64,000 nucleotides of DNA. Source: the human T2T-CHM13v2.0 reference genome, Homo sapiens. The position numbers and the translations under genes were made by a program. This document shows positions 1-64,000 of this stretch, piece by piece (within the stretch, counting starts at the first letter, position 1; every line of letters begins with the position of its first letter). Where the stretch lies: the NCBI RefSeq assembly GCF_009914755.1, contig NC_060930.1. One strand, 5' to 3'. Under the pieces are notes generated by a model. It saw nothing but the letters and a program-made list of their open reading frames with translations, was not told the DNA's origin and searched no databases.

Positions 1-1953
1 GTGAGTCCCCAACCTCATTCAAAACTAGAATGATGGTGAACTCTGCTGTGTGTGGATCAGCACCTATGTATCACTACCCTTGATAAGTAACTCAAAAACA
101 CATGCCTATTGATCATTTCCATAAGTAAAAGATAGGCATCAAAAACATTGTTGTTAAACAAAATGTACCAAGTTGGAAATTTTCTCCCAGCTCTGAGCAT
201 CTCTCAATGAAGTGACGTATGCTGAACAAGTAAGTATATCACAAAATGTGACCTTTCGGGGCATCTTAGTAGTGAGAAAGAAGACAAACGTAAGAAAGGT
301 TAGTAGTCCAGAGAAGAAAAGAAGAGAACTGAGAAACAGTAACAGTTGGAATTATTTTTGTGTGGTTGTTGTTCTTTCTGGTTATAACTTTCCTAATAGT
401 CATAATACCAGGTGTAGATTTGGAACTCTGCATCCAAGTCTCTCTTGCTCTCTTAATATATTTCTGGAAATTAACATGCAGTATTTGATTATAACATGGT
501 CAATATTTAGAGCCCATCATATGCAAAATATAACAGTGAAACATCAATACTAAATAGAAATGTCTGATAAAATTATAGGTACTTCATTTTTTGCCTTATA
601 CTTTTCTGTCTTTTCCAAGTATTCTGCAATGAACAGTAACTCTCATAACTAGAATTTTTTTAACTGCCTGCTAATTAAAACAATGCCGTTTCAGATCTCC
701 CAGAGTTTTTAACATGAGTGCTGCCTATTCCTGCTTCATTCCTTCTTTTTCTCTTCAAACAGCCAGTTTCAGAAATGAGATGTTCTGGTTTGATGGTAGG
801 CCAGGATCAAATTAAACTACTCCTGAATTTCACAAGCCTAATATTTCAAATGAGAGATTTCAGCTCATTTGACATATTCTAACATACTTGTGCTTGATGA
901 AGTGTTACTTATGTGAACCATTAGCTTGAATAATGTGTGAAAGCAAAATGACGGTTTTCTTAGGCAGTCACTAATTGTTCTTCCCTCAGTGCTTCTACAA
1001 ATGAACGTTGAGAGGCAGAGAGAAGGGTGTGGCAGGTGATGAAGGCTGTCCTTCTCTGGAGACCCAGCATAGGGTTTCTGCAGCAGTGCACGCAGTGTTG
1101 AGAATGCAATGCACAGAGATAGGTACCCAGCCATCCAGATCAGACCCAGTGCTCAATTAGAAGGAAGATTTTGCAGCCAAATGATCATCACATCCACACA
1201 AATACCATCTAGTGCTCAGTCTTGAGCCCTAGTATGTGAGACAGAGAAAATCTGTGGTGCTTGGGTGTGTCTGAACAGCTAGAACTCCACTGGGTTAGCC
1301 AACTCTACCGCCTAGTTATGGTTTCTATTTTTAAATTCTATATTCATACAGCTGACCTTTTTTTTTCCACTATGCTGGTTAATTTTAATGCTATCTTTAA
1401 AAGATGAGAGCTAATTGAGAGAAAAAGAGAGCAGACACAGATAACTTGGGCATCTCTCTGGCTTCAATCACTGCTCAATCTAATATAGTTCCCACCCTGG
1501 GTGTTCAGAGTCTCTTATTTGGAGTTAGACCCAGCTGGGGCTTGAAACTGGCTCCAGACATTCAGCAGCATTAGCAGATGGTGGAATCCTCGAGGAAGTA
1601 ATTCTACTGCGGGTTTTCTATTCCCTAACCAGGTCTTTTGAGCATAATGTGCTTTCTCACCAGCTCACTCAGCCTCCTCATTCTGTAACTAACCAGTCTC
1701 TCCTTAGCTCTACTCAAGGAATAAATTACAAAACAGAGATGGAGAGAAAAGACAGAGAGAGAAAGCGAGGAGAGAGAGGGGTCATGGTCCAGTATATTCC
1801 ATACATGCTAGTGGGAAGCCAGTATTTTTTTTTTTTTTTTTTTTTGCTTCCCAGTCATAAGGATTTCTTACTGCCCGCCCCTCCCACCCCCAAGTGCCAT
1901 TTTCCTATTTTTAGCTTTGTTTTTGTTTTAAGAAATCCTTCTCTTCAGTCTTA

Positions 1954-2717
<764 letters not shown>

Positions 2718-2739
2718 CTATGAAAAATGTGGGGTTTTG

Positions 2740-3042
2740 TTTGTTTTTTGTTTTGTTTGAGAAAGGGTCTCACTCCCTTCGGCCAAGCTGGAGTGCAGTG
2801 GTGAGATCATGATTGACTGAAGCCTGGACTTTCTGGACTCAAGCCATCCTCCCACCTCAGCACGCTGAGTATCTGGGACTACAGACACATGCCATCATGC
2901 CTGGCTAATTTTTTATATTTTTAGTAGAGATGGGGTTTTGCCATTTTGCTCAGGCTGATCTCAAACTCCTGGGCTCAAGGGATCTGCCTGCCTCGGCCTC
3001 CCAGGGCTCTGGGATTACAGGCATGAGCCACCACGCCTGGCC
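2740..3042 (-). mobile_element. Alu SINE (AluJ-like), antisense
   Basis: T-rich tail then GAGAAAGGGTCTCACTC ... GAGCCACCACGCCTGGCC. Confidence 0.9.
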
Positions 3043-3984
3043 AAAAAGTTTTAAATAAAATAAACATGTCAGATTTTACCTATGCTTCTACAAACTATTT
3101 TACAAGCTTAGATTTTTTAAAAAAACAATGAAATCATACTTGCAAAAGAAAAATCCCTGCTAAAACCAAAAATATAAGTTATTTTTAAAGTAGTCCACAA
3201 AGTGGGTATTTGGTTTGGGTGTTTGCTTGTTTTATTTTTGTTTATTTTTTTTTTCTTGGCCAACCAATATTTTCCCGTTCTACTCATTTCCACACCTGGT
3301 CCCATTGATTCTATGAGTTTCCAGTTAGCCAGCTTTAGTTTCTATTGTTCATAAACAAAAATACTAACCAATATAACTGGTCTCCCTATTGCCCCTCGCC
3401 TCTTCTTCCTCTTCTGAAACTTCTAGCAATTAAGCATAAAGTAGACAAGGAATGAACCAAACGCTATCTTCCAGATAAATTCCCCAGATTATTAGTAAAC
3501 TGGAATTCAGGGAATGGGCACTGCAGTTAATACAAGAAGGGACTGTTTCAGCCCACAATAGCATGAGGTGTATTTATAAGACAGAAAGATGTGAGAGTGC
3601 ACCTGTTCCTCTGCAACAGTGGGGGTTAGGACTTGGACAGTTTACAGTTTTACTCGGTCAGCTTTAGCAAAGAACTGTGTGTGGGAGGATCCCTCCTTTT
3701 TTTTTAGCCTTGGGCTCTGATATCGTACCTGGTTGTTCGGAAATAAAGGCCACTAACAGATCCTTGGGACTCGTGAAGGGGGGTAGGGACAGGAAAAGTC
3801 ATCATTAAGCAGTGAAGGCACTGAACTTATAGCTCCCCTTACATACACGGGGACATTCAAATGCTTTTGTGAACGTTATTATCTTTGCTGCGCTTCCCAA
3901 CAATGCTGGGTGGAGACAGAGCAGATATTGCCATCTCCATTTTACTGTTGACAACACCAAGCTTCAGACAGATGAAGTAAGTTT

Positions 3985-4321
3985 TCTCTTTTTTTTTCTT
4001 TCGTTGTTTTCTTTTTGTTGTTGTTGTTGTTTAGAGACAGGGTCTTTTGCTCTGTCGCCTAGGCTGGAGTGCAGTAGGGGGATCACAGCACACTGCAGCC
4101 TCGAACTCCCAGGCTCAAGTGATCCTCCCACCTCAGCCTCCCATGTAGCTGAGACTACAGGCAGGCGCCACCACGCCTGGCTAATTTTTTGTATTTTGTG
4201 TAGAGATGGGGTTTCGCTGTGTTGCGAAACCGGGCTGGTCTCAAACTGCTGGGCTCAGGCGATCCTCCTGCCTCGGCCTCCAAAAGTGCTGGGATTACAG
4301 GTGTGAGCCATCGAGCTGGCC
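3985..4321 (-). mobile_element. Alu SINE (AluJ-like), antisense, with target-site duplication
   Basis: Antisense Alu consensus flanked on both sides by TGAAGTAAGTTT. Confidence 0.92.
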
Positions 4322-4674
4322 TGAAGTAAGTTTGCTAAGTTTCCACGGCTGAAACCCACATCATCTGGCTCCTATAAAGAAATCAAAAAGGTAGGCTATG
4401 TAATATATTGGCAAAGAGGAACAAGCGGTAAATGAGTGAAGGGTTGTAGACCTTTAATAGCTAATATTGCAGTAATGCCACCTGTTAGGTCAGGAGATGA
4501 GCACCTTACCTTAAGACGAGGACAACATCTGGTTGCCTGTGAGAAGGGACAGGCAGGGTATCAGGTGCTGCACAAATGTTTAATGAATGAGTGAGATAAG
4601 ACAGGAGGTAGAATGAGCAACCTGAGAGAGGGCCTGGTACCCTGTAAGGCGTTTTGATTCAGCAGAACGAGTAA

Positions 4675-5289
<615 letters not shown>

Positions 5290-5553
5290 TGATCCAAGAT
5301 ATTTGAAGAACAGTGGCAGCTTGGAGGTGTTTAATCACCGTAAATTCGAGACGGCAGAAAGGCGTCCCCGCCTGGAGCCCCGGGCGATCGCTCACTCTGA
5401 GCAGCGTCGCCCAGCGGGCAGAGGCGGCTGGTGTGTTCCGGGGTCTCCCTCCCTTCCCGCAGCACTCGGCGCCCGCAAGCTGCCACCTCCCGGGGCGGCC
5501 AGGGAAACTCAGCCGGCTCTGGGAGGCGGGGGCCGCGGTCGAGGGGCGCCGCT

Positions 5554-5668
5554 ATTGGCTGATCGGGCGGGGGAGGAGGGGCAGGGAGGCCGTGATTGGC
5601 GGGGACCCGAGCTGAAGGGGGCGGGGCCGCTATATCAGCAGAGTCCCTGTCGCAGCGCAGGCAGTTGG
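5554..5668 (+). promoter_or_regulatory. MYLIP: MYLIP core promoter: two inverted CCAAT boxes, GC boxes, TATA-like element, Inr-like start
   Basis: ATTGG at 5554 and 5595; GGGCGG at 5565; GGGGCGGGGC at 5618; TATAT at 5631; GCAGTT with A at 5663, ~32 bp downstream of TATAT. Confidence 0.7.
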
Positions 5669-5899
5669 GCTGCTGGAGTGCGGCGCCACCGCGGAGGACA
5701 GGGGCAGCTGGCGGGCAGCGGGTGAGGGGGTGGCGGGGACGCGAGTGGCGGCCGCGGGGCCCCGGACAAGGGTCCGCAGAGCTGCAGCCTTCGAGGGCCA
5801 GCCCTCTCCGAGTCCGGGGCTGGGTCCCACCAGTGACAAGGCGGCAGCCCCGCGCACACCAAAGAGAAGGCGGCTGTGGCGGCAGCGGCAGCCCCAGCC

Positions 5900-5986
5900 A
5901 TGCTGTGTTATGTGACGAGGCCGGACGCGGTGCTGATGGAGGTGGAGGTGGAGGCGAAAGCCAACGGCGAGGACTGCCTCAACCAG
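5900..5986 (+). CDS. MYLIP: MYLIP/IDOL exon 1 coding part (aa 1-29, FERM N-terminus)
   Basis: GCCATG start; [29 protein letters not shown]; donor CAG|GTGAGG. Confidence 0.97.
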
Positions 5987-7133
5987 GTGAGGGCGAGGGG
6001 CAAGAAGGGGCCCCGGCGGGTCCCGCGAGGCCGAGGGGCCTCGCAGCGACGCCTGGCACTCTGGCGCGCCCCCTACTAGGGGCCGGGAGGCACTGCGGCG
6101 GCAGCCGGGGGGAGCGCGTCCCCTCCTCTCCACGGGCGTGGGGCGCGCGGTCTCCTCCTGGCGCGCGTGGGGTGCGCGGAGAAAGCGCGCAGCGGGGGTC
6201 CCCAGCGCTGAGGGCCGGGCGCAGCCCGCAGCCGGGATCCACCCCCCAGCGCCCCATCATCCCCCCAACCCAGCACTTTCCCGGAAGAAGGCGGCTCCGC
6301 ACACCTGCCGCAGGTATGTGCGTGATGCCGCCTGTCGGGTCCCCGCGGCGCCTGGCAGTGCCACCCGCGTGCCAGGATGGGATGGAGTGGCTCGAAGCAG
6401 TCTCGGGCCCCAGGGGTTCTTGGCAGACAAGCCGGGCCCTTGTCTCACGCTGCTTCTCAGGCTGCTGCTCTCAAATGCACCGTTCACCTGCATCTCCGGG
6501 TTTGCGGGGGACGGGAGGAATAGGTTTGGGTCATCTACTGCTCGGTTGTTTTTAAGCATGTGTTTCCTTAACAGTGAGGGAGATCGGTGCCAAATAGTGC
6601 AGAGGTGGTATGGCAGACAGCACATGTGATCCCAGGAAAACGCTGTGCCCTCAACCCCTCTAGCTCTGAGATGTTTGGAAAACCGCTTGTGAAGCTTAGC
6701 TGACACTTGTGGCGTGTTCCCTCAATGTGTTTGATTTTTGGAGTCCAAATGGTTAAAATTGCCCAGATAATAAGTCGCCAAAAATCAGCTGTGCAGAGTA
6801 TGCTGGTGGAGGGAATTCCGGTGATTGGAATACGAAGGAAAATACCCTGTAGTTTCCCCTCCTCATCTTTTGGAAGGCTACTTTTGAGGACTCCTTTTTT
6901 CTCTATTGCAATTGGTCATGCCCTAGACGTTAAAAGGAATTATGAGCCTCCATACTAGAGCTCGTGGTTTGGTATCATTGGAGCCGTGGAACTTTGTTTT
7001 TCCAGTTTAGATCAGGAATTGTAACACCATTGAACTTTGTAAAAAGCACCAGCAATCTTAGCCTCAGGGAGCCGTTGGGTTTGCTTTGATACGTACCATT
7101 TGCTCATCCAGGCTGCATTCCTTTTTGTTTTAG

Positions 7134-7324
7134 GTGTGCAGGCGACTGGGAATCATAGAAGTTGACTATTTTGGACTGCAGTTTACGGGTAGCAAAGGTG
7201 AAAGTTTATGGCTAAACCTGAGAAACCGGATCTCCCAGCAGATGGATGGGCTAGCCCCTTACAGGCTTAAACTTAGAGTCAAGTTCTTCGTGGAGCCTCA
7301 TCTCATCTTACAGGAGCAGACTAG
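7134..7324 (+). CDS. MYLIP: MYLIP exon 2 (191 nt, FERM F1)
   Basis: Acceptor TTTTAG|GTG; [17 protein letters not shown]...[12 protein letters not shown]...[16 protein letters not shown] is a typical FERM sequence; donor TAG|GTAAAG. Confidence 0.97.
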
Positions 7325-7671
7325 GTAAAGTGAGCTAAAATAAACCAATGTCAAATTGACCTTTGGTTCCCTTTAGAAGGGCCGCTGCACCTTCCCAGAG
7401 ATACTCACAGGCAAGTTTGTTTTGATGCGGAGTTCCATCTTAACTTAGGTTTTCCATGCAGGTCCTTTTGTTGAGGTGGAGGGGGAGCTACCTACTTGGT
7501 CTGAGTGCATTTTCCAATCCTTCTTTTAGTTTTTCTTGTCTTTATAAACTTGATGGGTGAGCAGGGTTGAATTCTTACAAACACTTGAGATAAGTGCTAC
7601 CCCAGGAAAAAAAAAAAAAAAAAAAGAAACCACCCTACCCGACTGACTGACTTCCTGATAGCAGCATCTAA

Positions 7672-7714
7672 TGCCCGATAGTAACCTCTGCCTCAGCAGT
7701 GTTACTATAGGTCA
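7672..7714. promoter_or_regulatory. Pair of putative LXR/RXR DR4 response elements in intron 2
   Basis: TGCCCG-ATAG-TAACCT (7672-7687) and GTGTTA-CTAT-AGGTCA (7699-7714); MYLIP is an established LXR target. Confidence 0.7.
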
Positions 7715-10700
7715 TTGCAGACTGTTCTAACAGAAAGCAGGAAAGAGTTCCTCTTGGGTTACTTAAACTTGGTCAGTTTCTTCAGCCTAGTGTCAGATTA
7801 CAGTGTGCAGCCAAGAGCTCTGTTTGACTTCATGCAGAATTTTTAAAGTTTTTAAGTTTCTTGAAAATGTAATTTCATGAACTCTTCTAAGGCTACTGTA
7901 ACTGAATTCCAACCCACAGATATGTTACACACGATTGGTGAGTATAGATTGAATTTATCTCTCTACGTTGTAAAACACCACCAACAGTGGTAGACAACTG
8001 AAGCATGTGGTCTCATTTTTCAAACAAAATATGTTCTCCCCTGGACTGACTCTAATACTTGATTCTCAAGAATGAGCCAAACTAGGAAATTGATATTTAA
8101 TATTTATTGAAAGGCAGGAGACTTCAATCTTACAGTGGCATATCAAAAAATTAAAAAGGAAAACAGCTACTTTGAAGACATAGCAAGCTTTGGATCTAAG
8201 TTCTAATGTTTTTCATAATTCTTTGGCTGAGAAATTTGCCATGCATATGAAAAATGTGATTCTAAAAATTTTAAGTAATGATGAATGAGCATTATCCTTT
8301 AAGAGTTTTTTACATGACATTTGCTTGTTTGTTTTACCAAAGGACTGATAAAGACTCATTTTGAAATACTTATCATTTGAATTTGAAATTTCCACTTTGC
8401 CTTGTAATCGAGCTTTAAAGGTTGAGGCAGACGTTTAATTTTGTTTCTGAATGAAGATGGTATATTGAGTTCTTGGTACTCCTGAAAATATCTTGCAAAA
8501 TATTCAAGTGATTGCATGCTTAAGGATGTTTTAGCTGTCTGTATTAATCAGAATAGACTTTTTAAAATTATTATTTAAAGCCGATTTGTGAAAGCTTTGC
8601 GCTTCACTGTCATAACTTGCAGTCGAATACAAGATATAACACAACATATTGGAATTTTCATTGTGTAGTCCTATTATGATTTTGTAATTATTTCAAGATC
8701 TCTAGATGCAACCCAGTTTTGATGGCACAAAATTATTTTTTAAATCTTCAGAAGCTTGGAGTACCAAATAACTGCATTTAAACAATGGCTGCAGTGATAA
8801 TAGCATAATACATTTGTTTTATGAATGTATTCAGACTTTATAATTGACTAGTAGATGGTCTCTACCTGTGCTTTCCTGTAATTGGGTTAGTAACTATTAT
8901 CAAATCAATTTTATTCATGTAAGAAATAGAGACATTTTATGAATTAGAACTTGAATCAAATTTCCTGTCTTGGTCTCTCCTTTATTGATTCAATTGACTT
9001 GGACTCTTGAGATTCATAATAGTACTCAAAGAATGTACATACCTAGTTCAACTAGGTAATTTTAATTGATTTTAATTCTTTTTGAAATTGTATGGAAAAG
9101 TTAAGTGTGACCTTAACTTTTAACTTGCTTTTAATATGTTGGTGAATTTTACTTGGTTTCATGGGGTTGGCTGAAATACATAACTGACACTTAAGTTTTA
9201 ATAACTAGATAAAGTGATTTGTAATTAGCATTTGTACCTCTTAATTAGGACATCAGAAGCTGTACTGGGTCCAGTTTACAATTAGCATTGTTTTTACATG
9301 CATGAAACTATAGAACAAAAATATGTATGTTTACAAATGCTAGCAAATGAAGCTGGTTCGTAAACTTCTTTGATGTTTAATTATTTGTTGTAAAATACTT
9401 ATATAAAATGCCATGAATATAAAATAGGTCTGTTTATGTAGTGAGTAAATTTAGCTTTGACAATCCAGTTATGAAAGGTGATTTTTTTATTCTTTTCTAA
9501 ATCATGAGGGTGCATGTAGTGTAGTATACTGAAAGTATCTAGACAGTTTATTAAATGATGCTGAAATATCCTGGCAGAGTTGTCCTCTGGGGACAATTAA
9601 GGTAGCCAAGTTGGGAAGGGCAGTTAACTTATTAGTTCATATCAGATTAGGGAGGCCCTTGTGAGAATGATGGGCAGGAAGGCCTGTTTGTCATAGGACA
9701 GCACCAGGGAACCAGGCAGAAGCCCTGTATTGTAGTTTCAGCTCTGCCACCAACTACCAGCCATCCAGACTGCTATGGGCCCAGCTCTACATCCTACTTG
9801 AAGGCCTCTGAAGAGATGGTTTCTAAATTTCTCTTAGCAATAACTTTTTTCATTGCTTTTGTGTCCTCTTTATATTATTTTCCTTAATGTTTTCCTAAAT
9901 ATGTGTCTCTGAAAACAGAAAAAGCACATCAAGTGTTTGCTTAGATTGGTAGGTAGAGTTCTGATTTGGCCTAATTTTAGATTTGATTCTTCTATCTAGA
10001 TTATGCTTTGCTCTTGAATATGAGCCTCAAATGTAAAAGGAGAGTCTTTTACTTTTCAGCTGGCATATTTCAGAGATGGAGACAGCAGGTTATTTTCAGC
10101 AGATGTTTGTGATGCCATGGAATAAAATGAATAGTGAAACAAATTAATGTATTCTGGAAGTAGATCTGAAATAATAATCATCTTGGAAATTCTTGCCTTT
10201 CAAAGGCTTTGAGTTTACTGCAATTCTGACTGGATTTTGTCAACATTTCCAAAACCAGAGATTAGAGAAGTATATGCTTCATCTTCACAATGGTAATTAT
10301 ACCATCCACTGCCAATAAAATCTATATTTTGCTCCCGACTTAGCCACGTTTTAGCAGAGCTCTGAAGTCTTTGCTAGGAGACGTTTTGCTTAGGTAAGGC
10401 TCACCAACACATGGATTCTCTTTTCCAGAAAACAACCCCATTCCAAGAGCTCCGTGAGTCCCAGACTAAATGTTCACAGAAATGCTCTAATCCTGGATGT
10501 TAAATTTCATCCAGATTTCAGTGATGCTGGCAGTGATGAGTTTGACTCTGACTCGTCCCTTGTTAAATCTGTCCTACCTTTCTGACCTCAGCTCCATCCT
10601 CAGCCCTCAGAAAAGTTTCCCTAGCCTTGCTTGGGAGACTAAACTCCCCCAAGACATCATGTATCTTTCCTTTATAGCATTTAATGAGCTTATAATACTA

Positions 10701-12224
10701 CATATACTTACGTGGTAATTTGTTTATTATCAGTCACTCTAATAACCTAAACTCCATTAAACAGGGAGCTTATCAACATTGTATCCCCAGAGTCTAATAA
10801 GTGTCTGTTGCATATTTGTTGAATCATAGAATTAAGAACTTGGAAGTAAACAAAAATGGGGTTAACTGATAACTACTAATATAAGCTTTCCTAATAGATT
10901 TTGAGATGTTTTTCACTTTGCTTTTATAAACTGAAAAGTTGAGAGTATCTAAAAGAAATCTCACCATTTCAAAAATGTTTTGTAGTGATTATTTTCTGTT
11001 TGAACTTAACTTAGAGCTTCCTCACATTCTTTTGCTTCCTTTCTTTCACCCCCTCTACACCATCCTAGACCATGTGTTTATTGTGGCTATTAGTTCTTTC
11101 CTAAAAGAAACTACCACTTATCTGGGCCGTCTATGAAAGTCAGATAGTTTTCAAGTTATAGCATCACTTTAACTGCAACCCATTTATAGTCCTAAGTACA
11201 TATTAACTAAGTATTTCCCTGTCTTCCAACAAAAATCACTTTTAGACATGTGGAAATCTGGGAAAGATTGCATGCCCAAACACAAAATAGGCCCTGGAAA
11301 GTAAAAACAGTAAAAGCAGGCATGTGGTTATTTCCAAAGAAAGTATTTAATCAAATTTTAAATTTCTGATATAATTTTTTCTTTTGTTAAGGCTATAGGA
11401 TGTTTGTGTTATTATATGTGTTTATTTCAGCCAAGGAACGCCTGTCTGGGTATCTTTAGGCCCTTTTTGAATTTCTGGTACTTATATATTTGTATGAAAT
11501 ATTCAAGGAAGGTTTTTAAAATGACATGTAAAATTAAATCTGAGCATTTAGAAGGCACCTAGGGTCAGACTCAAGGTGACCAGTGTTGAGCAGCTGTAGG
11601 GACACTAGGTGTGTTTCCTCTGAATGGTGTCCCACTGTGGCCTGTTCCCAGCCCTCTTCTGTACCAGCAGCAGGACCTAGCAAGTAACTCAGAATGTGAA
11701 GGCAGTTAAAAAGATGATGAGGTCTGAAAATTCCTGAACCTTCCTGGCCTCATGGAATGAATGTACCAAAAAGCACTCCTTGGCTGATCTATATTGTTGG
11801 GAAAGAGATTGTAGTTAACATTTTCAGATTTCAGGGCTGCCTAGATTGGTGTTTGCCTAGGATGGGGATCTACTGTGAGTGAATAAGCACATTTTTTTAG
11901 AAGTGCAGATTTTCTGCTTTCAATTAGAAGTGTTCTTCTGGTGTGGGTTGTGATCACTTTTGAAGTTGGAAATTTTCCCAGCTGCTGCCCTCCACATCTT
12001 TTAACTGCTTTAGAGCAGGAACACTTTCATCAGTGATTCTCATTTTGTACTTTGGGCTTTGAAAAGGATCTCCTTAAGCCTACATAGAGACCTAACTTGG
12101 TAATTATTTGGCTGTGACAAGTTTCTCAGTGGCAAGCCCTCCATGAAGTAGATAGATGTGGTGGTTCACGTTAGATATGGCTAGTTACTTGAATCCTTGA
12201 CCCTAAGGGATTTTTACTAGTATT

Positions 12225-12321
12225 ACTTCCTTAACTTATGAAAATTTTCAAACAGACAGGAAAATTGGAGATTTTTTACAGGGAACACCTATGTATATAT
12301 ACACACATTATATGTGTGTGT

Positions 12322-12372
<51 letters not shown>

Positions 12373-13780
12373 CTATATATTCTATATAGTGTATATATAC
12401 AGTATATATTCTATATAGTGTACATGTACACTATATATTCTACTCTATAGTATGTATACTAAGTATATACTATATATACTAAATTCTAATATTAATAGTT
12501 TACTCTACATGCTTTATTACATATTCATCCATTTATCAGTCCTCTATCCACCCATCAATCTGTCTTATTTTTAGATGCATTTCAAAATAAGTTGTATATA
12601 AGTATGTTTCCCCGTAAATACTTCAGCATGCATAACATTAACTAGAACTCAATGTTTGCAGTTTTTTCTTTTGATGTAAAATTTACATAAATCCTAATTA
12701 TACCATTTAATGATTTTTGACAAACAGCTGTGCTTGTTTAAATAAAACTGCTATCAAAATTTAGAACATTATCATCACTCCAGAAAGTTCCCTGAAGCCC
12801 TTCTGCAGTCAACCCCTCCCCTTCTTTCCCACCCCCACCCACCGCACACCACACCTCTGTCATGTGTTCTTCTACCAGAGATGAGCTATGCCTGTGCGGC
12901 CTTATCTATATGGAATCTTGTGGTATGCACTCTTTGATATCTGGCTTCTTTTGTTCATCACAGATTTTTTGAGATCCATCCATATTGTCCTATATATCAG
13001 TGGTTGGTTCTTTTATATTGCTGGATAGTATTCCATTGAATGAATCTAGTGTTTGTTTATCCGTACTCCTAATAATGAACACCTGTTTTCCAGCTATTAT
13101 GAATAAAGCTGCCATAAACATTCTAGTATGTACCTTTTTTTTGTAGACACATATTTTCATTTCTCTTGAATAAATAAATACCTAAGAGTGGAATAGCTGG
13201 GTCATGGAGTAAGTAATCATTTCATTTTATAACTAACTGCCGGACCTTTTCCCAAAGCTATTTGGCAACTGTGCTATTCTGTACTCCCAGCAAGAATGTA
13301 AGAGTCTAGTTCCTCCACATCCCTGCCAGCTTTCTGGTGGGTGTGTAGTGGTAGAGTGTTGTGGTTTTAATTTGCATTTCTCTGACAATTCATATTAAAC
13401 ACTTGTTCATGTGTTTATTGGCCTTTCATGTATCTTTTTCAAAGTGTCCAAGTCATTTACTCATTTTTGTTGTTTGCTTTTATTTTTGAGTTGTACAAAT
13501 TCTTCATGTACCCTAGATACCAGTCCTTTGTCAGATACATGTTTTGTAAATGTATTTCCTCCTGTGGCTTACCTGTTTTTCTGATGCCTTTTATGAGTAG
13601 AAGTTTTTAATTTTGGTGAAGCCTAATTTATCCACTTTCTTCTTTTGTGGTTTTTGCTATGTCCTGAGAAACCTTTGCTACCTGGAAGTCATGAAGATAC
13701 TCTTAAGTTTTGTTTCTAAAGCGTTACGGTTTTAGCTTTTACATTTAGACCCGTGATCCATCTTGAACTGATTTGTGTTT
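12225..13780 (-). mobile_element. Old L1 (L1M-type) 3' fragments, antisense, interrupted by a (TA)n tract
   Basis: Antisense L1 3'-end motifs (GGATAGTATTCCATTG, GAATAAAGCTGCCATAAACATT, GTGGTTTTAATTTGCATTTCTCTG); boundaries approximate. Confidence 0.75.
12325..12367. repeat. (TA)n microsatellite
   Basis: ~20 TA units within a longer TA-rich low-complexity tract. Confidence 0.95.
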
Positions 13781-15729
13781 TACTGAAATTAAAGATACAA
13801 AACAGAAAACTCTCATAGCAATTCTGTTGTGATTTGATAGCTTTTAAATATAACTTGGCAGTCAAAGTTTGTTTTAAAATAAACTGTGGTTAAGTGACTC
13901 ATTGGACTGAGGCAGGCTGGCTGATGATCACCGTGGGTTCTGACAAGGTGAGAGCAGAACCAGCCATTACTCACTATGGCTAGAGTCAGTCATGGCTCTC
14001 CAGGAGAAATACAATTCAATTATTGGTAATTGAGAATTTGAAAAAAATAGCTGCTTAGCTGTTTTAAAGATGTAGGTTAGTTCTTAAATTTTGAGTTCAA
14101 TAATGAATCTGGATATAGTTATTTTACATTTGTCATTAAAAGCTCTTAAAAATGGTGTAACTGGTGAGGTAACTGGAGGGCAGTAACTGAGAGGAACCCT
14201 CTATGATGAGCAGATGAACAACTTCCAATTGGTTTGCAGGAAGTTCTGCTTTGATTCCTAGATAATTGCTTTATGAGACAAGCCTGTGTTTAGAGGAAAG
14301 TTCTCTGATTACAACTCTTAAAAGATAAATGATCTAACTTCATTCCTTAACATTGTAAGAAGGAATTAATTTTTAAAAGAGAGAAAATTTGAAGTACTTT
14401 GAAAGAAAAATATAGTAAGAATATGTGATTCATTTTTAAAATTAAAATTTGGCATATCCTTATATTCACTCCATTAAAAAAAAATCTATAATGCTCAGTA
14501 AATGTTAATTCATCTGTGCCCACGATGCCAGGACATGAGTTTAGCCAGAATGTTACGCCTTGGGCCCCAAAATGTGATCCATATATTGAAAATATCAGTT
14601 TTCTTAGTAACTGGATAAAACTTAAAGAAGAGTCATGAATTAGAAGGTATAACCCGAAGAATGTTTAAAAGGTGCAGTTTGAGCTTATTTATGCTCATAG
14701 GATGTATTCATGGACATTTGCTTAAGACAGAGAAAACAGTTTTTTTCCAAAGGCTTTCTTTCTGTTTGTGATTCTAGGATGTAGCCTCTATTGAATTGAA
14801 TATGTCATCTACTTTTGATCTTTAGTGCAAAAGCATTCACTGCAGGCATAACTTATTTGACCACATCTGCTTGTTTTGATATTATTGGTAACATTTTGCC
14901 TACTTTACAAAAAAAAAAAGGAGGGGGCAAAACCCAGGAGCCAGATAGTTACAATCCAGATGGTTTGAGGGGAAAATACTAAGAGAAAATACTTGATTCA
15001 AAACCACCCATAAATATTGAGACATCACTGAAGTTCTTGTTGGAAACATGTCTCTGAGCTCTGCTATCCTCTGTCTTGGAAAGAGCCTATTAGAGTGCTG
15101 ATCTTTGCTACTAGTACTCTGTTGTACTGTTCTCCTGGAGAGCATAAACTTGTCACCCAAAAGCTAGATTGTGGCTGGAGTTATTTTGATGGGATATGTC
15201 CCTTTATTGTAAAAGGCTGTAAGTCCATCTAAAAAGGAACTCTCAGACATGTTTACCCTAAAACCCCAGCTTAGGGCTGGGCACAGAGGCGGTGCAAGAC
15301 AAATATTTATTGGCTTGAAATGAAAAGGTTGCTTTATAGCCATGAAACTGCAAAATGCAGGAAGGGACTATCAGAAAGCTGATGTTGACAGTAAGGAGAA
15401 GGATTTTTCATGCTTACCAGGCATCCTCTGCACTCCAGGCTAGAATGTGGAGTATGTCGAAAAGGTCAATCATCGCCCTTGCTAGATCTTTTCTTAAATT
15501 CTGGCCCATATGCTGAGAAGGATCAGTGGTGCTCTCAGGCTGCCTGCCACCTGTTTACATTCTGTTACTGCTTCTTTGCCTTTGATTTTGGCCACTGTCT
15601 CTCCGGAAGTGTAGGCATGGATAGGTTGCAAAAAGACACGGAATTGATTCAAAACTCTTCTTACTATCTAATAAAGCAGGAACTAGTCTCTAACTTTACA
15701 CCTGAAAAATAAGTTAAAAGCCACTTTTG

Positions 15730-15990
15730 CCTGTAATCCCAGCACTTTGGGAGGCCGAGGCAGGCAGATCATGAGGTCAGGAGATTGAGACCATCCTGGC
15801 TAACACGGTGAAACCCCGTCTCTAATAAAAATACAAAAATTAGACAGGCATGGTCTAATGTAGCTATCGGGAGGCCGAGGCAGGAGAATCGCTTGAACCC
15901 AGGAGGCGGAGCTTGCAGTGAGCCCAGATCGTGCCATAGCACTCCAGCCTGGGCGACAGAGCAAGACTCCATCTCAAAAAAAAAAAAAAA
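15730..15990 (+). mobile_element. Alu SINE, slightly 5'-truncated, with TSD
   Basis: Begins at GCCTGTAATCCCAGC; A-tail; flanked by GCCACTTTT on both sides. Confidence 0.92.
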
Positions 15991-16960
15991 GGCCACTTTT
16001 ACATAAGCAGTAATTAAACTAAGAAGACTTCGTTTGTGGCAATATTCTTCAAGTCTTTCAGAGCGTAATTTCTTCTTTAACGAAAGCATAGATGCAGATT
16101 TTAGTTTCCTAACAGCACACCTCCACCCCAGTCGAATACAGAGATGGGTACATTCACCAAGATGAAGTTTATCAAATGGTCATCTAAGAAGCCTTTTGAG
16201 GCCTGCAACAGTGTAGTAAACCACGGCTTGCTGAGAATGCTGGATCTCAGTCCTCAGATAGCTATTTTACAGCAAATTATTTTCATGGTGATTCCTTTGC
16301 CCCAGTGGGGGCTCCTTTCTCAGTTTAGCAGTATGTCAGAAATACTTTAAAGATTAGCAGATGTTTGGGTTAATAAAAACCATCTTTATCTTCTTTGAGG
16401 CTATTACACATTCTTACTATGATTTCTTTACACGGGCTTTGAAAAAAAGAAAAAACTGCAGTATTTGGCAGAGTTTCATCATTTTAAATATTTCTTTATC
16501 ATTATAGAATGCACAAAACATTGAATTTAAATACTTCTTAGTGAAAATAAGATTAATGGCTCTTGTCAGCCAGACATTGTAGACTCTCAGTATAGCACCT
16601 CCTTAGATTTGTAGCCTCACTGCCTCCTCCTTAGTCGATTCTTACCTTGCTCATGTTCCTCTACCTGGAATGTCAGACACAGATATATTATTAAACAGAA
16701 ACAGTGCTGAGGACATCGCACCTGGCCAAAGTTACAATTCATTTGTTAATGGGACGAATAATGTGGCAATTAGCCTTGTTTGAGAGGTTATGACAAGTCA
16801 TCGAAGGAAGGTTAAAACTTCACATTTGCCAGGGACACTTGTTATAACTGAGGCCAATCTGTCTACAGCAGTTTAGGTGCTCTTCAGAGTTTTGGGCAGT
16901 GTGACCAGTATCTGAATTTTACAGGAGTTTTTAAGTGTGACATACCTTTTAGTAAATGTA

Positions 16961-17248
16961 GAATATAGTATTGTATACAACTAGGATGGGCTTAAACAGG
17001 ATGAAACTAAGGTTGGAAGGTAAACTAATCACACATAATATGCAGTTTTATGTACATTTTTGGAGCTCTCTGATGTTCGAGGCACTTAAGAAGTCATACA
17101 TAATATACATGTTATGTCAAATACTGTACCAGAGGAATAGAGGATTTGCATGTGATACAGACCAAAGGGTATCCAAGCAAGGGGACAGAAAGAATGGCCC
17201 TCAGGACAGAGGGAGCAGCAAGACCAGAGACACCAGAGCATGAACATG
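16961..17248 (+). repeat. Local direct repeat, copy 1 (288 bp)
   Basis: Nearly identical to 18409-18695; also visible as duplicated ORF peptides in the six-frame track. Confidence 0.97.
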
Positions 17249-17249
17249 C

Positions 17250-17830
17250 TTCCTAGATTTCCCAGGGAGAGGAATCGTTCCCTATCCTGGGGCATAGCAG
17301 CTGCAGGGAATGACAGGAGACGTGGCTGGAAAGCTGGGGCCAGATGGCGGAGACTCCTCAGCTCCACGTTAACAACGTGCTCCCTTGGCAAGCCGTACAG
17401 ATCCTTTGAAGGATTTTGAGCAGAGAAATGACAAGTTTATACTAGAAACAAGCAGCATGGAAGGTAGGCTGCCTGCATGGAGTCTGGAGGAGGAGAGCAG
17501 CGCAGAGAATAGTGTAAATTCTTCCTGCAAGTAGTATTGAGGAGGTACAAATGGGAGGATAGAACTGGATTTAAATAGTTTTCAGAGAGAAGAAAGTCAA
17601 GTGAAATAGGACAAAGAGTCCAAAGTCAGTCCGTGGTCTCCATTCGGAGAAAAAGGGCTTGGGAAAGAATATATGGAGTTTGGTTTTGAATGAGCCAAAA
17701 TTGAGGTACCGAAGAACATCCAGGTGGTGAAGCCTATAGGAGATTGGACATTTTTCATGTGATTCTTAGGACAGAAGCTGGCACTGAGACTAGAGATTGG
17801 GGTATCATTTGAATAAAGGTGAGAATTTTG
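17250..17830 (+). mobile_element. Degenerate L2 LINE fragment
   Basis: L2-like motifs (TTTGAAGGATTTTGAGCAGAGAAATGAC; GAACATCCAGGTGG; GAGACTAGAGATTGGGGTATCAT); approximate. Confidence 0.5.
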
Positions 17831-18142
17831 TCTTTATGTATAGAGTTCCTTAAGATTCTATCAGAATCCATGTCAAGATACAATTTTTCTGATTAAAATA
17901 ATTTCTTTTAAAACACTATAATGCAGAAACTTATGTGTAATTATTTTATGTTTTGTAGCCTTAATGTTACCGAACTTGTGTTAAATAAGTTTATCTTGTT
18001 TGGGTCACAACTTTTATTCCAGAGAAACGCAGTTCTTATTTTGATTTTGCCTTAATACTGATGATTTTTTTTTGAAGTTCTTTAATGTTAAGCATTTTCA
18101 GTGTGACTTTTAAAATTGCTTTCCTTAAAAGTGACTGTGAAA

Positions 18143-18211
18143 TTGCTAAGTAGGCTGAGATTGATGTCAGGTTATCCCCAAGCATAACCTCACTCTCACC
18201 TTGCTTTGCAG
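18143..18211 (+). ncRNA. MIR4639: MIR4639 precursor hairpin (5'-tailed mirtron-like), ending at the intron 2 acceptor AG
   Basis: TTGCTAAGTAGGCTGAGATTGA (5p) and TCACTCTCACCTTGCTTTGC (3p) match my recollection of miR-4639; inner stem AGGTTAT/ATAACCT is visible. Confidence 0.85.
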
Positions 18212-18397
18212 GCATATCTTTTTCTTGCACATCAAGGAGGCCCTCTTGGCAGGCCACCTCTTGTGTTCCCCAGAGCAGGCAGTGGAACTCAGTGCCCTCC
18301 TGGCCCAGACCAAGTTTGGAGACTACAACCAGAACACTGCCAAGTATAACTATGAGGAGCTCTGTGCCAAGGAGCTCTCCTCTGCCACCTTGAACAG
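18212..18397 (+). CDS. MYLIP: MYLIP exon 3 (186 nt, FERM F2)
   Basis: Acceptor TTGCAG|G; [39 protein letters not shown]; donor CAG|GTGAGG. Confidence 0.97.
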
Positions 18398-18408
18398 GTG
18401 AGGCTGTT

Positions 18409-18695
18409 GAATATAGTATTGTTTACAACTAGAATAGGCTTAAACAGGATGAAACTAAGGTTGGAAGGTAAACTAATCACACATAATATGCAGTTTTATG
18501 TACATTTTTGAGCTCTCTGATGTTCGAGGCACTTAAGAAGTCATACATAATATACATGTTATGTCAAATACTGTACCAGAGGAATAGAGGATTTGCATGT
18601 GATACAGACCAAAGGGTATCCAAGCAAGGGGACAGAAAGAATGGCCATCAGGACAGAGGGAGCAGCAAGACCAGAGACACCAGAGCATGAACATG
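18409..18695 (+). repeat. Local direct repeat, copy 2 (287 bp)
   Basis: Matches 16961-17248 with about 4 substitutions and one 1-bp indel. Confidence 0.97.
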
Positions 18696-19011
18696 GCAGC
18701 ATCAGGGCTACTGCGTATATTCATAGAGCTATCAAATGTATAAGCATTTCCAAAAGAAGATGAATCTGTGGTACATACACATAATTTGTGAAGTTAAGAC
18801 TGGGCCATTGCCCAATTTAACCAAATATTTTCAAAAAATTTGTTAGCCTTTTATTTGAAAAATATGTAAACACAATATGAAATGCTATATAAAATGGGAA
18901 TTTTTTAAATCTGTGCCTTTAAGTACAAATCTCCTAAAATAAAAAATCTATTATGTATATTGGTGTTTTCTTCATCCCAGCAAGAATTAAACCAGGAGAT
19001 CTAACATAGGC

Positions 19012-19265
19012 ATTTTAGTTATCTATTCCTGCATAACAAGTTACCCCAAAACTTAGTGACATAAAACAACAAAAATTGTCTCACAGTTCTGTAGGTCAGG
19101 AATCTGGCCATGTCTTGGCTGGGTCCTCTGGCTCATGAGACTGTAGTCAAGCTGCAGGTAGAACTCTGTCTCATCTGAAGGCTCGACTGAGGGTGGCCTC
19201 CATGCCAGGTTGACTCCTGTGGTTTGTTGGCCTACCTCCTTCCCTGGCCACAGGGGCCTCAGGGG
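19012..19265 (-). mobile_element. MLT1-type MaLR LTR fragment
   Basis: GCATAACAAGTTACCCCAAAACTTAGTG...TCTCACAGTTCTGTAGGTCAGGAATCTGG motifs. Confidence 0.65.
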
Positions 19266-19606
19266 TCAACTTTATACTTATAAACTATATGTGGACAAAT
19301 GCATGAGACTTTCCAATATGTAAATTTGACTTATGTATATTTTTAGAGACTTGCCATAATTCTTCCAATTCATCACCCATCCAGCATCCCCAAAGTGTTT
19401 TTACCAAGTATTTAATAGTTGAGATCCCAGTGTCTTAGACGTTTTTTATAGTAAGTTCGCTAAATACATGAAACATCAGTAATACATAAGTTTTAAGTTG
19501 TTGTGATTCATCAGTGTTAGTATATTTCACTCGTGAAGACTACATAGGTTTATCTCTAAAGCTAATATCTGTATACTTAATTCTCTGTCCTCTTGGTGTC
19601 CTCCAG

Positions 19607-19804
19607 CATTGTTGCAAAACATAAGGAGTTGGAGGGGACCAGCCAGGCTTCAGCTGAATACCAAGTTTTGCAGATTGTGTCGGCAATGGAAAACTATGGC
19701 ATAGAATGGCATTCTGTGCGGGATAGCGAAGGGCAGAAACTGCTCATTGGGGTTGGACCTGAAGGAATCTCAATTTGTAAAGATGACTTTAGCCCAATTA
19801 ATAG
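19607..19804 (+). CDS. MYLIP: MYLIP exon 4 (198 nt, FERM F2/F3)
   Basis: Acceptor CTCCAG|C; [35 protein letters not shown]; donor TAG|GTAAGC. Confidence 0.97.
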
Positions 19805-20285
19805 GTAAGCCAAGACTTAACTTTTTTTGACCTAAGCATGTGTATACATCTGTAGCTGTCAATGTAATAGAAAATAGGAAGGGATTTACTCGACAGTCAG
19901 CTCTTAGGAATGAAAGATTTCATTTTGGTATGTACATTAATTTTATTCAGGCCTAAATAACCATTTTAAATGTTATTCAAGGTATACAATGTGGCAGAGT
20001 TAACGTTTTCCAAATAACCCATTCACTGCCATAAAAAACTTGTTTTCAGCTCTAGACATGCATGTGCGCACACCCAGCACTTGCTCCCATACTTCCCTCC
20101 ACATATGCCCAACTGCTTTTCACTGTATCTTTACAATAAGGCAGCATTATGGTGATGTGATAACCCCAGAGGAAGCGTCTGATTTTTCTGCTAGGTCATG
20201 AGCAAATGGGGATCCCACAAAGGCACACACATGGTGAAGAATCACTCCTTCTAGATCTGCTTTCTTTTCTCTTCCTGTCTCTTAG

Positions 20286-20450
20286 GATAGCTTATCCTGT
20301 GGTGCAGATGGCCACCCAGTCAGGAAAGAATGTATATTTGACGGTCACCAAGGAATCTGGGAACAGCATCGTGCTCTTGTTTAAAATGATCAGCACCAGG
20401 GCGGCCAGCGGGCTCTACCGAGCGATAACAGAGACGCACGCATTCTACAG
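20286..20450 (+). CDS. MYLIP: MYLIP exon 5 (165 nt, FERM F3), followed by a GC donor
   Basis: Acceptor CTTAG|G; [23 protein letters not shown]...AITETHAFY; frame with exon 6 is kept only with CAG|GCACGT. Confidence 0.93.
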
Positions 20451-21483
20451 GCACGTATCTCGTGTGCTTGGTCACCTCAGCACCACAGCTCTCAGGTTTT
20501 TAGGTGACAACCAGGTTTCTACGGTTCCTTGGATTGTTGTGTCAATGAGTCTAGTACAGAATTTAAGAAATTCTGAACATTTTGTTTCCGTAGTAGCAGT
20601 GGAGTCCTTATTAATGTAGTCTTGTTTTACCCACAGAAGGTGCATGTGTGTGAGCTGCACAAACACATTCTCTGCTTACCTCCTACCGTATTCTCTTATG
20701 CCATTAATCTAGACACAAAGTGTGTTAGGAGATTTCTATGCCTATTTAATCAATACAACAACCCTAAGGGGTTATTATTACCCTAATGTTAAAGATGAGG
20801 GAACTGGGAGGATAATTATTTACTTAGTCTAGGACTCAGCTTCAAAGCCAAGTTTGATTACCCTAAAGGTAACCCTGAGGGACTGGGCCTGCTCCACTGC
20901 TCAGGAGAAGGATAGCACAGATCATCTTTTCTTTCTGGCAGAGCTGCTATCCTGAGTCGTCACTGTGTACGGAAGGATTTTTTAATAGCAATATTGATTC
21001 CCTCATTTCAGAGGGTACTTTAAAGCCAAGTTGTGATTGGACTCACGTATTTGGACAATTAAAGCTAAGAAATTTAAGTCGTAGACAACTTTAAACTTTT
21101 TTATTTTAAAATAGATACACAAATTGTGAAACAGGATGGGAAATTTTTAGACATTTCTAACCTAAAAGCCAAGACTTCAGGCAGATGCCCTTTTTCTTCC
21201 ATAAGCAACTTCACTCAGTAGCGTCTGTCCTGGGGAGGAGGTACGTGCTCACTGCCCTCTGTATTTACTGCTTTATGGAAGCCATAATGTCAGGAGATGT
21301 TAGAGAAACAGAGGTGTAATCACTGAGAATATTTACCAGACGTAAAACTGGAAGGACTTACTTTCATACATGCAGACGAGACTATGAAACATCTGCTGAC
21401 ATTTCTGTTCTTATTGACAACAGCGAATAAGGGTGCTGCCAGGCTCTTTGGTGTTAAAGTAGATGTTCAATCTTGCCTTGCAG

Positions 21484-21904
21484 GTGTGACACAGTGACCA
21501 GCGCCGTGATGATGCAGTATAGCCGTGACTTGAAGGGCCACTTGGCATCTCTGTTTCTGAATGAAAACATTAACCTTGGCAAGAAATATGTCTTTGATAT
21601 TAAAAGAACATCAAAGGAGGTGTATGACCATGCCAGGAGGGCTCTGTACAATGCTGGCGTTGTGGACCTCGTTTCAAGAAGCAACCAGAGCCCTTCACAC
21701 TCGCCTCTGAAGTCCTCAGAAAGCAGCATGAACTGCAGCAGCTGCGAGGGCCTCAGCTGCCAGCAGACCCGGGTGCTGCAGGAGAAGCTACGCAAGCTGA
21801 AGGAAGCCATGCTGTGCATGGTGTGCTGCGAGGAGGAGATCAACTCCACCTTCTGTCCCTGTGGCCACACTGTGTGCTGTGAGAGCTGCGCCGCCCAGCT
21901 ACAG
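21484..21904 (+). CDS. MYLIP: MYLIP exon 6 (421 nt, FERM-adjacent region, linker and most of the RING)
   Basis: Acceptor TTGCAG|G; [20 protein letters not shown]...[25 protein letters not shown]; donor CAG|GTAGGG. Confidence 0.97.
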
Positions 21905-23221
21905 GTAGGGGAGTCAGCTGCCCACTTTTGCCTGCAGCCTCACCTATCCCTCCTCTTAACGGGGAGTAGGAGCCAGGTACTGGCTCGCTAATGCACAGAC
22001 GGGGAATGCCCATCTTCACCCGGAAAGGGTCTTTGTATTTGGTGACCTAAAAGGCATTGCCCTTTAGAAACATTTTAGATTAGCATACTATTTTCAACAA
22101 CATAATTACTCCAAATTATGCAGTGTTTTCAAGTTCTGAAAATGAGGCTGAGATTCCTGGGTAACATATCTAGTTAGCGGCTTACCTGAGGACAAGAATC
22201 CAGGCCTCCTGAGGCCTGGCCCAGGGCTGCTTCCTCTATTTCAAGTTGCCTCCCTTTTTCTGACACTTAGGAGGATGGTCTTTATTACTTAAGATATTTG
22301 GGAAAGAATACTTCTCAATTATCCATGGATGGGTTGTTGACTCTGTGATATTGGTGATTAATTTCCTTTTATGATTGCAAATGCCTCAAGGGCATATGGG
22401 TTGGCTGTTATTTATTAGCAAGTCAAACTAATTTTAATATTAACACGAAAAAGAGAACTCACATATAGTTTTCTTCCTTTCTTGCATGAAGAAGAATTTT
22501 AAATTTCCTCTTACAAGTTTTTTCAATTTGTTTTTATTTCTCAGATGTGTTTGCCAAATGTCACTGTGGTTTTATGTAAAACTGGTTCTAGATAATACTT
22601 AGTCCTTCAGAAGCTGCTAATTTCAGAGCTAATAAGACCAAATGACCCCTGTGTCCTTTCCCCAGAAGCAGTCATAGGCTTGTCTTTTTCTGCCCACCTA
22701 TTCTGACTCTCATCCCTAAGTCTCTCCTGAGGGCTGATGATGGGCACGGGCTTTCTGAGAAGTCAGCCAGGAATGTGGAGCTGCCACCTACGGCTAGAAG
22801 CAGAGCCACCCTCCCTGGCCATGTGGGCATCAGCCCAGAAATGTTGGCCTGAGTCAGTCAGCTGAGCTAAGGACACACAATTTCAAGAAGGGTCTCCTGC
22901 ATTGCTGCCTGAAGTGTTATAGTCTACTCATGTAGAGACCACATTCTGCACAGAAAGACGTCTTCAGTAATTGCTTTATTCAATGTACCTTCTTTAGCGT
23001 TTCACTAAAAATGTAATTAATTTCCTTCAGTTTATACTATGTCATAGTATTTATTTTTAAGCCCTTGTAAAGTATAAACTTTCAACCTGTGAGACAGCAA
23101 AGATCTCTACCAATTGAAAGCTAGAAATCACTGTGATCACAATTGATTTAGAAAATTAAATGCACTAGAGACCAGGGGTGTGCACAGAGACACAGGCCCC
23201 CCACCGAGGCTTGCATGCTAA

Positions 23222-23338
<117 letters not shown>

Positions 23339-24838
23339 TCTGTTGTGCTTTTGTTGGACTTGGCATGTTTCCATGAACTGCACTATTATAAACTATTAAA
23401 ATGATAGATTGTGGAGAAAGTAATTATTCCAACACCCATCTGCCATGCGATGTTAAAAAAAAAAAAAAAGGAAGAAAAATAACACAGCTACTCCTCACTG
23501 CAAAAACATATCCATGCGTAGAATCAACAACTCCAGTCATGGGACCAGGAGGAGCTCTGGGACGCAGACACATTCCTTGGATGTTGATTTTTTTTATGAT
23601 CTAGTAAAGGAATAGGTAAAGTCTTTGATGTCAGTGAAGTGGCAACATAGCCAAAAAGTTGGGTACCTTTTAGGAAATGATGTTGTAAGTCTCCTTAATG
23701 TATCCTGAGGTAAGTTTCCTACTGGCAGCAGATTTTGTAAGAATTACTTTTAAGAATTTCATTCTTTTTGTATGGTCATGGAGCTCCAACCATTTTTAAT
23801 AGGAAAGTCTTTTGTAAATTGTTGTCGTTTTAATGTCATTTCTGTCTTTATAACTTGATCAAGAATGATTGGAAGGCAAACAGGTTTACAAATCAATTCT
23901 GTGACTTTTAAAAAGTTGACAATGTTGTCAGATTTAAACCAGTGTGGCTAGTAAAAAGCAGCTCACTCAATGTGGGTGGCTCCCTATTCCTTTACGCTCC
24001 CCCTATCCCTACCCCACAAGCCTTTCGATTATAAAATACTACCAATCTTGTTATAAGATTACTGTGGAGTAGTCAAGTACTCCCCGGGCCTTCTGAGCTG
24101 GTGGAATATTTTATTTCAGACTGAAAACAGAGAGCACTCTCCTTGGGAAGGGAAAGCGGAGCTTGCTGAGTGAGAGATGGAGCCTCATGGTGTACAACTG
24201 AGGGTAGTTAACTCATCACTTCTCCCAAGCACTCGATCCCAGCTTCACCCACTGGTGTTGCTTTGCTTGAACTGTTCAAGCCTTTTATAGCCTTACCATA
24301 AGTATTTAGATATGGTGTCCTTTTCTGTTTTTGGGGGGGGAGTTTTGTTGTGTTTTTTTAAAGTAAGTGCTTAAGTATTAACTTTGGGTTGTCCCCTCTG
24401 TATGTTTCGAAGGGTTTTTGGTTCTTTTTGCTTCTGTTTTCTTAAACATGTTTTCCACTCCCACTTGGGCATTTTGGAAGCTGGTCAGCTAGCAGGTTTT
24501 CTGGGATGTCGGGAGACCTAGATGACCTTATCGGGTGCAATACTAGCTAAGGTAAAGCTAGAAACCTACACTGTCACTTTACTGAGATTTCTGAGTATAC
24601 TTTTCATATTGCCTTAATGTAGCAGTAATGTGTTTATGCATTTGTTTCTTTGCACAGACATTTTGTCAAATATTAAAACTCTACTTTTTTATGGCACATA
24701 TTAGCATATAAGCCTTTATTCCAAGAGGTATTTATTTTTTCACTTGTAAAAAAATAATGTTTCCACGTAAAGAACTCTGTTATATCCTAGAGGACTCTGT
24801 CTTTTATATTCGGGATAATAAAGACTTTAAAGCAAACA
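23339..24838 (+). other. MYLIP: MYLIP 3' UTR (~1.5 kb)
   Basis: Between the stop codon and the AATAAA/GU-rich cleavage region; no recognisable repeats; several miRNA seed matches. Confidence 0.8.
24817..24822 (+). terminator. MYLIP: Polyadenylation signal AATAAA of MYLIP
   Basis: AATAAA with upstream U-rich sequence and downstream GU-rich GATGTGTGTATTGT. Confidence 0.85.
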
Positions 24839-24959
24839 TGGATGTGTGTATTGTCATTTAAGCCAGTTTTATTTCATTTCAAAGAAATAAGCAAGGGGTA
24901 ACATCACAGTTAGTATCTACTTTCCTCCTACCGGGAATTTAATTTTTTTTTTTTAATAA

Positions 24960-25033
24960 TTTCGGTGCTCTACAAATTCAGAGAAACTTCTTTAGTAACA
25001 AACTATAGAAATGATCCTTGAGAGTATAGTCTT
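24960..25033 (-). pseudogene. 3'-truncated U3 snoRNA (SNORD3) retrocopy, first ~74 nt
   Basis: Reverse complement AAGACTATACTCTCAAGGATCATTTCTATAGTTTGTTACTAAAGAAGTTTCTCTGAATTTGTAGAGCACCGAAA matches the U3 5' domain; A-rich flanks. Confidence 0.9.
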
Positions 25034-25594
25034 TTTTTTTTTTTTTCAAGAAAACTTGAAAATATTTGTGGTATTGGTTCTAATGGAGATCACTTCACCT
25101 AGTTATTCTCTTATTTATGTCTTTGGGTGGTTAGATTGGTATGTAGGGGAAAATGGGGTCATGAACATAAGCAGATGAAAAGAAAAAATCAGGACAAGTA
25201 CTGGAAGCTATTGGAGAAGGAAGGAAGTGGCAAAGCTGGAAGTTAACAATTAACAACCCAGCTGGTGCTGCTGGTGTGTGGCCTGCTCAAGACAGGGGAG
25301 TGGCCTGGGTCATAGCAGTAAGGGCCTCGGGCTACAGAAGCTCGGGCTGTATTCCTGCAGGACTGCTGGTCTACTCCTGCTAGGTCCTAACTGCTCTATG
25401 CTTGCCAGTGTGTGCTCATCTGTGTTTCTCCAGAAATACATTTTGGAATAGAGAATATTGTACATAATATATATAAGTGATAATTATCTGTAGCAATTGG
25501 AAGAAGTAAATTTATTTTTTTTAATTAGAGGCAGGGGTATTTGTTTTTACTGTACCTATAACCTAAGTCAATCTTCCATCAATTTCTAGGAATT

Positions 25595-27060
25595 AACTAA
25601 TTTGTTCATTCAACACATTTATTGAAACCTACTAAGTTATTGAGCCCTGGAAATTTAGCAGTCATCAAGACATAAATGATTCTGGATGCCTGTATCATGT
25701 ACTTAGCCTGTAACGTGTACTTTTGTCTCTGCGCGGAAGTTAGATAATATGCAGAATCCACGAATACTAGCATCAGAGGGAGTCTTGGGCATACCAGTAT
25801 CAAAATGCTAACCAAGTTGATGGAGGGATGGATGGATGACAGGCTGACAGATAAGATTACATATTATTCACCCCACTAGACCATATGGACGCCTTAAGCT
25901 CAGTGACTAACATGAAAACCACTATATTACATGGTGGCATCATAGAATTAGAAGGGAAGAACAGTGGAGGCACAGGAGGCAGGGATTCATTGTGCTTAGG
26001 AGCCAAGGATAAAGGTGCTTCATAAAAGATCTGAGCAGATCCTTGACATTCTAGTTGGAAAAAGAAAGTGCATAGCCCATGCCAGGGCTGGAGCACAGTC
26101 TGCTGGGGCTGGCCCACCCGCTGCATGTCAGTGAACTGGTAAGAAATTGGGCTCTGAAGGAACATGTGATGTAGAGTCACAGTGGTGGGGAATCTTGAAT
26201 TCCAGGTTTAACATGGACATGGTTCTCCACTGCCTTCAGAACAAGGAACTTTTGGGACGGGGTAGCAATCAGATCTGGTTCTTGCACAGAGAAGAAGTCC
26301 AAGAGCAGAAAGAGAACAGTGGCAGAGAACTCAATTTTGACCATCTGTCAACATGAAAAGAATGAGACAGAGTCAAAATACTTTAGAAATATGGTCAGCA
26401 TTACTGAGAGAGACAAGTCGTATGAAAATCCTGTTTCTGACTTGGAATAGATAGCCTTTAATGGAGGGACAAAAAAGGGAGCAAGTCCTGAAAGTAGAAA
26501 GGAAATTACAACAGGGTTTGGCCACACATTTGAGATGCTTGGTGATGGGCAAACCTGGAGGTAGTTGAAAGCGTGGGTTGGAACTTCCAGAGGATGATGA
26601 AGATAAAGAGAAACATTTGGTGGCCATTACATTTCACTGATATTTGAAGACATGACAACTTAGAAGTCATCCATAGGAGTGTGAAAGGAGGGAAAGAATG
26701 AAGCTGAGCATGCGTCCCTGAAAGGACCCACATCTAAAGTGAACAGCGAGACTATGAAGGTATTTGAGAAAGAACCGACAACAGGATAGGGATAACGAGG
26801 GGCAGAAAGCTAAGCCAGGAGACAGCTGCAAAGAGGCGGTCAGCTGTGTTAGGACTGCTGCAGGGTCAAGGAGGGGAGTATCAAGAAAGCCATAACATGT
26901 GGCAGTATGAGGAAGTGTCAGGGCTTAAGAAAGAGTGGGTGCATTTTCAGAAGTGAGGGGATACTAAGAGGTTACCAGATTGTAGTGAGCTGAGTACAAA
27001 TGTGAGGTGAGGATGCGGAAGTGGTCAGTCAAGGAGATGGCACCATAGGAGAAGGCAGGG
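25595..27060 (+). mobile_element. Degenerate L2 LINE fragments
   Basis: TTCATTCAACACATTTATTGA terminus and purine-rich L2-like body; boundaries and strand approximate. Confidence 0.5.
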
Positions 27061-27661
27061 CCACGAGAAGTGTTTTGACTTTGGGTTTTAAATAGGAGGC
27101 CCTGTGTAGGCATAGAGGAGAGGAGGGCCTCTCCTATGCACTACAGTGGTGCATGCTTGTAGTTCCAGCTACTCGGAGGCCGGGAGGCGAGAGGATTGCT
27201 TAAGACCAGGAGTTCAAGAAGAGAGGGTGAACGAAGATTCAGCTAAGGGGCCAAAAGAGGAATAAATGGAGAGCCTGGATCTTTGGAACACTGGAGAAAC
27301 TGAAGACTCAACAGGCGGATCTGCCAAAGATAAAATTTACAAGACTTGAACAAAATCATTCTTTGGTCTTTTTATTAAGGGTTTCAAAAATCAGTGAAAA
27401 AGGGAGTTATTCCCATCCTACCCCATTCCAGTATGTTTATTGTATATTTATCTTGTCACAGGATGAGCTCGAATGCAACGCTGGGAAGTTCTGGGGGGAA
27501 GTGTCCCCTTAACTCTGCCATTGAACACCAAGGATCAGACGCCCCACAGGAGAGCACGCATGGGTAAAAGCATGAGCTCTTCCAAGAACAATATGAGAAA
27601 AAAGGTATGCCCCGTAGAACAGGTGTGGGGAAATTTCCAAACACATGCATTAGAAAAAGTG

Positions 27662-27975
27662 CAGCGGTGGCTCACGCCTGTAACCCCAGCACTTTGGGAG
27701 GCCGAGGCGGGTGGATCACGAGGTCGGGAGATCAAGACCATCCTGGCTAACACAGTGAAACCCCATCTCTGCTAAAAAAAAAAAAATACAAAAAATCAGC
27801 CAGGCACGGTAGCGGGTGCCTGCAGTCCCAGCTACTCAGGAGGCTGAGGCAGGAGAATGGTGTGAACCCAGGAGGCAGAGCTTGCAGTGAGCCGAGATCG
27901 CGCCACTGCACTTTGGACTGGGCGACAGAGTGAGACTCCATCTCAAAAAAAAAAAAGAAAAAAGAAAAAGAAAAA
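27662..27975 (+). mobile_element. Alu SINE (young, AluY/Sc-like) with TSD
   Basis: GGATCACGAGGTCGGGAGATCAAGACCATCCTGGCTAACAC; flanked by AGAAAAAGTGCA. Confidence 0.92.
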
Positions 27976-28952
27976 GTGCATGCACACGTCACCACGTTTG
28001 CATGTGCGCCTGAAGGAGGGGTCCAAGGGATATTTGTGTGTTTGGAGAGCCTAAAATAAATTAGGAAGGTTGAAGTTTTTAATACCATCTGACCAAGCAA
28101 TGGGGAAAAGTACCTAAGTGGAGTTTAAGCACCATCTGAATTTCAGACAAAAACACAATCATTCTTGTCTTTTTCACTGCTTTTCACATTTAGTGTCTTC
28201 TCATAGAAATTCCAAAACATTGCAGATTACTTATATTCATATCTGTAGAGTCTTCTTGAAATTCATTTATTCAAAAACTGCAGGATATTAAAGAGTTAGC
28301 CCTATGCCTCTTAAAAACAAAACTATGTCAGGACCACACAAATGATACAGATTGAACAGACCTGCCGGTTGCTTAGAGAAAAAATACACTTTAAGCAAAA
28401 GCTAAACATCTGTTGTTCATAAAGCTTGCCATAGTGCTAAGGGCAAGAAAAACTTAAAGGGGGAAGCTCTTTTTTCTATCAAGGAGTGATTCTTCTAGTT
28501 GAGAAGAAGGTATCTATATGAAACAAAAAGATAAGCAGTTCTAAAACCACACATAACGAATATGTAGATATATGTATATTACATATGTATTCTTGTATGA
28601 ATGGATGCCAGTGAATGGAGGAGGACTTCTTAAAGTGGGTAAGTTGTTCTTTGTCTTGAAGTAAGTACAGGATTTGGATTGATGGAAAGGGAAAGCATGA
28701 GAATGCAAAAGAGCCCACAGACGAGGAGCAAAGGGTACAAGAGAGGACAGAAGTAGAGCCAGTTCATGAAGAGACATGACTGCTGGAATAAAAATTTCAG
28801 CTTTGCTTTGATACGTATGTGAAAGCTACAGTAAGGAGTTTATACGTTTGATTCATTTGGCCTTTTATTCCTTAACTTGGGCATTGATTTATTAATTCAG
28901 TAAGTGCACATTACATACCTAGAATATATCAGGCTCTCCGTTAGGGCTAGGG

Positions 28953-29178
28953 CAGTGGTTCTGGTTCAGGGGCAATATTGGCCCCCAGGAAGCACTGAGC
29001 AATGTCTGGAGATGTTCTTCAAGGGTCACAATGCGGGTAGGTGACTACTGGCATTTAGTGGGTAGAGGGCCCAAATGCTGCCAAACCTCCTAAAATGTAC
29101 AGTATAACACCCCCTACAGCAAAGAATATTGACATTTCTGGCCCAAAACATCAGTATTGCTGCTGTTGAGAAACCCTG
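28953..29178. mobile_element. MER20 (hAT-Charlie) DNA transposon
   Basis: CAGTGGTTCT start, GCAATGTCTGGAGA, GGCATTTAGTGGGTAGAGG, GTTGAGAAACCCTG end. Confidence 0.8.
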
Positions 29179-30749
29179 GGCTGCATGGTACAGATATCTG
29201 AGATGTAGTTCTTGCCTGCTCTGGGATTCCAAGGGCAGTGGAAGCTGTAAACTAATAATTCCACTCTACTAAGTTCTACAATCAAAGCAGGTATCAGGTG
29301 CTGTGGAAGAGCAGAAGATTTGCCACTCACTTTGCTTCAGGTTGGAAGGTTTTCTGGAGGAAGGTTGCATTGGAGAGGAGTCTTGGAAGGTGAGCCAGAG
29401 CTTGCCAGGTAGGGAAGGTGGGTGGAAGGAGCCAGTTCAAAAATGTAGCATATTTGGGGACCAGTGGGCAGTTTGGCATGACTGAAATACAGGGTATGTG
29501 GTTGGATGGGTTGGGATGAAATAATGGGAGATGGGGTTGGGGAGTTAGGTTGGAATCTTATCCAGGAAGGTGCTAGAGGCCCTGGTAACCCCTACTCCCA
29601 GCCCTACTGATAAGGTCAGTGTCCACAAAGATCATAAAAGGGAATCAAGAAGTGCTGGGTTCCTCAGTTCTGTTCACTGCACTCTTTTCTCTTGTCCATA
29701 GATCTTACTTCCTAGCCTGGGCTCTGCCAAGCATGTGTCCTCTGAGTTTTTAGTAAAGGTAATAGCAAAATAAAACCATTGCTAGTAATGTGCCCTAGAG
29801 ATGGGAGCTGTCAGGTAATCATTTAGAATTTAAAAGCTCGTCTCCACATTCCTTCAGATGAAGAAAACGGTAGGATAAAAATATAGCACAGCTTATTAGT
29901 AACATCTTACCCATTTTTTCCCTAAATGGTTAGAACATGCTGCCTTTCCCTGCTCTTTACATCAGCGTTTCCGTTATTAAAGCTATTTTTCAGTTCTAAA
30001 TCCTAGGAGGATTTTCCCCATGAATTTAACATGACTGAGGAAACTTGCTCCAGGGTAAAACTTTGCTGCAAATTATCTGAGATAGGCTTCTTAATAAAGA
30101 GATGAAAAATGAATCATAGCCTTGTAGTAGTTTCAAATGTGGAGTTACCTTTCTCCTTCATCCCCACTATCATGATTATTCATAATAGACATGGGCCAGC
30201 TTTATAAATAATTACACACAACAAAAGTCCTTTGTGTTCAACACTGGAGGCTGCTGCTGATGCGGGCCAGGAGAGTGTGTGTGCCAGAGTTAGGGGAGAG
30301 AGCGCGAGAGCCAGGCAAAACTGCTGTGTCTAAACTTCTCAAAAGGTCATCCCTACATATGAGGTGTGACACCCCTAGACTCAGGCAGCACGTTTTGAAA
30401 TGGGACTCGGGTTACCTGTTCAAGCTGAAGTCCCTACAAATGTATAGCCATGACTTTCCTGGTCTTTAGATATTATATAGGCTCTTCTAAATGCAAGTGT
30501 AACTTACACAAATGAACAATTATACTGGAAAAGGAAACTATTAAAGCAGCTTATAAATCCCTCCCAGCACCCTCTCTTCTCCTCCCTTGCTGCAGGACAA
30601 AGGGTAAGCCATACCCCTATGCTTTTGTCTGTGGGAGCCATGAACCCCACCTCTACTTCAGTAATAGATGCTAAAGAGCTTTTCCCTCTTCATATCACCT
30701 CTATGTTTGAAAGCTCTTTCTCCTTTTAAAAAAATTAATTTTTCTTTTT

Positions 30750-30850
30750 TTTAAGGAGATGGAGGAGTCTTGCTATGTTGTCCAAGCTGGCCTCAAACTC
30801 CCAGACCTCAGCGTCTCGAATAGTTGCGACTACAGGAACATGCCATCTTT
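30750..30850 (-). mobile_element. Alu monomer fragment
   Basis: GAGTCTTGCTATGTTGTCCAAGCTGGCCTCAAACTCC. Confidence 0.7.
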
Positions 30851-30984
30851 CTCCTTTTAAGAAGAAGCCATGCCTCCCCTCTCCCCTCTGGTATTTAACC
30901 TAAATTTACATGCTGTACCTAAGGATCTTTGGTGGAGTCCCTGAGCGGGTGGTTCTAAAGGCTTGATGGGAATTGGTTCATTTC

Positions 30985-31125
30985 ATTCTCACAACATGCC
31001 CGTGAAGCAGAGATTCTCCTTGGCCTCATTTTACAGATGAGGACCTCAGGCACAGAGAGCTGGAGTGACTTGCTCAAGGTCACAGAGCTGGAAAGAGGAG
31101 AGCCAGGAGTCACACGCAGGGCTCC
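30985..31125 (-). mobile_element. MIR SINE
   Basis: CATTTTACAGATGAGG...GCACAGAGAG...GACTTGCTCAAGGTCACA core. Confidence 0.8.
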
Positions 31126-32137
31126 AAGTGTTCCCCCCAACCCACCCACAGCACTGCTTCTGAGGGGCAGCCTTACACATGGCCCGGGATGCTCCAAAAG
31201 GTTGACCTTACCACAGACCATCCGAAGGGACAAAATGGCCAGTACACTTGTTCTCTTTGTTTTTGTTTTGCTTTGCTTTTAAGGAGTGTGACTAACAGCC
31301 CAAACCCTCTCCACTAGTGCCCTGGAGTTTGAGGGTACAACCTTTGATTGCACCAGTCAGTCCTCATTAATGAGGGCTCTTAGGCTTCCCCCTTTGCACA
31401 GCCCCATCCCAGCCCAGGAAGCCATTTTACAGCAATATATGTGTATATATTAATTACCACGCATTTTTATGGGGAAAACACCTTAAATAAACAGTGAGAA
31501 GGCAGACAGGTAAAATCAAATAGGATAACAATTCTGGGATCTCCAGTGCTCTATTTGACTCACTGAAAGGACTGTGGAAATCAACTGGAGGCCTTCACTC
31601 CTGGCAAGCCTTCACAGTTTCAGAGTTTCCATGTTATTACTCATCTCCTTGCTGGCCCTTCTCCTCCCAGCTTTGAATTTCCACCACTAAGCTCTAGGGA
31701 AAGAACAAGAGCTGTGGGCTAGTCAGGCCTTAGTGGGGAGGCAGAGAATTCATGCACATCCTTCAGCTGTGCAGCGGACCCCCAAGGGCAGCTCCTGTTC
31801 CAGGCCCACACCCACCGGGAATCTGGCCAAAAGACCAGAGCCAACTCCACAAAGCATTTCTGAGAAATGGATATTTCACTCAAGGCTTTGAGGAAAGATT
31901 CTCATTATACAGGACATGTGGCAAAAAATATCCAAAACCCCCTACTTAAGCATCTCTGTTTCTCCCTTCCAGACACAATAAACAGCAACAAAGGGAGGGG
32001 CAAGGGAATGAATGACTAAAGGAAGGACAAAGTGGAAGAAGAGAAAGAACAAGGGAATGAAAAATACTTTTCTGTGAATGTAGGTGAACCAAGTATCTTC
32101 TCTGGCTGAGTTAGCAAAGGGGAATTCTATGGGGAGA

Positions 32138-32940
32138 TGACAGTGAAGCGGGAAATTTCCCTGACCCCTTTGCAAGTGGGAACTGGAGTGCAGGCACTGG
32201 AGTTAGCCGGCTGCTTCGGCACTGGCAGGGGCGAACTCCACTCACTCGAACCCATTGCTCTCAGCTCCTCATGGGAGGGAATGCACAGGTGAGTGGATGC
32301 AGGAACTGGGGTGAGTGCTTTCAGGCACCAGCAGGAGCAAAACTTTGTGTGGGCCCCGTGGCAGCATCTAGTGGGGAGAACCTGTGATGCTGTCCATGGA
32401 CAGCTTAAGTATTAAACAGCTCAGTGGGCCCTCTGCCTTTTTGCGTGAGATAGTTGCTTTCCACCAGCAAGGGTAGAAGGTCAGTGTGACAGCCTTTCTT
32501 TTCTGCACCTGTGGCACTGAGCTCTTGTTTGGTGTCCAGGAAAAATCAGGTAGCACGAACAAATTGAAGAGTGGTGAATGTGGAGGATTTTATTGCTGAC
32601 GAAAGTGATGAAGGGAACCTGAAAAGGGGATGGAGTGGGAAGCTATGCTTTCAAGCCGTCCCTCTGAAGTCAAGCCTATCCCTCTGATGTCAAGCTGCTT
32701 CTCTCCAACATCCAGCTGCTTCTCCTCCCTCTGACAGCTGAGCCTGGGGTTTTTATGGGCACAAGACTGGAGGCAGGGTGGGCCATGGGTGGTTTTGGAA
32801 AAGTCAGCATTCCAGACAGAAAACAGAGATGTAAACTCTCACTTTGAGCCACAGGATTGGGCTTTTTGGCTTGAGGGTGGAGCCCTCACCAGGGACCCGA
32901 CCTCTTCTGCCCAGAATTTCTCACCCTCCTGTCCCTATCA
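32138..32940 (-). mobile_element. ERV1 solo LTR (MER52-like)
   Basis: Minus strand begins TGATAGGGACAGGAGGGTGAGAAATTCTGGGCAGAAGAGG...CCACCCTCAAGCC and ends in CA; AATAAA on the minus strand near 32590. Confidence 0.7.
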
Positions 32941-35280
32941 ACGGTAAAATAAACATGTGAACATATTTGCTGCTTCTCTTCTCTTTATGGCTCTGCATTA
33001 TTTATGAACCATGAAGGTAAATTTCAATGGCAGGAGAGTGAAGGTGGTGGACTTCTTTCCAAAATTTCTCTGACCATCTCTATGCAATTTGCCAAGAGAA
33101 GGAAGACACAAGCTGCACCTCTTACTGCAGGCCTTACTGAGGCTTTATGGAGGAAATCAATTACAAGTTATCCATAAAGCTTTGGGGCACCCAAGTTGCT
33201 CAACTACAGCTATAAAAGGAGGATAAGTCTATCTGGCAGAGCCTCAGTTTACTGTACTAGAACTTGAATATCCGTGGCTTGGGAATAAAGGAATGATCAC
33301 ATTTGAATGCAAATGTCTAGGGAAAGCAGATATAGCTTGTTATCTTGAATAATCTGAGTAATATGACAATGCCACCTGTTACCTAATGAAAACCAAAGAC
33401 TGTCCTTACCTCAATGCCCTAGGTGCCAGCTACAAGGGCCAGTATCATTCCAGGTGTCTTCCTGCGTATGGACAAGCCTTTCTTCTGCCAGTCTTGCATC
33501 TGCAAACACATCTGCTCAGGGCACTCCCTGTGCAAAACACTCAGTAACTCCCCACTGCATGCAGAGTTCAACCCATACTCCTCAGCCTGGCAGTAAAAAT
33601 CTTTCTTCACTTAACATCCACATGACTTTCCATCTCAGGTCCCTGTCCCACCTGCCATCCCACCCACTGTTGAGGCTGGCATCAGCTACTCAGCTCCCTG
33701 AATGTGCTTTGCATCCCCCTCTCTCCTCACTCCTGGACCATTGCTGAAATGTTTCAGATGCTTAGGGAGCGCTTTTCCCTTGCTTCCCTTCACAGCAGCA
33801 ATATTCACCTGACCTAAACATTCTTCAGGGGCCAGCTTAAATCTCACTACTTGCCAAATTATTCCATGCAAAATCAATTTCTTCCTCCATTGTAATACCA
33901 TGGCACTTTGAACCAACACATACCATCAGAGGTGTGTATGTGTGTTTCATGCATATGCCTAGATTACAATAGTTCCTTCATAGCATTTATCACTATCTGG
34001 CTTACTATACATTTACTTATGTATTTTTTATTGTCTGTCTCCTCTTCCAGAAAGTATAAAAATTTTGTATGTTTTGTTTATTACTGCATCCCCAATGCCT
34101 AGAACATTGCCTAGCAGATAGTAAAGGCTCAATAGATGAATGACTCATAGGAGCCTAGAGATCCCAGACTGTCTTGCTCATCTCTCCATCACCCCAGAGT
34201 GGCTGGCAAAGTGCTTTGCACATGCTTCTTGGATCTGACTGGATTGAAGAGCCGGCCACCTGGGTTTGGCTATGTACATCTCCTCTGCTTTGAACAGAAG
34301 ATATGGATTTAACTGCCAGTTACACAGCTGTGGGGCTGCAAGCCAGGCAGATGTGATGGGGGCTGAGACTCGTACAGGAAACTCCCAGGTTAACGGGCAG
34401 CCCTAATTGCTAAATCTAATTAGGAAGGAAATCAGTTAAATTAAGAATCCTTCATGTAAGAAAACCAAACAAAAAGCTGTTGGGCAAAATTTTTCATTCT
34501 TCATTCGCTTTAATCAGCTTCCTTGAAGAAGAAGGCAAGATAGCAGGATTTCAGCAGGAGTGTTTTATTGGGCCAAAAGTCATGCTCCCATGACTACAGA
34601 ACCCCAAAAAGAAAGAACAACATGGTCTTTGGCCACTAGGATCCTCTTTGACATGTGCTCTGGAGGAAGCTGCTGTGTCACCTTTCCAAAGAGCCTACGG
34701 ATTATCGCTGTGAAAGCTCAGGCTGTCAGGTTTGAATCGTTGCCAACAGGCTTGCAATGTGAAGGGCTGATCCTCTTAATTGAGCAAAAGCACACCGTCC
34801 CCGCCACTGAAGCAAGCGACGCAGAGGCACCGTGCAATTCACCTCTACTGCTGAAGCAGTTACTTGTGTGGTCTTCAGTCGTTTGGTCCGAAAAGACAGA
34901 TATTTTTCTCAGTATTTGCGACTTTAATGTGTTTGCATCATCATCTTCTGCAGCACCTTAAGTATCACAGAGCTGCTGCTTTATTTTTTTCCTGAGGAAC
35001 CCATCAGATATATATGAAAACAAAGAGATACGATAATATGAACATCCCTAAGAATTACCATCGATACCAACAGGATTGATATATGTGAAAAACTATATAT
35101 ACATCTATACAGTATATTCAAGGCATATATTCAGGAAGCAGAGTGGTCACTTCAGCATCATCTCCATCAGGATTCTAGGTCAGCTCTTTCACAAACCTTG
35201 TGAATTGGGACAAGTCGAATAAGCTCTCTAAACTTTGACTTCCTCAACTGTAAAATAGGAATAAAGATAATACATGTTCA

Positions 35281-35544
<264 letters not shown>

Positions 35545-37108
35545 TTAACACTGTGCCCAGAATATAGTAACCACTCCGTCAATGTTGACTGAATACATTA
35601 ATAGGCTGCCAGGCATCCTCCAACCACTGACCCAGACTGGCTACATTTCTGAGACAATGGGGCTTATTCTCATCCTCAAAACAACTGGGTCCTGAGGCTA
35701 TGTTTACAGCTGTGCTGGTTGCACCCTGTACAACCCTAAGAAGCATCATTCAAAGTTTATGCCTCAAGGATCTAGATATTGACTATTACAATTTTACAGC
35801 ATATTATAACAATTTCCCAAGAGATGGAAATAAAGCATCGTGAGGAGTGGGGAGACTTTCTCCACTTTGCACAAAGGCACTCTACAAACAAGCCCTGGCC
35901 CTGGGCAGTAAAGACAAGCATTGGCGCCAGCTCCCTGGAAGAAAGCAACTCGAGTTAGATGACTGTTGTTTTAGCCACAGTTGGGCCCTTTCATGGGACT
36001 CTAAACACTGTAAGTATTGTGGAACAGGGCTCAAAAGCTGCTCTCGCTGGACGGTCTTTTTGGTTTGGAAAAGTTAGCTAACTGTGTTTGCTGTCCTTCT
36101 TATAATTATTATCTTATTTTACTAGATTCTTTGTTATGTCCAAGCAGTCTGTTGTGTTCAAACACAGTGACAGTATCTGTTCATCAGCACCGTCCACCTG
36201 CCATAATAATGATCAAAAGGCCACCCAAGCTCCCAGCACACCATCCTGAATCCAGCCAGTCCTGCCTGGAATAAGGCTGTCTGCAAACTCAGCCTTCCTC
36301 TTTGGAATAGGGACATGTCCTGAATGTGGACAGAAGACCTGAATACCCCCAGGCTGACTAGCTGAGGGTCAGCAAGAAGGATGGGCAGAATAAAGCAAGG
36401 AATGTGAGCCCAGGGGATCGAAAGAAACCATCGGGGCTACCACCACGCAGCAACCAGAGATGGGCGTCTGGAATGGTCACCTGAGCAAGGGGCCCCGGGA
36501 GATACAAATAGTCATAAGGACACAGCAGGCCACAGCTCCAGAGTGGGAACCTCTCCCTTCTTCAAACCCTGACAATATGCTGTCCCTAGCTCCCTATATT
36601 AGATTTAGGCATTGCCTGCTCACCCTCCTGGAAGTTTGTTCATACAAACGTGTAAGAACAATGACTCTGCCCTCCCTCTTACTTGTTTCTACCACAATAG
36701 TAAATCCATGCTGGTTGAGCATAAACCTATCCACTCTCTTCCATCCTGTACATTTCTCTGTCTTCATTGTAGTGGTGGTGGTCACACAACTCTATGAATT
36801 TGTCAAAACCCTAGAGCCATATATACCACAAAGAGTGAATATTACTGTGCGCAAATTAAGAGAGGGGGGTTATGGCAGACACTGTTGATTGCCTGCACAA
36901 CAGCTCTTCTCCCTGACTCTGCTTCTGTTCTCACAAAATCCTGATTTTATTTTATTCAGCCTCCTTTAGGGGAGGCTGAACCTTCCCAGCCTCATAGGGA
37001 TACATCTTGATTAATCTAAACCAATCGGGAATTCGATTCCTCCTGTCACGTATTGGTTTGGAAATGGCATTTGATAGGATTCTTGCCAATCTAAGGTGTG
37101 AAGGTCTG

Positions 37109-37456
<348 letters not shown>

Positions 37457-37469
37457 TTACAAAGGGGCT

Positions 37470-39490
<2,021 letters not shown>

Positions 39491-41035
39491 ATTTTTAAAA
39501 AGAGCTAGAGGGCAGGGATTCAGAAAGATGACACGCCCTCTGCTTTTCCGGCTTTTGGCATTGTGTGAGGATGTAATGCATGGAGCTGCTAATGCAAGCT
39601 TGTGAAGATGAGGGGTGCTAGCGCATATGATGAGGATGGCAGACCTGATAGGTGGAAAGATCTAGGTCATCCTGACAACATTAAGCAGCTGAACTCACTG
39701 ATCCCAGAGCCTCAGGCCACCCCACCCAGCCCTTACCATCTCCTGTCCTACTGCCATGGGAGGTAATACACTTTTTCCTTATTGTTGAAGCTGCTTTATT
39801 TGATTTTCCTATTACCTGCAGCCAAAAGCATTGTGATTAATACACTGGTCTCGTGCTGCTGGAAATGAATCATGCCTCCTGTAGGGTTGTATCCAACAAC
39901 AGACACATGGCAGGTGTCTGTTATACCATCCACAAGATACAATGTGTTTGTTTTGCAGAAATTGTCTCTATCACCTGTGGGCTTTTGCTACCCATAGAGC
40001 TACTTGTACCTAATTCAACCAATAAAAATAATGCTAGAAACTGAAGCCAACAAAGCTGTCAAAATTTGTCTTGGGTTCTTGGGTTAGACAACTTGTTGAG
40101 ATTTTATAATACATTTCCTTTTCTCTCCTCTTTTTCTAGGTTCTTTCCTGCTGGATGCGAAACACTCAATTATCACTTCCTCATGTGTGTAGTCTCCCTC
40201 ACTGAGTCAGCTCTCACTGGGGCCTTCCCATGACTTGTTTGTTGTCTTTATCTGTCTGAAGCCTCATCTTCCTTTGACATTTATCTTCATCTGGAAATTC
40301 TATAATCTTCCTTTTCCTCTTGTCTTGATCTTACATAAAATCAACATTGTCCATTGAAAGTTATGTTTAAGAAGCATTGTTAACAAAACTATCATGAAGT
40401 CCCTTGTACCTTGTTAAAAACCACTGTATTCATAACTTTGTTGTTTTTTTCAAATATATTTTTCTCTGGATTGAAACTGCTTACCATTCAGGTCATTGGA
40501 AGTCTCTTCATTCCCATTAAACTCTTTTTCAGGTTTGACATCTTTGTCCTCTATTAACTCAACTTTGAGTATCTCCTTTTTAATCCAACAGAAAAAGCTC
40601 CTCCCCTATCCTTCCAGCCCCATGACTGTAAGATAAAAAATTTCCTGCTACAGGCATCTTGCAGGCAATGTGCCAGACAGGCAATGCATCAAACAGCCGA
40701 CATTGATCAGAACTCAGCCCTTGTCATATATCTCTTCCTAAAATGCCTAGCAGAATAATTTGTTGAGTACATGCTCAATAACTTAAATTGTTTTGAATTA
40801 AATCAAATTAAAGTCTTACAGTCACTACTGGAGGGAGAACAGGCAACATGTATGAATTTTCACTGTTTTGGAGCACATGGAAAAGAACATCAATACTAGT
40901 AGCATCTCAAGATCCCAGTGGCTAGACCCAGCCTACACACGACAGTCAAAATTTACTATTTATGATGTGGATTATCTCATACTAGTCCATTGCTTCACTT
41001 TCTACTGACTGACACCTCTGGCACATTTCATCCTT

Positions 41036-41192
41036 TTTCTTCTTTTTCTTTTTTTAGAGACGGGGTCACCCAGGCTGGAGTACAGTGGCATAATCATAGC
41101 TCACTGCAGCCTCGCTCATGAACTCAAGTGATCCTCCCACCTCAGCTGACCAAATAGCTGGGACTAGAGGCATGCCCACCACACCCGGCTAA
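41036..41192 (-). mobile_element. Partial Alu (right arm), antisense
   Basis: CCCAGGCTGGAGTACAGTGGC...CACACCCGGCTAA. Confidence 0.85.
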
Positions 41193-41913
41193 GCACCTTT
41201 GATTCTAATATTGAAAATATCATTATAAAATATCTAGTAGGTATGGATTAATGAATGAGTTAAATGGCAGATGTTTGACCCTAATAAGTAAAGGTTTCGG
41301 GACGCCAGGGAGATGGTAATATCTGGGATCTTCTTAGGCCTCATTACCAGGACATAAAGAAACAAAATGAAGTTTCTCAAAATGCCCATTTAATACATTA
41401 TTTTTTATCGTAATAAACATACGGCCTTTTCAGATCTTATTTTTGTTCCTTCTATTGTTAGTCCTGAGTGTTTGCCTATGGTGACAGCCAGATTTCATTT
41501 CATTCATTCATTCATTTATTCATTCTGACCATCATCTGGGGGCCAAGCACTGTGGTGGGTACTCAGGGTGCACCAGTGAACAGAACAGACAAAGCCCTGC
41601 CCTCTTGGAGTTTACATTCTAGTGCAGGCAACATGGGAATATAATAAATCCATAAACTCAGGAAGAACTTAGTTCTTTTTAGATCAATAAGGCCTGACTG
41701 TGAACTGTGAACTGTGAAGGGACAGATTCCCTGAAGAGGTACCGAGACCTCATTTTAAAAGAAGACTTTTTATTTTTGGACATTCTTTAGATATTGACTT
41801 TTTCTGTTCTCTAGTAGAAGTATCTTGCAGCAAGGAATAGAAAGACTGAAGTCAATTGATGCGATATTAGGAAAGTCCTGTCTTTTGCTTCTCTGGGCCC
41901 CTGTGTGGACTTC

Positions 41914-43117
41914 TGTGAATGAAAGAATAAAAAACAAAGTGCTTTTCCTATGCTCTTACTCAACAACAATCAACACAGAAGACTTCTGTGACCTCTGGGC
42001 ACGAAGAAGTTTGTGGAGATTTCTCCCAACCAGCAGCCAATCAATCAATCCAGCAGAGGACACTAGCTGGGTGTCCTCTTATTCAATTCAATTCTGATGC
42101 TATCTACCTGGAGACAGCATCAGATCCCACAGGTTGAGGGCTCAGTCCCACAAAACTGCCCTCCACCGCCCCAGGATCCTCTCCTTTTTTTAGGGTCCAT
42201 TGATTAGCAACCTTAATTCTATATGGAACCTTAACTCCCCCCTGCCAAATGAGGGGGAAAAACACACCCAAAGCGTTCCCTCTATTCTCTCACTTAAACA
42301 ATCAACACAGAAGACTCCTGTGACCCAATTGAGGAGGTGTTTTTCCCATCCACCAAGCAAGCAAACAATTCCTCAGTGGACACCAGCTGGGTGTCCTCCA
42401 ATTCAATTCGATTCTGATGCTATCTACCTGGAGAGAGTGTCAGATCCCAGAGATTGAGGGCTCAGACCCATAAGACTGCCCTACCCCCAACACACACACC
42501 TTCCCATGCAGATCGCAAGCCCCAGGTTGTATTATCTGTGCTTCTGACCAACTGGCTATACACTAGGGTTCCCACAACCCCGCCGGGTTCCCTTAATTTG
42601 TTAGGGCAGCTCACAGACCTCAGGGAAACACTTAAGTTTTCCTGTTTATTATAAGGGATGTTACAAAGGATACAGATGAAGAGATGTGTAGGGCAAGGCA
42701 TGCAGGAAGGGACACAGAGCTTTCGTGCCCTCCCTGGGCACACCACCTTCCAGGAACCTCCACTGTCTGGAGGTTCAGCTACCTGGAAGATTCCAGAACA
42801 TAGTCCTTTTTGATTTTTAAGCTTCATTAGGGAGGCATGATTGATTAAGTCATTGGTCATTGGTGACCAACATAATCTTCAGCCCTTCTCCCCTTCTCAA
42901 GGTTTCGGGGTGGGGCTAAAAGTCCCAACCCTCTAATCTTGCCTTGGTCTTTCTGGTGACCAACCCCATCCTGAAGCTACCTAGGAACCGCCCCTATTAG
43001 TCAATTCAATAGCACATACAAAGCCACTTATTACTTTGAAGAGTCCAAGGATTTTAGGAGTTGTATGCCAGGAAACTGGAGGATAACCAAGTACTGTATA
43101 TATTTCACAATATGACA
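41914..43117 (-). mobile_element. MER21-like LTR sequence with a duplicated ~200-bp segment
   Basis: GGACACCAGCTGGGTGTCCT...CTATCTACCTGGAG...TCAGATCCCA...GAGGGCTCAG occurs twice; ends ATATTTCACAATATGACA. Confidence 0.65.
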
Positions 43118-45478
43118 GCCTCACTTTCCATTATAACAAAATAAGGAAATTAGATAATCAACAAGGCTCTCTGTAGCTCTGAAATATTAACACTGTGATT
43201 TTATGGAACACATATAAGAAATCCTCTAGCTTTTTTTATTTGACTTTTCCAGCAGTTAACGTGTTTTTTTAAATATCAGAAATCTAAGTGGTCAATACTC
43301 TTCTTAAATGAGTTTGTCTATCAGATTACCTCATTTTATAAATTTATTATAGAGAAGTTGCTGCAATCTTAGCATTTCTGTGAATTGGAGACCATGATTC
43401 AGACTTGTTGATGAGGTCCAGAATAACTGAGGGACATATCTCAGTAGGGTTTAGATTGTCAATAAACGAAATCAAGGAGGTATCTAAAGGAGTTCTGATC
43501 TTGCTTATTAGAAAAAGTTCAGGAAACACAGCAGAGAAATAAGTTAAAAAAAAAAATCTCTGGAGGCAGTAGGATCTGACCAGAGAAAACAACCACTAAA
43601 ATGTTCACAAGTGCCAGGGGGAAGGAGGTAACATTCCTCACATTTACAGACCTTTGAAGCTCATTTTAACTTGGGAACTTTATGGACATAAGGATAAATC
43701 CAGGGCTGCCTGGTTAAGGGTCGGGTCTCATTACTCCCTAGTTAACAATTCACATTTTAAAATGAAAGAACCTGATTTAAATGTAATCCTGTCTTTAGGC
43801 TTGAAGACAAGTAAAATGCTATTTTTATCTAATACATAAGTAAAAGCAAGAAAATCCCCTCCAGAGAGTGGAAGCTGTTCATGGCTCTATTGTAATTTCT
43901 GTCTGCAAATGTGTGAAAGAAACTTTCAAGGGAAAAATGTTCCAGAAAGTAACCTTTTAAACGTTAAACCACTGCACTTTAGAAAGCAAGATAAAGAGCT
44001 TTGTACCCCAAGCTATTTCTCTGTTCCTTTTTTCTTGAGCTAAACCTCCTGTGTAATAATTTCTTTGGAATGCTTTGTTCTGAAGAGATGTTTCATGCGA
44101 CTGGTGCCTTGTCTCAGTAATCAAAGACACACTGAGTCAAATTTGGCCTTTGGAAAACAACCTGGATAATGACTGCCTGTAATTATGTAAATGTTTAGAT
44201 AATAACTGATTTTCAATTTAATTTGATGGAGACAAAACTTAGCACATCCTTACCCAATGCCTCTCCTTGTAAGTGGCCACTGTGTCTTCTGGGTAACTTG
44301 AGAACCTGGCAACAATATCAGGAACATAGTAGGTGCTTTATAAATAGTTAGTAGATGAATGAATGAATGAGTGAATGCTTAATAAATGTGCTTGATCTGA
44401 TCCTAAAACAATTTTTTTCCTTTTAGAAATTCAGCCATTTAGTCATCATTTTCTGAAGCATATTTCAAAAGTATACTAATATTGAAGAGTAATTAATAGA
44501 AAGCAACTGACACTATGTCTTTGTTAATGCTGCACCCCCTTCCCAAATAAATTTCATGGTTTATGGCTCTCCAGAGGCGAGGGAACAAAGCCACTTGGGA
44601 GAAAAGTATCTGCTGAAGTTTTTGGTTTTTGCTTTTCTAAAACTGCCTCAAATTCAGAAAAAAAGGCCATAGTTTTCATGGCTATGGGGTCCACACTCTA
44701 GTCTCCATGCAGAATCTTTCCCTAGTGACTGGACTTGTTTTGGCAGCCCTCAGGGTAAATTACTCTCCTCGATAGCCCTCAGCAATCACAGAGGCTTATC
44801 TCAAATTCTTCTTGTCGAAATGGGATGTGTACTTGGTCTTACCACTTGAAGAAAAAATGTTTAAACACTGCACAGTTTACCAGATCTTACTTTGAGGTGT
44901 TCTCTGGGGTTAGCCAAACAAATGGAGAAGGTCTAAGTAAACTGTTCAAGACTTTCAGCCAACGCTGAAAGTGCAGTGCTGGAATTGCCTGACCCCAGAG
45001 AGAGGGTAACTCTGAGCGTGCAGTTTCTAGATCAAGGTCGGGAGGTGCTGACCACAATGGGGCCATGGGTGGAGGGTGATGCCTTAGGCACCACTGAGGA
45101 AGTAGAAGAAAGATCTAACCCTGGAGGTATCTTCCTCCTGATTTTTTAGTTTTTCTGGAGAGCCCCTCAGAGTGTGGGAAAGTGTGTAGTGGACTGGGAT
45201 TTGGGAGTGTTACCTTCCTTCCAGCGACCCTCTACTTTTCTACCCACTTCTTGCTGATACAAAATCTCCAGGTGCAAAATTTCTTGGTGACCTCTGTGCC
45301 CCGCTGCAAGCAGCTTCCATAGAAGGCAGATATGACCTCAGCATTACACACAGGCATTTTTAAAAAATAAAGGATGCTATTTAAATTAAGGAACAATTTA
45401 AGCAAACAAAAGACAGAATAATAAACAGACTCTATGTGCCCACTACCAGGAGTAAACAGACTTGAACATTTTGCTTAT

Positions 45479-45853
45479 TGATATGGTCTGGCTGTGTGTT
45501 CCCACCCAAATCTCATCTTGAGTTGTAATCCGAACTGTAATCCCCAGGTGCTGGAAGAGGGAACTCTTGGGAGGTGATTGGATCATGGGGGCGGTTCTCC
45601 CATGCTGTTCTCTTGTGATAGTGAGTTCTCAACAATATCTGATGGTTTTATAAGGGTCTGTTCCCCCTTTGCTCTGTGCTTCTCTCTCCTGCCACCTTGT
45701 GAAGAAGGATGGTTTTGCTTTCCCTTCTGCCATTATTGTATAAGTTTCCTGATGTCTCCCCAGCCATTTGCAGCTGTGAGTCAATTAAACCTCTTTTCTT
45801 TATAAATTATCCAGTCTGGGGCACTTATAGTAGTGTGAAGCCGAACTAATACA
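45479..45853 (+). mobile_element. THE1-type MaLR solo LTR
   Basis: TGATATGGTCTGGCTGTG...CCCAAATCTCATCTTG...CAATTAAACCTCTTTTCTTTATAAATTA...CTAATACA; near-TSD CTTAT/CTTAC. Confidence 0.88.
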
Positions 45854-45964
45854 CTTACTTACTTTAGGCCTTTTTTTTTCTTTCTTTTTTTTTTTTTTAA
45901 GAAATAAGATTTTATAGAGTTAAAAAAAAATCCTCCCTCAATTTAAGTATCTGCACAGCTATTC

Positions 45965-46078
45965 TTTCTATTCTTTTTTATCTTTGAATTGCTCATAATT
46001 AAAATCAAAATAATTTGTATATTTGTAAATTGTTTTGATTTTAATTATGAGCAATTCAAAGATAAAAAAGAATAGAAA
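45965..46078. repeat. Perfect inverted repeat, 46-bp arms, 22-bp spacer
   Basis: 45965-46010 is the exact reverse complement of 46033-46078. Confidence 0.97.
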
Positions 46079-46530
46079 ATAATACAATGACTATATACCC
46101 ACCATTGAGATTACATGCATGATACTATTTTGCCTTATTTGTTTTAACCTTGTTCTAAATTTTTATTGTGGAAAATTTCAGACACATACAAGAGTAGGAA
46201 GAATAGTATAATGAGCTCCATGGACCCATCACCCAGCTTCAACAATTGTCCACTCATGGACAATCTTGTTTTATCTGTGGGGTAGTTATAGATAATATAG
46301 ATTCTACATTCTCCCATATGTTATTTATCTATACACATTTCGTCATGTATCTCTTAAAGAGAAGAACGTTAAAAAAAATAACTGCAATGCCATTATCATA
46401 CTTAAATGTAGCGATAATTCACTAGTGTCTGCTATTAGCCAAAATCCAGTCAATGTTCAAATTTTTTCATTGTAAAAATAATTTTTTTTCAATTTTTGTG
46501 TTTGAATCAGGATTCAGATAAGGTCTACAC

Positions 46531-46757
46531 CAAGCTTAAAGCCAACCTGCAGCCTGCAGGCCACACAGGGCCCTGGACAGCTTTGAATGCAGCCCAACAC
46601 AAATTTGTAAACTTTTTTAAAACAGTATGAGTTTTTTTGCAATTTTTTTCCTCTTAGCTCATCAGCTATTGTTAGTGTTAGTGTATTTTATGTATGGCCC
46701 AAGATAATTCTTCTTCTTCCAGTGTGACCCAGGGAAACCAAAAGATTGGACACCCCT
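46531..46757. mobile_element. MER30 DNA transposon
   Basis: GCTTTGAATGCAGCCCAACACAAATTTGTAAAC...AAAAGATTGGACACCCCT. Confidence 0.8.
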
Positions 46758-47699
46758 CATCTACATATTGACATTGATTTGACAGAGACAGTTATACCTC
46801 TTTCTTTCCAATTTTTATTCTTCTAATTGCTTGTTCTTATCTAATTGCATAGACTAGGACCTCCAGCCCAGTATTAAATAGCAGTGGAGATCATGGCTAT
46901 CCTTTGTCTTGTTCCTCACTTTAATGGAAAGTCTCCAGTGTAATCACGTTAAATAAGATGCCAGCTTTTGAGCTAAAGTATACACACACACAGACATATA
47001 ATCACATGTATAACATATTAAAAATCACATATGAATATAAAGTATACATTATTTATATATTTCAGTAAATGTTGTACCATATATAACCATATATAATGAT
47101 ATATGTAATTATATATAATCATACGTATTTAAAAAACAAAATAGTCATCAATGTATATTTTTAAGTGTTAAGTTTATCAGGTGCGTTATCTACCTCTGTG
47201 AAGATGATTATATGACCTTTTTCTCTTTGTCTTAATATGAAGGATTATGTTATTAAATTTTCTAATAATGAATCCCTCTTGTTAAAGATGATGCTGATTC
47301 TTGTAGCAACTAGAATTATAAATGGAAAAGGCTACAAATTATCTCAGAAAAAGAAATCTAGATCTCCTATTTGATAGGGAAAGAGAATTTATGTACCATA
47401 CATGTGTGTGACTAAAATAATCAACTACTGATGTTTAATTTTTTAAATCTCCCTGTATAACAACTATAATTAGACTTGAGTTTCATATACACCTTTCAGA
47501 TGCTATTGCCAAGTACATTCCCAGTTTTTAAATATGTTTCTATTCTTTAGCAGAGTAAACAGCAAAAGGTGCTAGAAGGCAAATAAATGTGCAGGGAGAC
47601 AGAGCAACACGTGCCCAGAGTATTTTGTGCTGCCCAAAGCCATTTGGCTTTGAAGAGATTCAAAGGAAGAAACATCTGATGTTCAGACACTAAGATGAA

Positions 47700-48850
47700 A
47701 GAGTTAAAGGGCTTCTTCCCAAAAACCCATAACCCTAGCCTAATCGTGAGAGAAACATCCGTTGAATTCTAATTAAGGGAAGTTCCACAAAATTCCTGAC
47801 CAGGACTCCTCAAAACCATCAAGGTCATCAAAAACAAGGAAAGTCAGAGACACTGTCATAGCCAAGGGGCACCTAAGAACAAATGACAACTAAATGTAGT
47901 GTAAGATCCTAGATGGGTTACTGGAACAGAAAAAATACGTTGGGTAAAAACGGAGAAAGTATGAATCCATTATGGGCTTTAGTGAATAGTAACAATATTG
48001 GTTCATTAATTGTAACAAATGCACCGCACAAATGCAAGATGTTAATATTGGGGGCAACAAGTGGGGGGACTTGAGGTAAGGAGCTGCCAAGTGATGAAAA
48101 CTGGTGTGCCTAGAGGCAGATTTTCAAAGCATTCTCTCTTCAAAACATCTTTTTCGAAGATGTTTATACTACCTGATAAGCATCTCCATACCCCATGGCT
48201 GTAGCAGCAGTAAAATAGAGGACAGTAAAGCAAATTGTCTTGAAACATTTATTTCCAATGCAAAATGGAGCTTTATACTGTGTGTGTTATAAATCTATGT
48301 ATTCTTCTCTACCTGATGACTATAATTGCAAAACAGAGCTTGCTGTGACTTCCAATGGCAGGAAGTGAGCCTGCTACCACTCTCCTGTGGACATTCCCTA
48401 TGAATACACAAAACCCATCCTTCAACCACATCCTGGGCACAATAATGAAGAAATACAAGATCAAGTGCTGAAAACCAGATTGGAAGAAAAAGGTGAACAC
48501 CTTGAGCAAAGACCCATGATAGAACAACTTAGCAAAATGTTCTTTAGTATTACACGCTGTTGGTATTCTCATGGACAGTATTAAAGATGTTGCAAGAAAC
48601 TAGATCTTCTAAAAGGCAGATGACTGAGGTACTCGGGGGAATCAAAGAGAAATGTTCTTCATTTGCCATTTGAGAAAATGCAATCCGGGGTGTTCACTAA
48701 CATGTTATATAGTAAAGTCAGAATAATGAATGTCTTTTCATATTAAAAAAATAGTAGGGGGAAGTAGGTGTGGGACATATGAGGACTGTCTGCACTATCA
48801 TAATTTTTCTGTAAATCCAAAACAACTGTAAGATTAAAAGTTTATTTTTA
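47700..48850 (+). mobile_element. Old L1 (L1MC/MD-like) 3' end split by the MRPL42 retrocopy (parts ~47700-48055 and ~48750-48850)
   Basis: CAAGATGTTAATA|...|TAGGGGGAAG..GTGTGGG..ATATG...TTTTTCTGTAAATCCAAAAC...AAAAGTTTATT is contiguous in L1M 3' ends. Confidence 0.65.
48060..48750 (+). pseudogene. MRPL42 processed pseudogene (CDS remnant 48195-48623; probably MRPL42P2)
   Basis: MAVAAVK* (premature TAG), [49 protein letters not shown] match MRPL42; intronless; short A remnant. Confidence 0.93.
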
Positions 48851-49009
48851 AAATTAAAGAACCTTAAAAAATAATACAGGTACATCTTTTCTCCAGATGC
48901 CAAGAGAAGTAGAATTATATTCTTGAATTCCCCATCCGTTTTTTTCAAACTACCCACTAGTGCCAGCTCAAGGAGCAGTTTGCTTTTTTCATTTAGAAGT
49001 ATATTTGGA

Positions 49010-49388
<379 letters not shown>

Positions 49389-51754
49389 TCAAGATGCAGC
49401 ATCAAAGCCTTTGATGGGACACACTGCCTTCCTCTCATAGGCATTCACGAGTTGACAGCCGTCTTTCCTTTTCTCTTCTGTCTCTCCATCTTTCTTTTTT
49501 ATTTTGAGGAGATCAAGCCTGCAAATTAAGACAGAAACAATACTACTTCGAAACTTCTTTAGCAGCGGTCCTCGGTGCTCCGGGTTGTGACACGCTCCTC
49601 GGTTTCTGTTTAGCATTAGCTCTTCAAATCTGGTCTTTAAGTTCAGTATCTCCCAGGAGCCTTGGCTTTCCTGAGCTTTTATTGTCTTGTTATTCTGCTT
49701 ACCTGACATAGAGATAAAACCCTCTCACTCCTTTGTAAGCAGCCTGGAGTCATCGCCCAAAGATGTAACTGAATCTTCCTCAAGATGTCATTCTATAAAA
49801 AGGGGCCTGACCCAATGCTTCCTATGTATTTCAAAGACATGAAGGACACATTTGCTGTTTTCCAGTAAACCACTTAAATATATAGTACTTGTTCAGAAAA
49901 CTTGCCACAAAATCCGTTGCAAAAGAATTATTTCAATCAGGAAGCAAAAACATCTGGATTTTTATGACGTACCAAGGTACACCAGTCCAAAGACACAAAC
50001 ATCACAAAGGCCTGGCCTAGATATCATGAATAGTGGCTCTTGTTGAGACAGCTGCTGGGGTCTTGGGCATAGCAGGCTGCACATGGCTGGCTGTGCAGTC
50101 TAATGCACTTAATATCTTCATCTTAGCTATAGATTGCCTTTGTCATGCTTTAGTTCCCTTTCATTTACATTCATCTTCTGCTCAGTTCCTTCCTACCATA
50201 TTTTCTTTGAATTGATTGAAAAAAGGACTGTTCATGGTTTGCTTCTGGTCCAAGACAGTGAGTTCATGGGAATAACACAAAAGCAATTTTAAAAGGAGGA
50301 AGTTTTCTCAGGCTTTTGGGGATACTTCTCCAGAGATGGCATGCTTCTAGTCAAGGCAGCTGTGCTGTTTGAGATCACAGCCTGATCTCACGGGGCTTTC
50401 CCTTTAACTTTTTAATATGGAATATTTCAAACTATGGAATATTTCAAAATATTTCTCATACAAAAGGAGAAAGAATAGTATAATGAACCCCCAGCTTGAA
50501 CAATTATCCCCTTATGGCCAATCTCATTGGATGTGTATTTCCAGCCATTCCCTGACCACCCTTCTTCCCTGGGTTACCCTGAAGCAAATCCAGGATGTTA
50601 TATAATTTCATCTAAAACTATTTTCTATGCATCTCTAAAAGATTTGGACTCTTTCTGAAAACATAACTATTATCTGTTATTACAACAAACAACCCAACAT
50701 TAATTCCTTGATATGTTCAAATATCGTCAGTGTCCAAATTTGCCCATTGCCTCAAAAACAGTTTTTCTTTGTATTATTTCCTCATTTATTTTTATATGTC
50801 ATTTCAATGTAGACTAAAATAAGACTTACATATTGCAATTGGTTGATGTATCTCTTTATAAAGTTTCCCCTTTATCTTCCTATACCACATCCTCCCTCCC
50901 CCCTCCCCTTTTTTGAGGCTTTTGTTTGTTTCTTTTTTAACATGAATAAAGTGAAGTAAACATTTAAAAATGGAACTCGAAGAGGACAACCAACCAACCA
51001 GTAGATGGGATATTTTCCCTTTCTTTTGAAAAGGTGACTCCCTCTGGCATTGGACAGTGTTTTACTTTTTTCCCACTGAGGATGCAAGTCCAGCAGGTTT
51101 CTCCTTAATTTGCTTGAGGGTTGAAAGGACAGCAGTAAATTCCAGGTCACAACCAAACTGCCTATTTAATTCCCGGAGTGTTAAACATTAACACCCAGGC
51201 CTTGCCTCCCCAGAAATCAGCATTTGTTGATACAAAGTGTACTCTGGCTTACAACAGATACCTGGGCTTTTCTAGCAGCCTATTTTTACTCAGTCACACA
51301 CCCCACCCCAGCTTGCCATCAGTTCAGCCACAAGAAAAAAACCAAAGAGAAAGAAAGTTGAAATATTTAATTTATTGCCGTGTGAATCTGTTTGAGTAGC
51401 TTCACAGAATCTTAACACGAACAACCTGCGGAGTTGAGATGTTGACACTAAAATGGCACAGCAGGCTACTTCACAACCCCACCCCCGTCTTTTCTTTTCC
51501 CTTCTTATCCCACTCACCCCCCAACCCCCAGATGGTTTAACTAAAAAGTCATTTAAGGCGAGCATTGTGGAGAAGGATAGGCCGGGGGCTTCTCACTCTG
51601 GGATTTGGTTCAGATTCATGGTCTACATGTCTACACTCTGACAGTGACCTCCGACATCGACCTCAAAAAATTTGTACTGTTTTCCAAACACCCTCATTTT
51701 CCCTATCCCATTATGAATCTATAATCAGTTCATTTTTCTAAAACGCTAGAGTGT

Positions 51755-52089
51755 TTGTTTATTTTTTTGTTTGTTTTGAGACAGTCTCGCTCTGTCACCC
51801 AAGCTGGAGTGCAGTGGGGCGATCTCAGCTCACTGCAACTTCTGCCTCCCGGGTTCAAATGAATTCTTATGTCCCAGCCTCCAAATTAGCCAGGCATGTT
51901 GGCCACACTTATAATCCTCAGCTAGGATTATAAGTGTGGCCAACATGCCTGGCTAATTTTTGTATTTTTGGTAGAGACAGGGTCTCGTCATGTTGGCCAG
52001 GCTGGTCACAAACTCCTGACCTCAAGCAATCCACCCTCCTTGGCCTCCCAAAGTACTGAGATTACAGGCTTGAGGCACTGCACTGGCCT
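51755..52089 (-). mobile_element. Alu SINE, antisense, carrying an internal inverted duplication
   Basis: Antisense Alu consensus with ~32 extra bp forming a palindrome at 51883-51959. Confidence 0.92.
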
Positions 52090-52734
52090 AGAGTTATTGT
52101 TTTCTTTCTTCTTAAGCTAGGTCTGGCCATTGAGACCCTTAAGCAGCAACTGAAAGAGCAGCTTCTCTGAGAGCACCTCAGAGCCTTTTGTGATGCCCAC
52201 TGCAAAGCAGGCTGAGGCTTCTGTATTGTACTGCAGGAGACTTTGCTCTTTCCTCAGCAGCATTCTCAACACCCTGTGTCTCTACTCTGTCTTGGGTGCT
52301 CCCACTGGGTTGCCCATGTGTTAAAGATTCTTGGTTAGTCAAGGAAAAGCAATAGCAGGTCAAGGAACCTGCCCCCATTGTGTTATTTCTAAACAAAGGA
52401 CATATCTTGAATTAAAATGGGGTGTGGGGGACTGGAATAAAAGGGTTTCTACTAATATCTGGAGTTGGCTCTATAAGGAGTAAGATCCCAGCCATGGCCC
52501 GCCATTGCAGTGGGGATTCCACGACCTCTGTGGCCCAGGCTGTGTCTTCAGGTGAATGTAAACCCCTCCGTTAGTACACCTGTAGACAGCCTACATGCTC
52601 TGGGGTCTTAAAAACCTGAAATCAAATTTCACTTCTGCCATTTATGAGTTTCTTATTTAGGAAAGTTTATTTCTTAAAGTATCAGGTTTCTCATCTGTAA
52701 TAAGGGAATTAAAATATATAACGCATATGGTTGT

Positions 52735-53123
52735 TGATATGGTTTGGATTTGTGTCCCTGTCCAAATCTCATGTTGAATTGTAATCCCCAATGTTGGAGA
52801 AGGGGCCTGTTGGGAGGTGACTGGGAGTCTACCCACATGATGGTAGACATCTCCCTTGCTGTTCTTGTGACAGTGAGTTCCATGAGATCTGGTTGTTTAA
52901 AGGTGCATAGCACCTCCCACCTTTGCTCTCTTTCTCCTGCTTCGGCCATGTAAGACGTTCCTCCTCCCTCTTCGCCTTCTGCCATGATTGTAAGTTTCCT
53001 GAAGCCTCTCCAGCCATGCTTCCTGTACAGCCTGCAGAACAATGAGCCAATTAAACCTCTTTTCTTTATAAATTACCCAGTCTCAGGTAGTACTTCATAG
53101 CAGTGTGAGAATGGGCTAATACA
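52735..53123 (+). mobile_element. MSTA-type MaLR solo LTR inserted in a MIR
   Basis: TGATATGGTTTGGATTTGTGTCCC...CTAATACA with exact 5-bp TSD GTTGT. Confidence 0.9.
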
Positions 53124-53180
53124 GTTGTCAGGATAAAATAAGGTAGCACAACCAGCCTACATTAAGACTGTTAGATCCCA

Positions 53181-53755
53181 GAACCAGAAATACCATTTGA
53201 GCCAGCAATCCCATAACTGGGTATATACACAAAGGATTATAAATCATTCTACTATAAAGACACATGCACACATATGTTTACTGCAGCACTATTTACAATA
53301 GCAAAGACTTGGAACCAACCTAAATGTCCATCAGTGATAGACTGGATAAAGAAAATGTGACATATACACCATGGAATACTATGCAGCCACAAAAAAGAAT
53401 GAGTTCATGTCCTTCGCAGGGACATGGATGAATCTGAAAGCCATCATTCTCAGCAAACTAACACAGGAACAGAAAACCAAACACCACATGTTCTCACTCA
53501 TAAGTGGGAGTTGAACAATGAGAACACATGGACACAGGGAAGGGAACATCACACACCAGGACATGTCAGGCAGTGGGGGGCAAGAGGAGGGAGAACATTA
53601 GGACAAACACCTAATGCATGCAAGGCTTAAAACCTAGATGATGGGTTGATAGGTGCAGCAAGCCACCATGGCACACGTATACCTATGAAACAAACCTGCA
53701 TATTCTGTACATGTATCTCAGAACTTAAAGTAAATTAAATTAAATTTTAAAAAAA
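53181..53755 (+). mobile_element. 5'-truncated primate L1 (L1PA) 3' end with TSD
   Basis: ORF2 C-terminus and 3' UTR (GGAATACTATGCAGCC, CATGTTCTCACTCATAAGTGGGAG); flanks AAGACTGTTAGATCCCA / AAGAATGTTATATCCCA. Confidence 0.93.
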
Positions 53756-54109
53756 GAATGTTATATCCCAACCTTTCCTTTCTTCTCCCACTCCCAAAGA
53801 ATAATAAAGTAAATTGTTTATGAGTCAATAAGATGAATTAGTCTGCCGTTGCTTTCCCAACTGTGGCAGAGTCAAAATGAAATAAGTAATAGGTTTTGTC
53901 GGGGAAAAGGCTAATGACATAGCCCTGCAGGTTGGGCAATCCCTGGGTCTACAGGGATTTTTAGAATAGGGGATCAGAGAACTAACGGATGACAAGATGG
54001 GACTGGAAAATGTAAGAGCAAAGAGAAAGGTATAGAAGGTAAGACGGGAGCACCCCAAAGGTAAATGTCCTCTGTGTTGCCATTTTTGCCGCATTTGCCA
54101 ATTCCTTCT

Positions 54110-54410
54110 TAAAATTTTTATTTTATTTTTGACAAATAATAATTGTATATATTTATGGGGTACAAGATGAAGCTTTGATATACGTATACACTGTAGAATG
54201 ATGATATCAAGCCAATTACCATTCTTCACATACTTGTCATTTTTTTGTAGTAAGAACATTTCAAATACATTTTTAGCAATTTTGAAATATACAATCATTA
54301 TCATAACTGTAGTCACCATGCTGTACAATAGATCCCAAAAACATATTCCTCCTTTGTAACTGGATCTTTGTACTCTTTGATGAACATCTCCCGATTCCCC
54401 ACGCCACATC
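54110..54410 (-). mobile_element. L1MA-type 3' end, antisense
   Basis: AATAATTGTATATATTTATGGGGTACAA...GTCACCATGCTGTACAATAGATC. Confidence 0.8.
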
Positions 54411-55730
54411 CCATGCTAGGAGTGTGATTTCATACTCATGTCTACCTCCTTGGAGACTTTCAAAAGTACAGATGCATGAGAAAGAAAAAATACTCTGGTG
54501 GAAATATTATTGGCATTTTTAAGACAATTTAATAAGCTTTCAGTTAGTTTTCCTAGGCCAATGCATATTTTATATAGTAAATGGCAACATCTAAATCTTA
54601 TAGGTTGAATTGGAATATCTATATCTGGTTTTCTCTGGAGAAAACATACGTTCGTTCATCTGTTCGAAGGACACAGCCAAACATCTTTTGAGAGTAAGTC
54701 ATTTTACACTGTGGATATATGAAGTTGCACTCCCTCAGGGAACTACAGAAAACCAGAATTAACCTAAATTTATTTCCAGGAGCAATAAAGTTGATTCGAA
54801 ATGGTTGAAATATACCCATTTAGTTTATATAGTCTCATTAGAGCCGTAGATTAGTTTTATAAAACATACATATTGCGCTATTTCATGTTCTCCACTTTTC
54901 CTCATCAGAAAAAGGGAGTAAGAACAAAATGAAGTGCCTCCTAAGCACTGATGAATGGTGCCTCACTGGACCCTTCATAGAGCAACCTGAAATTGGGCTG
55001 TTATGAGGAACCCATTTTCAGCCGAGGAATCTTACGTCCATAAGTAACTTGCCCAAGGTCAATAGGTTAGTAAGGTAGCATAATCAGGATTCCAGCTCTA
55101 GTCTGCTGATTCCAAAGTTCGTGATCTTTTCATTGAAGTTATCTGCTTCGCTGTGACAACAAATGAAACAACATATGGGAAAGAGAAAGTACTTAGTAGG
55201 CACTACGTCCCTAAGTCTTCCATTTCCATCTTCAAAACTGGCCCCACCGCAACGTAAAGAGCAAGGGGGTTCTAAGGGCCTCCCCTGCAAGGGTACAGAG
55301 TTGAAGAAAGGCAAGGCAGTTTCTGAGTGTAACACACACACAGTCACAAACATAAATACACAAACAATAAATAGCACACAAGATCAGATTAAAGGCTAAA
55401 TGGGAAAGTAATGTTGATGCTAAAGGAGTTGAAAATATTACAGCTGCCCCTTACCAAATAGTGAGCAGATGTAGTTAGAAAACTGAAATTATGGAGGCAG
55501 AAGAGTGTTTGGGAGGAAGAGATAAAATTTGAAAGAGTTGTTCTATTTGCAGAAAACAGCAGCCTGGCTAACATATGTCAGCAGAGTGCCTTGCACATAA
55601 TAGGTGCTTAACAAATATCTGTAGAATGACTTATTCAAGTTGGCCATTCTAGTAGTTATTATAGCTTGCCATGCCTACAATTAATTTGGATACAGTTGTT
55701 TTTTAATAATAAAGTTGGCTAAAATGAATA

Positions 55731-56308
<578 letters not shown>

Positions 56309-56592
56309 GTTAAACTGAGAGCTAACCTGATTAAGCTCACCAAATTGAACCTGCTTGCATGCTTTTAGTTGCTTACTTCTAATTGACCTTAAAATCCCCA
56401 GTGGCTTCTTTGCAGATAACACAGCCTTGACCATAGCTCACTATAGTAACATTCGCTTAAAGAAACAGCTCTTGTCCAATTCAAGTCTACAGAGACGAAC
56501 TGGATCCCTGCCGGTGGGTAATCTGTGACATCAGAGAGCCAAAACTTCCACCCTTAGATCATGATAATGCCATCTTATTCTGCACATGGCTC

Positions 56593-57867
56593 TGTATCTG
56601 GCATTGGTTGGTTCTCGGTCTCACTGACTTCAGGAATTAAGCCACAAACCCTCGCGTGAGTGTTACAATTCTTAAAAGCAACGTGGCTACAGTTTGTTGT
56701 TTCTGATGTTTGGATGTGTTCACTGCTTCTTCCTTCTGGTTGGTTCGTGGTCTCGCTGGCTCAGGAAGGAAGCTGCAGACTTTCGTGGTGAGCGTTAAAA
56801 GCTCGTAAAGACAGTGTGGACCCAAAGAGCGAGCAGCAACAGTATTTATTACAAAAAGCAAAAAGAACAAAGCTACCACAAAGCTACCACAGAACGGAAG
56901 AGAACACGAACAAGTTGGCACTGCTAGCCCACCACCCCACCCCCGCCCGCAGCCTGCTTTTATTCTCTTATCCGGCCCCACCCACATCCTGCTGATGGGT
57001 CCATTTTACAGACAACCGATTAGTCTGTTTTACAGAGAGCTGATTGGTCCATTTTTGACAGGGTATTGATTGGTGCATTTACAATCCCTGAGCTAGACAC
57101 AAAAGTTCTCCACGTCCCCAGTAGATTAGCTAGATATAGAGTGCTGATCAATATATTTACAAACCTTGAGCTAGACACAGAGTACTGATTGGTGCATTTA
57201 CAAAGCTTGAGCTAGATACAGAGTGCTGATTGGTGTATTCACAATCCCTTAGCTAGATATAAAGTGGCTCCTACACGGGGCCACAGGTGGAGCTGCCTGC
57301 TACGCCCGCACTCTTTAGCCCTTGGGCTGGTCGATGAGACCGGGCACCGGAGAGCAGGGGGCGGCGCTCGTTCGGGAGGCTCCGGCCGCACAGGAGCCCA
57401 CGGCAAGGGGTGGGCTGGGACGCAGGCATGGCGGGGTGCGGGTCCCGAGCCCTAGTCCCTGGGGTAGCAGCTAAGGCGCCTGGAGAAATCGAGCGCAGCG
57501 CCTTTGGGTCGGTACTGCTGTGGGACCCAAAGCACCCTCCGCAGCTGCTGGCTCAGGTGCTAAGCCCCTCACTGCCTAGGGACGGCAGAGCCAGTGGGCA
57601 GGGCCGGCCGGCGGCTCCCTGTGGGGCCCAAGCCCACGCACACCGGGAGCTTTAGCTGGCCCGCAAACGCCGCGGAAGCCCCGGTTCCCGCCACACTTCC
57701 CTGCAGGCTGAGGGAGCCGGCTCCAGCCTCAGCCATCCCAGGGTAAGGGACACCCACAGTGCAGTGGTGGGCTTAAGGGCTCAAGCGCGGCCAAAGTGGG
57801 CGCCCAGGCCGAGGAGGCGCCAAGAGCAAGCGAGGGCTCAGGACTGCGAGCATGCTGTCACCTTTCA
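56593..57867 (-). mobile_element. LTR12 (ERV9) solo LTR, CpG-rich, with tandem CCAAT repeats
   Basis: Minus strand starts TGAAAGGTGACAGCATGCT and ends CCAATGCCAGATACA; ~41-bp repeats GAGCTAGACACAGAGTGCTGATTGGTGCATTTACAA. Confidence 0.92.
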
Positions 57868-58067
57868 GTTTCTATGATAAACCATGCACCCTGACTTCGC
57901 TTGGGTAGAAATCCTGATTGCATCACCTTTCCCCACATTTCAGACTACTTACTCTCCCCATAAGCACTCTCAAGCCCATTTTAGGTTAGTAGAGTTTAAT
58001 TTTGTTTTTCCATCTCCGCACAGCAGTCTCATGAATAACATCTTTTTTCTTTAGCAAAAACCGGTTG

Positions 58068-58585
58068 TGTAACTGCCGGCGGGTTCGTGCTTTCTCTAAC
58101 TTCAAAAAGCCGCGGACCTTCACAGTAAGTGTTACAGCTCTATGAAAAGGTGGCAGAGACCCAAAGAGTGAGCAGGAGCAAGATTTATTGTGAAGAGTGA
58201 AAAAACAAAGCTACCGCAGCTGCAGAAAGGGAGCTGAGCAAGTTATCCCTGTTGGCTGGGGGGTGGCCAGCTTTAATTACCTTATTTGTCCCCTCCCATG
58301 TTCCACTTATGTCCTATCAGAGTGCCCTTTTTTAATCCTCCCCGCGATTGGCTACTTTTAGACTCTTGCTGATTGGTGCGTTTTACAGAGCGTTGATTGG
58401 TGCTTTTTACACAGCACTGATTGGTGCATTTTACAATGCCCTTGCTAGTTACAGAGTGCTGATTGGTTCTTTTTACAATCCTAGGTACAGGGTGTTGATT
58501 GGTGCGTTTTACAATCCTCTTGCAAGACAGAAAAGTTCTCCAAGTTTCCACTGGACCCAGGAAGTCCAGCTGGCTTCACCTCTCA
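58068..58585 (-). mobile_element. Short LTR12-family solo LTR (LTR12F-like)
   Basis: Minus strand starts TGAGAGGTGAAGCCAGCTGGACTTCCTGGGTCCAGTGG; repeated TGATTGGTGCRTTTTACA units. Confidence 0.85.
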
Positions 58586-59105
58586 CCATGGCCACATTGG
58601 CTCCTAGCATGCAGGCAGAACGAATCTGTTCACTAACAATGGGACTACTGCTACAAACATGGTCCATCATTCACTGAGTCACTGTTTTGTGGCACATTAC
58701 TGTACATACTGCTGTGGCCTAAGTAAGTCAACCAAACAAAATAGCAGGCTAAACCTGTCAGTCAAAATGTGGGGCATTCCTGGGGCAGGCCCCCTGCAGC
58801 AGATAGTCTGGGACTTACTGAAGTGTTATTCAGAGTCTTGTTACTCAACCCACCGAAGAAGGGAGGTGAATGTGAAAAATAATCTGTAGATCTTCACAAT
58901 GTCTCTAGGGCTTGGATCTGGGAATTGACGTTGTAGAAGAGGCTGACCTCCAAAAAGACAAGATTTCTTATGTCCACTCCTTTTCTAAGTCAAAGCTTAT
59001 GAACAAATTGGAACACAAGTGATTGTGAACCACTACTGTCACCCGTCTTTTTGCAAAACTTATTTTTTGAGCCCAAGAGATTCTTCCCAGGCATGTTTTT
59101 CCTCT

Positions 59106-59143
<38 letters not shown>

Positions 59144-59323
59144 GTTCTGTAGGAAATCTAATCCATATGTTTGTTTCCTTTAGTCATCAAACTGATGCCT
59201 GGTTAATGGGAGTTCATGACCAAATACTTTTCCATTAAAACAGGAAATTATTTTTTGTTCACCGTAAACAAATTAAAACTCCAGAGATGTTTGAATCTCC
59301 TTTGAAGTGTGCTGCCCTTAAGC

Positions 59324-59622
59324 TTTTTCTTCTTTTTTTTTTTCTTTTTTTTGAGACGAAGTCTTGCTCTTGTCCCCTAGGCTAGAGTGCAATGGCGCCA
59401 TCTCGGCTCAGTGCAACCTCTGCCTCCTGGGGCTCAAACAATTCTCCTGCCTCAGCCTACCTAGTAGCTGGGATTACAGGCATGCGCCACCACACCAGGC
59501 TAATTTTTGCATTTTTTAGTAGAGACGGGGTTTCACCATGTTGGCCAGGCTGGTCTCTAACTCCTGACTTCAAGTGATCCCCACGCTTCGGCTTCCCAAA
59601 GTGCTGGGATTACAGGCACCCA
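59324..59622 (-). mobile_element. Alu SINE (AluS-like), antisense
   Basis: T-tail then antisense Alu consensus. Confidence 0.92.
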
Positions 59623-60871
59623 GCTAAACTTCAAGAGCGATCTAAACTAAAATAAGCATTTCCTAAGCCATGCTTTCAATCTCATGCTTGGCTTTTAGAG
59701 CTCCTTGTTATATACAAGCCATATACTGAGCATCAGGAACAAAAGGTAATACTGAAGCCACAAGAAAATTAGTCAACCTTGTTCGTCTTGTTAATTAACT
59801 CTTTAAAATCCTACAGAGCAATTTGAGGACTAGCTGTTCATGCCATTCATGAAAACTGATTGAAACCTTTACCACCACCTAGAGGTCATTAAACTGTACT
59901 GCAAAAACAAGAAAAAATGTTACTAAAGTGGCGCTGTAAATTCTCAGGCATTTTATGATTTTTCCATTACCACACCAAACTTACATAATACTGGATCCTT
60001 GGGAGAAGTAAATGATCTTCATAAAAGAGGCACTTTTTAAACTCCCAAACATAGAGTAAGTCAAGGAATGGGAAAGAACAGCTGGGAAAACAGGTTGTTT
60101 CAAGAATATCCCTTCCTTGAGCTAAAACTGCCACTTCCTGTACCAGCAACTAGATTTCGAAGATGCACATTCAACACCTGCTCCAGAGAGGCAGCCATCA
60201 ATGCCGCCATCTTGCTTTCTAGGGGAGAAAGGTTTGGGAGACAAACAGAAGTGAATATGCCGCGATCCAACCTTTCAATGCCTGTAGAATTTTGGCGCAC
60301 CATTCTTTTTATCTTGAACCTAGAATCCTGGCTCATTCTTGATATATTTAGGTAAGACCAGAGTGAGTCAGAAGATGCAAAGTTAATGTCTCCCATGATT
60401 TCATTCCCTATGGAAAAAAAAACTTAGAAAACATATCAAAAACTTTCCATCGGAGACTGAGAGAAAAATAAAAAGGAAAAAAATGAACAAAAGATCTCTT
60501 TTTCTTCCATGTGTTATTTTAGAGAATTATATTTAGACTTTGCCTCTGAGTAAGAATCTCAGTCTGTTTTGTGTCTGCAAAGTTGTCCGTTTTGACTAGG
60601 GTTGCTAGTGACTCTGAAACCACCTTGGGTCTACACTGGATTTCTGTGGCCTTCTATTCCATGACACTTGGAGAAAAAAGGTTAGTTATGAGCCATTGGA
60701 TACCAAGAGCCCTCCCACAATCAAATGGACTTTCTGGTTTTGGAATTGATCTCTTTCTGCCTTGGGTTTTAGAGCCCATGGCCAATGCAGCCAACTGTTA
60801 TCTAGTCTGTAGGGAATCTCACAAATCCACAGCTACTTAATAAACGATCCTCACAGGGCTAAATCATTACA

Positions 60872-60885
60872 GTGCCACCTCGTGG
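60872..60885 (-). promoter_or_regulatory. Putative CTCF binding motif
   Basis: Minus strand CCACGAGGTGGCAC fits CCASNAGRKGGCRS. Confidence 0.5.
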
Positions 60886-63070
60886 TCCAGCCTCTTGAGA
60901 GGTAACAGGCCACTGTGAGTACAATGGTGTGCCCATGGGCCACTGCCGAGAATGAGGAAGGGGAGGGCCCTGTGTGTGAAGTCATGAAATGACTGCTCTA
61001 CAGCCAGTGTCATTTGAGGCTTGTGAGCAAAATTAACAAGTAGATGTCAAGAACTAGCCTTCTTCCCAATTGAATGATTTCAAAATGAACTTGCTACAGG
61101 TGGCTTTCACTGCATGCAATGGGAAAGTGTGCATGTTTACCAGGTTTGCCCACTTTTGTGTCTGGGACTGTGGTAGGGTATCGAATAGTCTTCTGTGGCT
61201 AGAAGCTCTCTCCTTTTATAGCAATGCCAGGAGCATAGTTGGCTCCAGAGATCTCGGATCATTTCAGCTTTCTGCTCAAGAAAATTGCCCCACACCCAAC
61301 TTACTTATTTGAAACTCAACGACAATAAAGTTTACTGAGACATTCTGCCAATAATTAACTGCCTTGGGGCCCAGGGTATTTAGATCAGGGTTCAGCAACC
61401 TTCTTTCATTTAAGGGAGGCCTTTTAGACCTCCTTGGATGAAAGCAATGAGAGTTCTCCATGGAAAGAATTGGTGTGCTTTAGAAACAAAAGCCCAAAGC
61501 AACAGATGAGTGGGCTTGAGGCATCTCTTTTAAATTAATTGAAATGAGAATGGCAAGAAAAAAGCAATGGAAGAGTTGTGGACGTGTTATATTATATATT
61601 TGCCATAAAGCCTCTTTCAGTAACACCCACGATAACGGGGGAAAAGACAGTGTCACTGGGATCTCCATTGGATGAGGATTGCACGGACTGAGTTGGAATC
61701 GTGCTAAGGTGAGAGTCTCTGGAGTTCCACTTGGTGGTTCTACACCTAGATAGGGACCATAATCAAAAGAGTGCTATGCAAAGACTCATACTCAGAGATG
61801 TCTCCTAAACCATGGATAAGCCAAGAAGAGCACTGAAAGTCACGAGTTAAACCAAGAGCGGGTTGTCTGACCAAACTTTGCAACCCCTAGGGGAAGTCAG
61901 AAGGGGAAAAGGAGGAGAGAGCTGGGCCCCCAAGAATCTACTGCCCCGGTACCAATTTCAAGATGCATCCTCCTACTAAAAAGGGCCATCTAGACTGTAT
62001 GTTTTCCATTAAGAAAACTGCAACTCACAATCTATTTAAATTACAATGCAAAAGTGAGGCCCCAGGACTAAAATGTGAATTTGAGAGGCTTAGATCTAGT
62101 AAAGTGGTTTCCATCAGAAATGGCTGAGAAATGTGACTTTTGTTTGTTTATTTGTTTAGATTTTAGGATAGGAAGAAGCAGAAATAAAAACTCTTTAAAC
62201 GTATTTTAGATTTTGTGATATGAAGACCTGGTATTTCTCTAGAGTTTCAAATGGAGTGTTTAGTCTTCTATGATGATGGTGATTGGTGTGGTCAAGATTA
62301 TTATAACTAATTACAACCATTTGTAGGGAATGTTAAGCACTTCATAAAGCACTGGATTCATGGGTTTTGTGGTATACCCTTTTCTAAAGAATTTGGTTTT
62401 TTCATCTTATGCTATCACAGACACTCCTTAAAAATATGCAGTCAAAAATACTATTTATATGTGCGGAAACCAAAACATCCATTGTTAAATGAGAGATCTC
62501 GGGGCATCCAGGGTGTCGTTTGACCAGGGACATTGTCTCCTGACTCTTGTCCTGTTATAGTCACCACTGAATAAAGATCTCTCCCCACCCTGCCCCTTCC
62601 TGCAGTTGCCTGTTAATGGCACCTAGCTTTCCTGTGCAATTTTAGTCATGCTTGCTTGGGCCTCCACTACCCTTACATTAGTGAAATGGCCTGGTCTTGA
62701 GCTTGTAGGAGGCAGTGACATCACTGGGTAGAGGGAAGCACAATCTGTATCTACATGTTCCTCTATCGTTGAAAAGACTAGATTCCCTAACAGTTCTTCC
62801 ATTCATAGCATTTAACTGTCCTTTCTAAAAGATCACCTTTCACCTTCCCACCACAGAAACTGCAAAGAGTTATAAACTCTTTAAGTTTAAAAAGTTGATA
62901 TTAAAGAACAAGTCCTTGTTTTAGAATTAAAGTTCTCAGCTTGAAGGCTGTCCTATCTTCCCTGTAGCCCAAAGTGTATACTCTTGGCCAGCAAAGGTGA
63001 CCCACTAGCCACTGTTGTGGTAGAATTTTCCCAACAGGTACTAAAACCTGTGAAGTCAAAGAAAAGTGTG

Positions 63071-63357
63071 GGCCTGGTGCAGTGGCACATGCCTGTAATC
63101 CCAGCACTTTGGGAGGCCTAGGCAGGTGACCACGAGGTCAAGAGATCGAGACCATCCTGGCCAACATGCTGACACCCCGTCTCTACTAAAAATACAAAAA
63201 TTACCTGGGCGTGGTGGAGCGCACCTGTAGTCCCAGCTACTCGGGAGGCTGAGGCAGGAGAATCGCTTGAACCCAGGAGGTGGAGGTTGCAGTCAGCGAG
63301 ATCGTGCCGCTGCACTGCGGTCTGGCAAAAGAGCGAGACTGCACCTCAAAAAAAAAG
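63071..63357 (+). mobile_element. Alu SINE (AluSc/Y-like)
   Basis: Full Alu; flanks AAAAGTGTG / AAAAGTGCG. Confidence 0.92.
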
Positions 63358-64000
63358 TGCGACTACTCTGCCAGCTCCCCATGCATTTGCTAGCTAATAA
63401 CAATTAAAAATTGAATTGAATTGAGTTGAATTGCACTAAATTGAAATGTCTTGAATGATGGCTGATTCGTGCTTGGGTAACAAATGTTTACTCATTTATT
63501 CATGCAAGAAAATCCTGCCATCATGAAGCTCATGGTCAAACAAATGTCTTTCAGAAAAGATTCCCAAGGGCACAGTGGGGATGGAGAAAAGCATTAGGAA
63601 ATCTAAAAAATATAGAGCCCATACTTGCCAAATAAATACGACAAGGTCAACCTTATCATAGCAATAGAGGAGGAAGTATATTAGAAGCAATGAAAAAATT
63701 ACACCTAAAATATGGCAACTTGAAATTTTTTAGGTTTTACTTACGGAGGCTTACATTTCTGTGCAACTAAAAGATTTCAAAAAAGGGACACATCGGAGGG
63801 ATCTTAGGGACATGCTTAAACATAATGAAGATTTTGGAATCAAAGCATGTGTTGCAGAGTAGGCTGTTCATTTTGGTTTGGGCTGGAATTATTTCCAGGA
63901 ACACAGATCGGCTAAGTTCATAAAACAAAAGCTCCAGTTCCAACAGTATGGACTTTGAGCAGATTTCACTACTCAGACCAGAACATAAACTTGAAAGGAA

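What the first reader, a model, noticed from the sequence alone, without database searches (positions are those of the whole stretch)
7672..7714. Inverted pair of LXR DR4 elements in intron 2, one 15/16 identical to the ABCA1 LXRE
Seen: TGCCCGATAGTAACCT (7672-7687) and, 11 bp later in the opposite orientation, GTGTTACTATAGGTCA (reverse complement TGACCTATAGTAACAC). Together they form an imperfect palindrome ATGCCCGATAGTAAC...GTTACTATAGGTCAT. Established: the ABCA1 promoter LXRE is TGACCGATAGTAACCT, and MYLIP/IDOL is a direct LXR target. Inference: this double element ~2 kb downstream of the TSS is the sterol-responsive enhancer of this allele, possibly binding two LXR/RXR dimers cooperatively and arising by a small inverted duplication.
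Basis: partly seen in the sequence, partly recalled or inferred. Interest (0 to 1): 0.7.

Follow-up and report, generated by a model that had tools for sequence, protein, structure and literature searches.

The report
Known MYLIP sterol switch, doubled head-to-head
This spot in the second intron of the human MYLIP (IDOL) gene is an already published binding site for the cholesterol sensor LXR, and 11 bases away lies a mirror-image copy, not found in the papers searched, that likely binds a second LXR pair and would strengthen the gene's response to sterols.

Summary
Element 1 (7672-7687) matches the ABCA1 LXRE at 15 of 16 bases and is already published. Feldmann 2013 lists an agonist-induced LXRalpha peak here (P 1e-40), a ChIP primer on element 1 and a reporter oligo with its core. 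Pehkonen 2012 has an agonist-only LXR peak here. So the site is known.
Element 2 (7699-7714) was not found in the searchable papers; four key IDOL papers were not held. It scores like element 1 on a small matrix (18.2 vs 18.6; top two in 64 kb). Chance of such a neighbour is 5e-5 to 9e-4. The head-to-head pair is the only one in the genome under the patterns tried. Extra symmetry beyond LXR needs moderately supports an inverted duplication (315 of 20,000). Binding of element 2, cooperativity and conservation are untested; the spacing puts the two dimers on opposite DNA faces, which favours additive binding. Paired LXREs have a precedent (SREBF1, tandem). Modest interest.

The parts
7672..7687 (-). 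Element 1: DR4 LXR response element (AGGTTA-CTAT-CGGGCA), published
   Evidence: 15 of 16 identical to the ABCA1 LXRE core; core of the 'MYLIP' 5x reporter oligo and start of the ChIP-qPCR primer at 7673 in Feldmann 2013 supplement; best matrix score in the window, 18.6 bits
7688..7698 (.). 11-bp gap; holds the inner 4-bp stem and 4-nt loop of the palindrome (dyad near 7693)
7699..7714 (+). Element 2: predicted second DR4 LXRE (GTGTTA-CTAT-AGGTCA), perfect 3' half-site, CT spacer start, off-consensus T at position 2 of the 5' half-site; binding untested
   Evidence: 18.2 bits, second best in the window; not found in print
7670..7716 (.). Whole imperfect palindrome, likely a small inverted duplication
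   Evidence: DNA fold z -4.2; 315 of 20,000 constrained nulls align as well; 1 of 3,000 fold as well
7409..7999 (.). Published LXRalpha ChIP-seq peak (hg19 chr6:16131062-16131653; a narrower interval maps to about 7560-7854), agonist-induced; overlaps an ATAC/H3K27ac element listed in a breast-cell CRISPRi library (about 7436-7936)
   Evidence: mapped by TSS anchor, a few bp uncertain; Pehkonen peak about 6387-8167, summit about 7801; CRISPRi region

Best explanation
The stretch is the published agonist-induced LXR-bound site in MYLIP intron 2, and it likely works as a two-site enhancer in which each DR4 would hold one RXR/LXR heterodimer, the two acting additively from opposite faces of the helix. 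When oxysterols rise, liganded LXR/RXR on these sites would recruit co-activators and raise transcription from the CpG-island promoter 2 kb upstream; more IDOL then sends the LDL receptor for degradation. Shown in print: LXR occupancy of the interval, its rise with T0901317, LXR-dependent induction of MYLIP. Shown here: the sequence, the scores, the rarity. Inferred: binding of element 2, additive action, need of this interval for induction, and origin of the pair by a small inverted duplication.
For: LXRalpha peak over the pair: P 1e-40, normalised enrichment 2.1 in DMSO (IgG 2.3), 6.3 in foam cells, 12.6 with T0901317, flagged as holding a DR4; MYLIP induction 1.75- to 6.63-fold, marked knockdown-sensitive. 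Independent peak in T09-treated THP-1 only, FE 8.0, FDR 0. Element 2 scores 18.2 vs 18.6 for element 1 and 15.8 for the second SREBF1 LXRE on a five-site matrix; without ABCA1 in the training set 14.7 vs 13.8 and 14.2. It keeps the CT spacer start that both ChIP-seq papers single out. Feldmann reports that single-base changes in LXREs hardly changed reporter activity. A neighbour this good within 50 bp is expected 5e-5 to 9e-4 times (the 1,665 cores in 3.1 Gb give the same 5e-5). Half-site and centre spacings of 17, 27 and 37 bp are 1.6, 2.6 and 3.5 turns.
Against: No test of element 2 was found. Its 5' half-site has T at position 2, a change that the Feldmann mutant series does not cover. The matrix rests on five sites. 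All 4 differences between the copies fall in the half-sites and none in spacer or flank, which is not the pattern of strong constraint on both, though numbers are small and local alignment favours matching ends. Peak positions cannot separate the sites: midpoints 7704 and 7707 in one study, summit about 7801 in the other. The reporter value for the MYLIP oligo is in a supplement file that could not be read. Other open elements lie near MYLIP, and a second weak LXRalpha peak lies 16 kb in. Conservation could not be tested.
Confidence: 0.55

Rival explanations
1. Element 1 is the only working LXRE; element 2 is a decayed or weak relic of an inverted duplication and adds little.
For: Only element 1 was chosen for primer and reporter. 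Element 2 has a damaged 5' half-site. Symmetry beyond LXR needs points to duplication, which by itself explains the second match without selection. Differences cluster in the half-sites.
Against: Element 2 scores as well as element 1 and at or above the second SREBF1 LXRE, and has the better 3' half-site. Two peak midpoints fall on element 2, weakly.
Confidence: 0.27
2. The two heterodimers bind cooperatively as an LXR-RXR...RXR-LXR assembly that depends on the 11-bp everted spacing and gives a sharper, switch-like response.
For: Close symmetric spacing, unique in the genome under the patterns tried; the peak is at background without ligand and strong with it, whereas ABCA1 peaks in Pehkonen are present in vehicle too.
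Against: Phasing of 189-223 degrees puts the dimers on opposite faces. A geometry favoured by the receptor might recur at other targets; it does not. In Feldmann the ABCA1 peak is also at background in DMSO.
Confidence: 0.1
3. Element 2 serves another nuclear receptor that reads DR4 or a single AGGTCA (TR/RXR, CAR/RXR, or a monomer), feeding a second signal into MYLIP.
For: Perfect AGGTCA half-site; DR4 is shared by TR and CAR (recalled); the interval overlaps 94 ENCODE factor sites within 2.5 kb.
Against: GTTA-CT before the spacer is the LXR-type signature. The bases 5' of AGGTCA miss the recalled ROR/Rev-erb, ERR and NR4A extensions (by eye, from memory).
Confidence: 0.06
4. The palindrome matters as a hairpin in the pre-mRNA or DNA, or the second match is chance.
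For: Folds at -23.7 kcal/mol as RNA, z -3.8.
Against: 48 of 2,558 tiles of the window fold as well as DNA; no Rfam family over it (one chance match elsewhere, E 0.75); chance of the second match is below 1e-3.
Confidence: 0.02

Closest known systems
MYLIP intron-2 LXRalpha site of Feldmann et al. 2013 (PMC3616743)
   Same: Same place: peak, ChIP primer and reporter oligo map onto element 1.
   Different: The passages and supplements read name one DR4 only; element 2 lies inside their amplicon (7673-7788) but is not named.
ABCA1 promoter LXRE (DR4)
   Same: Element 1 matches at 15 of 16 bases, element 2 at 13 of 16, both with the CTAT spacer.
   Different: ABCA1's is a single promoter element with no such partner within about 30 bp under the patterns; MYLIP's is intronic and doubled.
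SREBF1 (SREBP-1c) promoter LXRE1/LXRE2 pair
   Same: Two LXREs close together, one near-consensus and one degenerate; mutated singly or together in reporters.
   Different: In the human genome they are in tandem, 51 bp start to start; MYLIP's are head-to-head with an 11-bp gap.
Intronic LXREs of EEPD1 (intron 2) and mouse Rnf145 (intron 1)
   Same: Intronic DR4 under an LXR ChIP peak that drives a reporter.
   Different: Single elements, confirmed by mutation in native context; no such test was found for MYLIP.

Membership tests
LXR response element (DR4), element 1 | Two AGGTCA-like half-sites in direct repeat, 4-bp spacer starting CT | tested here: met
LXR response element (DR4), element 1 | LXR occupancy in cells | not testable with these tools
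   Published peaks cover it in two studies; read, not run here; resolution does not single out this element
LXR response element (DR4), element 1 | Confers agonist response on a reporter | not testable with these tools
   Core cloned as a 5x reporter in Feldmann 2013; the result is in a figure file that could not be read
LXR response element (DR4), element 2 | Two AGGTCA-like half-sites in direct repeat, 4-bp spacer starting CT | tested here: met
   Perfect 3' half-site, CT spacer, one off-consensus base at position 2 of the 5' half-site; 18.2 bits
LXR response element (DR4), element 2 | Direct RXR/LXR binding and loss of response on mutation | not testable with these tools
   No data found; peak positions inconclusive
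LXR response element (DR4), element 2 | Conservation across mammals | not testable with these tools
   No other vertebrate genome held; Pehkonen marks a mouse LXR peak within 100 kb of the gene, position not given
Cooperative composite element | More-than-additive binding or activation that depends on spacing | tested here: inconclusive
   Only geometry computed: opposite faces; no recurrence in the genome
Repeat- or transposon-derived palindrome | Further copies elsewhere in the genome | tested here: not met
   151-bp query and pair patterns match only this place; the DNA search warns that absence of a match does not prove rarity, and old diverged repeats could be missed
Structured non-coding RNA | Match to an Rfam model | tested here: not met

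The most novel reading that the evidence does not exclude
MYLIP's sterol enhancer is a palindromic double LXRE, the only head-to-head pair of its kind in the human genome, made by an inverted duplication. Both sites bind RXR/LXR, and the second sets how strongly IDOL answers to LXR agonists. If the second site is primate-specific, it could help explain why LXR agonists induce IDOL and lower LDL receptor more in primate than in mouse liver (species difference recalled, not checked here).
Probability: 0.2. Interest if true: 0.55.

Novelty: new variant of a known kind. Interest (0 to 1): 0.27.

Why it matters
IDOL induction is one proposed reason why LXR agonists raise LDL cholesterol (recalled). 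Knowing that its enhancer has two sites tells experimenters that mutating only the published element may leave a response, and gives a 47-bp target for editing and for reading rare variants. The site and its LXR binding are already known, so the gain is a detail of anatomy unless the second site proves to set the strength or species pattern of the response.

Tried and rejected
Zelcer 2009, Nelson 2016 and two further IDOL papers asked for by recalled id were not held, so earlier mention of element 2 there cannot be excluded. Searches with no or no relevant hit: 0 papers; 5, none on the site by listing; 0; 0 for the element sequences; supplements are not covered by that search; 3 listed. Searches listed 40 of 43, 3, 15 of 29 and 11 papers, of which I opened passages of nine. 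Using peak midpoints to pick the bound element was rejected: studies differ by about 95 bp. Tail-to-tail pairs: 0; tandem pairs: 1 on chr21 against 1 in the reversed control. The relaxed head-to-head pattern gave 1 place against 1 in the control, so uniqueness alone is not proof of function, and the patterns were written knowing this site. A CRISPRi study reports 91% loss of MYLIP on silencing an enhancer 'downstream of MYLIP' in MDA-MB-231; its library holds this interval but also others, and the validation sheet lists no guide here, so I do not count it as evidence. RNA hairpin and repeat origin were rejected. Earlier scan findings were not open.

Full report
Observation. The two elements are at the stated places. 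Element 1 (7672-7687) reads AGGTTA-CTAT-CGGGCA on the minus strand, element 2 (7699-7714) GTGTTA-CTAT-AGGTCA on the plus strand, with 11 bp between. Their 5' half-sites face inward, their 3' half-sites outward. They are the only two window matches to the ABCA1 16-mer with up to 3 mismatches. The pair is 348 bp into intron 2 and 2.0 kb from the TSS, beyond the CpG island.

Element 1 and the peak are published. Of Feldmann et al. 2013 (PMC3616743) I read the abstract, passages, the supplementary methods in full and single rows of four tables. It lists an LXRalpha peak at hg19 chr6:16131062-16131653, 2.04 kb from the MYLIP TSS, P 1e-40, enrichment 2.1 in DMSO, 6.3 in foam cells and 12.6 with T0901317, with a DR4 flag. 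Anchored on the TSS this is window 7409-7999. Its ChIP-qPCR primers sit at 7673 and 7767-7788, and its 'MYLIP' reporter oligo carries the core of element 1. MYLIP induction there is marked LXR-knockdown-sensitive. The reporter value is in a file that cannot be read here. Of Pehkonen et al. 2012 (PMC3295715) I read passages, one section and table rows: a T09-only peak at chr6:16130041-16131821, FE 8.0, FDR 0, summit near window 7801, and a mouse LXR peak within 100 kb of the gene. A breast-cell CRISPRi library (PMC11740497; passages, one section, table rows, one supplement in full) lists the same interval as an ATAC/H3K27ac element, hg38 16130859-16131359; one of its guides lies at 7457-7475. 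My mapping to about 7436-7936 uses a recalled hg38 TSS.

Element 2. A matrix built from the five non-MYLIP, unmutated DR4 cores ranks elements 1 and 2 first and second in 64 kb (18.6 and 18.2 bits; next 15.6). Without ABCA1 in training they rank third and second (13.8, 14.7; a site at 14167 scores 16.0). The second SREBF1 LXRE scores 15.8 and 14.2. Background sites as good as element 2 were 3 and 52 in 6 Mb, that is 5e-5 to 9e-4 expected within 50 bp of a given site. The genome has 1,665 cores of the shared pattern, fewer than the 2,137 of the reversed control, so a single core means little, but a close pair is rare. The head-to-head pair occurs once, here (control 0); relaxed, once against one in the control. 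Tail-to-tail gave 0 and tandem 1 against 1. These patterns were written knowing this site. Its weak point is T at position 2 of the 5' half-site. Feldmann states that single-base changes hardly altered reporter activity while spacer changes did; element 2 keeps the CT spacer start that Pehkonen's motif also shows. I found no mention of element 2, but Zelcer 2009, Nelson 2016 and two other IDOL papers were not held, and supplements are outside the search.

Origin. Any two LXREs in opposite orientation look like an inverted repeat. Here the match goes further: the whole CTAT spacer, two outer bases and an inner 4-bp stem, 18 of 22 columns. Holding the half-sites and CT fixed and redrawing the rest, 315 of 20,000 nulls align as well and 1 of 3,000 folds as well. 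This moderately favours a small inverted duplication. It also weakens the chance argument for function: a duplication explains the second match without selection. All four differences fall in the half-sites, each copy having the better base in one half. No other copy of the 151 bp was found in the genome and no Rfam family covers it; 48 of 2,558 tiles fold as well.

Mechanism. With the recalled polarity (RXR on the 5' half-site, LXR on the 3'), the order is LXR-RXR, gap, RXR-LXR. Spacings of 17, 27 and 37 bp equal 1.6, 2.6 and 3.5 turns, so the dimers would sit on opposite faces. That would allow both to bind without clash and makes direct contact unlikely. I therefore prefer additive action of two sites (0.55) over a single working site plus relic (0.27), true cooperativity (0.10), another receptor (0.06) or hairpin/chance (0.02). 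Peak positions do not decide: midpoints 7704 and 7707 against a summit near 7801. No deletion test was found. The 91% MYLIP loss in the CRISPRi study cannot be tied to this interval.

Comparison and verdict. It works like, and element 1 is, a canonical DR4 LXRE. Paired LXREs are known from SREBP-1c (passages of PMC3107472 and PMC6113258); in the human genome that pair is tandem, 51 bp apart. Intronic LXREs are known from EEPD1 and Rnf145 (passages). What is left as new is an untested second site in a head-to-head layout at a known enhancer. Interest 0.27.

Noticed in passing
window 14167-14199: Another DR4-like site (AGGTAA-CTGG-AGGGCA, 15.6 bits) with a weaker opposite-strand one beside it. 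No LXR peak there in the two tables searched, but an open-chromatin element of the CRISPRi library ends about 30 bp before it (hg38 16137058-16137558).
   Followed up: partly
window about 21435-22059: Second, weak LXRalpha peak of Feldmann 2013 over MYLIP exon 6, below the IgG value and without a DR4 flag; probably not a real site.
   Followed up: partly
window 7746-7761: Weak third DR4-like sequence (AGTTCC-TCTT-GGGTTA) inside the same peak, with ETS-like GGAA motifs at 7604, 7651 and 7739 and an AP-1-like repeat at 7644; short motifs, may be chance.
   Followed up: no
G000:C16:67431191-67431204: A 14-base core identical to that of element 1 elsewhere in the genome; context not examined.
   Followed up: no
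L003 (G000:C21:44842078-44842134): The only tandem pair of the core pattern, two identical copies 43 bp apart; may be a tandem repeat.
   Followed up: no
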